A stretch of 64,000 nt of DNA from assembly GCA_038087875.1 (NCBI GenBank), contig CM075977.1:142786001-142850000 (forward strand), given 5' to 3'. This DNA comes from Malacoraja senta. Its lineage: Eukaryota. Below are positions 1-64,000 of the stretch, in pieces. Position 1 is the stretch's first letter; the number at the start of each line of letters is the position of its first letter. Both the position numbers and the translations under genes were made by a program. Under the pieces are notes generated by a model. It worked only from the letters and a program-made list of their open reading frames with translations, ran no database searches and was not told the DNA's origin.

Positions 1-10
1 TTTAAAAAAA

Positions 11-143
11 TCAGTCTGAAGAAGGGTCTCGACCCGAAATGTCACCTCTTCCTTCGCTCCACAGAAACTGCCTCACCCGCTGAGTTTCTCCAGCATTTTT
101 GTCTACCTTCGATTTTTCCAGCATCTGCAGTTCTTCCTTAAAT
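11..143 (+). mobile_element. Penelope-like element terminal repeat with hammerhead-like core
   Basis: CTGAAGA-A-GGGT(CTCG)ACCC-GAAA at 16-39, followed by the terminal sequence that abuts the GIY-YIG Penelope at 22875. Confidence 0.75.
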
Positions 144-1288
144 TCTTTTTAAAAATCACTATTTTAATATAAAATTATATTAAATAGTAAACAACTCTGG
201 GAATCATCACTGGTCAAATTATTGAATGGGAAGATAGAAGGAACACCCACAGCCCAATGAAAATTTGACATTTTCTTTCATAGTATGCAATCCATCTACT
301 CAAAGAATTGTACATTGGTTTACAATTTCCCTTTCTGTGCAGAAAAGTTCATGAACCGCAGTTGCCAAAGTGTTTCAGAGCTTAATTCTGCTTCTAACGG
401 ATCCAATTCCTTATGACAGCTAAACACCAAAATGACAAGCCAAGTGTGGAATTATTATCATTAACTATTTGTGAATAAAATATTTTCTTACTGCATAATA
501 CATCACTGCATAATTGACAACTTTTCTTTTAATGGTAGCAATAATTGTAAATTACAGTTATTCATAGATTTAGTAAATGATTCCAACCATTATATTGTTG
601 AAATATGTTGTACCCAAATTTTAAGCATTTGAAATTTCCACAGGAATTTATAATGTCTGACCACTGTTCTAGAAGTTCCGAGTCATTTTGCCAAAATTAA
701 AGCTGAAGAAATGAAGAACAAAATTCAAGACACAACTCCTACTTTATAAATATTTTTTATGAAAGCTCGGTCCCTTTATTAGGAGATCAATTCACATTCT
801 ATTGCCTTACAAATTGAATGTGACCAGTAAGGTCATATAAATGGGTCAGTGCTTGGCAAGCAAGCATCTATCTTTCATCCACTTCAGTGCGGGCAAAGGA
901 AATCGGGTGAGGCCAGGTGCAGGATGGATCTAGCTCAGTGGATAGAGACGCAGCTGCAAGAGAGATAGGACCGGGGTAGGTTTGGGCATCTGCTAGGAGT
1001 TGTCTTTCACTTATGTTAGGTGGCATCATCACTAAGGCTATCATGTTCAACTGTTGGAGTATTTTAAGAGTTGGAAATCATATCTGTTGAAAGGCAGTAA
1101 TGGTTTGGGCATCTGACTGGTTGGTGGTGGATGTGTCAGATTTTGGATCAGTATTATATATGATACGGAGGAGCAGCAGTTCAATTTTAGTGGGAGGGCT
1201 GCGCAGTAAATTACCGAGTATGAAGATTTGTGCTGTATGATAGGGTTAATAAGAGAGAATGAATGAGTCTGAGGAAGGGATATTGGTA

Positions 1289-2222
1289 GGGGGTGGTGTG
1301 GCTGCAAGGGTGGCCGGTCCTCACCCTGTCATGGCGGGTGTCGAGGAGAGGCGTGTGCTTGTAGTGGTTCTGACTGAGCTTACACCCGCTCCGTCGGATT
1401 TGCTCATCAGGCCCAAGTTCCGGGATATTTCTCGGGCTCCGGCTCCACACAACTTGAGCCGCCTTTCCGAGATACCCAGCATGCCGTTTCGTGATGTGAA
1501 GAGACGCATACTGTACAGAATGCTTCTGCACATTCTGCACCTCCCTTGCCTTCGTCTTCCATCCGGACATGCCATGGTGGTCCGTGTTACCACCTGAAGG
1601 CGGGGGTGGTCCCCAGTGGAGATCTCTCTACAAGGGAGTCATCCCCCTTTACATTGGGGACCTGGGGTGGAGAGTGCTGCACAGAGCGGTGGCGTGTAAT
1701 AAACTTTTGAGTCGGTTCACGGGCTCGCCGGCAGCCTGTATTTTCTGCGGCGAGGAAGAGACCATGTTCCATGCATACATGGAGTGTGAGAGGTTCTGAA
1801 GGGGCTGCTCCTCAAGTTCTGGTTCCATTTTAGTCTTACGATCCTGGTGTTTGGAGACAAGCAGGGAGTGGGAAGAGCCAATCGAGGGGATGGGACCTCC
1901 CTGTCGGTTTGCTCCTGGGCCTGGCCAAGATGGCCATTTTCAGGTCCAGGCAGCGGGCGGTCGATGGTCACACCAGAGTCGGTTGCCTGCCCCTCTTCCG
2001 GCCCATGTCCGTGCTCGCGTGTTCCTGGAGAGGGAGTACGCGGTGTCCATGGGGACTCTGGAGGCCTTCCGTGAACGCTGGTTGTCGTGTGGGGTCGAGA
2101 ACATTGTAAATAATGACTATACCATTGTACTGTAATGATTGCTTGATGTATTGTAACCTTTGAATGTACTTTTGATATGGTGTATTATGCATTTTGCTGA
2201 ATAAAGTCCTTGGGGGGGAACA
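1289..2222 (+). mobile_element. 5'-truncated L1-clade (Tx1-like) LINE, ORF2 C-terminus plus 3' UTR
   Basis: zf-RVT-type motif WRVLHRAV..CIFCGEEETMFHAYMEC, frameshifted. AATAAA near 2200. Exact 14-bp TSD AAGGGATATTGGTA at 1275-1288 and 2223-2236. Confidence 0.85.
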
Positions 2223-3001
2223 AAGGGATATTGGTAATGAATTTGAAAGGTTGAAGAATCTTTTTACAAAAGTGGATAAGTGGATAAAGAAAATTATAGA
2301 ATGAACAAAAGTGTTGAATGAGGGTGGGATGAAATGTGTAGCAGATGAGCTCTGTGAAACATTTAAGATCAGATAAAGCCTATATAAATGGAAAATATAC
2401 AACAGTGATAACAACAGAGTAAATTGATTGTAAAGGAAGCCTCAATCTTAATGAAGAATAAAGTCCTATTCAGGCAAAATAAACTTTAACTCTACCATTT
2501 ATTTTAATATACTAGCGTATCAGTAGTCCTGTAAACACGATATGAAGAATTGTTGCCCATGCATAAATAGATAATTTGGAATCATTTTCAATATATTTCT
2601 CTATCTTTTCAATGCACTGGAGCAGAACAGGTTAAGAGATTTTATAGAGCAATTCAAATTCATAAAGAGGAAAACACCCTCAGTGGCAATAAGAGTCAGT
2701 AATTAAGTGATTAAGAAACAATATAAATAAACTTATTTTACAAGTTGTTGTCATTTATATTTGCAGGAGTTTAGGATAAATACGTGAAGGAAAAAATAAG
2801 GAAGTAAGATTAACTGGACAATTTTCCCAAAGAGACGAGACAGGCATATTGCCTTTCTTGATGCTATATCATTCTGTGATATGTTACTGGTTTAAAATAA
2901 TTTGACAGCATTCTATGGTATATTGGCCTCTATATGTCAGTGTCTGCAACAGTGAAAAAGAAACAGATGAAATCATGAAAATTGTCTGCTTGTACGAATC
3001 A

Positions 3002-3303
3002 GTGACGCAACGGCAGAGTTGCTGTCTTACGGTGCTTGTAGCGCCGGAGACCTGGGTTCGATCCCGACTACAGATGCTGTCTGCACGGAGTTTGTACATT
3101 CTCCCCATGACCGCGCGGGTTTTCTCCAAGATCTTCGGTTTCCTCACACACTTGAAAGACGTACAGGTTTGTGGGTTAAGTGGCTTGATAAAATGTAAAT
3201 TGTCCCTAGTGTGTGTAGAGTAGCGTTAATGTGCGGGAATGCTGGTCGGCGCAAACTCGGTGGGCCGAAGGGCCTGTTTCCGCGTTGCATCTCCAACTAA
3301 CTA
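3002..3303 (+). mobile_element. tRNA-derived V-SINE (HE1-like)
   Basis: B box GGTTCGATCCC, V-domain core (gtttgtacattctcccc..cggtttcctc), CR1-like tail gggccgaagggcctgtttcc. Confidence 0.85.
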
Positions 3304-3954
3304 GAAGGGAATTTTAAACAATGTGCAGTGGTGTCACAATTAGAGTACAATTCCTTCACGGTACATCATTCATTCACAAATTACACGCTTTTAATTCTGA
3401 TCAAAGCACAATGTGAATTCTAATATAGACACTGCAAATATGATGAGCCTGTTAAAATATAAATCCGCAAGTTTACGGACTTTTTCCTCAAAATCAAATC
3501 CATCACTTAATCAAAAAGATCATGCAGTCTGTCATTTATAAATGAAGGAGGATGTTACCAATTCCCCAGACTATAACCTTGGGCCCCTGTTTCAACAATC
3601 GATTACGAACAATCCTGGAACAATGGTTTACCATCCTCAAGTGGATGCTTCTTCTTGTCCGAATCTTTAGAAAATCTTTCACCATGCTCTCTTGTTTTCT
3701 ATCAGTCCTACAAAAGGCCTTCGTTGTGGTATTTCCATGGTTATATCAGTGAATTCTCAACCGTGGAACATAACAGACTTCAGGACACTGACTAAATGCC
3801 ATCTGCATGAGAGGATTTAAGAATATAGCCACGAGGGAAATTATGGCTAAAATTACAGTTATTTACAAATCACGTGCTAGAATAAGTTATGATACTGTGC
3901 CAAAGAGATTTATGGCCTAGAAATACTGCTACATTTTATCTAAAATGAACATCA

Positions 3955-4600
3955 AAGAATCATACAGCACGGAAACAGGTCTTTCTGCCAAACTCATCCA
4001 TGCTGATTGTGATACCTATTAACACTAATCCCATTTGCCTACATTAAGCCCGTATGCTTCTACTCCTTTCCAATCCAAGAGCCTGTCCAAATTCCTTTTA
4101 AATGTTGTTATCGTATTTGCTGCTACCTCTTGCTCTGGCAGCTCAATTTGCCCTGTGTGTGATGTCTTCAGGTCATGCCATGATTACTAGCCTATACAAA
4201 CATCTATATCACCATTTTCGAGGAGCTATGAACTTGCACCCCAAGGTTCTCTTGTACATGGCCCTTGCCATTTTCTCTGCATGAACTATTAGTATTTGAC
4301 ATCCCAAAATGCATTACCTCACACTTGTCTGGTTAAATTCCATTTGGCACTATTCCACCCAACTTTCCAACTGATTTGTGTGCCTCTGTATCTTATCTGT
4401 TCATTGCTGTCTACAACTATACCAATTCTTGTGTCATGAAATTTACTATTTACTATTCTGTTCACCTACATTCTCATCCAAGTCATATGACAAACAACAA
4501 TGGTTCACACACTAATCCCTAGTACAGCACTGGGTACCACTGGGTACGATCTTCCAGTCAGAAAACACCCCTACCATCTGTTCCTTATCACAAAGTCAAC
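3955..4600 (-). mobile_element. Old degraded CR1 LINE 3' fragment
   Basis: 3' tail similarity (catacagcacggaaacagg) and decayed RT C-terminal sequence. Confidence 0.55.
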
Positions 4601-5818
4601 TTATAGACAATAGACAATAGGTGGAGTAGGCCAATCGTCCCCTCGAGCCAGCACAGCCATTAAATGTGATCATGGCTGATCATCCACAATCAGTAATCCA
4701 TTCCTGCCTTCTCCCCATATCCCTTGACTCCGCTATCTTTAAGAGCTGTGTCTAGCTCTCTCTTGAAAGCATCCAGAGAACCAGCCTCCATCGCCCTCTG
4801 AGGCAGAGAATTCCACAGACTCACAACTCTCTGTGAAAAAGTTTTTACTCATCTCCGTTCTAAATGGCTTACCCCTTATTCATAAACTGCGGCCTCTAGT
4901 TCTGGATTCCCCAACATCGGGAACATGTTTCCTGCATCTAGCGCATCCAAACCCTTAATAATCTTATATGTTGCAATAAGATGCCCTCTCATCCCTCAAA
5001 ATTCCCAAGTATACAAGCCCAGCCACTCCATTCTATCAACATATGACAGTCCCACCATCCCGGGAATTAACCTGGTGAACCTACGCTGCACTCCCTCAAA
5101 AGCAAGAATGTCCTTCCTCAAATTGGGAGACCAAAAATGCACACAATACTCCAGGTGTACTCTCACCAGGGCCCTGTACAATTGCAGAAGGTCCTCTTTG
5201 CTCATATACTCAACTCCTCGTGTTATGAAGGCCAACATGCCATTTGCTTTCTTCACTGCCTGCTGTACCTGCATGCTTACTTTCAATGACTGATGAACAA
5301 GGACCCCCAGATTCCATTATACTTCCCCTTTTTCCAACTTGACTACATTTAGATAATAATCTGCCTTCCTGTTTTTGCCAACAAAGTGGATAACCTCACA
5401 TTTATCCACATTAAACTGCATCTGCCATGCATCTGCCCACTCACCCAAACTGTCCAGGTCACCCTGCATCCTCATAGCATCCTCTTCACCATTCACACTG
5501 CCACCAGGCTTTGTGTCATCTGCAAATTTGCTAATGTTACTTTTAATCCCTTCATCTAAATAATTAATGTATATTGTAAATAGCTGCGGTCCCACCACCG
5601 AGCTTTACGGTACCCCACTTCTCACTGCCTGCCATTCTGAAAGGGACCCGTTAATCCCTACTCTTTGATTCCTGTCCGCCAACCAATTTTCTATCCATGT
5701 CAGCACCCTTCCCCCAATACCATGTGCTCTAATTTTGCCCACAAATCTCCCATGTGGGACCTTATCAAATGCTTTTTGAAAGTCCAGGTACAGTACATCT
5801 ACTGGCTCTCCCTTGTCC

Positions 5819-6312
5819 TGACAGACAGGAAGCTGCATGTGAGGCTGGGAAAGCACATCTTGGATCCGCAAAACCTCATCGTAGGAGCACCTCAAGGCTG
5901 CGTACTCTCCCCTCTCCTCTACTCTCTCTACACCAATGACTGCACCTCCACTGTCAAGCTTCTCAAGTTTGCGGACGATACAACCCTGATTGGACTGATC
6001 CAGGATGGGGAAGAATCACTTCCCTCTGGAAGGCGACTCCGGACTGTCAAAGCTACCACACCCAGACATAAAAACAGCTTTTTTCCACGAGTAGTAGCTG
6101 TACTCAATAACCAAAAATCTGTAGCCTCCTTTTGCTCTGGTATTTTATTTAATTCACATATTTAATCAATAATGTTTTATTATTAATGTTTAATGTTTTA
6201 TGTGCCATTCCTAACTGTCACTGTATGTCATGTTGTCACTTGCGGGCGGAGCACCAAGGCAAATTCCTTGTATGTGAATACTTGGCCAATAAACTTCATT
6301 CATTCATTCATT
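5819..6312 (+). mobile_element. Rex1/Babar-type LINE fragment, internally deleted, nested in CR1
   Basis: GAPQGCVLSPLLYSLYTNDC..KFADDTT fused to LPSGRR..KNSFFP; (CATT)n tail. The CR1 sequence rejoins across it (cttgtcc|atttcc). Confidence 0.85.
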
Positions 6313-7686
6313 TCCAAGTTACATCCTCAAAAAATTCCAGAAGATTAGTCAAGCATGATTTCCCCTTCGTAAATCCATGCTGACTCGGACCGATCCTGTT
6401 ACTGCTATCCAAATGTGCCGCTATTTCATCTTATATAATTGACTCCAGCATCTTCCCCACCACCGATGTCAGGCTAACTTGTCTACATTTCCATGTTTTC
6501 TCTCTCCTGCCTTTCTTAAAAATTAGGATAACATTAGCTACCCTCCAATCCACATGAACCAATTCAGAATCTATAGAACATTGGAAAATTATCACCAATG
6601 CGTCTACAATTTCTAGAGCCACGTCCTTCAGTACCCTGGGATGCAGACCATCAGGCGCTGGGGATTTATCTGCCTTCAGTCCCATCAGTCTACCCAACAC
6701 CATTTCTTGTCTAATGTAATTCCTTCAGTTCCTCCATCACCCCAGATCCTCTGGCCACTAGTACATCAGGGAGATTGTTTGCGACCTCCTTAGTGAAGAC
6801 GGATCCAAAGTACCTGTTCAACTCGTCTGCCATTTCCTTGTTCCCCATAATAAATTCACCTTTTTCAGTCTTCAAGGGTCCAACTTTGGTCTTAACATTT
6901 CCTATTCACATACCTAAAGAAGCTTTTACTATCCTCCTTTATATTCTTGGCTAGCTTACCTTCGTACCCCATCTTTTCTCCCCGTATTGCCTTTTTAGTT
7001 ACCTTCTGATGCTCTTTAAAAGTTGCCCAATCCTCTGGCTTCCCACACATCTTTTCTATGTTATACATCTTCTCCTTTGTTTTTATACTGTCCCTGACTT
7101 CCCTTGTCAGCCATGGTCGCCCCTTACTCCCCTTGGAATCTTTCTTCCTCTTTGGAAAGAACTGATCCTGCACCTTCTGTATTGTTCCCAGAAATACCTG
7201 CCATTGTTGCTCCACTGTCATCCCTGCTAGGGTCTTTACAGTCAACTTTGGCCAGCTCCTCCCTCTTGGCTCCATAGTCCCCTTTGTTCAACTGTAATAC
7301 TGACACCTCCGATTTACCCTTCTGCCTCTCAAATTGTAGATTAAAACTTATCATATTATGGTCACAACCTCCTAATGACTCATTTACCTCGAGTTCCCTT
7401 ATCAAATATGGTTCATTACATAACACTAAATCCAGAATTGCCTTCTCCCTGGTAGGCTCCAATACAAGCTGCTCTAAGAATCCATCGTGGAGGCACTCCA
7501 CAAACTCTCTTTCTTGGGGTCCAGTACCAACCTGATTTTCCCAGTCTACCTGCATGTTGAAATCTCCCATAACAACCGTAGCATTACATTTACGACATGC
7601 CAATTTTAACTCTTGATTCAACTTGCACCCCATATCCAGGCTACTGTTTGGGGCCTGTAGATGAATCCCATTAGGGTCTTTTAGTT

Positions 7687-7864
7687 TTTAAGAAGGAACT
7701 GCAGATGCTGGAAAATCGAAGGTACACAAAAATGCTGGAGAAACTCAGCGGGTGCAGCAGCATCTATGGAGCGAAGGAAATAGGCAACGTTTCGGGCCGA
7801 AACCCTTCTTCAGACTGATAGATGCTGCTCCACCCGCTGAGTTTCTCCAGCATTTTTGTGTACC
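7687..7864 (-). mobile_element. Fold-back Penelope terminal mini-insertion with hammerhead-like core
   Basis: Terminal repeat followed by a partial inverted copy. 15-bp TSD TAGGGTCTTTTAGTT at 7672-7686 and 7865-7879. Confidence 0.85.
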
Positions 7865-8570
7865 TAGGGTCTTTTAGTTCCTTAGTTCTATCCATACTGA
7901 CTCTACATCTCCTGTTTCAATGTCACCCCTTGCAAGGGACTGAATTTCATTCCTCACCAACAAAGCTACCCCACCCCCTCCGCCCACCTGTCTGTCTTTT
8001 CGATAGGACGTATACCCTTGAATATTCAGTTCCCAGCCCTGGCCCTCTTGCAGCCATGTCTCTGTAATTCCCACAACATCATACTTGCCAATTTCTAACT
8101 GAGCCTCAAGCTCGTCCACTTTATTTCTTATACCGCGCATTCATATACAATATACAATATTTGGATTCAGTCTGCCAGCACACTTTTATCCTATTTGCCT
8201 TAATCCTCTGTATCAGCCAATTGTGCTGGATTTTGCCAAAACCCATGTAAACCACATCCACCACTCTGCTTTATCCAATTTCCATACATAGGTGCCTCCT
8301 CAAAAACATAATCAGATCTATGAGACTGCATTTCCGCAGCACAACCATGCTGACTCCTCCTAGTCATTCCCACCTCGTTGTCCTCTTTGAGTATTGCCAT
8401 AATGCTCTCGCTGATCAGCAGTGCAACACGCCTCTCCTTTTCTTTCCCCCTCTGTCATGTCAGAAACTTCCATATGCTGGAACATTGAGCAGCCTGCCCT
8501 TCCCTCATCCATAGTTCTTAGATATCAACAATATCATGTTCCGATTCATGTTCTCCTCTCACCTGTCTTA

Positions 8571-8655
8571 CGTCCTGGCCCGAAACATCACTTATCCATA
8601 CTCCCCAGAGATGCTGCCTGACCTGCTGAGTTACTCTGGCACTTTGTGTCATTTT
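8571..8655 (+). mobile_element. Penelope terminal fragment (partial)
   Basis: ggcccgaaacatcac..agagatgctgcctgacctgctgagttactc matches the other copies. Confidence 0.65.
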
Positions 8656-9471
8656 TCATTAAAATAAATTCACAACCTTTTCCCAGGTGTTACAACACCC
8701 TTCCTTTTGGCCTGCTGTGGCAGAATAAACATGGCCTGATAGGGAAGGGACCAACAATGATAGATTAACCAGATGCATGCATGGGAAATGAGGCATCAGT
8801 AGCCTTTCCTGCCTGAATGTTCAACATTTTCTATGGTCAGATGTCATATATAAGCCAGACAGATAAAGTACATGGCAGCCCATTCACATTTAGAACTTGG
8901 AAATTGATTGGAAATCATTGTGTAACAATGAATTCCAGATATCCCAATATTCCAACTTGTTTCAATCAAGTTTCACAATATTGTTTTGGGAGCACAGCAG
9001 AGAGTGGAACTAAGATCCTGGAAATTAAAGAAATAAATGTGCTGCTGCCACATAAGCTAGTATAGTTGCATGTCGCCATGCAGGTCAACAAAAGGAGAAA
9101 TGTGCATGTAACTGTTTACTGGGAGTGTTTCCATGGACAAACTCATCAAGAGATGGTGAGTACACCATCCACCTATATTTCTATCATGTAATTCATGCTA
9201 TCCACATCCTTGCCTTGTAAAGCCTCTCAACCTTGTACTTACCCTTGGCTATCCATGCAGCCCTTACATCCCAAGCTATCAAATTTCTACTCACTCCAAA
9301 TCTTATCCAGCCCATCCCTGATAGTTGCCTGCAGTAATGTTTCCATCTTTCAGATAAACACATGAAGCACAGACCCTCATAGTTCTGTTCTTTCTCCTTT
9401 CAGCTAGGGTATTGTAAACAAACCTTTTCCAAAAACCAGCAGGTGAGAAAACAGTTGTGAATACAGCAAAC

Positions 9472-9563
9472 TTAGACACAAAATGCTGGAGTAACTCAGT
9501 GGACAGACAGCATCTCTGGAGAGAAGGAATGGGTGATGTTTTGGGTCGAGACCCTTCTTCAAA
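9472..9563 (-). mobile_element. Penelope terminal fragment, hammerhead-like core mutated
   Basis: gacacaaaatgctggagtaactcag..gggtcgagacccttcttca. Confidence 0.7.
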
Positions 9564-10950
9564 CTCTAACTGAATAAAGCAAGGTTATTCCCTGCATTCT
9601 TCAACTACCACTATTTTCATAATTTATATTGACTAATTTCAGGAAGTCCAAGAAACTTGTGAATGAACTGCTAAGTTTCATTATCATTCCAACTGAGTAA
9701 TACAAACTGGCAATATAGTGTGGAAACAATCCCTTCGGCCAAATTAAGGGACAGAAGTTTAGGGGGAACTTCTTTACTCAGAGAGTGGTAGCTGTGTGGG
9801 ATGAGCTTCCAGTGGAAGTGGTGGAGGCAGGTTCGATTTTATCCTTTAAAAATAGATTGGATGGGTATATGGACGGGAAAGGAATGGAGGGTTATGGTCT
9901 GAGTGCAGGTAGATGGGACTAGGGGGAAGTAAAAAAAACAACAAAAAAGTGTTCGGCACGGACTTGAAGGGCCGAGATGGCCTGTTTCCGTGCTGTTATG
10001 GTTATATGGTAACATGTCACAGCTACACTCGTCCCACCTGTCAGCATTTGGTCCATATCCCTCCAAACCTGTCCTATCTATGTGCCTGTCTGTTTCTTAA
10101 ATGCTGGGATAGTCCCTGCCCCAACTACCTCATCTGGCAGCTTGTTCTATACATCCTCCACCCTTTGTGTGAAAAGGTTACCCCTCAGATTCCTATTCAA
10201 TCTTTTCCCCTTCACCTGAAACCTATGTCGTCTGGTCGTCGATTCATCAACTCTAGGCAGGAAACTGTGCATCTACCCGATCTATTCCTCTCATGATCTG
10301 ATACATCTCTCTCCTATCACCCCTCATCCTCCTGCGCTCCAAGGAATAGAGTCCCAGCCTACTCAGCCTCTGCCTATAGCTCAGACCCTCTAGTCCTGGC
10401 AACATCCTCGTAAATCTTCTCTGTACACTTTCCAGCTTGACAACACCTTTCTTATAACACAGTGCCCAGAACTGAACACAATACTTAGCGTTGTTACAAA
10501 ACTTACCATCAGTGGCGCTCCAGATCTGCCTGCTGCCTGTGCGTGTGATTCTGAAGGCGGCGGGGGGGGGGGGGGGGGCGGCGGGATTAAAATGCAGGTT
10601 TGTATTGGTGGTCGGAGTGGGATTTCCTCGGGCTGCTAGCTGATGAAGAAAAATCGTTTGCGCTTACGTTCCCATTTTAAATATATATATTTGCTGGACG
10701 ATTGCATCACTGGATTGAAGTTAAACACGACTTCTAATGCCTTCAATGCCTTCAACATCATGCATCGCAATTGCAGGTCAAAACAAAAGGTTTGTCGTTT
10801 ATTTAACATATTATCTTGCTTTTTGGTGTGGCTTCATTTTAATATTATGATGCGAAAAAATGTAATTTAGGCCCCCATACGAATCGGCCCTGTCTTGCCT
10901 GCCAATATCGGGGCTTAAATCATGGCAGCGGCCACATTCCAATCAATCAC

Positions 10951-11158
10951 AATCCAGAAACATCCACTCTCAAGATAATCAAATTCATTATTTGTTTGCA
11001 CAATCATGTCATAAGAACATCTAAATCATCTATATTTTGTGTTATTGTCTACCCATGATCAATATTTTCATACTAAATATCCACAGTACAGTTTTAGTCA
11101 GATGTATTGTGCAAAAAATTATGATTTTGATTATCTTGAGAGTGGATGTTTCTGGATT
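10951..11158. repeat. Internal inverted repeat (33-bp perfect arms, ~54 bp imperfect)
   Basis: AATCCAGAAACATCCACTCTCAAGATAATCAAA and its reverse complement ending at 11158. Confidence 0.9.
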
Positions 11159-11529
11159 AATTTATGGGAATTAAACATTAAATTCCTTCCATTTGACATA
11201 TAAATTCATGACAAAGTGAGATTTAAAAATCATGTTATATTGTGAATTCTTGTGTGAATGGGATCAGTTTGTTATTTGTTATTTGGATACTTAGGCTATT
11301 TAAATTTTTTTGCCTTTTCTTAAGAAATGGATAGATGTTTAGATCTAGTAATTGAATTTAGATGAATTTAATTGATTTGATGAAACTGATGAATATGAAT
11401 TTTTTGTTGGGTATTTACTATGTTTTAGCATTTAACTTTATCATTTCTACCTTTTTTCTAAAACTGCAAATAATAACTTAATTCTGTTAATGCTGTTCAG
11501 TATTTTTTTTTTCTTTACATTTTAAACAG

Positions 11530-11872
11530 ATGTCGCCGAAGAAGAAATGCAAAATTGTCAATCCAAATGCCCAGCAAAAGAGACTGATTTAGACAGCATT
11601 CGCAGAGATTATCCAGATTTGGACTACTCCAAATGTGATGATCTACAGGACATTCTTAATGGGAAAGTAGTGGGCAGAAAGGCATGTCATGCGTGGTTTG
11701 AAGAGAAAAAATTGTAGTTTACAATGCCAAAATTTAAAAGTTGAGGAAAAACAAGGTGTACAGAGTTGCTTATTGGTTACAATCTGTGGAGTATGATGAT
11801 GCTACTGATAATGATATGCCAATGTACCAGCTAGCAACTGATCTTCTCCATAAAGACTTGGTCTTTTGCTAG
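11530..11872 (+). pseudogene. Decayed terminal exon inside the transposon encoding a Spin/Ssty (Spindlin-like Tudor) domain
   Basis: Polypyrimidine tract plus cag acceptor at 11529. Reads ..LQDILNGKVVGRKACHAWFEEK / IVVYNAKI*KLRKNKVYRVAYW..MPMYQLATDLLHKDLVFC*, with one frameshift and one internal stop. Domain call is by eye. Confidence 0.6.
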
Positions 11873-13019
11873 AAATTGTAATTTCTTTACCTGTCTGTTA
11901 CAGACTTACAGCATATAATACAATAACATTCAAGTTGTGATCTTGAGAATATCACATTTTTGAATTTTCAAGGCAGTCTGGGTGTTTGTTACTATTTCCG
12001 TCACAACGGCCAATTTTGTAATTAGCTACAATTAGGTAATTAACTAATTATACGCATTAATTTCAGGTCATCCAAGTAAGATGTTTCATATTTGTTTCAG
12101 GATGCTTCAATCTATAATAATTGAACATTTCATTCAGTTCTCTTAATTTTTAGGAAAGTTATGGGCTTTTATCTCAATTGACTGTCCTCGATCACAGCTT
12201 TTGTGTTAAGTCAATGGAAAAGCAATAGGGAACAAGATGCTAATTTCGGAGTATGAAAATTACCATAACTTTTTTAATACTGAAGATATGAAAGTGAATT
12301 AGATATCAAATTAAAGTTCTTTTTATGCTTTGTCTGATGGGATAAATTACAGGCTTGATTTTTAAAATCTCAAAATTTTGTAACATTTCTACAATACTCT
12401 AAATGTGGCCTCACCAATGTTTTATACAACTGCAACATGGCCACCAAACTTCTATACTCAAGACTCTGGCTGATGAAAGCCAATGTGTCAAAAGCCTTAT
12501 TAATTACCTGATCTACCTGCGACTCTACCTTCAGGGAACTATGCACCTGCACTCCTCGATCACTGCTCTACAACACCATCCAGAGACCTACCATTCACTG
12601 TGTAGATCCTGCCCATGTTAGACTTCCCAAAATGCCACACCTCAATTTTTTCTGCGTTAAATTACATCAATCATTCCACAGCCCACGGCCAATTGAGCAA
12701 TCTAATACCCTTGAGCATAATACTGCCCAATTAAACAGGAAATTGGCAAGTTGAACGCAATTACATTTTGCCCATTTAACTTTCCATCTGTATCCAGCCC
12801 ATGTGTTCCAGCTGGTTAAAATTCTGTCCCTTGTCACTGAAATGAGAACATTTAGAAGCATGCAAGGGTAAAGCACTTGGATATTATATGTCATTATGCT
12901 TGAAAATTATATTGCAGTAACAGAACTTATCACAGAAATTCATCGTGATGGGTAATGAATCACAGAAATTCATCGTGATGGGTAGTGATTGGCTCTTTAT
13001 GAACAGCTGCACAAGTTGG

Positions 13020-13548
13020 TAGAGTATTGGTCGCGTAGCTACAGGAAAGATGTCATTAAATTGGAAAGGGTGCAGAAGAGATTCATCAGGCTGTTACCTT
13101 GGTTTATGGGCTTCAGTTATAGAGAGAGGTTGGATAGTCTGGGACGTTTTCCTTTGTAGTATGGTAGGCTAATGGCATGACCTTACTTAAATGTACAAGA
13201 TCATGAGAGGCATGGGTAAAGTGAAAGCTAAGTCATTTTCCCTGGATCGAGGGTTCCAAAACTAGAATTAGAATCCTCTAGTATTCTATAGGTGAGGGGG
13301 AGATTTAAGAGGAACCTCAGGGAAAACCTTTTCACTTAGAAGGTGGTCCACATCTGGAATGAGCTACCCGGGGAAGCTATAGAAGAGTATACAATTAAGA
13401 CTTTTAAAAGACATTTGGACAGATACATGGATAGGAAGGATTTAATGGGCTGTAGGCAAAATGCAAGCAAATGGGTCGACCCCAGTATGTCAAATTAGTC
13501 AGCATGGACAAGATTGGCCAAAGACCCCGTTTCCTTGCTGTATAGCTC
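13020..13548 (+). mobile_element. Old CR1 3' fragment
   Basis: aaattggaaagggtgcagaagagattcatcagg (LERVQKRF) and CR1-type 3' UTR. Confidence 0.7.
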
Positions 13549-14404
13549 TTTAACTTTATAAAAATTTAATTAATAAATTTAATAAATTCATTTGCACCTG
13601 CAGTGCAAAATGTCCAAAATATATCAAAAACATAGAAGCTGCTACCACAGAAGGTACCTTACACTTAATGCATTGAATGGACAGCAAGATAAGAACATGA
13701 AGAAATAAGGTGTTTGTGCAGTTACATGAAAGACAGTAAAAGGTTTGCATGAAACAAACTAGCAGCATTGAAGTTGGATGAATAGCTAATTTCTGTGCTG
13801 AAGACTTGTACAACCTTGTAACTCACTACAAATAAACATTGAGTGTAATAAACATGGTACCAGAAGATAGCTTCACACAAAAAGGCAACTGAGTAAGTTA
13901 CAGCCATTTGCTGCTGTTGTGCGAGTCCCTTAATTGATCAAGTGGAAAATCCAACCGTATTTCTAAAATTTAGACCAAAATAGATGCTAACGAATTTAAC
14001 TTGAGGCTGTGTTAGATAAGAAGCCATCTGTCTAGGTTTCCATTATGTCATTTACTATCTTAATAATGCTTACAGACTATACTACCATTTCCCAGGGCAT
14101 TAACATTGTTATGATTACTATTTTATATGTACTGGTCCACTGGGACAGCTTTGGAAAATATAATCTGTTGGATTTACTTCAGAGAATGGCTGAAGTAATT
14201 CTCTTCACAAACACCCACCTGTTACAGATGTCTCACTTGGGCAACTGATATTGCTACACATTTAAAATCTTACTAATATTAAAATCAATGTTCTTTGAAA
14301 TAAATAATTGTACTCATTCATGCACTGTTTGCAACATGACCATTCCAAGCAAAATGCCAATCTTTTCTTATCACAGACATAGATACACACAAAGAATGTA
14401 TTTC

Positions 14405-14522
14405 TTTAGAAGGGTTTTGACCTGAAATGCCACCTATGAATATTTTCCAGAGATGCTGCCTGACCCATTGAATTACTCCAGCACTTTGTGTCCTTTTGTG
14501 TATTAACCAGCATCTGCAGATA
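14405..14522 (+). mobile_element. Degraded Penelope terminal repeat
   Basis: gaagggttttgacctgaaatgccacc..gagatgctgcctgaccc..actccagcactttgtgtc. Confidence 0.65.
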
Positions 14523-15129
14523 CTAGTTTCTTCAATGTATTTGACCTGATGTTTGCCCAGTCAAGTTAATTAAGACAGTGTAAGACGTCATCAAACAGTG
14601 GGTATTTGGTAATTCAGTTTCAGATTATTTTATGACCATTTTCAGATTGTTCTAAAGAGCATTTTACATTTGATTTTCATTCTATGATTCAATGGTGAAA
14701 GGGAAGACTTTTACAATTATCACTCTCCCAAAGACTTACAAATCAGAATCCTGGCAGTTGAGATCAAACTCACTAGTGTCCTAGAGAACCATGTTTTCCA
14801 GGTTTTTTCTGAGTCAGCAAGAGGCTGACAAATGTACAAATGTCACTGCAGATGTATGATACAATATTCACAGTACTGTCTCCTGTTACTGCCCTGGCAG
14901 CCAGGCATCAAACAAGTTCACTGTCTTCATTCTTAGGCAACAATTTTTTTTTTAAATCAATTAATATTGCACAAATTGTATGTTCAAAGCTCCTACAGAT
15001 GAAGCATGGACTTGGCTAACTACAAATGCCTTTCAAAAGGCACAGGAATAATCCCTCCTAATAATAACGACCTCTTCCACATGGTTAGAGTACTCCCCAT
15101 ATCAGAATCCTCATGTTCTGAATGACTTA

Positions 15130-15358
15130 AGGGCCTGTCCCACTTGCAGATTTTTTTGGCGACTGCCGGCATCATTGACTGACGTATCAGGTCACCGAAA
15201 AATTTGCGGCGTGATGCGGCGGTGACGTGGCGCGGAGTTTTTTCAAGTGTCACAACATTTTTTTTGTTGCCGCTAGATTTTGAAATGTTCAAAATCTTCT
15301 GGCGACACTGATATGACGCCGGCAGTCAGCCAAAAAATCGCTAAGTGGGACAGGCCCT
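15130..15358. mobile_element. PIF/Harbinger-type MITE
   Basis: TIR AGGGCCTGTCCCACTT / AAGTGGGACAGGCCCT; TSD TTA on both sides. Confidence 0.9.
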
Positions 15359-15500
15359 TTAACATCTAAAGCAGCAGCACTTGTTCCTCATCTGTTACTC
15401 CAGGACTTTTTCTAAAAAATCACTGAACAAATCAATCATTGGCTGTGCAGGGCTGAAATTCCTGCAGACGTGCCCTGCCACCAAATGTGCAACAGAGTAA

Positions 15501-15820
15501 TGGGCCTGTCCCACTTGCTGATTTTTTAGGCAACTGCCGGCGACTGTCATAGTCGTAGCAGGTCGCCGAAAAAACGGCGACAACCTACGTCATCCTGGTG
15601 ACTACCTACGACAGAACCTACGTCAGGAGAAGTCAAGCTACGCTCATTGGCGTCAAACCTACTGTCGCCGAAAATGTTTCAACATGTTGAAAATTTAGCG
15701 GCGACCAGAAAGACGCTACGACTTTTTGTGCGACTGAGGTGACTACTACCGGCAACCACCAGCGAACATGTGGCGACCAACTAGTCGCCTAAAAAAAATC
15801 GCCTAAGTGGGACAGGCCCA
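15501..15820. mobile_element. PIF/Harbinger-type MITE
   Basis: TIR TGGGCCTGTCCCACTT / AAGTGGGACAGGCCCA; TSD TAA on both sides. Confidence 0.9.
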
Positions 15821-16914
15821 TAATATTTCCTGCACCCACCGACCCCCATTCCAAACTTCAAGAACTGCATCACTTGCACAAAGTGATCTGGTTAAAGATT
15901 TTTTTTAAATTAGAAGCTTTATTCATTATCAGATTGTTCTCAATTTTAACAACCGCAGCAACCAGTGTCAACAGCATTGCAGCGTAGAAGTGAGAAATTT
16001 CTGGAGGGATGCTGCATCTGACCACTGCTCTGGTTCTCAGCTTACTGTGCCCAACGTCATCAGCTGGGTTTGAAAAGATAAGAACTGTTGTAAAGGTTAA
16101 GTGGTTTGACCTTCTTTCTTTAAGTGTATTTATAGATAAATTTATTGTTTTTCAACTGCAAATAAATGTAAAAAGCCATCAGGACATTCCTCTGCACATT
16201 CCTCTGCACAGGTTACCTATAGCAACAAGGCCGAGAACGCCATTCATCCCCCTGAGCCACAAAAGGCTATGGCAGCGACAGGGATGGACCAGGGGGTGAA
16301 TGTAATGTGCAGGACAGATCAAGCACAGCCCCGTTCAAGATATGGAACAGCTGATTATATAATCAACTGATAGATTTGACTGTTAAATTCAATCATGGTG
16401 AATATTGCGGAGTCAGGCAAACCATGGAATGCAGAGGGGTTTAAACTGGTTGCCCAATAAAAATGGCAGAGGTTAATGAAATTCGATCAGCCCGCACCTA
16501 TTGAATGTTAAATGGGATCATTCTAAGTACCTTATTCCAGCATCGGAATTTGGCAAGCTTTTAAAAGTTGAAAATAAAATGTATGCAGATTTAGAAAGAC
16601 ATTTTTTAATTAAAGGCAGACAGTTCTGATTTGTAAATTGCAATTCAATTGTGTGCCTTTTGAAAATTAGAACACATCAAATTAATAGTCGACTGGTCAG
16701 GGGATTGGTTAATTAAGGATGGTCAATATGGATTTGTAAAGGGCAAATTATGTCTGACAAATATAATTGAACTTTGAGGAAAGTCAGTGTATTAATTAGG
16801 GAAATGCAAAGTAAGTTGCATTTATGGATTTTTTGAAAGGCATTAATGAATTTCTGCACAGAAAATTTGCTGATAAAAGTGCTCATTGCACTTAAAATAC
16901 TGGAACTGGAACAA

Positions 16915-18260
16915 TGAATTTATTTTGTGCTGCAGCTCTACAGGTATAATAAAAGCATCAACACAACAAATAAATATACAATAAATTATCAGTTATTCTA
17001 GGTAAACCAGACCATGTTAGTTGTGCAAAATCCACAGTAGTATGTTGTGCTTCGGGTTGTACTGGGTGGGCCAAAGCCTAATAGTTGATGAGAAGACTCT
17101 CAAGCTCCTGCTTCCCAATGGTAGCAGTGAGATGAGAGTGAGGCCAGGGAGGTGTGAATCTTTTATGATATATGTTGCCTTCTTGAGGCAGTGCTTCTTG
17201 TAGATCACTTTGATGGTGGGGAGGTCAATATCCGTGGTGACTGGGCAATGTCTAACAGTCTCTGCAGCCTCCATCGTTCTTGGTCGTTCGAATTTCCAAA
17301 CCAGACTGTGATGCAGAGAGAATATGCCTTCCACCCTATACTTGCAGAGTATTCAGCAATATGTCGAATCTTCTCAAACCTCTGAGGAAGTAGAAGCATA
17401 GGTGAACTTTCTTTGTAATTGCATCGATATGCTGGGGACAGGACAGTGATGTGTATGCTCTGGTTCTTGAGGCTGTGGACTCTCTACCACTGTTCCACTG
17501 GTAAAGACAGGTGCATGATCCCTCGGCTTTCCCTTTCTGAATTCAACAATCAAATCCTTGGTCTTGCTACATTGAGAGCAACACTGCTGTTCTGGTACTA
17601 TTCCACCAGATTATTGATCTTCCTCCTATACCATGACTCGTCATTACCGGTTATTCATCCAACAACAGTGGTATCATGGTGAATTTAGAGATGACGTTGG
17701 AGCTCTGTCAAGTTACACATTCATGGGTATAGGCTGAATAGAGCAGGGGACCGACCATACAGACCTGAGGTGCTCCTGTACTGAAGTTATTAAGGAGAAG
17801 GTGTTGGCAATTCATACTCTTTGAGATATGCCAATAAGGAAGTCGAGGATCCAGTTAACTTGAGCAGAGACTCAGAGATGGTGCAGGGGAGAGAAAAGAC
17901 TTTGCCTTCCATCACAGTGAGGAGGAGATTCACTGTGATGGATGTTTTTCTGTAAATTGAATTGTTTGTGTGTCGTGTAGGAATTGTTTTGTTTGTATGG
18001 CTGTGGAAACGGAGTTTCGTTTGAGCCTCTCTGAGGTTCAAATGACAAGTAATAAATCTAATCTAAAGATGATGAGTTTGGAGGAGATGGTGTTCAATGC
18101 TGAGCTATAGTCGATGAACAACAGCCTGATGTACATGATCCTATTGTCCAAGTGGTCCAGCACAGATTGAAGAGCTAGCAGGATCATATCCACTCTCAAT
18201 CTACTGTAACATTAGGCAAATTGAAGTAGCTTCCATACCAGAGGTATGATGAAGAGTGGT
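16915..18260 (-). mobile_element. Degraded Rex1/Babar-type LINE, interrupted at ~17905-18066
   Basis: CITVWFGN, IIKDSHLPG..LLPLG and gagcacctcagg (GAPQG) motifs on the minus strand. Confidence 0.7.
17905..18066 (+). mobile_element. 3' end of non-autonomous retroposon family, (TCTAA)n tail
   Basis: ccatcacagtg..cactgtgatgg hairpin, T-rich spacer, terminal stem-loop, AATAAA, microsatellite. Confidence 0.7.
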
Positions 18261-18472
18261 ATCATAATCATAATAGTCATTTATTAGCCGTATGTTTTGC
18301 AACATACGAGGAATTTGATTTGCCATACAGTCATACAAATAAAGAGTAACAAGACTCCCCAATAATTTTTTAACATGAACATCCACCACAGCGACTCCCC
18401 CACATTCCTCACTGTGATGGAAGGCAAAGAAAGTTAAATCTTCTTCCCTTCTTTGTTCTCCTGCGGTCGGCA
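18260..18472 (-). mobile_element. 3' end of the same non-autonomous family, (ATTATG)n tail
   Basis: Minus strand reads ggagaacaaaga..gccttccatcacagtgagg..ctgtggtggatgtt, then cgtatgttgcaaaacatacg stem-loop and AATAAA. Confidence 0.7.
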
Positions 18473-20181
18473 CTGGTTCAACATTAACCTGTATATCTGT
18501 GCTCTCGTATAATTTATGTTGCTATGTAAATGCAAGTCTTTCTTTAAGTATGTGATTAACTATATATGACGTTAGGACAACACTGACAGATTAGTAGCTG
18601 GATATTGAAAGACAACTGTATTCCACTGTAAACTGTAAGCAAATTTCCAAGCAGATTCCTCATTCTATCACTTCAATCCAGTCAGGGAACAAATGTTAGT
18701 TCAGTAAAAAATGTAGAAAAGCCTGCCAGGAGCAGCAGTGGGACGCACAGGCCAACCCATGAAGCTCAGCTCTACGTCTATATGCATGTGAAACAGCAGA
18801 AGCAAAAACCTGCAAACAGATCTCAGTGGTCCCATAAGCAATGAATCAAGTCGAAATTCTCAAGCTTTCCATATCCAATTTGTATCGGTAGTGGACAAGT
18901 CAGCAACTCACAGCAGGAAGCTCTAAATATCCATGAATACCACAATCTACAATGGTGTGGAAGCTCACAATATGAATATAAAACTACCCCCTTTAGCAGC
19001 AGAGGCCATGAATGATTAATCTCCTATTTTCCTACAGAAAAGCTTTCACAGAAGAGATCAGTCTTTAAGTCAATTCCATTAATTCCATGGTACAACTGGA
19101 TATCAGCTTCTAGATGGCATTCATGACACACATGTGCCAAACAACAATCTTTTACAAAATGCAAGGTCCACCTACCTGAGCACATCACCATCACCAAGCC
19201 CCTCACCATCAATACTCAATGAACAGTTACTAGAAGCTTACATGGACTACAGATGTAGTGGCCACATGTACACGTTAAAGACTGAATATTATACAGCATA
19301 AAGTCAAATCCTCAATATGAAAATACCTCAATAGCCTCCCACCTGATCGCTGAAATCTTCTCAGTCCCACATCCCTCCAAGATGTATGCACTCTTCCAAG
19401 CCTGGCTTTAGGGTGTCAACAACTCTAATTGCACCACTGCCACTAGGCATGCCTTCAGTTTATATGGCCTTATGCTCTGGCATTCCCTCCCAAACCGCTC
19501 TTTTGCATATGCAGTGACTGGAATGCATTGGCAACAGAGGAAGATTCAATTTTAGCATTCAAAAATAAGCTGGATAAGCATCTGAAAAGAATGAATTTGC
19601 AGAGCTATGGGGAAAGAACAGGAGAGTAGAACTAGCTGATTACCCTTACACAGCACTGGTATGGAGCTGATGTGATTCTCTAATAGTCAATTCAGCGACT
19701 CATTTCATGCTGCAGACATTACTGTGAACAGTTAGAACTTTGATATATGTGACTATTTAAAATGTAGACTGAAAATCAATCTTTGTGATTTACTGTATGT
19801 TCCCACAATTGCTCTTTTATGAGTTTCGTTTTTCCTTATAACTGGGCTGATTTGTGGCTTGTCATGAGTGCACTAAACAGTATTACGAGACTTCATACCA
19901 GAAACAGATTGTGGTTTAAAGTAATTGAATTCCTTACACCCTGTTGCCACTGTGCAATAAGCTGAATTCATATAGGTGAATTGTCACATTGATAAAAATT
20001 GATAAGCAAAGCAAGTAAAAGAAATGTCAGTGTTGCAACTCATCGTGTCTGGGAGAATTTCTTACACAATTTACCACAAAGAAAGCTTAGAGAATGATTA
20101 ATGTGGATTGTTTTCTACTCCATTTTCATTGTCTATTGGGCTGAAAAGCAGGTCAAGTGGAAAATACAAATGGAAGCTCAC

Positions 20182-20303
20182 CGTCCATAGTGGAGTGCTC
20201 CTCAGACTCAGTGGGGGATGGGAGGCACGACTCCACGGTTTCCACATTTGTTATCAGATGCTTGGACAGAGAACAGCAACTGCGGCTCTGAGCAAGTGTA
20301 AAC
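20182..20303 (-). CDS. FRMD3: FRMD3 internal coding exon: (R)FTLAQSRSCCSLSKHLITNVETVESCLPSPTESEEHSTMD
   Basis: 122 nt between ttttcag and gtgagc. Resembles the recalled FRMD3 QSRSSHSLNKQLIINME..LPSP segment. The terminal exon was not found in 1-20181. Confidence 0.85.
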
Positions 20304-22200
20304 CTGAAAAAGATGATGGTACTTTCACCCCATACATAATGCTTTATGGACACAAGTAACATAATTGGATCAATTACTCCAATGACAGTTTTCTACATCT
20401 ATTAAATAGCCCAATGTTTTAAGTAACTACTCATATTATTTATCTGTTCTTCAATGTACTGTACAGTATATGTGTCATTTTATGTTTGTAGATTTATCTG
20501 TATCTTTTCTTTTTTTAATTTCCAACAACTGCTATAGATGTGAGTTTTCAAATAGATTAACCTTAACAACGATATCAGTGACCTTCTCTTGGCTGACATT
20601 CAAAGGTCTTTATTGACAGTTTATTTGTGCTGTGATTGAATAGCATTCCTACACATTCAAGAATCAAACATAAATACCAGTTACTTGGACAGAATACTGC
20701 CTCCTGTCCTCCAAGAAGAACTAGTGAAAAATAAATTAAAAATACGGACAAAACTAACAGTACAAATTCAAATAACTTTACAGTAAAACAATGTCTGCTT
20801 TTGGGATATTTCACTCATTTGTGGATAAATGCATTCAAAGGTGTTAGGCTGTAAATGATCAAATGATTCAAGTTCTATAACTTTTCTTGACAGCGTCAAA
20901 ACATTCCGAATAGATTAATAGCTCAAGCACAACAATCGCTCCAGGGTAGCTGTAAGCAATATTTCAACCAAATGCCTGTGACCTCTGCTGGCGCACGAGC
21001 ATTGTTTCAGTCTAATGTTACCAACATCAGGCTTCGTTGGGAGGTCTAACCACTTCAGAATTGTTTAGTACATGTTGAAGGGTACCACGAAACTAGCAAA
21101 GAGGTCTGGAGCAGCAAGAATCACAGCTGAAGAAAATATTGAGGCAGGTGATGGTAAGACGTCAAGTTCAAGATTTTAATCGTACATATGCTGAAACCTC
21201 ACATGGAACAGCAGATGGAGGTCACTTCTCACATGAAGACCAGTAAAATCTTATTCTTCGCCATCTCTGTGCACCTTTTAGACTGTATTAAATTCATAGG
21301 GTTAGAGGGGACATATTAGCATGCATCAGAAAATAGTTATTTAACCAGTCCCCTATGCATGCTGATAAGCTAAGAAATGAATCATTTGGCAGAATGTTAT
21401 AAATGGAATGCCATTAGTTTTGACAACTAATATTAATGGCTTTGTTGATAAAAAAGCAGGCGACTGAAAATTCATGGTCAGTTGGTAACACCAGCTGCAC
21501 CATATTGTAGCAGTTGTGCCTTCTCCTCTGCTTCTGAAATTCAGTTTCAATGGAATAGAAGATGCAGACATCACTGGACAAACATTCTTTGCTAGTGATC
21601 AGAGATTGAATTTCCCAGCTGCAGCTTTTCTAATGATAAGTTTTCTAATGACACAAAGCTAAAGAAGAAAGTATGCTATACAGAGGAAGCAATAACTCTG
21701 TAAAAGAGTCAAGAGTCAACAGTGTTTAATTGGCATATGGACTGAAATGGAACCTGCTAAATTAGCATGCAAGACATGGGCATATGGATAGTACTGTGGA
21801 AAAATGTGAGTTATTCACATTGGTTAAAAGAATTGTAATTTTTTTAAAAATTGAAATGGGAGTTGTCAGTGTGCAGGTATATGAAAAGCAGTAACTAAGC
21901 GTGCAGGTGTCTGGATGCTATAAAAAATATTTTGCACAAGATCAGCCATAATCCTATTAAATGGCAGAACAGGCTCAGAGCTGAATAACCTATTCCTGTT
22001 TATATTTTTATGTTCTTAAAAGCCTGTTATCCAAGACTGGGGAATACATTGGGCCACCTAGTAAATGGCTGAAGGAGATCTGACAAAATGTAATTCAAAA
22101 GAAAATCAGCCATTTTTTTAAGCTATGGCTGAGTGCTTTCTGAATAACGCTTCTCTCTTAGTGACAATAGTGGGAAAGGAAAGTTTTATTTTACTGTTAC

Positions 22201-22269
22201 CTGTGAACTTCAGGAGGGGTGCGCTGAATTTTGGTGCTTGCTTCTATAACTTCTTTGGCAACTCTTCCA
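22201..22269 (-). CDS. FRMD3: FRMD3 internal coding exon: (S)GRVAKEVIEASTKIQRTPPEVH(R)
   Basis: 69 nt between tttatag and gtaaca. Second half of the FERM-adjacent region. Confidence 0.92.
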
Positions 22270-23253
22270 CTATAAATAAAAAAAGATTATATTATAGGCA
22301 AATGTCTAACTTTTTTTGGCCTATTTGACCTCGGATTTGGCCAATGCTGGGATCCAGGGACTGCAGGTGGGGGTCACAGAGACTGGGTCGAGGTCAGACC
22401 TTTCCCTTCCCATTCCCCCACCCAGATCCTCCCTTGCTTCTTGGACCCCTTCTTGCCGAGGGCCGCCCCTTTTTCCTGTCTCCCTCCACCCCTCCTTCTC
22501 CCCCACACAAGAACAAATAAAATCTAATCTAATCTAACTTCCCACATTCTCCCCCACTCCCACCTTCCCTTCCCTCCCACCTTCCCTCTCGAGTCCAAGG
22601 GCCATCCCTTCCCGGGCCCCTCCTTGACCCGAGTAAAATGTTTCTCAGGTCCGCTTTAAACATTCAGCATTTCATCTTAAACATATGCCTCATTGTTTAA
22701 GACACCTCTGCTACGGGGAAACATTTCTTACTATTTACCCTATCCACACCCCTCAGAGTTTTATACACATTTTGCAGTTCTAAACTGAACTTCCTCTGGA
22801 TCTTAACTCTGAAATTAAAACAAATCCCGTCCTCATAACTGAAATGCTCGACATTAAGAACATCCAAGAGAAAATAGACACCAAAAGCTGGAGCAACTCA
22901 GCGGGATAGGCAGCATCTTTGGAGAGAAGGAATGGGTGACGTTTCAGGTCGAGACCCTTCTTCACACTGGTTAGAGATAAGGGAAACGAGATATATAGAC
23001 GGTGATGTGGAGAGATAAAGAACAATGAATACAAAGATATGCAAAAAAAGTTACGTTGATAAAGGATACAGGCCATTGTTAGCTGTTTGTAGGATGAAAA
23101 CAAGAAGCTAGTGTTACTTGGTTGGGGGAGGGATAGAAAGAGAGGGAATGCCGGGGCTACCTGAAGTGAGAGAAATCAATATTCATACCACTGGGCTGTA
23201 AGCTGCCCAAGTGAAATATGAGATGCTGTTCCTCCAATTTGCATTTAGCCTTA

Positions 23254-23949
23254 AGCCCCTGTCCCACTTACGTGTCCTTCGCACGCTAATTACGCGACCT
23301 CGTGGTCGTGTTGAGGCACGACGGTCCCGCGAAGGTCGCTCGCAACTTCATGCGCCCGCACAGCCGTCTGGAGCGTGTGACGTCATTTGAAGATGGACAC
23401 AAAGTGCAGGAGTAACTCAGCGAGACCAGCAGCAGCTCTGGAGAGAAGCAATGGGTGATGTTTCGGGTCGAGACTCTTCTTCAGTCTGAAAGAAGGGTCT
23501 CGACCCAAAACGCCATCCATTCTTTCTCTCCAGAGATGCTGCCGGTCCCGCTGAGTTACTCCAGCATTTTGTGTCTATCTTCAATTTTCTTGGCCCCGCA
23601 CTGGGAGTAGAAGTGAGGGCGGATCCGGACCGCAAACGGCCGTGAGCCCCAGGCCGAGCTCGGCGATCGTTTGCCTGCTTCTGCTGCTGTTGGAGGTGAG
23701 ACGTTGCGTCGCGCCAGGGTCTTGGGCCTGTCCAACTTTGGCCATCAGTTACGCGACAGGCCGGTGGCGCGCGAAGATTTCGTTCGCTACAAAATTTCGG
23801 AGCGCCACGCGATACCGCGCACAACTCCACACCCCTCCGCGCATCTCAGTGGGACCGGCCCCGCGCGGCCACACGATGCCCGTGCGACTCAATGCGACGA
23901 CGAGGTTGCGTAATTTGCGTGCCAAGGACACGTAAGTCGAACAGGGCCT
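23254..23949. mobile_element. PIF/Harbinger-type MITE with ~55-bp TIRs, carrying an inverted pair of Penelope termini
   Basis: AGCCCCTGTCCCACTTACGTGTCC.. / ..GGACACGTAAGTCGAACAGGGCCT; TSD TTA at 23251-23253 and 23950-23952. Confidence 0.88.
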
Positions 23950-24586
23950 TTACTCTGACAATGGAGGAGAGCTAGGACAGAAAGGTTTGTGTAGGAATGG
24001 GAAGGAGAATTAAAGTGTCCGGCAACCGGGAGATCAAGTAAGTTCAGGCGGGTTGAGCGAAGGTATTCCACGAAATGATCGCCCAGTCTGCGTTTGGTCT
24101 TGCCAATGTATACGAGTCCACACCTTGAACAATGGATACAGTAAATGCGGTTGGAGGAGGTGCAAGTGAGCCTCTGCCAAACCTGAAAGGACTGCCGGGG
24201 TTGCTGGACAGTCGAGGGAGGAGGTGTGTCAGGTATTGTATCTTCTGCAGTTGCAGGGGAAGGTACCTGGGGAGGGGGTGGTTTGGGTGGCAAGGGATGA
24301 GTTAACCAGGGAGTTGCAGAGGGAACGGTGTCTGCGGAAGGCGGAAAGGGGTGGAGATGGGAAAATATGGCTATCCCGTTGGTATCCCGAGGTGGCGGAA
24401 ATTTCGGAGGATTATACCTTCAAGGTCGGCAGAGGAGCTGCAGGGGAGTGGCCTGTCCAGGAGCGCCCTTGTCGAGTGAAGTGCCTTGTGAGAAAAGTGC
24501 AAGTCTTTGGCCCGAGAGTCTTCGGCAAAGAGGCTGAGGGAGGAGACTACGCCAAAAGTTGGAAAGGGTGAGACGCAGTGAAGAAA

Positions 24587-25536
24587 TGATAGGTAAGCTG
24601 ATTCAGAGTGATGCTTGCAGGATGTGGGAGGTCAGGACACTGATGGTTCCTCTGGCTGCTACAACTGTGGAAAGTGTGTCCAGATCCTGAAGGACCATGT
24701 TGGGGCACTGGAGATGCAACTGGATGACCTCAGGATCATCCGGGAAAATGAGTTTCCTGGACAGGACCTACAGCGAGATTGTTACACTGAAGATACCGGA
24801 AGAGAGAAGGTGGGTGACGATGAGGAAGGGAAGGAAGCTTGGGGTACAGGAGACCCCGGGGGATGTACCTCTTGAAAACAGGATCACGCTCTTGGAAGCT
24901 GTCGGGACAGAAGACACTGCCATTCTGAGTGGGGGACAGGTCTGCAAGTCAAAATGTGGCGCTGAAGCAAAGTCGAAGGGTCAGACATCAGGCAGAGCCA
25001 TGTTAATGAGGGACTCCATCGTGAGAGGTACAGACAGGTGTTTTTGCCGCAATAGGCAGGATTCAATTATGGTGTGTTGTCACCCTGGTGCCAGGATGCA
25101 GGACATCAGGGACCGATTGCAAGGCATCCTCAAGAGTGAAGGTGAGCAGCCGGAAGTGATAGTGCATGTCGGCACAAATGACGTCGGGAAGAAAAGGAAA
25201 GAGATTCTGCAGCGTGACTTTAGAGAGCTCGGAAGAAGGCTGAAAAGCAGAACCTCCAGGGTGGTTTTCTCTGGTTTGCTTCCAGTTCCTCGTGCTGGTG
25301 AGGGCAGGAACAGGGAGATCGGGGATCTGAATTTGTGGCTGAGGAGCTGGTGCAGGGGGCAGGTATTTAGATTCTTAGACCACTGGGATCTGTTTTGGGG
25401 TAAGGATGAATTGTACAAAAGGGACGGGTTGCACCTTAACTGGCGGGGGACCAGCATTCTGGCATGCAGGTTTGCCACTGCTGCACGGGTGGGTTTATAC
25501 AAAATGGTGGGGGGTGGAGACAAATTGGAAATATAA
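24587..25536 (+). pseudogene. CR1 ORF1 (Cys-motif/leucine zipper + SGNH esterase), frameshifted
   Basis: CGKC, LEMQLDDL, (G>R)DSIVR, CHPGA, HVGTND, DGLHL motifs. Confidence 0.85.
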
Positions 25537-26103
25537 GGATGGAGTTAAAGGGAAAGAGAGTAGAGGAAAAGTTAAGAAAGACACCAGAATTAACGGGGCA
25601 GAAAGCTCATGAAGGGATAGGAGAGAATGGCCAACTGAAATAGGAATCGATGTGAAACGTGAGGTGAGTAATGGATTAAAAGTATTATATACTAGACCAA
25701 GGGGACCCGTTGGGTCCAGTCCCCTCAACGCGTGGTTGCGGGGGTGGGGGGGGCAGCCTTTGGCATCTCACACACACACTAACCACCCCCACACACACAC
25801 TAACCCCCCCCACCCTTGATATTATATTAATACTAGACTAAGTGGGATCTGTTGGGTCCCATGTTCACACGGGAGGGCAGGTCCCACGACACAATATTCC
25901 ACCTCTCCACCAATTCCAATATTGGTGGCCAGTGGGGGGGGGGGGGGCTTTCTGGAGCACTGGTATGGGTGTTGTTGGTTGCAAGGACTACTTGTCTCCA
26001 GAGGGCTAGCATGGACATTGTGGGCCAAATGGATTCTTGGGGGGCAGCTCAGTCACTCATGCCTGATGTGCTGGCAGCTCACTCACGGCTATTCCTTGAA
26101 ATT

Positions 26104-26408
26104 CCATTTCAAGCAGAGTGCAAGGCCACCAAATTCAAGTTTAGTTTCATAACATTTCAAGCATGGTGCAAGGCCACCAAATTCAGGTTCAGTTTCCTAC
26201 CACTTCAAGCAGGGTGCAAGGCCACCAAATTCAAGTGCAGTTTCCAACCACTTCAAGCAGGGTGCAAGGCCACCAAATACAAGTGCAGTTTCATAACATT
26301 TCAAGGAGGGTGCAAGGCAACCAAATTCAAATGCCGTTTCATACCATTTCATGCAGGGTGCAACGACACCACATTCAAATGCAGTTTCATACTATTTCAA
26401 GCAGGGTG
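26104..26408. repeat. Tandem array, 48-bp unit, ~6.3 copies
   Basis: Unit ~CATTTCAAGCAGGGTGCAAGGCCACCAAATTCAAGTGCAGTTTCATAC. Confidence 0.95.
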
Positions 26409-26801
26409 AAACCATCATAAAAATCACCATAAAACCACACAAAACACCACACTCACAGTTCAGTAGACATTCAGTGTGTTCAGTTGATTCACAGCTCAGA
26501 CAGAGTCATGACCTCTCCCTCCACCATCATGAAGAGACTGAGCCACACCTACACTTCCGGGTTTTATAATCCCTCCCCCTCCCACCGAAAAAGATGTGGC
26601 CTTCATGGCGTGATTGACAGGAAAGAGATACTCAACATTTTTTAAACACTGATAACACTTTTGTTTTTCATTGATGGGAAGAATCCTCTGCACCTAATGA
26701 GCAGAGGGGAACTGAGTAAGATGGCCAAAAATCACAGCCATAAGTGGTGGCGTTTTATCTAAAATCAATATAGTGCAAACAGGAAGTTGTCAAGTTTAGA
26801 C

Positions 26802-27230
26802 AAACAACCATTTGCAGGCAGTGCCTTTTCACTTCAACCCAAACCCCCCAAACAACCATTTGCAGGCAGTGCCTTTTCACTTCAACCCAACCCCCGCCAA
26901 ACAACCATTTGCAGGCAGTGCCTTTTAACTTCAACCTAACCCCCCCAAACAACCATTTGCAGGCAGTGCCTTTTCACTTCAACCGAACCCCCCCCAAACA
27001 ACCATTTGCAGGCAGTGCCTTTTCACTTCAACCCAAACCCCCCAAACAACCATTTGCAGGCAGTGCCTTTTCACTTCAACCCAACCCCCCAAAACAACCA
27101 TTTGCAGGCAATGCCTTTTCACTTCAACCCAAACCCCCCAAAAACTATTTGCAGGCAGTGCCTTTTTACTTCAACTCAAACCCCCCCAAACAACCATTTG
27201 CAGGCAGTGCCTTTTTATTTCAAACCAACC
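26802..27230. repeat. Tandem array, 47-49-bp unit, 9 copies
   Basis: TTTGCAGGCA recurs at 26811, 26859, 26908, 26956, 27005, 27053, 27101, 27148, 27197. Confidence 0.95.
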
Positions 27231-28880
27231 ATATTTTCATTTTCAAACCACATTAAGGGCACTCACAGTTGAGTAGACATGTGTTCAGTGTTATTCAGAG
27301 CTCAGACAGACGTGCACCTCTCACTCCCTACATCTTGCAGAGACTGAGTGAGGCACACCAATCCCTGGTTTTATAGTTCCCCCCCTCCCTCCAGCAGGGA
27401 CAGCAGAGAGAATGGAATTTTTTTTAATAACATGAATATCTCTCTGGTTGTTCATCGATGGGAAAAATCCTCTGGTCCCGGAAGGTAGAGGGGGGCTCTG
27501 AGCGAGGTGGCCAAAAACGACGTCCGTAGGTGGCGGCGTTCTCTCGGAAATCACAGCACAGTGAGCCAATAGCAGTCAAGATCAGACTTTTAGTAATATA
27601 GAAGATTATTCATTCGCTCCTTCTACCACATCCCCCGCTCTACCCACTCACGCATAACCCCCAACTGCACAGGCACGGCTAGAGAGGGGGGTGGAGAGGG
27701 AGAGGGAGGGTGGTAGAGATTGAGGGGGGAGGGTGGCATCACAGGGGAGGGCTGGTTCTCGAACGCAATACTCCACCACTCACCCATAGGTCCCAATATT
27801 CACCACTCCCTAGAGAGGGAGGGGGCAGAGAGGGAGGGGGGGGCAGAGAGAGAGGGGGGCAGAGAGAGAGGGAGGATGGGGCAGAGAAGGGGGGCAGAGA
27901 GGAAGGGGGGCAGAGAGGGAGGAGGGCAGAGAGGGAGGGGGCGCAGAGAGGGGGGGCAGAGAGGGAGGGGGGCAGAGAGGGGTGGGTCACAGAGAGGAAG
28001 GGCCCCTCCCCCCCACTCCTCCCCCTCTTCATCCCACCCTCACCTCCCCCTCTCCACCCCCTCTCCACCCCCTCTCCCCCCCTCCCTCCACCCCCCCTCT
28101 CTCCCCCTCTCTCTCTTTCTCTGCCCCGGGGAGGGGGTAGAGGGAGGGGAAGGGGGTAGAGGCAGCACCTACCCAAGTCGTAGAGCACAAGCCTCCCCAT
28201 CAGGCACCGGGCCCAAGCTAGGCTGCAGCCGTTGTGGACCAGAGCGATGCCAAGAGCGATTTGAGGACGGTGAAAAACAGCGGAGGGCCAGACGATCGTG
28301 GCTTCCACGAGGGTAATCACTCCCACCAGCATGACAGAGAGGAGGTCGTCCCCTGTGACGGGCGCAACGGCCACTTTTCAACTGCACTTGTCCGCAGCCG
28401 CACTGCGATAACGACCGCCACCGCTGTTGTAGAACTTAAAGAAGCCCAGCGGAGCGTGCAGCACGACTTGATCACGTGTTCAACGGCTTAAATCCAGAGT
28501 CGTTGGGGGGGGGGGAGGGGAGGGCGGCTGGGCCATGTAACTCGCAGCTCGTGGCTGTGAGTTGAAAACTCGGCGTATCTGGCCGTTAGGAGGAAAGGCA
28601 TTGTGACATCATCAGCTTACTTCAGCAGTTCGATTTAAAAAAGTTGTCAGATTGGTGAACAATTTTAGTAAATAACTCCAGATTGGTGAACAATTTTAGT
28701 AAAAAAACTGAATAATGAAATAATGAATCAAATTTTCAGATGAGGGGCTTTTTGAAATCATGAGGTAAATCTCTACCGGAATATGAAAAAAATTCACCGT
28801 TACCGCGTCGGGTTTTCGAGGTGATGTGAATCACATATGAAAAGACACACGTACATCCAAGATCAAAATTTTATAAGTTA

Positions 28881-29481
28881 CTAGACCAAGTGCAGACCCG
28901 TTGGGTCTGTTCCCCCAACGTGTGGTTGCAGTGGAGGGGGGCCTGGGGGGGGCTGTGGGGGGGCGGCATGCAGCATCACACACACTAACTACCCCCCGTA
29001 CAAACGCTAACTACCCCCCTTGATATTATATTAATATTATTAATATGCTCCTTTTACCCCATCCACTGACGCATAGACCTCAACTCACAGGCGCGTCTAG
29101 AGAGGGAGGGGTGGCAGAGAGTGAGGGCAGAGAGAGAATGGGGAGAGACAGAGAGAAAGGGGCAGACAGAAGGGCAAGAGACAGAGGGAGAGGGGGTGGA
29201 GGGGAGGAGGAGAGGGCGGGTGGGTGAGGGGGGGATGGTGGGGGAGGAGGGGTGAGAGAGATGGGAGGAGAGAGAGAGCGGAGGAGAGAGAGGGGGAGAC
29301 GGGGGCTGAGAGGGGGGAAGGGAAGGGGGAGAGGGGGGGAAGGGAGGGGGAGAGGTGGGGGGAAGGGAGGGGGCGGGGGAGGGGGGAGTGAGTGAGGAGA
29401 GGTGATGGGGTGGAGGGAAGGGGTAGGGGAGGGGTGGAGGGGAGGGGGAAGGGGGGTTATGGGAGGGAGGGTGGGGGAGGG
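28881..29481 (-). mobile_element. Third Helitron 3' end, running into an assembly gap
   Basis: A|CTAGACCAAGTG CAGACCC-GTT-GGGTCTG hairpin on the plus strand; downstream sequence homologous to 25692-25832 plus 27606-27700. Confidence 0.78.
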
Positions 29482-29741
29482 NNNNNNNNNNNNNNNNNNN
29501 NNNNNNNNNNNNNNNNNNNNNNNNNNNNNNNNNNNNNNNNNNNNNNNNNNNNNNNNNNNNNNNNNNNNNNNNNNNNNNNNNNNNNNNNNNNNNNNNNNNN
29601 NNNNNNNNNNNNNNNNNNNNNNNNNNNNNNNNNNNNNNNNNNNNNNNNNNNNNNNNNNNNNNNNNNNNNNNNNNNNNNNNNNNNNNNNNNNNNNNNNNNN
29701 NNNNNNNNNNNNNNNNNNNNNNNNNNNNNNNNNNNNNNNNN
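29482..29741. other. Assembly gap (260 N)
   Basis: Run of N after G-rich low-complexity sequence. Confidence 1.
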
Positions 29742-30151
29742 CGTGCGTCACGCGTTCAGAATGTTCTGGAAATGAAGCATGCGCGTCTCTATGGTGTCGG
29801 CAGCTCTATGGAATTCAGGGGAGGAGCCTGAACCACACACACTAACCACCCCCCCCCCCCCACCCCCACACACACACACACACAGCGGGTCTGATCTAAA
29901 CTGTCTTTGAAATTAATTAAAAGTTAATGTTAAGAATTCGTGATGTTAAGTGAGAAATAATTAAATTAAATTCAATGAAAAACAATGGAATCAACAACCT
30001 GGCAGGCTGGGGGGAGGCGGGCCAGGAGGCAGGTGGGCCAGGTGTAAAGGCATTGTGAGGTCAGCGGGGCAGGCCGGCCGGGGCCAGCAGGCAGGCTGGG
30101 GGTGTGGGCCGGCGGGGCCAGGAGGCAGTTGGGCCAGGTGCAAAGGCATTG

Positions 30152-30621
30152 CCGTCCAGGGTAGGGAAGGTAGGCAGTGCCTACCCTGACTAAAATTATA
30201 AAAAGGTAATTATTAAATATAAATAGTAAAGATTTCCAATTAATTTACTAAATTCTGTATTTATTATTAAATGGTTATTATTTTAATAATCGATTTTAGG
30301 TAGGCATAATTCTCCTGTGCTTTTCATCCGCAGAACACGTAATACCCGTAACTATGTTCAACTTACCAGCCGTGGATGCTGCTTCAAGCCTTCACTTACA
30401 AATGTCAATAAAGGCAACCAAAATCCTGCCTTTGCACCGTGGACCTGCGCGCAAGGTGCTGCGCATGCCTACCGGAGAGGAGCCCAATCTGTACATGCGA
30501 GTTTTAAAGATTTTTTGAAAGTCGACTGACTGCCTGCAGGATCGATCTGCGCATGCGCGGTTTTTAAGATTTTCTGCGCACGCGCGGTTTTCACGATTTG
30601 GGCTTTCACTGGAATTCACTG
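30152..30621. mobile_element. Probable hAT-type non-autonomous remnant
   Basis: Right end ..GGAATTCACTG (CAGTG terminus) abuts the CR1 3' piece; GGGTAGG..CCTACCC palindrome near the left; left TIR and TSD not seen. Confidence 0.4.
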
Positions 30622-32391
30622 GGAATATGGAACATATTAAGTTATAAAAGGACTGTTAAGCTAGATGCAGGAAAAATTGTCCCAATGTTGGGGGTCCAGA
30701 ACCAGGGGCCACAGTCTAAGAATAAAGGGAAGGTCATTTAAAACTGAGATGTGAAAAACTTTTTCATGCAGAGAGTTGTTAATTTGTGGAATTCTCTGCA
30801 CAGAAGGCAGTAGAGGCCAATTCACTGGATGAATTAAAAAGAGAGTTAGATAGAGCTCTAGGGGCTAGCGAAATCAAGGGATATGGGGAGAAGGCAGGCA
30901 CTGGTTACTGATTGTGGATGATCAGCCATGATCACAATGGCGGTGCAGGTTCGAAGGGCAAGATGGCCTCCTCCTGCATCTATTTTCTATGTTTTCTATT
31001 ATGTGTTGTTTGCGACGGCTAATGGGGTGGAAGGTAAGGACTAGGGGGACTCTGTCTCTGTTGCGACTAGAGGGAGGGGGAGCAAGGGCGGAGCTGCGGG
31101 GGTACCGAGGAGATACGAGTGAGGGCCTCATCTATGATGGGAGAGGGGAAACCTATTCCTAAAGAATGAGGACATCTCGGATGTTGTGGTGTGGAACACC
31201 TCATCTTGGGCGCAGAATGCGGCGTAGACGGAGGAATTAGGAGTAGGGGATAGTCTTTGCAGGAAGCAGGGTGGAAAAAGTGAGTCAAGATAGTGGGAGT
31301 CAGTTGTAATAGACATCAGTCAATAGTCTATTTCCTGCGATGGAGACTGTGAGATCAAGAAAGGGGAGGGAGGTTGTCGGAGATGGTCCAAGTAAATTTG
31401 AGTGCAGGATGAAAATGGTGGTGAAGTTGAAGAGAATCTCCTCTGCACTTTCTCCTGTGCAATCACATCCTTCCTGTCATTTGGCAAGCAGAAATACACA
31501 TAGTACTCCAATTGTAGCCTACAATTTTTTAAGAAGTTGTACCATAACATCCTTGCTCATACATACTTTCCCTGGTAAATGAAAGCAAGTATCCTGCAAG
31601 CCATCACCACCATTCTGTCCATGCTGCCATCTTCACCTATTCACTAAAGTCCCTCTGTTCCTCAATACCTCTCAGCTCTGTGGAAAATGAACATCACAGT
31701 TGAGCCGAAATAAATTTTCACCCAAACATGTCTTACTGGTTACTGTATTGTATTCAGAAACTCTGGTAGTTTCATTTCTTCTAGAATATGTCCCAAGATC
31801 AATTTTTGCCATCCCACATTCTGATGTCTGAATCAGATTAACACAACAAGGCCAATGATCACAAAGTGGGGACTATCCCATTACTCTGGAGTTACTATTT
31901 AGAGAACAAGGATTGGTCCATCACTTGAAATTTGAAAAGTCGACGACCTTCTCATTACTGAATCTTCTCACCACTATAGCAGTGGCAGTCAACAAGCAGA
32001 TCCTTCCCCCCAATTATTTCATATTGGAACACCAATGTTTTGATATTATTTGGCTGCCTTTCCATATGCTTTTACCCAGAGATTTTACTCTGAGATTTTA
32101 GGCATTACAAAACTGTTTGGGCATCGGGCATTCTATATATTTAACTCTTCTAACAATTATTTATCCTCAACCAATAGATTTTTACTTAAGGTCCTCGTAA
32201 CTTCGTGTTTTCTGATGAGTATCAAAATAATTTGCTTTCAATTTCATCTGCCCATTAACCACAACAGTTTTGACATTTCAGTATTGACTTTTCTTGTGTT
32301 CGGTGAAAAGGTTTAAAAGTCCACCTGTCCTTCAGGATGATTAATATCAATAGGAAGTGGTGCTCTTCACCTGCTCAAGAACCATGTTTAG

Positions 32392-33548
32392 AATTTTTAG
32401 AGTTTCGCGATACTGCGCGGAAACAGGCCCTTCGACCCGCCGAATCTGTGCCGACCAGCGATCCCCGAACACTGACACTATCCTACACACTCTAGGGACA
32501 ATTTACAATTATAGCAAGCCAATTAACCTACAAACCCATAGGTCTTTGGAGTGGGGGAGGAAACCGGAGATCCTGGAGAAAACCCAAGCAAGTCACGGCG
32601 AGAATGTACAAAATCCGGAGGAGGCGCTGTCCAGAACGGCTGCCTGTCCTGCAGCTGTCCGTTTTTTTCCCTTCTTTTTTATTATTTTTAGTACGTTGAG
32701 TGTGTAGTCAGGGGGCCTAATCTTTTTATGTGTGGGGGGTGGTGGGGGGGAAGGGGGAAACTGCTTTTCGAGTCCCTACCTGGTCGGAGGGGTTGCCTTC
32801 CTCCGAGCAGCGCCTTCGACCTGTCCTTGCGGCCTACCAGCGGGTCCTGGAGCGACGTTTCCCTGAGGGGACCTGGCCAGAACATCGGCTTTGGCGGCGG
32901 CGCAGAACATCGTCTTTGGCGGCGGTGCAGCGCTGGAGCGCTGTCGTGGAGCGGGCGATGCCTTTCCTGGGTCGCCGCGCTGGAACTCCAGTATGCTGGG
33001 ACCGCCGATGAGAACATCGTGGAGCAGCGGTTCTGTGGAGCGGCCCAGCTGCGACGCTGAACGGTACATCCCGGAGCCTGGGATCTCTTGCTGAGATTGC
33101 CAGTGTGTGGAGCTCCATCCGGCGCGGTCTGTTGGCTTGGAAGCCGCGGTCTTCGGTGGGAAGGTGGTCGTTCCTGGTACCCCAAGCCGCTGGGGGTTCT
33201 CCCGATGCCGGAGTACCATCACCCGGCGAGAACATCGGGCGCCGTGGCGGTGACTGTGGAGGCCTCAGTGGGCCCGACTCTGGGTGGACAAGAGGATGGG
33301 GACTGGACTTTGTGCCTTCCCCCACAGTGGGAACCACTGTGGGGGGATGTTTTGGTGTTGAACTTCTTTTTAATACTATGTTGTATTTTATTAGTGTGCT
33401 GCAAGGACATCTGAATTTCCCCTGAATAAGGGGATTAATAAAGTCTAATTCAATTCAATTCCGTACAGACATGCACCCGTAGTCAGGATCGAACCCGGGT
33501 CTCTGTCACTACAAGGCAGCAACTCTACTGCTCCGTCACCATGCTGCC
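32392..33548 (-). mobile_element. HE1-like V-SINE split by the insertion at 32618-33459
   Basis: Tail and V-domain at 32392-32617; tRNA head with B box (ggatcgaacccggg) at 33460-33548. Confidence 0.85.
32618..33459 (+). mobile_element. Apparently full-length GC-rich non-autonomous retroposon, (AATTC)n tail
   Basis: Precise insertion into the SINE (TCCG duplicated); ccccacagtgg..ccactgtgggg hairpin, cccct..agggg terminal stem, AATAAA; no credible ORF. Confidence 0.75.
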
Positions 33549-34172
33549 TCAACATGTCTTGAGATCCATGGATGATATCTGAGATCTACCACTCTCTCTC
33601 TCTCTCTCTCTCTCATCCTTTTTCCTCTGATTTAATTCATAACTGGAAATAGGAATTGTATTATATTTACAAATTTTCTTTTAATCACTGTCAAATGAGA
33701 ATTTCCATCAAAATTTGAGTAGATAATCCTCAAGATAGGCACAACCTCTCACCTGAAACCTCCAAAATGTGAAATAATTCTGAGCACTCACTTTCTCAAG
33801 CTATTCGCTAAACAGAATACATTATGCATTCTGTACGCATGTACGCCAGTCATGACGTATGAATGAAGTAAAAGTAGAATATGTGGAATGGCGTTACAGC
33901 TGTATCCATTGTACGTGAAATTATATGGTCCAATAACATTTGAAATTATGTGGACCAGCTAACTAATGTCAGGGATTAATGGCAGATCCTGTTCTTGAAC
34001 GTCTCTGACATATAAACCTGCCATCACAGGACTCATGTGCCATTGTATGTTAAATAGTTTTCATATTCTTTGGGTTATTATAGGAAACATAGGTCATTAA
34101 TTATACTTAGAACCTTAGGGCAAAATAAGACAACAAATTTATTGAAGCATAAAACACAAAAGAAAGCACTCA

Positions 34173-34268
<96 letters not shown>

Positions 34269-35537
34269 CTATTAATATTGGTTTGAGAGGAAAATCTGTA
34301 TCTACATGTACCATTCAGTATTATGTAAAAGGCAAGATGCTTCTGCGCATTAGTCCACAATTTTTCAGTTCATTTAAAGTCAATAGCCAATGGGTGCAGG
34401 AGTAGGCCATTCGGCCCTTCGAGCCAGCACCGCCATTCAATGTGATCATGGCTGATCTAATGGGGAAAATTGTGGACTGGTGAATTCACTTGGCTAAATG
34501 TTAAGTGGCATCAATGACCATGAAACTATGCCAAGATGGTATGAAAAAGCTCTTTCCTTTCCTTTTTCAATACAATTATTCTTGCAAAAATATATATGTT
34601 TTAACACACAAAAACGATCACCTTTGCAGCAGCCTTACATCCAAACATTCAATAGATTAGACTCTACACTACATGCAGTGAGTGGCACTGCGTGGAGTGC
34701 TGTGTGCACATACCCCATCATTTATAGGACTATGAATACTGTCAAACAGATCTGTTCAATATAATAGAACCAATACTTCTCGCTAAGGAAATCATTTCTC
34801 CTTGTAAAAAGTATATATTCCATAGTCCATACCACAATTTTCCAATGAGTAATATCAGTAACCAGAAAATTATGCACAATTTTGCAATATGCAACCTCAT
34901 TCCTTCAACACCTCATTCCTCCTGTCCCCTGCTACCACCCAGCTGTTTACTGGGATTGCTATTGATCAACATGAATCAATTAAATGCGTTGGAAAACGTA
35001 ATTGAAAGCTTTTAGACAAATCAAATTAGTTGGTTATTAAAATCAGCTAAAGACGATAATCTGAAATTTGATTAATATAGGAAATTAGCCCAACTTTTAT
35101 TTAAGATTAAGGAAAATTGGTGTTGAGGGAAGAAGGTTTGAGGATACTGAAGATATTTAACTGGAGGAAGTTATGGCTCAGAGAGAAGCAGATTCCAAGC
35201 AAACAGCTGGGTGGCAGCAGTGGAGAGGAAGAATGAGGTGCTGAGTTGTTTCATGTAATCAACATAACTGCAAGTTGTTGGCAACAACACAAAGATGGGG
35301 AAGAGGAAGAATCTATGGGAGAAGGAAGGGGTTGAGTACAGAAGCAACAGACATGATACAGATGAATGAAGACCAGTGAGATAACACAAATTCAAGAACA
35401 CAGAAGAGGACAAGATTTAAGACAGCATGACAGTTCACACGTACAGGGAAAACAGGGTACATTTTTTAAGAAAAGAGAAGATAACAATGTTTTGAAAATC
35501 GGAGAAGGAATCATTTCCAATTTCAGCCAGTGTAGTT

Positions 35538-37212
35538 ATAGACAATAGACAATAGGTGCATGAGTAAGCCATTCGACCCTTCGAGCCAGCACTGCCATTA
35601 AATGTGATCATGGCTGATCATCCCTAATCAGTACCCCATTCCTGCCTTCTCCCCATAACCCTTGACTTCACTATCTTTAAGAGCCCTATCTAGCTCTCTC
35701 TTGAAAGTATCCAGAGAACCGGCCTCCATCGCCCTCTGAGGCAGAGAATTCCACAGACTCACAACTCTCTGTGTGAAGAAGTGTTTCCTCATCTCTGTTC
35801 TAAATGGCTTACCCCTTATTCTTAAACTGTGGCCCCTGGTTCTGGATTCCCCCAACATCGGGAACATGTTTCCTGCCTCTAGTGTGTCCAAACACTTAAT
35901 AATCTTATATGTTTCAATATGATCCCCTCTCATTCTTCTAAACTCCATGTCCAGCCGCTCCATTCTCTCAGCATATGACAGTCCCGCCATCCTGGGAATT
36001 AACCAGGTAAACCTACGCTGCACTCCCTCAATAGCAAGAATGTCCTTCCTCAAATTAGAGGACCAAAACTGCTCACAATACTCCAGGTGTGGTCTCACTA
36101 GGGCCCTATACAACTGCAGAAGGACCTCTTTGCTCCTATACTCAACTCTTCTTGTTATAAAGGCCAACATGCCATTCGCTTTCTTCACTGCCTGCTGTAC
36201 CTGCATGCTTACTTTCAGCGACTGAACAATGACCCCCAGATCCCGTTGTACTTCCCCTTTTCCCAACTTGACTCCATTTAGATAATAATCTGCTTTCCTG
36301 TTTTTGCTACCAAAGTGGATAACCTCACATTTATCCATGTTAAACTGCATCTGCCATGCATCTGCCCACTCACCCAACCTGTCCAAGTCACCCTGCATTC
36401 TCATAGCATCCTCCTCACAGTTCACTCTGCCACTCAGCTTTGTGTCATCTGCAAATTTGCTAATGTTATTTTGAATCCCTTCATCTAAATCATTGATGCA
36501 TATTGTAAATAGCTGCAGTCCCAGCACTGAGCCTTGCGGTATCCAATAATCACTGCCTGCCATTCTGAAAGGGATCTGTTAATCCCTACTCTTTGTTTCC
36601 TGTCTGCCAACCAATTCTCTATTTATGTCAGCCCTCTACCCCCAAATTTTGCCCACTAATCTCCTATGTGGGACCTTATCAAATGCTTTCTGAAAGATCA
36701 GGTACACTACATCCACTGTCTCTCTCTTGTCCATTTTCCTAGTTACATCCTCACAAAATTCCAGAAGATTAGTCAAGCATGATTTCCCCTTCGTAAATCC
36801 ATGCTGACTCGGTCCGATCATTACTGCTATCCAAATGTGCGGTTATTTCATCTTTTATAATTGACCAGCATCTTCCCCACCACCGATGTCAGGCTAACTG
36901 GTCTATAATTCCCTGTTTTCTCTCTCCCGCCTTTCTTAAAAAGTGGGATAACATTAGCTACCCTCCAATCCAAAGGAACTAATCCTGAATCTATAGAACA
37001 TTGAAAAATTATCTCCAATGCATCCATGATTTCTAGAGCTACTTCCTTAAGTACCCTGGGATGCAGACCATCAGGCCCTGGGGATTTATCAGTCCCATCA
37101 GTCTACCCAACACCATTTCCTGCCTAATGTGGATTTCCTTCAGTTCCTCCGTCACCCCAGATCCTCTGGCCACTAGTATATCAGGAAGATTGTTTGCGTC
37201 CTCCTTAGTGAA
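35538..37212 (-). mobile_element. 5'-truncated CR1 LINE (RT + 3' UTR)
   Basis: PQGSVLG, KFADD, RPHLEYC, RTRGH in ORF 35628-36563; (CTATTGT)n tail. Confidence 0.95.
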
Positions 37213-38537
37213 TCGATTAAAAGAGGAAAGAAACCATACCACCTTCATTGAAGTAATCTCTATTTACAGGAATGCATGAAGACCGCATCAACTTTACATA
37301 ATGATTTAAGTAGAGATTTTCAACAAATTCAGCACAGCTAAAAATCTGAGAGCTTATGCTAACAGAATCCCACAGGTATCAATGAAAAAGTAGTCAGATT
37401 ATTGCAAAATGTCTATGGATTCACTAATATTCCCCATGGAAGTAAATCTGTTGTCCTTTATATAATTCGCCAATGTGACTGAATACTAAACGTCCTCTGA
37501 AGCGGTCAAATAAACTTGTTGGTTGTATCAATCCAATACAAAGAAAAAGATTAACATCAGATAAACCTAAATTATGATCTAGGCATTGAATCAGGATGCA
37601 ACGTAGATATATGTGACCCACTCGATCCCTGAAAGTGCTTCTTACTAACATCTGGAGGAACTCTCAGAATCAAACCCATCTGCCAATGCCTCAGATTCCC
37701 CCATCATCGTTTCTCGGTATGAAATTTGAATATCCAAACTATGACTAAATTAGTTAATATTATATAACGTGAAATAAACAAGCTTGCCCCTGTTCGATGA
37801 TGGGTCCTCAACTTCAAAACAGAAACGCTATTTTGGTCTCTGTAATGCTCAAAACATTTGTGTTTTTATTTCAGATTTTGAGTATCAGCAGTTTTATTTA
37901 ATCAATTAAGATTGATTTATATCCACAAATTGTATTTATCAGCATTGTTAAGAATGATCACTGTTTATAGTTCTGTGCTATAGTTTCATTTCAGAGCTAG
38001 AAGCACCAGAAACAGAATCTGGAACATTCTAGTTCTCTGTGCAAGAATTTTTCAAACCACAGCAAACAATGAAACAGTCATATGACAACAATGGTGCTAC
38101 TGAAATGTCAGTAAACAGTATAGATGCCATATAACAGAGAGGCTGTGAGATTTGCAACTTTTCAATTCAGTGTTAGTGAGTGGTATTGGAATTATGTTTC
38201 AATGTTATTTCTGTGACCAGCTCTTGGAGCTATTCTGTAAAGGCAGCAAGCAAAAATGATCGAATGCAAAAGGATTCAGACAATTTTGCCTTCTCTCAAC
38301 ACCTTTAAAAATACAAGAGGCCTATGCATGCCCACTATAGTTACACCCTTCACCCCTGTAATATTGACCTCATTCAAGTCAAATGTAACACAACATTTTT
38401 AAAGTTCTAAATGTTTATTAAATTGTAAATAATGTTGAAAGAGAGGGCAAAATATAGGAACATTTTTAAATAAGTTGAGAAAAGATAATTATCGCATTCT
38501 TTAATTCTGAATAAAATCAATCACTATTACAAACTCA

Positions 38538-38672
<135 letters not shown>

Positions 38673-39246
38673 CTATGACTATAAACAAAATAAAATATAC
38701 ACTTGTTTTGAGCATGTATAAAATGAGCCAATTTGCTACTTATCACCACAGCTCTACCTTCACAACACACATGCTCAAACGTGTTGATACCTCTTTTTAA
38801 AATTATAATTCTTCTTGTGGATCAGCATGAAACGGTGGGCACTAAAACCCAGCAGGTATAAGCGAGTTCGGTATTCCGACTGCGCATGCCCAGGTCATAG
38901 GTCACTCGCGATAAACATTCTCGGCAACTGTGCTACTGCATGTATACAGACCTGCGTTTCATCCGTAGTCAGGATCGAACCCGGGCCTCCGGTGCTGCAC
39001 GCGCTGTTGAATTGCTACTGGACCATCCCCGTCCCCTCCCGAGAGTCCCATCCCTGTCCGGGGGCGGCCGGAGATGTCCGGGTTGACCCTGGACTGACGG
39101 GACACCGGCCCAGAGCAGTGGCAGCCCAGGCTTACAGCCAGTGCAGAGAAGAAGCGCTAACTCCAGCTCAACTCTGCCTGTCCCGCCGGGTTAACCGATA
39201 GCCCTGGACTGACGGGACACTGGCTCAGAGCAGTGGCGGCCCAAGC

Positions 39247-39850
39247 TTACATGCATCCCTAATTTCCTGCTTGATGCTATCCCCAACCTCCCTCCTGTTG
39301 TTTGGTGGTCTGTATACAACTCCAACAAGCATTTTCTGCCCTTGGCTATTTCGCAGTTCTACCCATACCAATTCTACAGCATCCAAGCTAATGTCTCTCT
39401 TTGCTATTGCATTAATCACCTCTTTAACCAGCAATGCCACCCCACCTCCTCTTCCATTCTGTCTAACCTTCCTGAATATTGAATACCCTCCATGTTTAGC
39501 TCCCAGCCTTGGTCACCCTGGAGCCATGTTTCCGTAATTCCAACTATATCATATTCCTTAACTACTAACTGCACATTCAATTCATCCACCTTATTATGAA
39601 TGCTCCTCGTATTAAGGCAGAGAGCTTTCAGGCTTGTTTTTCTTATTTCCCTTCTACCTTTTGCTTCTGTCCTCCTTTTATGACCCTCTGTCTCCTTGCA
39701 TTGATTACCATCCCTCTGCCCGGTTAGTTTAAATGTGACTTTCCTACACTCCCTTTCCCGTTAACTGCACGCATATGCTTCCATGTTGTTGACTCCACAC
39801 ACCCCCCACACCCCCCCCCCCCCTCCGTTTAGTTTAAACCCACCCGTGTA
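39247..39850 (-). mobile_element. CR1 fragment (ORF2 endonuclease N-terminus)
   Basis: GGVALLVK..VWVELRN..VGVVYRPPN. Confidence 0.8.
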
Positions 39851-40436
39851 GCACGTACATGATACATCTTCCTAAAATCTTTTCAGGACCAGTGGGGTAC
39901 CTGGAGTATCACAAATCATTCACTCATTCATGCCAAGCCAGCTTGGACGTGAAGTTGATACAAGACCACTTTCTGGCCACAGAAAGACATTGTGTTTTTG
40001 ATAGGTTTCATCATAAAATGCTGGAGGTCATAGTTAAATTGCATTCTGCTTCTCACATGGCACAGCTGCGTTCATGATTTAGGAAGTGCTGATGATTGAG
40101 CACTACATTAAGTTCTTTGAAGTGTGAAAATGAGAATTTGAGCATACACACAGTGATGGGCTGCTGTTACTTTCTGACAGGTTATATTATCAGATATATC
40201 AGACAAATAGTGGAAAACCCAGATGTACCAACCTGGTTGACAGAAACAGGTAAAGTTTAATAATTACTTGTGAAGGAGGAAATCAAACTCATATTTACAA
40301 TTAATGAATTGATATGTTATCCTATAAATGCAAGGGGACAGATTTTTTTACACATGCGAGGCTGGTCATTCAGTGCACTACAATGTTTCCTCATCATTTA
40401 CAAATAAATGTACACCAAGAAAAAATAATGCCTGAC

Positions 40437-40500
40437 TTCTTTCTGAAGACCATGAACACAGAACGTCTTCCCACTGAATTTCAATTTGCTGACATCAGAC
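40437..40500 (-). CDS. FRMD3: FRMD3 internal coding exon: (W)SDVSKLKFSGKTFCVHGLQKE
   Basis: 64 nt with a long polypyrimidine tract plus cag acceptor and a gtcagg donor. Completes the TG|G Trp codon from the previous exon. Confidence 0.9.
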
Positions 40501-41572
40501 CTGGAAAAGAGAAAAAAAAATATGGGGAAAATTATAGCATAAAGTAAGAACACAATACAAATGATCAAAATACATTAGTCCCATGCATATGAAAAAAAGT
40601 GCAAATCAAAGACTGACGGCAGGCAGTCTAAATCAAAAGCAGAAAATGAATCCTTTGATCAAGGTTGTAAAGGAAGATAATTGTCTTGAAAGATTAACTC
40701 TATTTTCTCTCCACTGATGCTGTCGAGCCTGCTATTTCCAAAAGTGTTAATAATAGGTGTACAATATACCAGAGCATATCTTGCTTGACTCAGACCGAAC
40801 AATGCATTTGCCTCTCCCTCCATCGCCATGGGCTGTGCAGCTCCCAACATCCCAGAGGGGCATCCTGATCCGCTGTCCCCAGATCATTCTAAGCGATTGT
40901 TCAGGTTGTCAAGCAACTTATTTTACTGTTTCTAAATGTTTCAAATAATCCAAGCCATTTAGAAACAATTGAAATGCAATTAAAAAATAATATTTTTTTA
41001 AATGCTTTAACCAATGTACATATTAATAAACTTCAATTAATAAGCTATTCAATGGAGGTCAGAACCACATTTGAATGAATGGTGCCAGACAGCATGGCTG
41101 GTGTAGAGCCGGTGGCCAAATACAATATAGTCGGCCTTTCATGTCAGTATGAGCAGGAACTGATGTTGGGTTCAGGGCTGAATCTAGCGATGGAGCAAGG
41201 TGTGAGATGCATAGCATCTGACCTTTCGCACATACCATACTTTCGCACTGCAGGAGTCTAAAATGCATTGGCACATACTATTTAGTTTATTTACACCTGA
41301 CAATAAATTCCATTATTACATTGTGCCAGAATTTGGTTATCTAACAGAAGCCAAGTTTTGAAATTTAACTCAGGTCTTGAACTTTTCATTAATTGAGCGA
41401 CAGAAGTTTTTTGGGAAAAGATATCCAGATTTCCACGGACCGTTCTATGAAGCTTTTCTGACAATAACCTTTTAATTTTGGGGTTATGTCCTATTGTTCT
41501 AAACTTATGCACCAGAGAAAATTACTTTGCTCTCAGCTGTACGAAACACTTTATTCATCTTTATTTAAGGGT

Positions 41573-41705
41573 GTTTAAGAAGGAACTGCAGATGCTGGAA
41601 AATCGAAGGTAGACAAAAGTGCTGGAGAAACTCAGCGGGTGCAGCAGCATCTATGGAGCGAAGGAAATAGGCAACGTTTCGGGCCGAAACCCTTCTTCAG
41701 ACTGA
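41573..41705 (-). mobile_element. Penelope terminal repeat with intact hammerhead-like core
   Basis: Minus strand reads CTGAAGA-A-GGGT(TTCG)GCCC-GAAACGTT. Confidence 0.8.
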
Positions 41706-41884
41706 AGTGTAGCACACTTTGTAAATTTCAAGAGATAATAAACCTATTCACTCATATAACTCTTCCTGTATATCCATTCAAAAATAATAATGGGCATAAA
41801 GTGCATGTTATTCTTTGGAAAAATAGTAATCTTTGTCCACTTTAAATTTCCACCCAGTTAAGACCCATTCATGATTTCAGTTGA

Positions 41885-44800
41885 CACTAAGAATAAAGGG
41901 GAAGCCATTTAAAACTGAGATGAGAAAAAACGTTTTCACGCAGAACGTTGTGAATTTGTGGAATTCTCTGCCACAGAAGGCAGTAGAGGCCAATTCACTG
42001 AATGAATTTAAAACAGAGTTCGATAGAGCTCTAGGGGCTAGTGGAATCAGGGGATATAAACTAAATAGTGGGGGGGAGGGATTGACAAATTGGGAGTATA
42101 AAGATGGAGTTGAAGGGGAAGTGAGTACAGGAAAAGTTACAAAAGACTCTCGAATTAATGGGAAGGAAGGGATAAGAGAGTAAGGTCAGGGCCAATTGCG
42201 AGCGGTGCGAGAGGGGAGGGGAATACCGAGGTCAAAGTGTTGTATATGAATGCGCAAAGTATAAGAAATAAAGTGGACGAGCTTGAGGCTCAGTTAGAAA
42301 TTGGCAAGTATGATGTTGTGGGAATTACAGAGACATGGCTGCAAGAGGGCCGGGGCTGGGAACTGAATATTCAAGGGTATACCTCCTATTGAAAAGACAG
42401 ACAGGTGGGCAGAGGGGGTGGGGTAGCTCTGTTGGTGAGGAATTAAATTCAGTCCCTTGCAAGGGGTGACATTGAAACAGGAGATGTGGAGTCAGAATGG
42501 ATAGAACTAAGGAATTGTAAGGGTAAAACTACTCTAATGGGACTTATCTACAGGCCCCCAAACAGTAGCCTGGATATAGGGTGCAAGTTGAATCAGGAGT
42601 TAAAATTGGCATGTAGTAAAGGTAATGCTACGGTTGTTATGAGAGATTTCAACATGCAGGTAGACTGGGAACATCAGGTTGGTACTGGACACCAAGAAAG
42701 GGAGTTTGTGGAGTGCCTCCGTGAAGGATTCTTAGAGCAGCTTGTACTGGAGCCTACCAGGGAGAAGGCAATTCTGGATTTAGTGTTATGTAATGAACCG
42801 GATTTGATAAAGGAACTTGAGGTTAAGGAGCCATTAGGAGGTAGTGACCATAATATGGTCAAGTTTAATGTACAATTGGAGAGGGAGAAGGGTAAATCGG
42901 AGGTGTCAGTGTTACAGTTGAATAAAGGGGACAATGGAGCCATGAGGGAGGAGCTGGCCAAAGTTGACTGGAAAGATACCCTAGCAGGGAGGACAGTGGA
43001 ACAACAATGGCAGGTATTTCTGGGATTAATACAGAATGTGCAGGATCAGTTCATTCCAAAGAGGAGGAAAGATTCCAAGGGGAGTAAGGGGCCACCGTGG
43101 CTGACAAGGGACATCAGAGACAGTATAAAAATAAAAGAGAAGAAGTATAACGTAGCAAAGATGAGCTGGAAGCCAGAGGATTGGGTAATGTTTAAAGAGC
43201 AGCAGACGATAACTAAAAAGGCAATAAGGGGAGAAAAGATGAGGTACAAAAATAAGCTAGCCAAGAATATAAAGGAGGATAGTAAAAGCTTCTTTAGGTA
43301 TGTGAAGAGGAAAAACATAGTTAAGACCAAAGTTGGAACCTTGAAGACTGAAAAAGGTGAATTTATTATGGGGAACAAGGAAATGGCAGATGAGTTGAAC
43401 AGGTACTTTGGATCCGTCTTCACTAAGGAGGACACAAACAATCTTCCTGATATAGTAATGGCCAGAGGATCTGGGGTGACGGAGGAACTGAAGGAAATCC
43501 ACATTAGGCAGGAACGGTTGTTGGGTAGACTGATGGGACTGAAGGTTGATAAATCCCCAGGGCCTGATGGTCTGCATCCCAGGGTACTTAAGGAAGTGGC
43601 TCTAGAAATCGTGGATGCATAGGTGATAATTTTCCAATGTTCTATAGATTCAGGAGCAGTTCCTGTGGATTGGAGGGTAGCTAATGTTATCCCACTTTTT
43701 AAGAAAGGCGGGAGAGAGAAAACAGGGAATTATGGACCAGTTAGCCTGACATCGGTGGTGGGGAAGATGCTGGAGTCAATTATAAAAGATGAAATAGCGG
43801 CACATTTGGATAGCAGTATCAGGATCTGTCCGAGTCAGCATGGATTTACGAAGGGGAAATCATGCTTGACTAATCTTCTGGAATTTTCTGTGGATGTAAC
43901 TAGGAAAATGGACAATGGAGAGCCAGTGGATGTAGTGTACCTGGACTTTCAGAAAGCATTTGATAAGGTCCCACATAGGGGGCAAAATTAGGGCACATGG
44001 TATTGGGCGTAGAGTGCTGACATGGATAGAAAATTGGTTGGCAGACAGGAAACAAAGGGAAGGGATTAACGGGTCCCTTTCAGAATGGCAGGCAGTGACT
44101 AGTGGTGTACCGCAAGGCTCGGTGCTGGGACCGCAGCTAATTACAATATACATCAATGATTTAGATGAAGGCATTCAAAGTAACATTAGCAAATTTGAGG
44201 ATGACACAAAGCTGGGTGGCAGAGTGAACTGTGAGGAGGATGCAATGAGAATACATGGTGACTTGGACAGGTTGGGTGAGTGGGCAGATGCATGGCAGAT
44301 GCAGTTTAATGTGGATAAATGTGAGGTTATCCACTTTGGTAGCAAAAACAGGAAGGCAGATTATTATCTTAATGGCGTCTAGTTGGAAAAAAGGGAAGTA
44401 CAACGGGATCTGTGGGTCCTTGTTCATCAGTCGCTGAAAGTAAGCATGCAGGTACAGCAGGCAGTGAAGAAAGCGAATGGCATGTTGGCCTTTATAACAA
44501 GAGTAGTTGAGTATAGGAGCAAAGAGATCCTTCTGCAGTTGTATAGGGCCCTAGTGAGACCACACCTAGAGTATTGTGTGCAGTTTTGGTCCCCTAATTT
44601 GAGGAAGGACATTCTTGCTATTGAGGGAGTGCAGCGTAGGTTTACAAGGTTAATTCCAGGGATGGCGGAACTGTCATATGCTGAGAGAATGGAGCGGCTG
44701 GGCTTGTATACTCTGGAGTTTAGAAGGATGAGAGGAGATCTTATTGAAACATATGATTATTAAGGGTTTGGACACGCTAGAGGCAAGAAACATGTTCCCG

Positions 44801-45218
44801 ATATTGGTGGAGTCCAGAAAAAGGGGCAATAGTTTAAGAATAAGGGGTAAGCCATTTTGAATGGAGATGAGGAAACACTTTTTCTCACAGAGAGTTCTCT
44901 GCCTCAGAGGGCAGTGGAGGCCGGTTCTCTGGATACTTTCAAGAGAGAGCTAGATAGGGCTCTTAAAAATATGGGGGATAATCAGGGGATATGGAGAGAA
45001 GGCAGGAACGGGGTACTGATTGGGGATGATTATCCATGATCACATTGAATGGTGGTACGGCTCGAAGGGCCGAATGGCCTACTCCTGCACCTATTGTCTA
45101 TTGATATGGGGAGAAGGCAGGCATGGGTTACTGATTGTGGATGATCAACCATGATCACAATGAATGGCGGTGCTGGCTCTAAGGGCCAACTGGCCTCCTC
45201 CTGCACCTATTTTCTATG
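41885..45218 (+). mobile_element. Short CR1 3' end (41885-42057 + 45103-45218) split by a second CR1
   Basis: aggggatat|ggggagaaggcagg rejoins; same subfamily as 30625-30997. Confidence 0.8.
42058..45102 (+). mobile_element. CR1 LINE with near-complete but disabled ORF2
   Basis: Endonuclease and RT motifs with several stops and frameshifts, FADD changed to FEDD; TSD GATAT at 42053-42057 and 45103-45107. Confidence 0.95.
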
Positions 45219-45799
45219 TAAAAGTGTCAATAATTAACTAAATTATGTCAAAGTGATGATTTAATTGGGACCTCTACAATTTTCTGGTCTTTACGTTGGT
45301 ACATTTCCGAATCATCTATTTATCTATATTTTCTATAGATTACAGTAGCAACAATGGGCAGATGGGCATAGTTTAAATGGAGCAGCATCCTCAACCGTTC
45401 TTTACTCACCCTTATCCACTGAGCAGCAATTTTAAACCTCAAGTTGCATTAAACTAACTTCAAGTCACCTAAAAATCCAGTTTGATTAAAATTCAAAATT
45501 ACATGATATTATTACCCAAGGCATGGATAATAACTGCAGACAAGGGCAGGAGCCCGACCAAAGCAAGATTATTCCATTGCTTCGTGAGACAAGACAAGCA
45601 AGAGTGGTCCTCCTGTTCCCCTCACTACAGTAGGTTTCCCTGATAAATATTCTGACCAAAATTCCCTGATCCATCGAGGATTCCCCTGCATCGCAGCAGC
45701 GTTGCAGCAACATCCCACTCAATTTCAAAAGCAAGGAGCCATTTCCCGCCCTCTAATCCAACCACAGCTCGGTCCATTACAGGCATCATCTAAAACATC

Positions 45800-46295
45800 C
45801 AGATGAGGCATTGCCTCAAAAAGACACTATCTATCTATCATTAAGGATCCTCACCATCCGGGCCATGCCCTCTTCTCGGCGCTATCATTGGGCAGGGGGT
45901 GCAAAAGTCTGAGGTCCCATACCACCAGTTTCAGAAATAGCTACTTTCCCACAACTATCAGGTACTTGAACTGGCCTGCACAACCCTAATCCTACCTTAG
46001 CAATAGAACACTGTGGACCACCTCTTGCACTTCCAAGGACTTGTTTTCTAAATGTGTTTTGGACTAACAATTTGTTTTCACATAGTCATTTTTCGTTATT
46101 TGGTATAATTTGTGTGGAAATTATGCGTAATTATATATCGAAGTGGTATCATATCCACATGACAATTTCTGGGATTTATTTTCATCGTCACAATGAGAGG
46201 TGATTTTATTGGCAAATGTTGTCTGAGTCTATGCTCCTCTGATGCTCCTGCACGCAAGATTTTCATTGTACCTCACCGTACACTATGTGACAATC
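45800..46295 (+). mobile_element. Degraded Rex1/Babar-type 3' fragment
   Basis: atcattaaggatcctcaccatccgggccat (IIKDPHHPGH) and agaaatagctactttccc (RNSYFP). Confidence 0.7.
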
Positions 46296-46989
46296 TGTTC
46301 CACAAAGCGACAATCCTGACATTGGCAGATTCTAAAATTAATGAGGATCAACCTTGGACGCCAGCACACAGTCATTAGTGTTTTGAGTGGGATGAATCAT
46401 TCAGTAACAGTGCCAAATAACTCAATGCATCAAAACAAAAAAATGGCAATGAATTTAGTGGCAAAAAGTCAATCGAGATTATTCTAGATGGCCCAATCAG
46501 AGGAAAAACACCATGGGATGGACAACCTGTGTTGCTGCATCCTTCAATTATAAAGAGTACAAGAGCAACCCCTGTATAACAAAGAGACTTGCATTTGAAT
46601 ACCATGTTTTAAATATCCTGACATAATTACATCAGTGAAATATTGTTGAAGTGTACTTGTAGTTAAAATTACTATAAGGTGTTGTGAAAAAGTACATTTG
46701 GCAATAAAATCATCACTCATTGTGATGATGAAAATAAATCCCAGATACTATCATGTAGATATGATACAATTCAAATTCCGATATATAAAAACCATGGTTC
46801 ATAACCAGTTACATCATTAAAAAGTCATAGATAAAATATTACTTACAGTATAAATGAGAGTTACACAAGGATAATTTTAGTGTATCTTATCAGTACCAAA
46901 TACATATTGTCATATTCAAGTGAGATAAAGATAAAGTTTTGCTGATATAAAAATGTATATCGACCCCAGATACAAGCAAGTACTGTTTA

Positions 46990-47112
<123 letters not shown>

Positions 47113-49658
47113 TCAAGAGATTATCTAAAAAGGCAACAAACTGTTCTCAGAATGTTATTCTGTCCGCTGTTTCAAAGGCAGGGTTGAAAAGCATAGATTA
47201 TTTGGTCAAATTTCCCCTCACCGAATTTGTAGTCAGAGGATTAATTTGATTACATCAGTAGCATAAATCTGTGCTTATTCTAGTATCAGAATAAACTCTT
47301 GGCAAAGTCATTGGTAAGGTTTTAACAAACTTGCTGCAAGCCCTAAAATAATTTTATAACAAACTAATAAATACAAAATCATTATCATTCCATTTTACAC
47401 TAGGACATTTGGATGTTGAATGTTCTTATATATTCCTGTGATTTATAACTATCTTAATTCAATTTTTGACATGCAGTATTGAATCAAAATATAAATTGAA
47501 ACCATGCAACTTTGCAAAATTCTGATGACCATTTAATCAAACCTGGAAAATGTGGAATAAAGATAAAAGATATAATGCAATGATACAATAAGTACTCTTT
47601 TCTTCCTATGTCATTAGATATCAAATTCCAAATTACTGACTCTATCTACATTGTCTGGCAATTTCAGCTTTATCAACTAGTTTATGCTTTATCAACTAAA
47701 CTAAATTTCCAACATTCATACCAAAACTGTGAAGTAATAACATAGAAACATAGAAACATATAACCATAATGAATGACTGAGGTAAAAAGAGGTAAGGGCT
47801 GACCTAAAAAAGGTTTTTTAAACTACAAAAGAGGTTCAACAAGTTACACCGAGAAATGATCAGCTGCGTCATACTGAACTTTATATGGTCTGTAGATAAA
47901 CACTTAAAATTCTCCTAGGACAGTTATTGGTCTGCTATTTTAAAGTTAGAGCTAATCCATTCTAGCTGCATTGAACCTGCTGATGAATTTGCACATCACA
48001 CGTCCCACTCTACCCTGTACTCATTACTAAGTCATGGTCACAGAGGGTCGAATGGGGGGCTGTTGAGGTGTTCCATAATGTATGAAGTAGAGGGCCTGAT
48101 ACATTTATATCTGGTCCATCAGCTTTAGACCAGTCAAAACACATATAGTATAGCCCCTTTCAAGTGAAAAGTATTAGGAACCTTCACGAAAATTAAAGAA
48201 AGCTTTTTTTAAACTTTATTTTAATTAACATCAATGTTTGTAATTAATTTACATTGAAGATTATGTTTAATTTAAGTTGAAGATGATTTCAACTTATTTT
48301 TCTTTCTTTATTATTTTTCCAACTGTTTGTAAATGTCTTTGATTATCAGAGAATTCCAGACCTTCTGCATTCTGTGGGTGAAAGTTTAGATTTAACCACC
48401 AACCACTTGACATCCTGCCTTCTGGACTGTTGCAGCACAGATGGAAGGATGTTGGATGTTGTGCAACCACAGAAACCTGCACAGCTCTGGATATCCTGCA
48501 AGAAGGCAGTTTGAGGCTCTGACCAACTGCACCACAATCCAGCAGAATGTTTTGACTTCTGGCGAAGTCCAAAACTAAGGACTATAAACATAATATAGTC
48601 ACTAATAAAGCCTATAAGTACACGATTTTGCTTCCCATTGTGTATTTGAGATGAATAGTATAAATGTTTTTCAAAGTAAATTGGAGAAGTACATGTGGGA
48701 GAGAGGAATACAAATGATTTCAGAGAGTAGATTAAATTTGGTAGGAAGAAATTTGAATGAGTTGTGTGGGCCGTAGACTCCAACACAGATCAATTGGCTG
48801 AATTACTGTTTGAATGGTACATTCGATGTAGCTCTATGTGACCTAAATGGCCAAATAAGATGACCTAAATGGCCAAATAAGATGATAACTTTCTTTAAAT
48901 TTATCTACAGACAACGCAGAAATAGGAAAATTACTCTGTTTTAGATTTCCTCTGATATTTAGCTTACTCCTCCCTATAATTCTAGCGTCTCTCATACTGA
49001 GTTTCTCTCCCTTTGAACATTACTTCCCATTTGCTCAATTGTCATTAGTTCCGATTATAGTGCTCATTTACAATTATCAATTTATCAGGACCTATCAAAA
49101 TTGTCTTAAGATTTTATTTTAAAGAATGAGTGTAAGCATATCAGTAGCTCCAAAATAAAAATGTAAAAGCCCACAGGACAATTTTATCTCCCCCTCCTCT
49201 GATGAAGTAATTCATTTTGCTCAGATGTAGCTCTTTGGGTGTCATCATTTACCTTGACTTTAATGTTGTATTCCAGGTTCGATTATGTTTAGTGTATTTA
49301 TAAGTCATTTTTAAAATGAAAGCCTAACAAAGACTTATTGGGCTGTTCCCACCTCAGATAATCCTGGTATCACCTTCAGACCATATTTGTAGGCCAAAAT
49401 ACCAGGAGCTTTGCTGAAGGAAGTCTCTTCCTTCGGGGGAATGCGACTTTTTCTTGTCGTATCCCCTTTCTCTGCCTCCGTCTGCGCTGAGGCCAAAATG
49501 GCGGAGCTGCCAGCCTCCAACTCCAACTGCGACCAACCGACCTCGAGGCTCCGGAGGCAGAGCCAGGACTTGCCAGTGCGGGGCTGGCCAACTTCGGGGC
49601 TGCGGTGGCGTTCCGGCAGTGGCAACCGAGGATGCTGGTGGCGACCTGAGACCGGAGG

Positions 49659-52600
49659 TGTAGAGCCGTGCATGTTCCTTTAACATGGTGACCTCACTTC
49701 TACTAACCACTCCCCATTAGCTTCAGTATAAATGTAACCTTCCCACCCCTAGCTCGCTCTCTAGCTCCGGTAACGGACCACGAACAGCTAGGGCAATATG
49801 TGTGTATACGAATACAATGTATGCAATAAACTAGAGTGAAGACACCATGTGTTTGGACAGTCTTTACATGGTGTCAGAAGTGGGATCAATTCTGAAGGCC
49901 TCTCGGCTCCTCTCTTTCCTCCTGCTGGAATCTGAGAATGTTACTCTGTTGGGCGCCCGTGCATGCCAGGACCTCGGTTTGGTGTCCTTCCACCACGACA
50001 TCCACCCGGTGCAGACCCCCATGGATCCCATGTGCGAGTACCCCGACCGTTTTGACGAAGTATTGGGCAAACTACCCTGCAAGTACGAAATCGAGGTGGA
50101 CCCGGAGGTTCATCCGGTAGTCCGCCCTCCTCACCGCGTCTCCTTTGCTATGAAGGACAAGGTGGAGTCCACTCTACGCCAGATGGTGGCCATGGGCATC
50201 ATCAAGGAAGTGAGCGATGCCACCCGGTGGGTCTCCACCATGGTCGTTGCTGCTAAGAAGGACAAGAGTGAGATTCGGATCTGTATCAACCCCAAGGACC
50301 TAAACCTTGCCATCAAGCGCCCGCACTACCCCATGCGAACGGTGGAGGATGTCGCTGCAAAGGTTGGCCCGGCCACTGTATTCTCTGTCCTCGATGCCAA
50401 GAATTCTTTCTGGCAGATTCCGCAGGATGAACGTTCATCTTTACTGACCACGTTTGGTACACCTTTCGGCAGGTTCCGTTTCCTCCGCATGCCTTTCGGG
50501 ATCAATTCTGCCAGCGAGGTTTTCCAGCGCACCATGGAACAGCTATTTGCAGGTCTGCCGTGTGCTATCATCATTGATGACATCTTGGTGTACGGGAGGG
50601 ACGTCGCTGAGCACGACCTCCACCTCCGTCTGGTCCTGGATCGGGCTCGGGAAATCAACCTCAAACTGAACCCCAAGAAGTGCCGTTTCCGCGTCCCGGA
50701 GGTCACCTACGTGGGCCATGTTTTTACGGCTGAGGGTCTGAAACCAGACCCACAGAAGACAGCTGCGGTCTCAGAGATGCCAGCTCCGGTCAACGTGCCA
50801 AGCCTGCAATGCTTCTTGGGCATGATGAACTATCTGGGGAAATTTATTCCCGACCTCAGCGAGCTGAGTGCGCCCCTGAGGGAACTGACCAAGATGGACA
50901 CTGCCTGGGTTTGGTACCCGCTGCATCAGGCAGCCTTCGATGACTTGAAATCCCGGCTGGTTCGCACCCCCACTCTGAAGTTCTTCGACTTAAAGCGCCC
51001 TATCGTCATTACCTGCGATGCATCAAGTTTCGGTCTCGGTGCCGCCTGCCTGCAGATCCACGACCGCCTGCAGCTACCTGTCTCCTACGCCTCCCGCACC
51101 ATGACTCCAACCGAGCAACGCTACGCTCAGATCGAGAAAGAGCTCCTTGCCGTGGTGTTTGCCTGCTCGAAGTTCAGGGACTACATTATAGGTAACACCT
51201 TCACTATCGAAACCGACCACCAGCCGCTGGTCACGATCTTAAACAAACCGATCCACGTTGCCTCTTCCCGTTTGCAGCGTATGATGCTGCAACTCCAACG
51301 CTTCACGTTTCAAATCGTGTACCGCAAGGGCAAGGACATGTTTGTGGCTGACACGCTGTCCCGCGCACCGCTGGCTTCTACAGCCCGCCACCCGTACGAG
51401 TCATCCGACCTGATGGTGCTAAACGTCAACTTCATGCCTTCCCAGCAGATGCAGTCCCTGATTCACCACACTGCCAAGGATCCTGCCCTGCAACAGCTTA
51501 TAGACGTCGTCCGTCGCGGCTGGCCTGACCGTCGCTCACCCTTGCCGGCTGGTGCTGCGCCCTACTTCCTAGTCCGGGACGAACTTGTGCTGCAGGGCGG
51601 CGTGGTGGTGAAGGGCCACAAGGTTGTGGTGCCTGCCGCTCTGCGGGACCACTATTTCCAAACTGCCCACAACGGCCATCCCGGTGCCGATGCCACCCTG
51701 TCCCAGGCCCAGAGCCAATTTTATTGGCCCAGCATGGCACAGGACATCCGGGAGAGGGTCTCTGCCTGCTCCACCTGCAATACCCTCTCTCCCCACCAGC
51801 AACGCCAGCCACTCCTGCAACAGCCTGCCCCCGCCCTGGCGTGGATGGCGGTCGCTACGGACATATTTGAGTGGCGTGGCAAACATTTCCTGGTCCTGGT
51901 CGACTCTTACTCCAGCTGGTTCGAGATTAAGCGTCTGCACTCCCTCACTTCTGCTGCGGTCATCGGGACGTTGCAACCCCTCTTTGCAACCTTTGGCATT
52001 CCTGTGACTGTGCAGTCTGACAACGGGGGCCAGTTCACGAGTGCTGAGTTCCGCGCATTCGCCGCCGCCTACAACTTTCGCCACATCACCAGCAGCCCGG
52101 AGTACCCGCAGAGCAACGGCCTTGCTGAGCGCGCCGTCCGCAGTGCCAAGGAGCTGCTGGAACATTGCAGACTGTCGCATTCGGATTTTTATCTCGCTCT
52201 ACTGAATCTCCGAAATATTAGTCGCGACCCTGCCATGGGCTCACCGGCTCAACGGCTCATGTCCCGCACCACTCGCCCTCCAATCCCTGTCTCCCAGCGG
52301 TCGCTACAGCCCGCAGTCCGCAGCCCTGCTGCTGTCCAGAAGCGTATTACCCAGAAACAGGTCGTCCAGAAGCGCTCCCACGACAAGTCATGCCGTCCCC
52401 TTCAGCCCCTCTTCGAGGGCCAGGTCGTCCGGATGCAGTCCCCCTCCGGACACCACCGCTTGGCTGTTGTCATCGGCTTTGCCGACTCTCCGCGCTCTTA
52501 CCTGGTTGACTACGAGGGCACCATCTACCGCCGGTCCCGCCAGCATTTGCTGCCGGTCAACGAGCCCGCTCCGCCTCCCGCAGCCCCTTTTGCTCCCCCG

Positions 52601-53208
52601 GTTGCCGCCTCGTTGCCTCCCGCTCCTCTGCCCTCGCGACCCTTGGCGCCCCGTTCTCCCGCTGCTCCTCCTGGCCCCCCCCATCAGCCATCTCCCGCTC
52701 GCGTGCCCGTTGCGGTGCCCTTGTCTCCTCCCCGGTCTCCTCGTTCTCCCCCTCCTGCTCACTCCCCTTTCGGTTCACCTATCGCCGCTCCTGCCCCGGT
52801 GCCCACTCTACCTTCGGAGGGGGGGAGAGGCGGGCTTCATACCCGCTCCGGGCGTCTGGTCAAGCCGCCTGAACGTTACGGGGAGTTTGCTTGAATGTTT
52901 TAAGTTTTTCCTGACGATGCACGCGCGGGTTTGTGCCTAGCGTATGAGTCGTGGTCTCACTGTCATCATTGCTATGTTTCCCTTTTCAAGGGGAAGGATG
53001 TAGAGCCATGCATGTTCCTTTAACATGGTGACCTCACTTCTACTAACCACTCCCCATTAGCTTCAGTATAAATGTAACCTTCCCACCCCTAGCTCGCTCT
53101 CTAGCTCCGGTAACGGACCACGAACAGCTAGGGCAATATGTGTGTATACGAATACAATGTATGCAATAAACTACAGTGAAGACACCATGTGTTTGGACAG
53201 TCTTTACA
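49659..53208 (+). mobile_element. Ty3/Gypsy LTR retrotransposon (Mag-like), gag-deleted
   Basis: 210-bp TG..CA LTRs (49659-49868 and 52999-53208, 2 mismatches); TSD GGAGG; PBS TGGTGTCAGAAGTGGGAT (tRNA-Leu type); PPT AAGGGGAAGGA. Confidence 0.97.
49847..52894 (+). CDS. pol: Gypsy pol, 1015 aa: protease C-terminal remnant, RT, RNase H, integrase, Pro-rich tail
   Basis: LDAKNSFWQI, RMPFG, IIDDILV; CDAS..EKE..TDH..AD; HNGH..CSTC; D-D-E (ATDIF, SDNG, AER); TRSGR..PPERY. Confidence 0.93.
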   Translation: MCLDSLYMVSEVGSILKASRLLSFLLLESENVTLLGARACQDLGLVSFHHDIHPVQTPMDPMCEYPDRFDEVLGKLPCKYEIEVDPEVHPVVRPPHRVSFAMKDKVESTLRQMVAMGIIKEVSDATRWVSTMVVAAKKDKSEIRICINPKDLNLAIKRPHYPMRTVEDVAAKVGPATVFSVLDAKNSFWQIPQDERSSLLTTFGTPFGRFRFLRMPFGINSASEVFQRTMEQLFAGLPCAIIIDDILVYGRDVAEHDLHLRLVLDRAREINLKLNPKKCRFRVPEVTYVGHVFTAEGLKPDPQKTAAVSEMPAPVNVPSLQCFLGMMNYLGKFIPDLSELSAPLRELTKMDTAWVWYPLHQAAFDDLKSRLVRTPTLKFFDLKRPIVITCDASSFGLGAACLQIHDRLQLPVSYASRTMTPTEQRYAQIEKELLAVVFACSKFRDYIIGNTFTIETDHQPLVTILNKPIHVASSRLQRMMLQLQRFTFQIVYRKGKDMFVADTLSRAPLASTARHPYESSDLMVLNVNFMPSQQMQSLIHHTAKDPALQQLIDVVRRGWPDRRSPLPAGAAPYFLVRDELVLQGGVVVKGHKVVVPAALRDHYFQTAHNGHPGADATLSQAQSQFYWPSMAQDIRERVSACSTCNTLSPHQQRQPLLQQPAPALAWMAVATDIFEWRGKHFLVLVDSYSSWFEIKRLHSLTSAAVIGTLQPLFATFGIPVTVQSDNGGQFTSAEFRAFAAAYNFRHITSSPEYPQSNGLAERAVRSAKELLEHCRLSHSDFYLALLNLRNISRDPAMGSPAQRLMSRTTRPPIPVSQRSLQPAVRSPAAVQKRITQKQVVQKRSHDKSCRPLQPLFEGQVVRMQSPSGHHRLAVVIGFADSPRSYLVDYEGTIYRRSRQHLLPVNEPAPPPAAPFAPPVAASLPPAPLPSRPLAPRSPAAPPGPPHQPSPARVPVAVPLSPPRSPRSPPPAHSPFGSPIAAPAPVPTLPSEGGRGGLHTRSGRLVKPPERYGEFA

Positions 53209-54422
53209 GGAGGCTCGGCCGCGGGCCCGGTGGACGACATCGTCGGGAGCTCGCAGGTCACAGGTGGGTGACCTGTTTTTCTGGGGCTCCCACAACTACA
53301 GCTGCGTCCGCTGGACTGGAGGGCGGCAGCTTCGGCAGCTTCGGCCACCCCGGGCCACGGAGTTTGAACCGGCCCGTCGCGGACGGAGCACGGTTTCAGC
53401 CGCGGGACTGACTTACCATCACCCAGCGGGGTCACAGCGTCAGAAGCCTGGATTGCCTCAGCGCAGAGGGAGAACAAAGAGGGAAGAGACAGAGACTTTA
53501 AGACTTTTGCCTCCATCACAGTGAGGAGGTGCCTGGTGAACTAACTGTGGTGGATGTTAATTTGTGTTTATTGTGTGTTTTGTTATTTATTATATGTATG
53601 ACTGCAGGCAACGAAATTTCGTTCAGACCGAAAGGTCTGAATGACAATAAAGGAATCTAAGTCTAAGTCTAAGACGCATTTGAGCAGGAAAAAAGGGATC
53701 AAGCCTGTTTGCCTACAAGTAATGTTAATTTTCTGCCTATGGGGTCAAAAGGTTATTTGATTTTCAGAAGCAGCATCCTAATTACTAAAGTTATTACTGA
53801 TGGTGACATGGATGATTTTTAACTCACTGGAATTAGTATTTCTACACCATAATCAAATGAACCATTGAGGCAACTCGAACAATTTCCACGATATTTTGTA
53901 ATTGTGGCTTTCTGTCTTCACAATAGAAAGTACAAGAATCATACTTGAAACCATTTGATAAAATGTACAAGGGAATATAGTGAGGATAGAAACTGATAAG
54001 CCCTTGGATCAGATGGCCTAAAATCCCAGATTTCAAAGAGGGAGCTTTGGAGATCATCATGTTTTGAACTACCATATCTCTTATGTTACAGAATGGTCAA
54101 TGTGGATTGAAAAATTACAAATGTAAGAGAAATGTTCAAGAAAAGAGAGTGAGAAAACAGGCAAATGTTTGAACATTTATTAGGATTCTTGAATCCGGCT
54201 ACTTATAACATAATAAGAAAATAATGATAACATTTTAGTGAAAGAAACAATTTGTCAAATCCTTGAGAGATTGCTGAAGTTGTAACTAGTTATGTAGATG
54301 GTATATATATTCTTATACAAGGCATTTAATAATGTGACACCACAATATTATTATGCAAGATTCAAGTGTGTTGGATTGGAGGTAATCCAAGGACCATGGA
54401 TTGGTCGACAAAAAACTGAGAT

Positions 54423-54783
54423 TTAGTTCAAGTTCAAGTTCACATTTATTGTCACATGCACCAATTAAGGTACAGTGAAAGGTACACAAAAATGCTGGAG
54501 AAACTCAGCGGGTGCAGCAGCATCTATGGAGCGAAGGAAATAGGCAACATTTCGGGCCGAAACCCTTCTTCAGAGGCCCGAAATGTTGCCTATTTCCTTC
54601 GCTCCATAGATGCTGCTGCACCCGCTGAGTTTCTCCAGCATTTTTGTGTACCTTCGATTTTCCAACATCTGCAGTACCTTCTTATACACAAGGTACAGTG
54701 AAGATTGAGTTACCATGCAATCAAAAAGATACCAATCAAAAAGAACACAATATACAATAGAATTTAACATAAACATCCACCAT
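54423..54783 (-). mobile_element. 3' fragment of the non-autonomous family, (GAACTT)n tail, split by a Penelope fold-back
   Basis: ggtggatgtt junction shared with 18385 and 53550; terminal stem-loop plus AATAAA. Confidence 0.6.
54480..54689. mobile_element. Fold-back Penelope terminal mini-insertion
   Basis: About 80-bp perfect inverted arms around a hammerhead-like core; 13-bp TSD AAGGTACAGTGAA at 54467-54479 and 54690-54702. Confidence 0.88.
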
Positions 54784-55035
54784 TTATTGACCCAATAAAT
54801 GGGTCACTTTTGGGTTGGTAGGACTGCTGCAAGGAGCAGTGCTTAAACTTCAACTGATTACATTCCATGTCAATGACATAGATAAGGGGATTGAATGTCA
54901 TCCAGCTTTGTTTTTGGGATGATGGGGGGATTTATCTGTTGTTATCTGGAGCTTGAAAAGACAGGTGAATATTGAAAAGTTAATTCCTCTGGTTATAGAG
55001 TCTGGAACTAGTTTGTTGAGTTTCAGGGTATACAA

Positions 55036-55332
55036 AGCTGGCAGATCTACTGTCTCACAGCACCAGAGACCCAGGTTCGATCCTGACCTCGGGTGCTGTC
55101 TGTTTGGTTTGCACATCCTTCTTGTGGTCCTTCAGGGTGCTCCGGTTTCCTCCCATATTCCAAAGACATGCAGGTTTGTAGGTTAATTGGCCTTGTAAAA
55201 TTTCTCCCCATGTGTAGAGAGTAGATGAGAAAATTGGATAACATAAAGCTAGTGTGAATGAGTGATCAATAGTCAGCGTGGACTTGGTGGGCCAAAGTGC
55301 CTGTTTCTATGCTGTGTCTCTAAACTAAACAA
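55036..55332 (+). mobile_element. HE1-like V-SINE
   Basis: GGTTCGATCC B box, cggtttcctcccat V-domain, (CTAAA)n tail. Confidence 0.82.
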
Positions 55333-56359
55333 AAATGTTTATTAATTTCCAGGACATAAATTCCGTATCTTTGTCTGAGGTTTCAGTTCAGTTTCAGTTT
55401 TGTTTATTGTCACATGTGCCAAGGTACAGTGAAAAACTTTCTGTCGTGTGCTAACCAGTCAGCAGAAAGACAATACATAATTACAATCGATCCATTTACA
55501 GTGTAAAGGGTCACTCAAACCTAGGTCAATGGGATTGATGGCAGTCAGGCTAAAGAATGAAGAATTATTCAAATATTCAGAGATTAATGAAGTAAGCAGG
55601 TCACAGCTGTTCCACAATCTAGATAGGGGTGAACTGGATGTGCCAGTTAGCCTCTTCCTGAAATGGCAGGGAAGTTAATGGGAAACAATGACCAGAACTT
55701 GTATATACTGCAAACCTGATGCATATTTGATAAAATGTGCAACCTAAAGTTTAAAGAATAACTTACAGAGTTCTGGAAACATTGGCTGGGAATTTCCTCG
55801 AAGCTGCTCCCTCTCCACCGCACTTCTGGAGAAGTTACGGCGGCCTGTTTGCACGAATACACTGGCTGGGTTTAGGAGTAAAGGGAAAACGAGTTATGGA
55901 AGGGAGAATTACATTTGGTTTTAGATCGTACTGTATTTGATGATTCTAAGTTAAAAGGTTAATTACTAATTAAACATCTTTAGTTACTTTTTCTGGAATT
56001 TAACTCACATTGGGGTGAATGGATTTAGAGATGTAAAATGTATTAGAAAATGTCATGAAGATGATTTAGGTTAAGTTTAGTAATCCTTAGGATCGACTCA
56101 GAAATGTTTCATATAAATGGTACAATGGTGGAAAAATAACAGCAGTGAGTGTGATTTAATGAAAAAAATCTAGACATACCAAAAAAATGATTATTTAGAA
56201 TTAGTTGTCAATCCAAAATGCGCAAAGAGAGTATTGAAATGTCTGATGAAGTCTTCATAATTCTTCAAGTGTATTGGAGTAACCTAGGTGAGTAAATGTA
56301 GTACAATGTGTGTATGGTCACACTTTAGCTACTGTGCACCAATGATGGAAGTAATGAGG

Positions 56360-57480
56360 AGTCATAGAGTCAAAGTCATACAGCACAGAAACAGGCTCTT
56401 TGGCCCATCTCATCTGTGATGACTAGGTTTTATAACTGAGATACTCCCATGCCTGTATTTGGCCCATATCACTTTACGCCCTTCCTATCCACATACCTAT
56501 GTAAATGTCTTTTAAATGTTAACATTGTACCAGCCCCTACAGCTTCTTCTGACAGTTCGTTCCATATATACAACAGCCTCTGTTTGAAGAAATTGCCTCT
56601 GTCCTCAGAGGCAATTTCTGAAAGGGGAAAGATTTAATAAAAAATCTTCCCCCTCTCATCTTAAACCTATACCCTCTGGACACCTCTACCCTGGGAAAAA
56701 GACTATGACCATTCATCTTATATACACCTCTTATCATTTTGTGCATCTCTATAAAATCACCCCTCACCCTCCTATGCTCCAGGGAAAAATGTTCCAGCTT
56801 GTCCAGCCCCTCCTTATAATTCAAACGTCGAAGTCCTGGTAACATCCTGGTGAATCTTTTCTGCATCCTTTCCAGCTTAATGAAACCTTCCTATAGCTGG
56901 ATGACCAGAACTGCCCATAAAACTCCAAATGTGACCTCACCAACATCTTGTTCAGCTGTGGTATGATGTCCTAATTCCTGTACTTAATACCCTTTATGAT
57001 GAAGACAACTGTGCCAAATGCCTTCTTTACCACCGTTTATCTGTGATACGCTTTCAGGGAACTGCATAATTGTACCACTAAATCTCTCTGCTGTACAACA
57101 CTCACAAGGGCCTTACCATTTGCTATGCAAGTCCTGCCTTGGTTTAAATTACCAAAATGCAATACCTGGCATTTATCTGAATTAAACTCTATCTGGCATT
57201 CCTCGGCCCACAGGCCCAGTTGATCCAGAATCAATTTGTAAACTTCAATAGCCTTTCTCACTGTCCATTATACCACTAATTTTAGTCACCCAAACTGTTA
57301 ATATAGATGACAAATAATAAGTGGACCCAATGCAGATTCCTGACGCACACCACTGGTCACAGGCTTCCAATCAGAAAAACAACCCCCACCATCACCCACA
57401 GACTATTACCACAAGCCCATTTTGAATCCAGTCATCTAGCTCACCCTGAATTTCATGCAAACTAACCTTCTGGACTAGCT
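56360..57480 (-). mobile_element. Old CR1 RT + 3' fragment
   Basis: QKRFTRMLPGL, FNSDKCQVLHFG. Confidence 0.8.
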
Positions 57481-58198
57481 TGAAAGGATGCAGATGCAGA
57501 AAAGATTCACCAGGATGTTACCAGGACTTCAATGTTTGAATTATAAAGAGGGGCTGGACAAGTTGGAATATTTATGATCAGTGTTTTTTTAATTATGGTA
57601 TGTGTCAGTTGAGCAAACTGGCACCTCTATAAAGTTAAACGTTATAATTATGTTTTCCAACCATGTGACATGTATTTTTATTATTAGCGCATACCAGCAT
57701 CTTTATGTCTACATAAAGATCTCTGTTTAGGATGGCAGATGGTAATTAGATTTATAGGTTAATAATGGTAGTGTAAATCCTTATTGATGGTAACTAAGTG
57801 TTATTATTAGAGAAAGCAAAGCTGAGGTAAGATATCTATTGCACATCTGAAAAATGCCTAAAAGACACAATAAAATGAAGATAGTATTATTTATGATGAT
57901 TGACTCCCAATGCTGCTCTGCATAGTGCGAGAAGAAATAAATCAATTGATTTTGAAAAACAGTAACAATAGAACAAGAGAGCATTAAATACAAAATCAAT
58001 TGATTCATATAAAATAGAATGTGATAAAAATCTCACATATCTTTACTATGCTTATCAACATCATGTCTTATGCCATATCCTAAAGTGGCAAGATGTACAA
58101 TCAAAATTACCTGATAACCTGAGCACTTGAAGAAGCTTTAAACAGATTTAAGGCCAATTGGAAATGAATTCAAGATCATTTGCAGACCTTAGGAAACA

Positions 58199-59694
58199 CT
58201 TGACTAAGTGGGACCCGTTGGCTCCCAGTCACACGGGAGGCCTGGTCCCCCAACGTAACCCATTCCCCAAATCAATATTCTACCACTCCCCCGTTCCCCC
58301 AACACAACCCGTTCCCCCAATGCAATATTCCACCACTCACCCATAGCTCCTAACTGCCCAGACGCGGCTCATTTCCCCTCATCCCAGAGCACTCCCTCTC
58401 TTCTTCATGTGTGGGATGGGAGGAGGGGAGGGTGGGAAGTGGGGTGTGTGGCGGGGAGGGTGTGGGGGGTTAGGGAAGCAGTGGTATGTGTGTGGATGGG
58501 CAGGTGTAGAGGGGGGGGAGAGGGGGTGTAGGGGGAGGGGGGTTGTGGGGGAGGGGGGGTGTGGTGGGGGGGTGGGGGGAGGAGTGCATGTGGGCGGGAG
58601 GGGTGTGGGAGGGGGTAGGAGGGATCTGGGGGGGTGTGGGGGAGGGTGTATGTGTGGTTGGGGGAGGGTGTATGTGTGGTAGGGGGGGTGTGTGTGGGCG
58701 GTGGGTTTGTGTGTGGGCGGGGGGATTGTGTGTGTGTGGGGTGTGTGTGTGTGTGGGGGGGTTTGGGGGGAGGGGTGTGGGGGTGGAGGGGTGTGTGAGC
58801 GGGGGTGGGGTGTATGGGGGCGGGGGGTTTGGGGCGGGGGGAGTTGTGGGAGTGGGGGGGCTTGTGCAGGCGGGGGGGTTTGTGGGGGTGGGGGGGGGTT
58901 GTGGGGGGCTGGGCGGGTTGTGGTGCCGGGGGATTTGTGGGGTCGGGGGGGTGTGTGGAGGGAGAGGAGTGTGTGGGTGGTGGGGTGTGTGGGGGGGGGG
59001 GTGTGTGTGGGCGGGGAGTGTGTGGGAGGTGTGTGGGGGAGGGGGGGTTGTGGGGGCGGGGAGGTGTGGGTGGGGGGTGTGTGTGGGCGGCGGGGTGTGG
59101 GGAGTGTGCATGGGGAGGTGGGTGTGTGTGGGACGGTTGGTGTGTGTGGGACGGTTGGGTGTGTGTGGGCGGGGGGCTTGTGGGGGGAGGGGTGAGCGGG
59201 AGGGTTGTGTGGGGGAGAGGGGTGTGTGGGCAGCGGGGAGTGAGCTCGGAGAAAAGATGGGTGAAGAGCCACGGGGGAGAGGGGGGCATCATGAGGGAGG
59301 GGGGAGGAGCCAGTGAGGGGGACCAGAGGGGTAGAGGCTGGAATTGGCAGTGCAATAGGGACTCACAGCGGGCCCTGGTCATTGGTCATTCTTCTTCGCC
59401 GGGATCAGAATCTCCGCTTTCCCTTTGGCGACGTCTCTGACGCTGGGCTGCTGCTTGGGGCTGGGCGGCTGCTTGGGGCTGGGCGGCTGCTTGGGGCTGG
59501 GCAACTGCTTGGGGCTGGGCGGCTGCTTGGGGCGGGGCTGCTTGAGGTGGGGCTGCTTGGGGCGCGGCGGGGCTGCTTGGGGCAGCCCCGGGGCTGAGCT
59601 GCTTCGGGTCCCTCCGAAAGTCCAGTTGGAAACCTCCGCCGGCCATTCTCAGCTCCAGTAAAGACGCGATGGCGCAGGAAGGGTCAGGCCGTCC
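58199..59694 (-). mobile_element. Helitron-family copy (3' end degenerate) with G/GT-rich low-complexity interior
   Basis: CTTGACTAAGTGGGACCCGTTGGCTCCC matches the 25833 terminus; shares the ccaccactcacccatag motif with ~27775. Right boundary hidden by the gap. Confidence 0.6.
59443..59590. repeat. Minisatellite, 15-18-bp unit GGGCTGGGCGGCTGCTTG
   Basis: About 8 recurrences of CTGCTTG. Confidence 0.9.
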
Positions 59695-59894
59695 NNNNNN
59701 NNNNNNNNNNNNNNNNNNNNNNNNNNNNNNNNNNNNNNNNNNNNNNNNNNNNNNNNNNNNNNNNNNNNNNNNNNNNNNNNNNNNNNNNNNNNNNNNNNNN
59801 NNNNNNNNNNNNNNNNNNNNNNNNNNNNNNNNNNNNNNNNNNNNNNNNNNNNNNNNNNNNNNNNNNNNNNNNNNNNNNNNNNNNNNNNNNNNNN
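59695..59894. other. Assembly gap (200 N)
   Basis: Run of N. Confidence 1.
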
Positions 59895-60297
59895 GTCGAG
59901 CCTCTGCATTCGTCGGAGCTCTCGCCTAGCCTCTCCCAAGACTGTGAGCTCTTGATGGTAAGTCCGCAGGCCGCAGTTGGAGCGATCCTAGGCAAGGGAT
60001 CGGTTCTGATATTAAGTCCGCGCCCCGCGGCGGGGCCCAAGGTCAGTCCGAGGAGGCCTCCAGCTCCATCGATGATAGGCCGCAAAGCAACCGGAGACAC
60101 GTCCCGGAAATATCGCGTCTCCGGCAAGGTAAGAAGATGAAAAATAAAGTTTCCCCCACTCCCCCCCCCCCTCCCCTGCTCCCACATAAAACAAATCGGA
60201 GAACATTTACACAAACTTATAAAAAGCACTAAAAAAAATTTAAAAGACGAAAAAACAGACTGTTGGCAGGGCTGCCAATCGTTTGGGGCCCCTGGTG
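59895..60297 (-). mobile_element. 5' part of the GC-rich non-autonomous family
   Basis: Minus-strand layout (T-rich tract, ttttatgtg, G-run, gggggaaact, tacct..cggag, gcggccta) parallels 32618-32850. Confidence 0.6.
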
Positions 60298-60360
60298 GAT
60301 AAGTGCTATTATGAATTACCTCAGAGTTCGGTGTGTGGCAGAAGAATCAAAGGGGAATTA

Positions 60361-60716
60361 GTCATAGTCATAGTGATACAGTGTGGAAACAGGCCCTTCA
60401 GCCCAACTTGCCCACACCGGCCAAGAATGTCCCAACTACACTAATCCCACCTGCCCGCACTTGGTCCAATCCTGTCCCATCCATGTACCTGTCTAACTGG
60501 TTCTTAAACGATGGGATGGTCGCAGCCTCAACTACCACCTTTGACAGCTTGTTCCATACGCCCACCACCCTTTGTGTGAAAAAGTTACACCTTCATAGAT
60601 TCCTATTAAATCCTTTCCCCTTCACCTTGAACCTATGTGTTCTGGTCCTCGATTCTCCTACTCTGGGCAAGAGACTCTGTGAATCTATCCAATCTATTCC
60701 TCTCATGATTTTGTAC
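60361..60716 (-). mobile_element. CR1 3' fragment
   Basis: (CTATGA)n tail and ttttcacacaaagggtggtgg 3' region. Confidence 0.75.
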
Positions 60717-61310
60717 ATTGATGGGAATTGATGGGAATGTCAGAGAAAATAAGTGGTAGGACTTCAGGGAAATAGGGATGGAATGGGACTAGAGGGATTG
60801 CTCTGGTCAGGGCCATTATACTGTAGATCCAATAGGCTCAATGAATTTCTCCTGTCTGGTTACCAGTGAATAATATCATGGCACTTTGTCTTGAATACAA
60901 GTTTTTTTGCACAAAACAATTGGTCACTGACATAAGTTCTTTTAATGAGCATTCCCGATAGAATAAGGCATGACTTGGAAATTAGCCAAGGGCTTTCAGA
61001 AAATGATAAGCAACTAGAGCATGAAGAAGGAGAAAACAAAGGTCTTAGAAGAAAACAATTTTCAGACAAAGTCTTCAGGGAACCATGAACTGGTCTCATA
61101 AAAATACACCACCTGCTTCAGACAGAGGGTCAAACTGATAGCCACACGTGGATGACACTTTAGGTGGTTTTCAAAATTGCCACAACAATTACGCTGCATG
61201 CTGCGGGTATTTTCCAGATGAGAGGATGTCACAGAGATGCCAGATCAGCTCATTCATTTGGGCAAATCCAATCCCATGAAGATGGTGTAGTCACCACTTC
61301 ATTCTTTAAA

Positions 61311-61485
61311 AATACACAAAATGCTGGAATAGCTCAGCGGGTCAGGCAGTATCTCTGGAGAACATGGAGAGGTGACAATAGAAATGTCACCTATCCGTGT
61401 TCTCCAGAGATGCTGCCCGACCCACTGAGTTATTCCAGCACTTCGTGTCTTTTTTTGTAACTTAGCATGTTCAGTTCCTTGCTTC
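61311..61485. mobile_element. Fold-back pair of Penelope termini with the central core deleted
   Basis: tgctggaatagctcagcgggtcaggcag..aggtgaca / tgtcacct..ctgagttattccagca inverted arms. Confidence 0.75.
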
Positions 61486-62339
61486 CACCTCATTCTTTCA
61501 ACTGGCTTGCTTCCGCCCAGCATGTGTTACTTTAGGCACCAATGTCAAAGTCAGAGCATTTGAATTTCCGGGCCAGAGTATTGAAGCATTGATCAAGTCC
61601 CTCACTGTTGTCCACAAAAAATCCTGGTGTTCCAGGTCCGAGTAGCAGTTGATTGTAAGTGACTTCTTTTAATGTTGGATAGGTGTTGTGCACAAGCTAC
61701 CACACCAGAAAAATCCTGAATCTAATGGCAAGACAGCTGGAGATGTTACATGATACGTGAACATGATACATGAACTCCCATACACATGTACACGTGCATG
61801 CAGTGCAAATATACACATGAGTAGGCTCAATCACAGGTGCCCTTGCCCAATGGAGTAACATCCTGGACTCCCAGTTATGGTGGAATTTATGATCTAACTA
61901 ACTTTCTGAGTTATGGACAATCTACATCAGGCACTTCAAGGAACTTCATACCACTGGAGTATCACCAATACTATCTCTGCAAAATCCACTATCAGGACTT
62001 TAGAGACAAATCTGATATGTTGTTTGCATTAAATCAAACTGGGGCATGTTAAAAACATACTGCTAGGATTATCAAATTAAATCTATATATATACACAACA
62101 TATATACAAATATCAACCTGTTATAATAATGATTTAACTATATTGATATCAGGATGATCACAGCAGCTTTAATTTTCAATTATCATGACAAAAGCATATA
62201 AGGAACAAGAGAAGTAGATTATGTGTCTCCTCAAGCGTGTTCCAACTTTCTGGCTGATTTTTCTTTAAGCTCAACATCAAAAGCATTATAAAAATATGGA
62301 ATACCATCCTGTGAAGTGAAATAGTCTGACTGGGGACAG

Positions 62340-62712
62340 AATTATTGAATTATAGTCTTCCAGGATTGGATAGGATGGGCATGTTTTTTCCTGAAGGCAA
62401 GGAGACTGAGGAGTGATCTGATATAAGTATGCAAGATTATGAGAGGGATTAATGTGTTAGGTAGTCAAAATCTTTCTCCCCTGATAGGAGTATTAAAAAC
62501 AAGCGAGCAAAGGCTTAAAATGAGCCTCCCGAATCTGAAGGGTGTTTTTTTATAAACAGAGAGTGGTTGGCATCTGCAACCAGTGCAAGTGGAGTCAGAT
62601 TCATTCACTACTGTGAAGAGGTATTTAGACAAGTAATAGGTAAGGCACAGAAGGATATAGTCCTAATAGGCCAACTGGGGCTCATGTAGTTGAGCAAAAA
62701 GGTTGGCATGAA
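62340..62712 (+). mobile_element. Very degraded CR1 3' fragment
   Basis: ggagactgaggagtgatctgata (RLRSDLI) and CR1-like 3' UTR. Confidence 0.55.
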
Positions 62713-63011
62713 TGTGGTGGGGTGGGGTCATATATACAATCTCTATGATTACTAAAATAAAAGCTATACTGATTCACTATCAAATAAAAGGTGGAATTAC
62801 TGCATACAATAGATCAGATACATATGAGAAAAGAGACAACAAACATTTTAAATGGGTCATCACATTATGGGTATTATTATTCCATCTTTCTCATTTGGGG
62901 GACTGACTGATGGGCCGTATTATTGCAGACTCCAAGGATTTGTAGCTTTTAAAAATAATTGTCTTTCGTATATACACCTTTGTGTAATAGAGGGAATGCA
63001 GTAGACTTCTA

Positions 63012-63167
<156 letters not shown>

Positions 63168-63242
63168 TTAGTTTGAAAACAGTAACATAAATTCATAAAA
63201 CATTTAGGTAAATGATGATGTGGTAAAACAACAGCCATGATA

Positions 63243-63520
63243 GGGCGGCACGGTGGCGTAGCAGTACAGTTGTCTTACAGCGCCACAGACCCGGGTTCGA
63301 TCCTGGCTGTCTGAATGGAGTTTGTACGTTCTCCATGTGACCGCGTGGACTTTCTCCAAGAACTTTGGTTTCCTCCCACACTCCAAAGACGTACAAGTTT
63401 GCAGGTTAATTGGTTTGGTATAAATGTTCAAAAATTGGCCCTAGTGTAGGATCGTGTTAATGTGCGGGGATCGCTGGTCGGTGCAGAGTTGCACTGTATC
63501 TCTAAACTAAACTAAACTAA
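63243..63520 (+). mobile_element. HE1-like V-SINE
   Basis: GGCGGCACGGTGGCGTAGC head, GGTTCGATCC B box, V-domain, (CTAAA)n tail. Confidence 0.87.
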
Positions 63521-63649
63521 GATGCACAATATCATGTATTTAAAAGCCGATCTAGAAGATGAGAAAAATCAATAGAAAGGCAAGTGGGATTTGAAATTAC
63601 AAAGTCATGATGTTGCTAACGGAGGAAAACATATTTTAGAGCACGTAAT

Positions 63650-64000
63650 GGAGGAGCAAGTGAGGTCTTGCTTCAGCATTACCTTCACCCATGTTAGATA
63701 GTGCCTTTATTTATCAGGAACGGTGAGAGAAAATGCTGGGAGACACCATCCGTGGAGGAATGGACGCATATAGGGACTAGCTGAGGCACTAGGGGCCATG
63801 GAATTGGAAGTTGTTAAAATGGGAGATATTATACGAGATATCCTGGATGAAGGTGGAAAGGGACTGGATAAGGGTGGAAGATAAAGTTGTGATGTGAGAA
63901 GTGGGGCAAGGGCAGGAAGAAATAATGGGCCTATCCAGGGCAGTCTTGCTTTTGAATCTTGAGGAGCAGATGGAAAGAGGTAGTGCTGGGTTGGGTGCTA
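63650..64000 (-). mobile_element. Degraded Penelope RT fragment
   Basis: Minus strand reads ..FHLLLKIQKQDCPG.., similar to the Penelope FYxLPKIHK..PGRP motif. Confidence 0.55.

Follow-up and report, generated by a model that had tools for sequence, protein, structure and literature searches.

The 1.9-kb element at positions 10486-12391 of the window (the whole 64-kb stretch of Malacoraja senta DNA that was analysed) represents a cut-and-paste transposon in decayed, non-autonomous form; it is inert and encodes nothing functional. The family to which it belongs has inverted ends (TAG...CTA) and duplicates 7 bp at the target site (target-site duplication, TSD), and its intact members encode a hAT-like transposase with a C-terminal Tudor barrel, and this barrel is probably a chromatin reader.

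The boundaries of the element are defined at both the sequence and the insertion-site level (Table 1). As the first-pass annotation had proposed, TAG...CTA inverted ends are flanked on both sides by a 7-bp duplication, which reads CAATACT; the ends, 10486-10504 and 12373-12391 (reverse complement TAGAAATGTTACAAAATTT), agree in 15 of their 19 nucleotides and contain a 13-nt core. The match of other copies ends at 12391 or 12392 among the few contigs listed. The further proposal that the element interrupts a repeat was borne out by the empty site: where the flanking repeat occurs elsewhere, its contigs are continuous across the insertion point and contain one CAATACT (joint 10480 to 12394; runs X15 and X1), and the element therefore interrupts a high-copy repeat. 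The minus-strand ORFs of this repeat carry ..LYKTLVRPHLEYC.. and ..MLPGLEGLSYRQRLSRLGLYSLERRR.., motifs by which we provisionally take the flanking LINE to be of the CR1/L2 type.

Copies outside the window tie these ends to the family. The TSD is 7 bp long in all three copies, CAATACT here and TTTCTTG/TTTCTTG and CTATAAG/CTGTAAG in two L008 copies; in both of the latter the eighth base differs. L008 copy 1 joins the ends to the gene: it has the same 5' end (9476-9520, 91% identity), the same 3' end (also 91%), and between them the remains of a transposase that start at residue ~251 and reach the C-terminus. Within the family, the region 11873-12372 is repeated more than any other; L008 positions 11510-12316 and 55954-56323 align with the 3' region of the window at 90 to 91%, and contig joints reveal common MITE-like forms that lack about 11340-12012. 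Neither the ends nor the transposase were found a second time in the 64-kb window. In the near-intact element in L002, no clean 3' end and no matching 7-bp flank were found, and the 5' motif TAGAGGTTATG.. is repeated in three tandem units of ~128 bp downstream of the gene.

Table 1. Features of the transposon copy (positions in the window)
Feature	Position	Strand	Basis
Left TSD, CAATACT	10479-10485	.	Sequence; single CAATACT at the empty site
5' terminal inverted repeat, TAGCGTTGTTACAAAACTT	10486-10504	+	Inverted-repeat comparison
5' subterminal region, putative untranslated first exon; GT donor CAG/GT at 10776/10777	10486-10776	+	Predicted from sequence
Putative 5'-UTR intron with a pyrimidine run and CAG at its 3' end	10777-11529	+	Acceptor-like site before ATG
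Transposase start codon and first ~16 codons, MSPKKKCKIVNPNAQQ	11530-11576	+	MPPKKK.. N-termini of relatives
Internal-deletion junction, out of frame	11576-11577	+	Alignment limits of L001 and L008 copy 1
Linker-helix and first Tudor strand remnant, ..NGKVVGRKACHAWFEE, frame 3	11577-11714	+	Family profile positions 2-42, E 2e-13
Second Tudor strand remnant VVYNAKI, frame 2	11702-11737	+	Comparison with L001
Rest of Tudor-fold domain to natural stop, ..VYRVAYW..MYQLATDLLHKDLVFC*	11738-11872	+	Family profile positions 52-96, E 7e-17
3' untranslated and subterminal region	11873-12372	+	Contig depth and joints
3' terminal inverted repeat, ends ..GTAACATTTCTA	12373-12391	-	Inverted-repeat comparison
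Right TSD, CAATACT	12392-12398	.	Sequence

The decayed reading frame described in the first-pass annotation was found exactly as quoted. Frame 3 (11532-11714) ends ..VVGRKACHAWFEEKKL*; VVYNAKI is reached in frame 2 only past a 1-nt deletion near 11706-11712 and runs into a premature TAA stop (11735-11737) where L001 has GAA; beyond it, frame 2 reads LRKNKVYRVAYW..MYQLATDLLHKDLVFC*, with a stop at 11870-11872. A profile built from 51 intact relatives matched two pieces of this frame (11577-11714 at E 2e-13 and 11738-11872 at E 7e-17) but had no other match in the 64 kb, and the frame is therefore not a product of chance. Compared with nearly all contigs aligned there, this copy carries a Y-to-N change at 11810 and an E-to-V change at 11787.

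The annotation had read these remains as a separate C-terminal exon spliced onto a transposase, an arrangement that our analysis overturned. Position 11529 directly precedes the start codon of the transposase, as indicated by the remnant MSPKKK.., which corresponds to the MPPKKK.. N-termini of P0002, P0125, P0133, and the L002 ORF; L004 aligned with the window over 11509-11563 at 76% DNA identity. What follows is an internal deletion, after which the reading resumes, out of frame, from codon ~16 directly into the final ~98 codons, with ~800 to 850 codons, including the whole catalytic core, absent at 11576/11577. The alignments of L001 and of L008 copy 1 to the window begin only at 11577, run X15 shows loose ends before this position, and a contig from another species (X24) crosses the junction. 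Any movement of this copy would have required an intact transposase, provided in trans, to recognise its ends.

The acceptor-like site noted earlier at 11529 is present, and its pyrimidine run and CAG are conserved in two other lineages, L004 and L002. We infer that any intron is confined to the 5' UTR, and the coding region appears to be near-intronless, judging from the sequences of relatives. L008 copy 2 reads ACAG/GTAAAAG at a place that, judged by eye, seems to correspond to the donor at 10776/10777. Spliced RNA was not seen at the acceptor-like site, across which contigs from RNA runs extend unspliced, and no splice joint at 11529 was present among the read-contig joints listed, an absence that weighs little against splicing. 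The 5' subterminal region contains a poly-G tract (~10560-10579), and the putative intron holds a 46-nt inverted duplication (10951-10996/11113-11158).

The pieces of coding sequence in the window matched nothing in Pfam, among PDB sequences searched with phmmer, or in the Atlas, since they are too short and decayed; the family was opened only by an exhaustive search over 1.84 billion proteins. In this search, a 43-aa piece of the window had 18 real matches, among them P0002 at E 4.5e-11. One protein, P0007, has more than 120 relatives from many animal phyla, in which no Pfam domain was found. In its intact form, the transposase is found in animals as distant as sponges and skates and is probably about 940 to 960 aa long. 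It consists of an N-terminal basic region, a coiled coil, a Hermes-like RNase-H core with a helical insertion domain, a long helix, and a Tudor-fold barrel, which always lies at the extreme C-terminus and occurs once in each of the 51 members whose domain is complete. The earlier view of the parent held in that it is a hAT-like DDE transposase ending in a Tudor fold, and failed in that the domain is not a C-terminal exon spliced on.

Like that of Hermes, the core of the transposase is a DDE RNase-H-like fold split by an all-helical insertion domain. Its catalytic residues are conserved wherever they are present: D133 in 30/30 sequences, D210 and the CxxH pair C235 and H238 each in 39/39, and E490 in 36/36. 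In the model, strand 1, the stretch after strand 4, and the helix following the insertion domain carry the catalytic positions. The family shares this core and its D, D, CxxH, E residues with hAT elements (Hermes, Ac, hobo, and Tol2) but differs from them in its 7-bp rather than 8-bp duplications and in having no BED finger or dimerisation-domain signature detectable by sequence. No transposase was matched when the family profile was compared with PDB sequences. Identity to Hermes is about 11%, and the long helix and Tudor-fold domain extend past the Hermes end. Short inverted ends of the YARNG type are the hAT consensus; the 5' TAGCG fits it, and the 3' TAGAA (other strand) fits at 4/5 positions. 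TSDs of 7 bp are said to be typical of hATw. Repbase includes hAT families whose annotation gives a 7-bp TSD (PMC4455052), and in the literature found, hATw is used only as a RepeatMasker class.

Assignment to the P superfamily, or to a separate superfamily, is an unlikely alternative to hAT, with several observations in its favor. The TSD is 7 bp, a length also produced by Galileo of the P superfamily according to the literature; no hAT Pfam signature (PF05699 dimerisation, BED finger, or DUF659/DUF4371) was detected at E<=0.1 in 10 long members; and the P element transposase is among the Foldseek matches (E 6.6e-5). On the modelled structure, we rank the P superfamily below hAT. Dada elements resemble the family in their 6- to 7-bp TSD, a DDE transposase with a D/CxxH motif, and overlapping aquatic-animal hosts (PMC3706591). 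Dada has no terminal inverted repeats, carries zinc fingers of the CCCC and CCHC types, and is restricted to small-RNA genes as insertion sites (PMC3706591), whereas the family has such repeats, Dada's zinc fingers do not apply to it, and it is inserted in a LINE and in other DNA outside RNA genes; identity with Dada was rejected.

The C-terminal barrel was modelled with a pLDDT of 96.3 as an SH3-like fold of five strands (32-39, 42-54, 58-64, 75-80, and 93-95). Tudor readers predominate among its Foldseek matches, all E-values for this small domain being >0.001, and the best solved structural match is Spindlin repeat 2, which forms the same barrel with an rmsd of about 2 A over 63 to 68 residues. 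Both share the pattern G-x-x-[ivc]-x-H-x-[WF] ... [YW]-x-G ... Y ... Y-Q-L-x-x-D ... D-L. The residues H35, W37, Y46, Y63, W64, Y77, Y/F82, and D87 are conserved in 44 to 51 of the 51 members. The Spindlin1 pocket is formed by His139, Phe141, Trp151, Tyr170, Tyr177, Tyr179, and Asp184 (PMC8213585); six of these seven have putative equivalents in the barrel (H35, W37, Y46, Y63, Y/F82, and D87; by kind, His, Trp/Phe, Tyr/Trp, Tyr, Tyr, and Asp), placed by sequence register only. The equivalent of Tyr177 is perhaps Y77, an uncertain assignment because the loop of the family, as inferred from spacings, has ~10 extra residues.

The likeness to Spindlin has limits, and the earlier description of the module as Spin/Ssty-like needs to be qualified: the Tudor fold and the structural proximity to Spindlin repeat 2 stand, whereas membership in Spin/Ssty by sequence does not. 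PF02513 (Spin/Ssty) was absent from the 51 family members even at E<=10, and the family profile reached Spindlin-4 and Spindlin-3 among PDB sequences at E 0.11-0.74 (Spindlin-4 at best, E 0.11), without a significant match. Spindlin has three tandem repeats, whereas the family has one domain attached to a transposase, with the extra loop residues lying before the fourth strand. In an unbiased structure search, a Tudor of the RDM15/PTM type was about as close as Spindlin; these RDM15 and PTM-DIR17-type Tudors, which include a plant H3K4me1 reader, belong to a family from plants and protists that stands outside any transposase context, and all sequence matches to them are below threshold. Direct shared ancestry of the Spin/Ssty repeat and the transposase barrel, with Spindlin arising from a captured and triplicated reader domain or the transposase capturing a proto-Spindlin repeat, strikes us as very doubtful; were it true, the family would be a cut-and-paste transposase choosing sites by H3K4-type methyl marks. 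Literature searches for Spindlin or Tudor with transposase, Tudor with hAT transposase, and hATw found no description of this TAG...CTA family.

We favor a role for the barrel in binding methylated lysine or arginine on chromatin, which would tether the transposase to marked chromatin and bias integration, by analogy with the chromodomains of chromoviral integrases. It is less likely, though deserving of some weight, that the barrel serves in nucleic-acid binding or assembly, as an SH3-like domain that holds transposon-end DNA or helps to build the transpososome; the most conserved positions are the aromatic and acidic ones lining the methyl-lysine pocket of Spindlin rather than a basic surface, and the closest eukaryotic structural matches are all methyl-mark readers. 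A reader of host proteins other than histones that carry methyl marks (such as PIWI or Sm proteins with dimethyl-arginine, as recognised by SMN/TDRD Tudors), which would interfere with silencing or evade it rather than pick targets, draws on the presence of the SMN, SPF30, TDRD1, and SND1 Tudors among the Foldseek matches and on SMN having the highest sequence identity (24 to 28%); we regard it as highly improbable. We see practically no chance that the segment is a host Spindlin-like exon captured by a single copy (transduplication) or a chance frame. The same segment is C-terminal in transposases of many phyla and is carried by other copies with the same ends, contigs reveal it to be highly repeated in several species, and the family profile matches it at E 7e-17. 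No support was found for capture or chance, and both are refuted.

Chromatin-guided integration is well documented for retroelements: in chromodomain integrases and LEDGF-tethered retroviral integrases, a reader module that is attached or recruited biases integration sites. To our knowledge, no cut-and-paste DNA transposase has a built-in methyl-mark reader, and a full-text literature search found none described in hAT-like enzymes. The proposed logic of reader-biased integration is common to the present family and to the chromoviral (Ty3/Gypsy) and retroviral systems, but there a retroelement integrase works with a chromodomain or a host adaptor, whereas here a cut-and-paste hAT-like enzyme has a built-in Tudor barrel. 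Its retention from sponges to skates suggests that the barrel is needed in the life cycle of the element, and the family may pick landing sites by chromatin marks. If true, tethering would explain insertion biases, offer a natural scaffold for targeted gene delivery, and provide a concrete case for testing whether transposons and chromatin proteins of the host, Spindlin among them, exchange reader domains. The window's own copy is a fossil whose value lies in pointing to this family and in showing the ends and the 7-bp duplication cleanly.

The first-pass annotation had described a transposon with inverted ends and a 7-bp target-site duplication (TSD), and both were found at the borders of the element (see the table). 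Its flanks hold minus-strand ORF fragments of a LINE reverse-transcriptase tail, which we take to be of CR1/L2 type. Other copies of the flanking repeat, in contigs from four public runs, contain the unoccupied site, in which CAATACT occurs once (joint 10480->12394), and the element therefore interrupts a high-copy repeat; of the annotated interruption of a CR1, the insertion into a repeat stands, and the CR1/L2 label is a provisional one.

Features of the element, its relatives and the window
Feature	DNA	Position	Observation
Discrete insertion	window	10486-12391	CAATACT on both flanks
5' end	window		reads TAGCGTTGTTACAAAACTT
3' end, other strand	window		reads TAGAAATGTTACAAAATTT; 15/19 match to 5' end; 13-nt core is inverted repeat I17
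Poly-G tract near 5' end	window	~10560-10579	run of ~20 G
46-nt inverted duplication	window	10951-10996 / 11113-11158	93% complementary; inside putative intron
Transposase N-terminus	window	11530-11576	encodes MSPKKKCKIVNPNAQQ
1-nt deletion	window	near 11706-11712	comparison with L001; contig variant letters
Stop codon	window	11735	TAA; GAA in L001
Tyr->Asn	window	11810	conserved aromatic position
GC-rich stretch outside the element	window	58001-60000	GC 0.57; very strong GC skew (+0.48); negative AT skew (composition profile)
Match to window	L008	9476-12316	91-93% identity, as for L001
MITE-like derivative	L008	55954-57107, minus strand	no coding sequence
Poly-G tract, equivalent position	L008	~57010-57035	in MITE-like derivative
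LOC129703107 (P0137)	L008	10001-47183	annotated protein-coding gene
Nearly intact relative	L002	5517-8340	N-terminal ORF (MPPKKKMKPP..) ends 5894; 836-codon main ORF open from 5830, different frame
Three tandem ~128-bp units	L002	8700-9070	each ends in motif complementary to element's 5' AGAGGTTATG

Two further copies lie in DNA of the skate Leucoraja erinacea (L008, CM054019.1). One has the 5' end of the window element (91% over 45 nt) and also keeps remnants of the transposase that begin near residue 251 and reach its C-terminus, together with the 3' region of the window element, so the inverted ends belong with the transposase gene. It is flanked by TTTCTTG on each side, the eighth base disagreeing; the MITE-like copy on the opposite strand is flanked by CTATAAG and CTGTAAG. 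Duplications are thus 7 bp long in all three copies. The MITE-like copy represents a deletion class seen as joints 11338-11356 -> 12012-12015 in contigs aligned to the window. Since it shares the poly-G tract with the window element, the tract is a family feature.

Frames 3 and 2 contain, with every letter unchanged, the decayed frame quoted in the first-pass annotation. L008 and the Logan contig L001 match the window solely from 11577 on, and upstream of the equivalent position both run on as transposase coding sequence that is absent from the window. The preceding codons correspond to an N-terminus, MPPKKK.., found both in full-length relatives and in another deletion copy (P0002/L004, P0125, P0133 and the L002 ORF), and the proposed splice acceptor at 11529 therefore directly precedes a START codon: its pyrimidine run and CAG are present, but they do not introduce a C-terminal exon. 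The same arrangement recurs in L004 and, with the CAG 8 nt upstream of the ATG, in L002, and is compatible with a putative 5'-UTR intron; no spliced RNA at 11529 was seen among the joints listed, and contigs from RNA runs cross the site unspliced. Judged from these alignments, the copy is an internal-deletion derivative, in which an out-of-frame junction at 11576/11577 fuses the first ~16 codons to the last ~98. It carries further lesions and is inert. The junction is crossed by a contig of another species (run X24, record 26), and the ~1.9-kb form is suggestive of an amplified non-autonomous subfamily; the commonest derivatives among contigs aligned to the window delete roughly 11340-12012. 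At the 46-nt inverted duplication, run X1 has a joint between opposite strands (10947/11160), and many of the other copies part from the window sequence before 11156. The duplication has the look of a fold-back rearrangement specific to this copy, or of a nested hairpin element.

Searches of Pfam, PDB sequences and the Atlas with the window's own pieces returned no match. When the 43-aa last piece was compared exhaustively with 1.84 billion representative proteins, 18 true relatives emerged (best E 4.5e-11); P0006 and P0015 were rejected as low-complexity artefacts. Through one of the relatives, P0007 (445 aa), we reached more than 120 unnamed proteins from sponge, Hydra, molluscs, annelid, brachiopod, sea urchin, copepod, hagfish, bony fishes and L. 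erinacea. Across these animal phyla the domain keeps a constant position, 0-3 residues from the C-terminus in the 51 members whose domain is complete, barring one with a 26-residue tail. Within the 64 kb, a profile of these 51 domains (A1) matched the two pieces of the element alone, with E-values of 7e-17 and 2e-13, which refutes a chance frame. Capture of a host exon by the window copy alone is likewise refuted, as the coding remnant occurs in high copy in several species and has these many relatives. In the nearly intact relative in L002, the overlap of the two ORFs would reflect one frameshift or a short intron, giving a whole protein of about 940 aa. The tandem units downstream of that gene might be subterminal repeats bound by the transposase; the element's true 3' end was looked for and not found.

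The C-terminal domain, modelled with A1 on residues 117-212 of P0003 (pLDDT 96.3), consists of two helices and a five-stranded barrel with a helix before the last strand. Foldseek gave no match at E<=0.001, and its list was made up mostly of Spindlin1/2B/4, SMN, PHF20, SGF29 and Agenet readers; among Swiss-Prot models, the domain matched residues 124-189 of Spindlin-2, that is, repeat 2. A Foldseek-independent search scored RDM15 at 7.1 and Spindlin-4 at 7.0. When the 51 members were scanned singly in Pfam, the recurrent families were all Tudor-type, with weak matches (BAHCC1-like, PTM/DIR17, Agenet and SMN), and Spin-Ssty was never among them. The nearest Atlas clusters, PTM/DIR17 Tudor and Spin/Ssty (scores 0.85), are a lead at most. 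Taken together, the model, the structure searches and the weak Pfam matches make the predicted Tudor fold solid. The Spin/Ssty-like module of the first-pass annotation thus holds as a Tudor fold whose best single match among solved structures is Spindlin; specific kinship to Spindlin is unproven, the A1 profile reaching Spindlin-4 only at E 0.11.

A hAT parentage had also been proposed. P0024 (684 aa), modelled on a 40-sequence alignment (mean pLDDT 87), returned the Hermes hAT transposase in the first 11 Foldseek places (E 7e-7 to 5e-5), followed by P element transposase and then an IS256-family transposase. In alignment and model, D133, D210, C235-x-x-H238 and E490 occupy canonical fold positions and are invariant where present in the family. 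A superfamily other than hAT is a rival reading: the family departs from straightforward hAT membership both in its TSD length, 7 rather than 8 bp, and in sequence signature, since no hAT, BED, THAP or other Pfam domain was detected in 10 long members (E<=0.1), and the family profile found no transposase among PDB sequences. Because the Hermes-led structural matches and the catalytic residues agree, we call the family, as modelled, hAT-like. Dada was rejected, its published features (PMC3706591) not fitting. Among distant relatives of the full-length model in AlphaFold DB clusters (13-25% identity), the alignment extends across the Tudor part in Bugula-like, sponge and flatworm entries but ends before it in amphioxus and mussel entries, which would fit gain or loss of the domain inside a wider hAT-like clade.

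What the barrel binds is suggested by its pocket. The repeat-2 pocket of Spindlin1 comprises His139, Phe141, Trp151, Tyr170, Tyr177, Tyr179 and Asp184 (PMC8213585). By HMM alignment and a common spacing (Y-Q-L-x-x-D ... D-L), six of these seven residues have conserved equivalents in the family, in which H35, W37, Y46, Y63, W64, Y77, Y/F82 and D87 are conserved in 44-51 of the 51 members; the equivalent of Tyr177 is not clear because that loop has ~10 extra residues. The barrel could alternatively bind the transposon's end DNA or serve in assembly, but conservation of the pocket speaks for a methyl-mark reader, which we favour mainly on this ground. Such a reader would bind chromatin at methylated lysine (or arginine) and, by tethering the transposase there, would bias integration. 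Chromodomain integrases use the same logic. In a rival account, the barrel would bind methylated non-histone proteins and blunt silencing.

A trace of the family also occurs in an annotated gene model. The L. erinacea protein P0137 begins with decayed-transposase fragments and continues into a part resembling, by eye, an Ig-like and transmembrane region; it would be either an exonisation of a transposon remnant or an annotation chimera.
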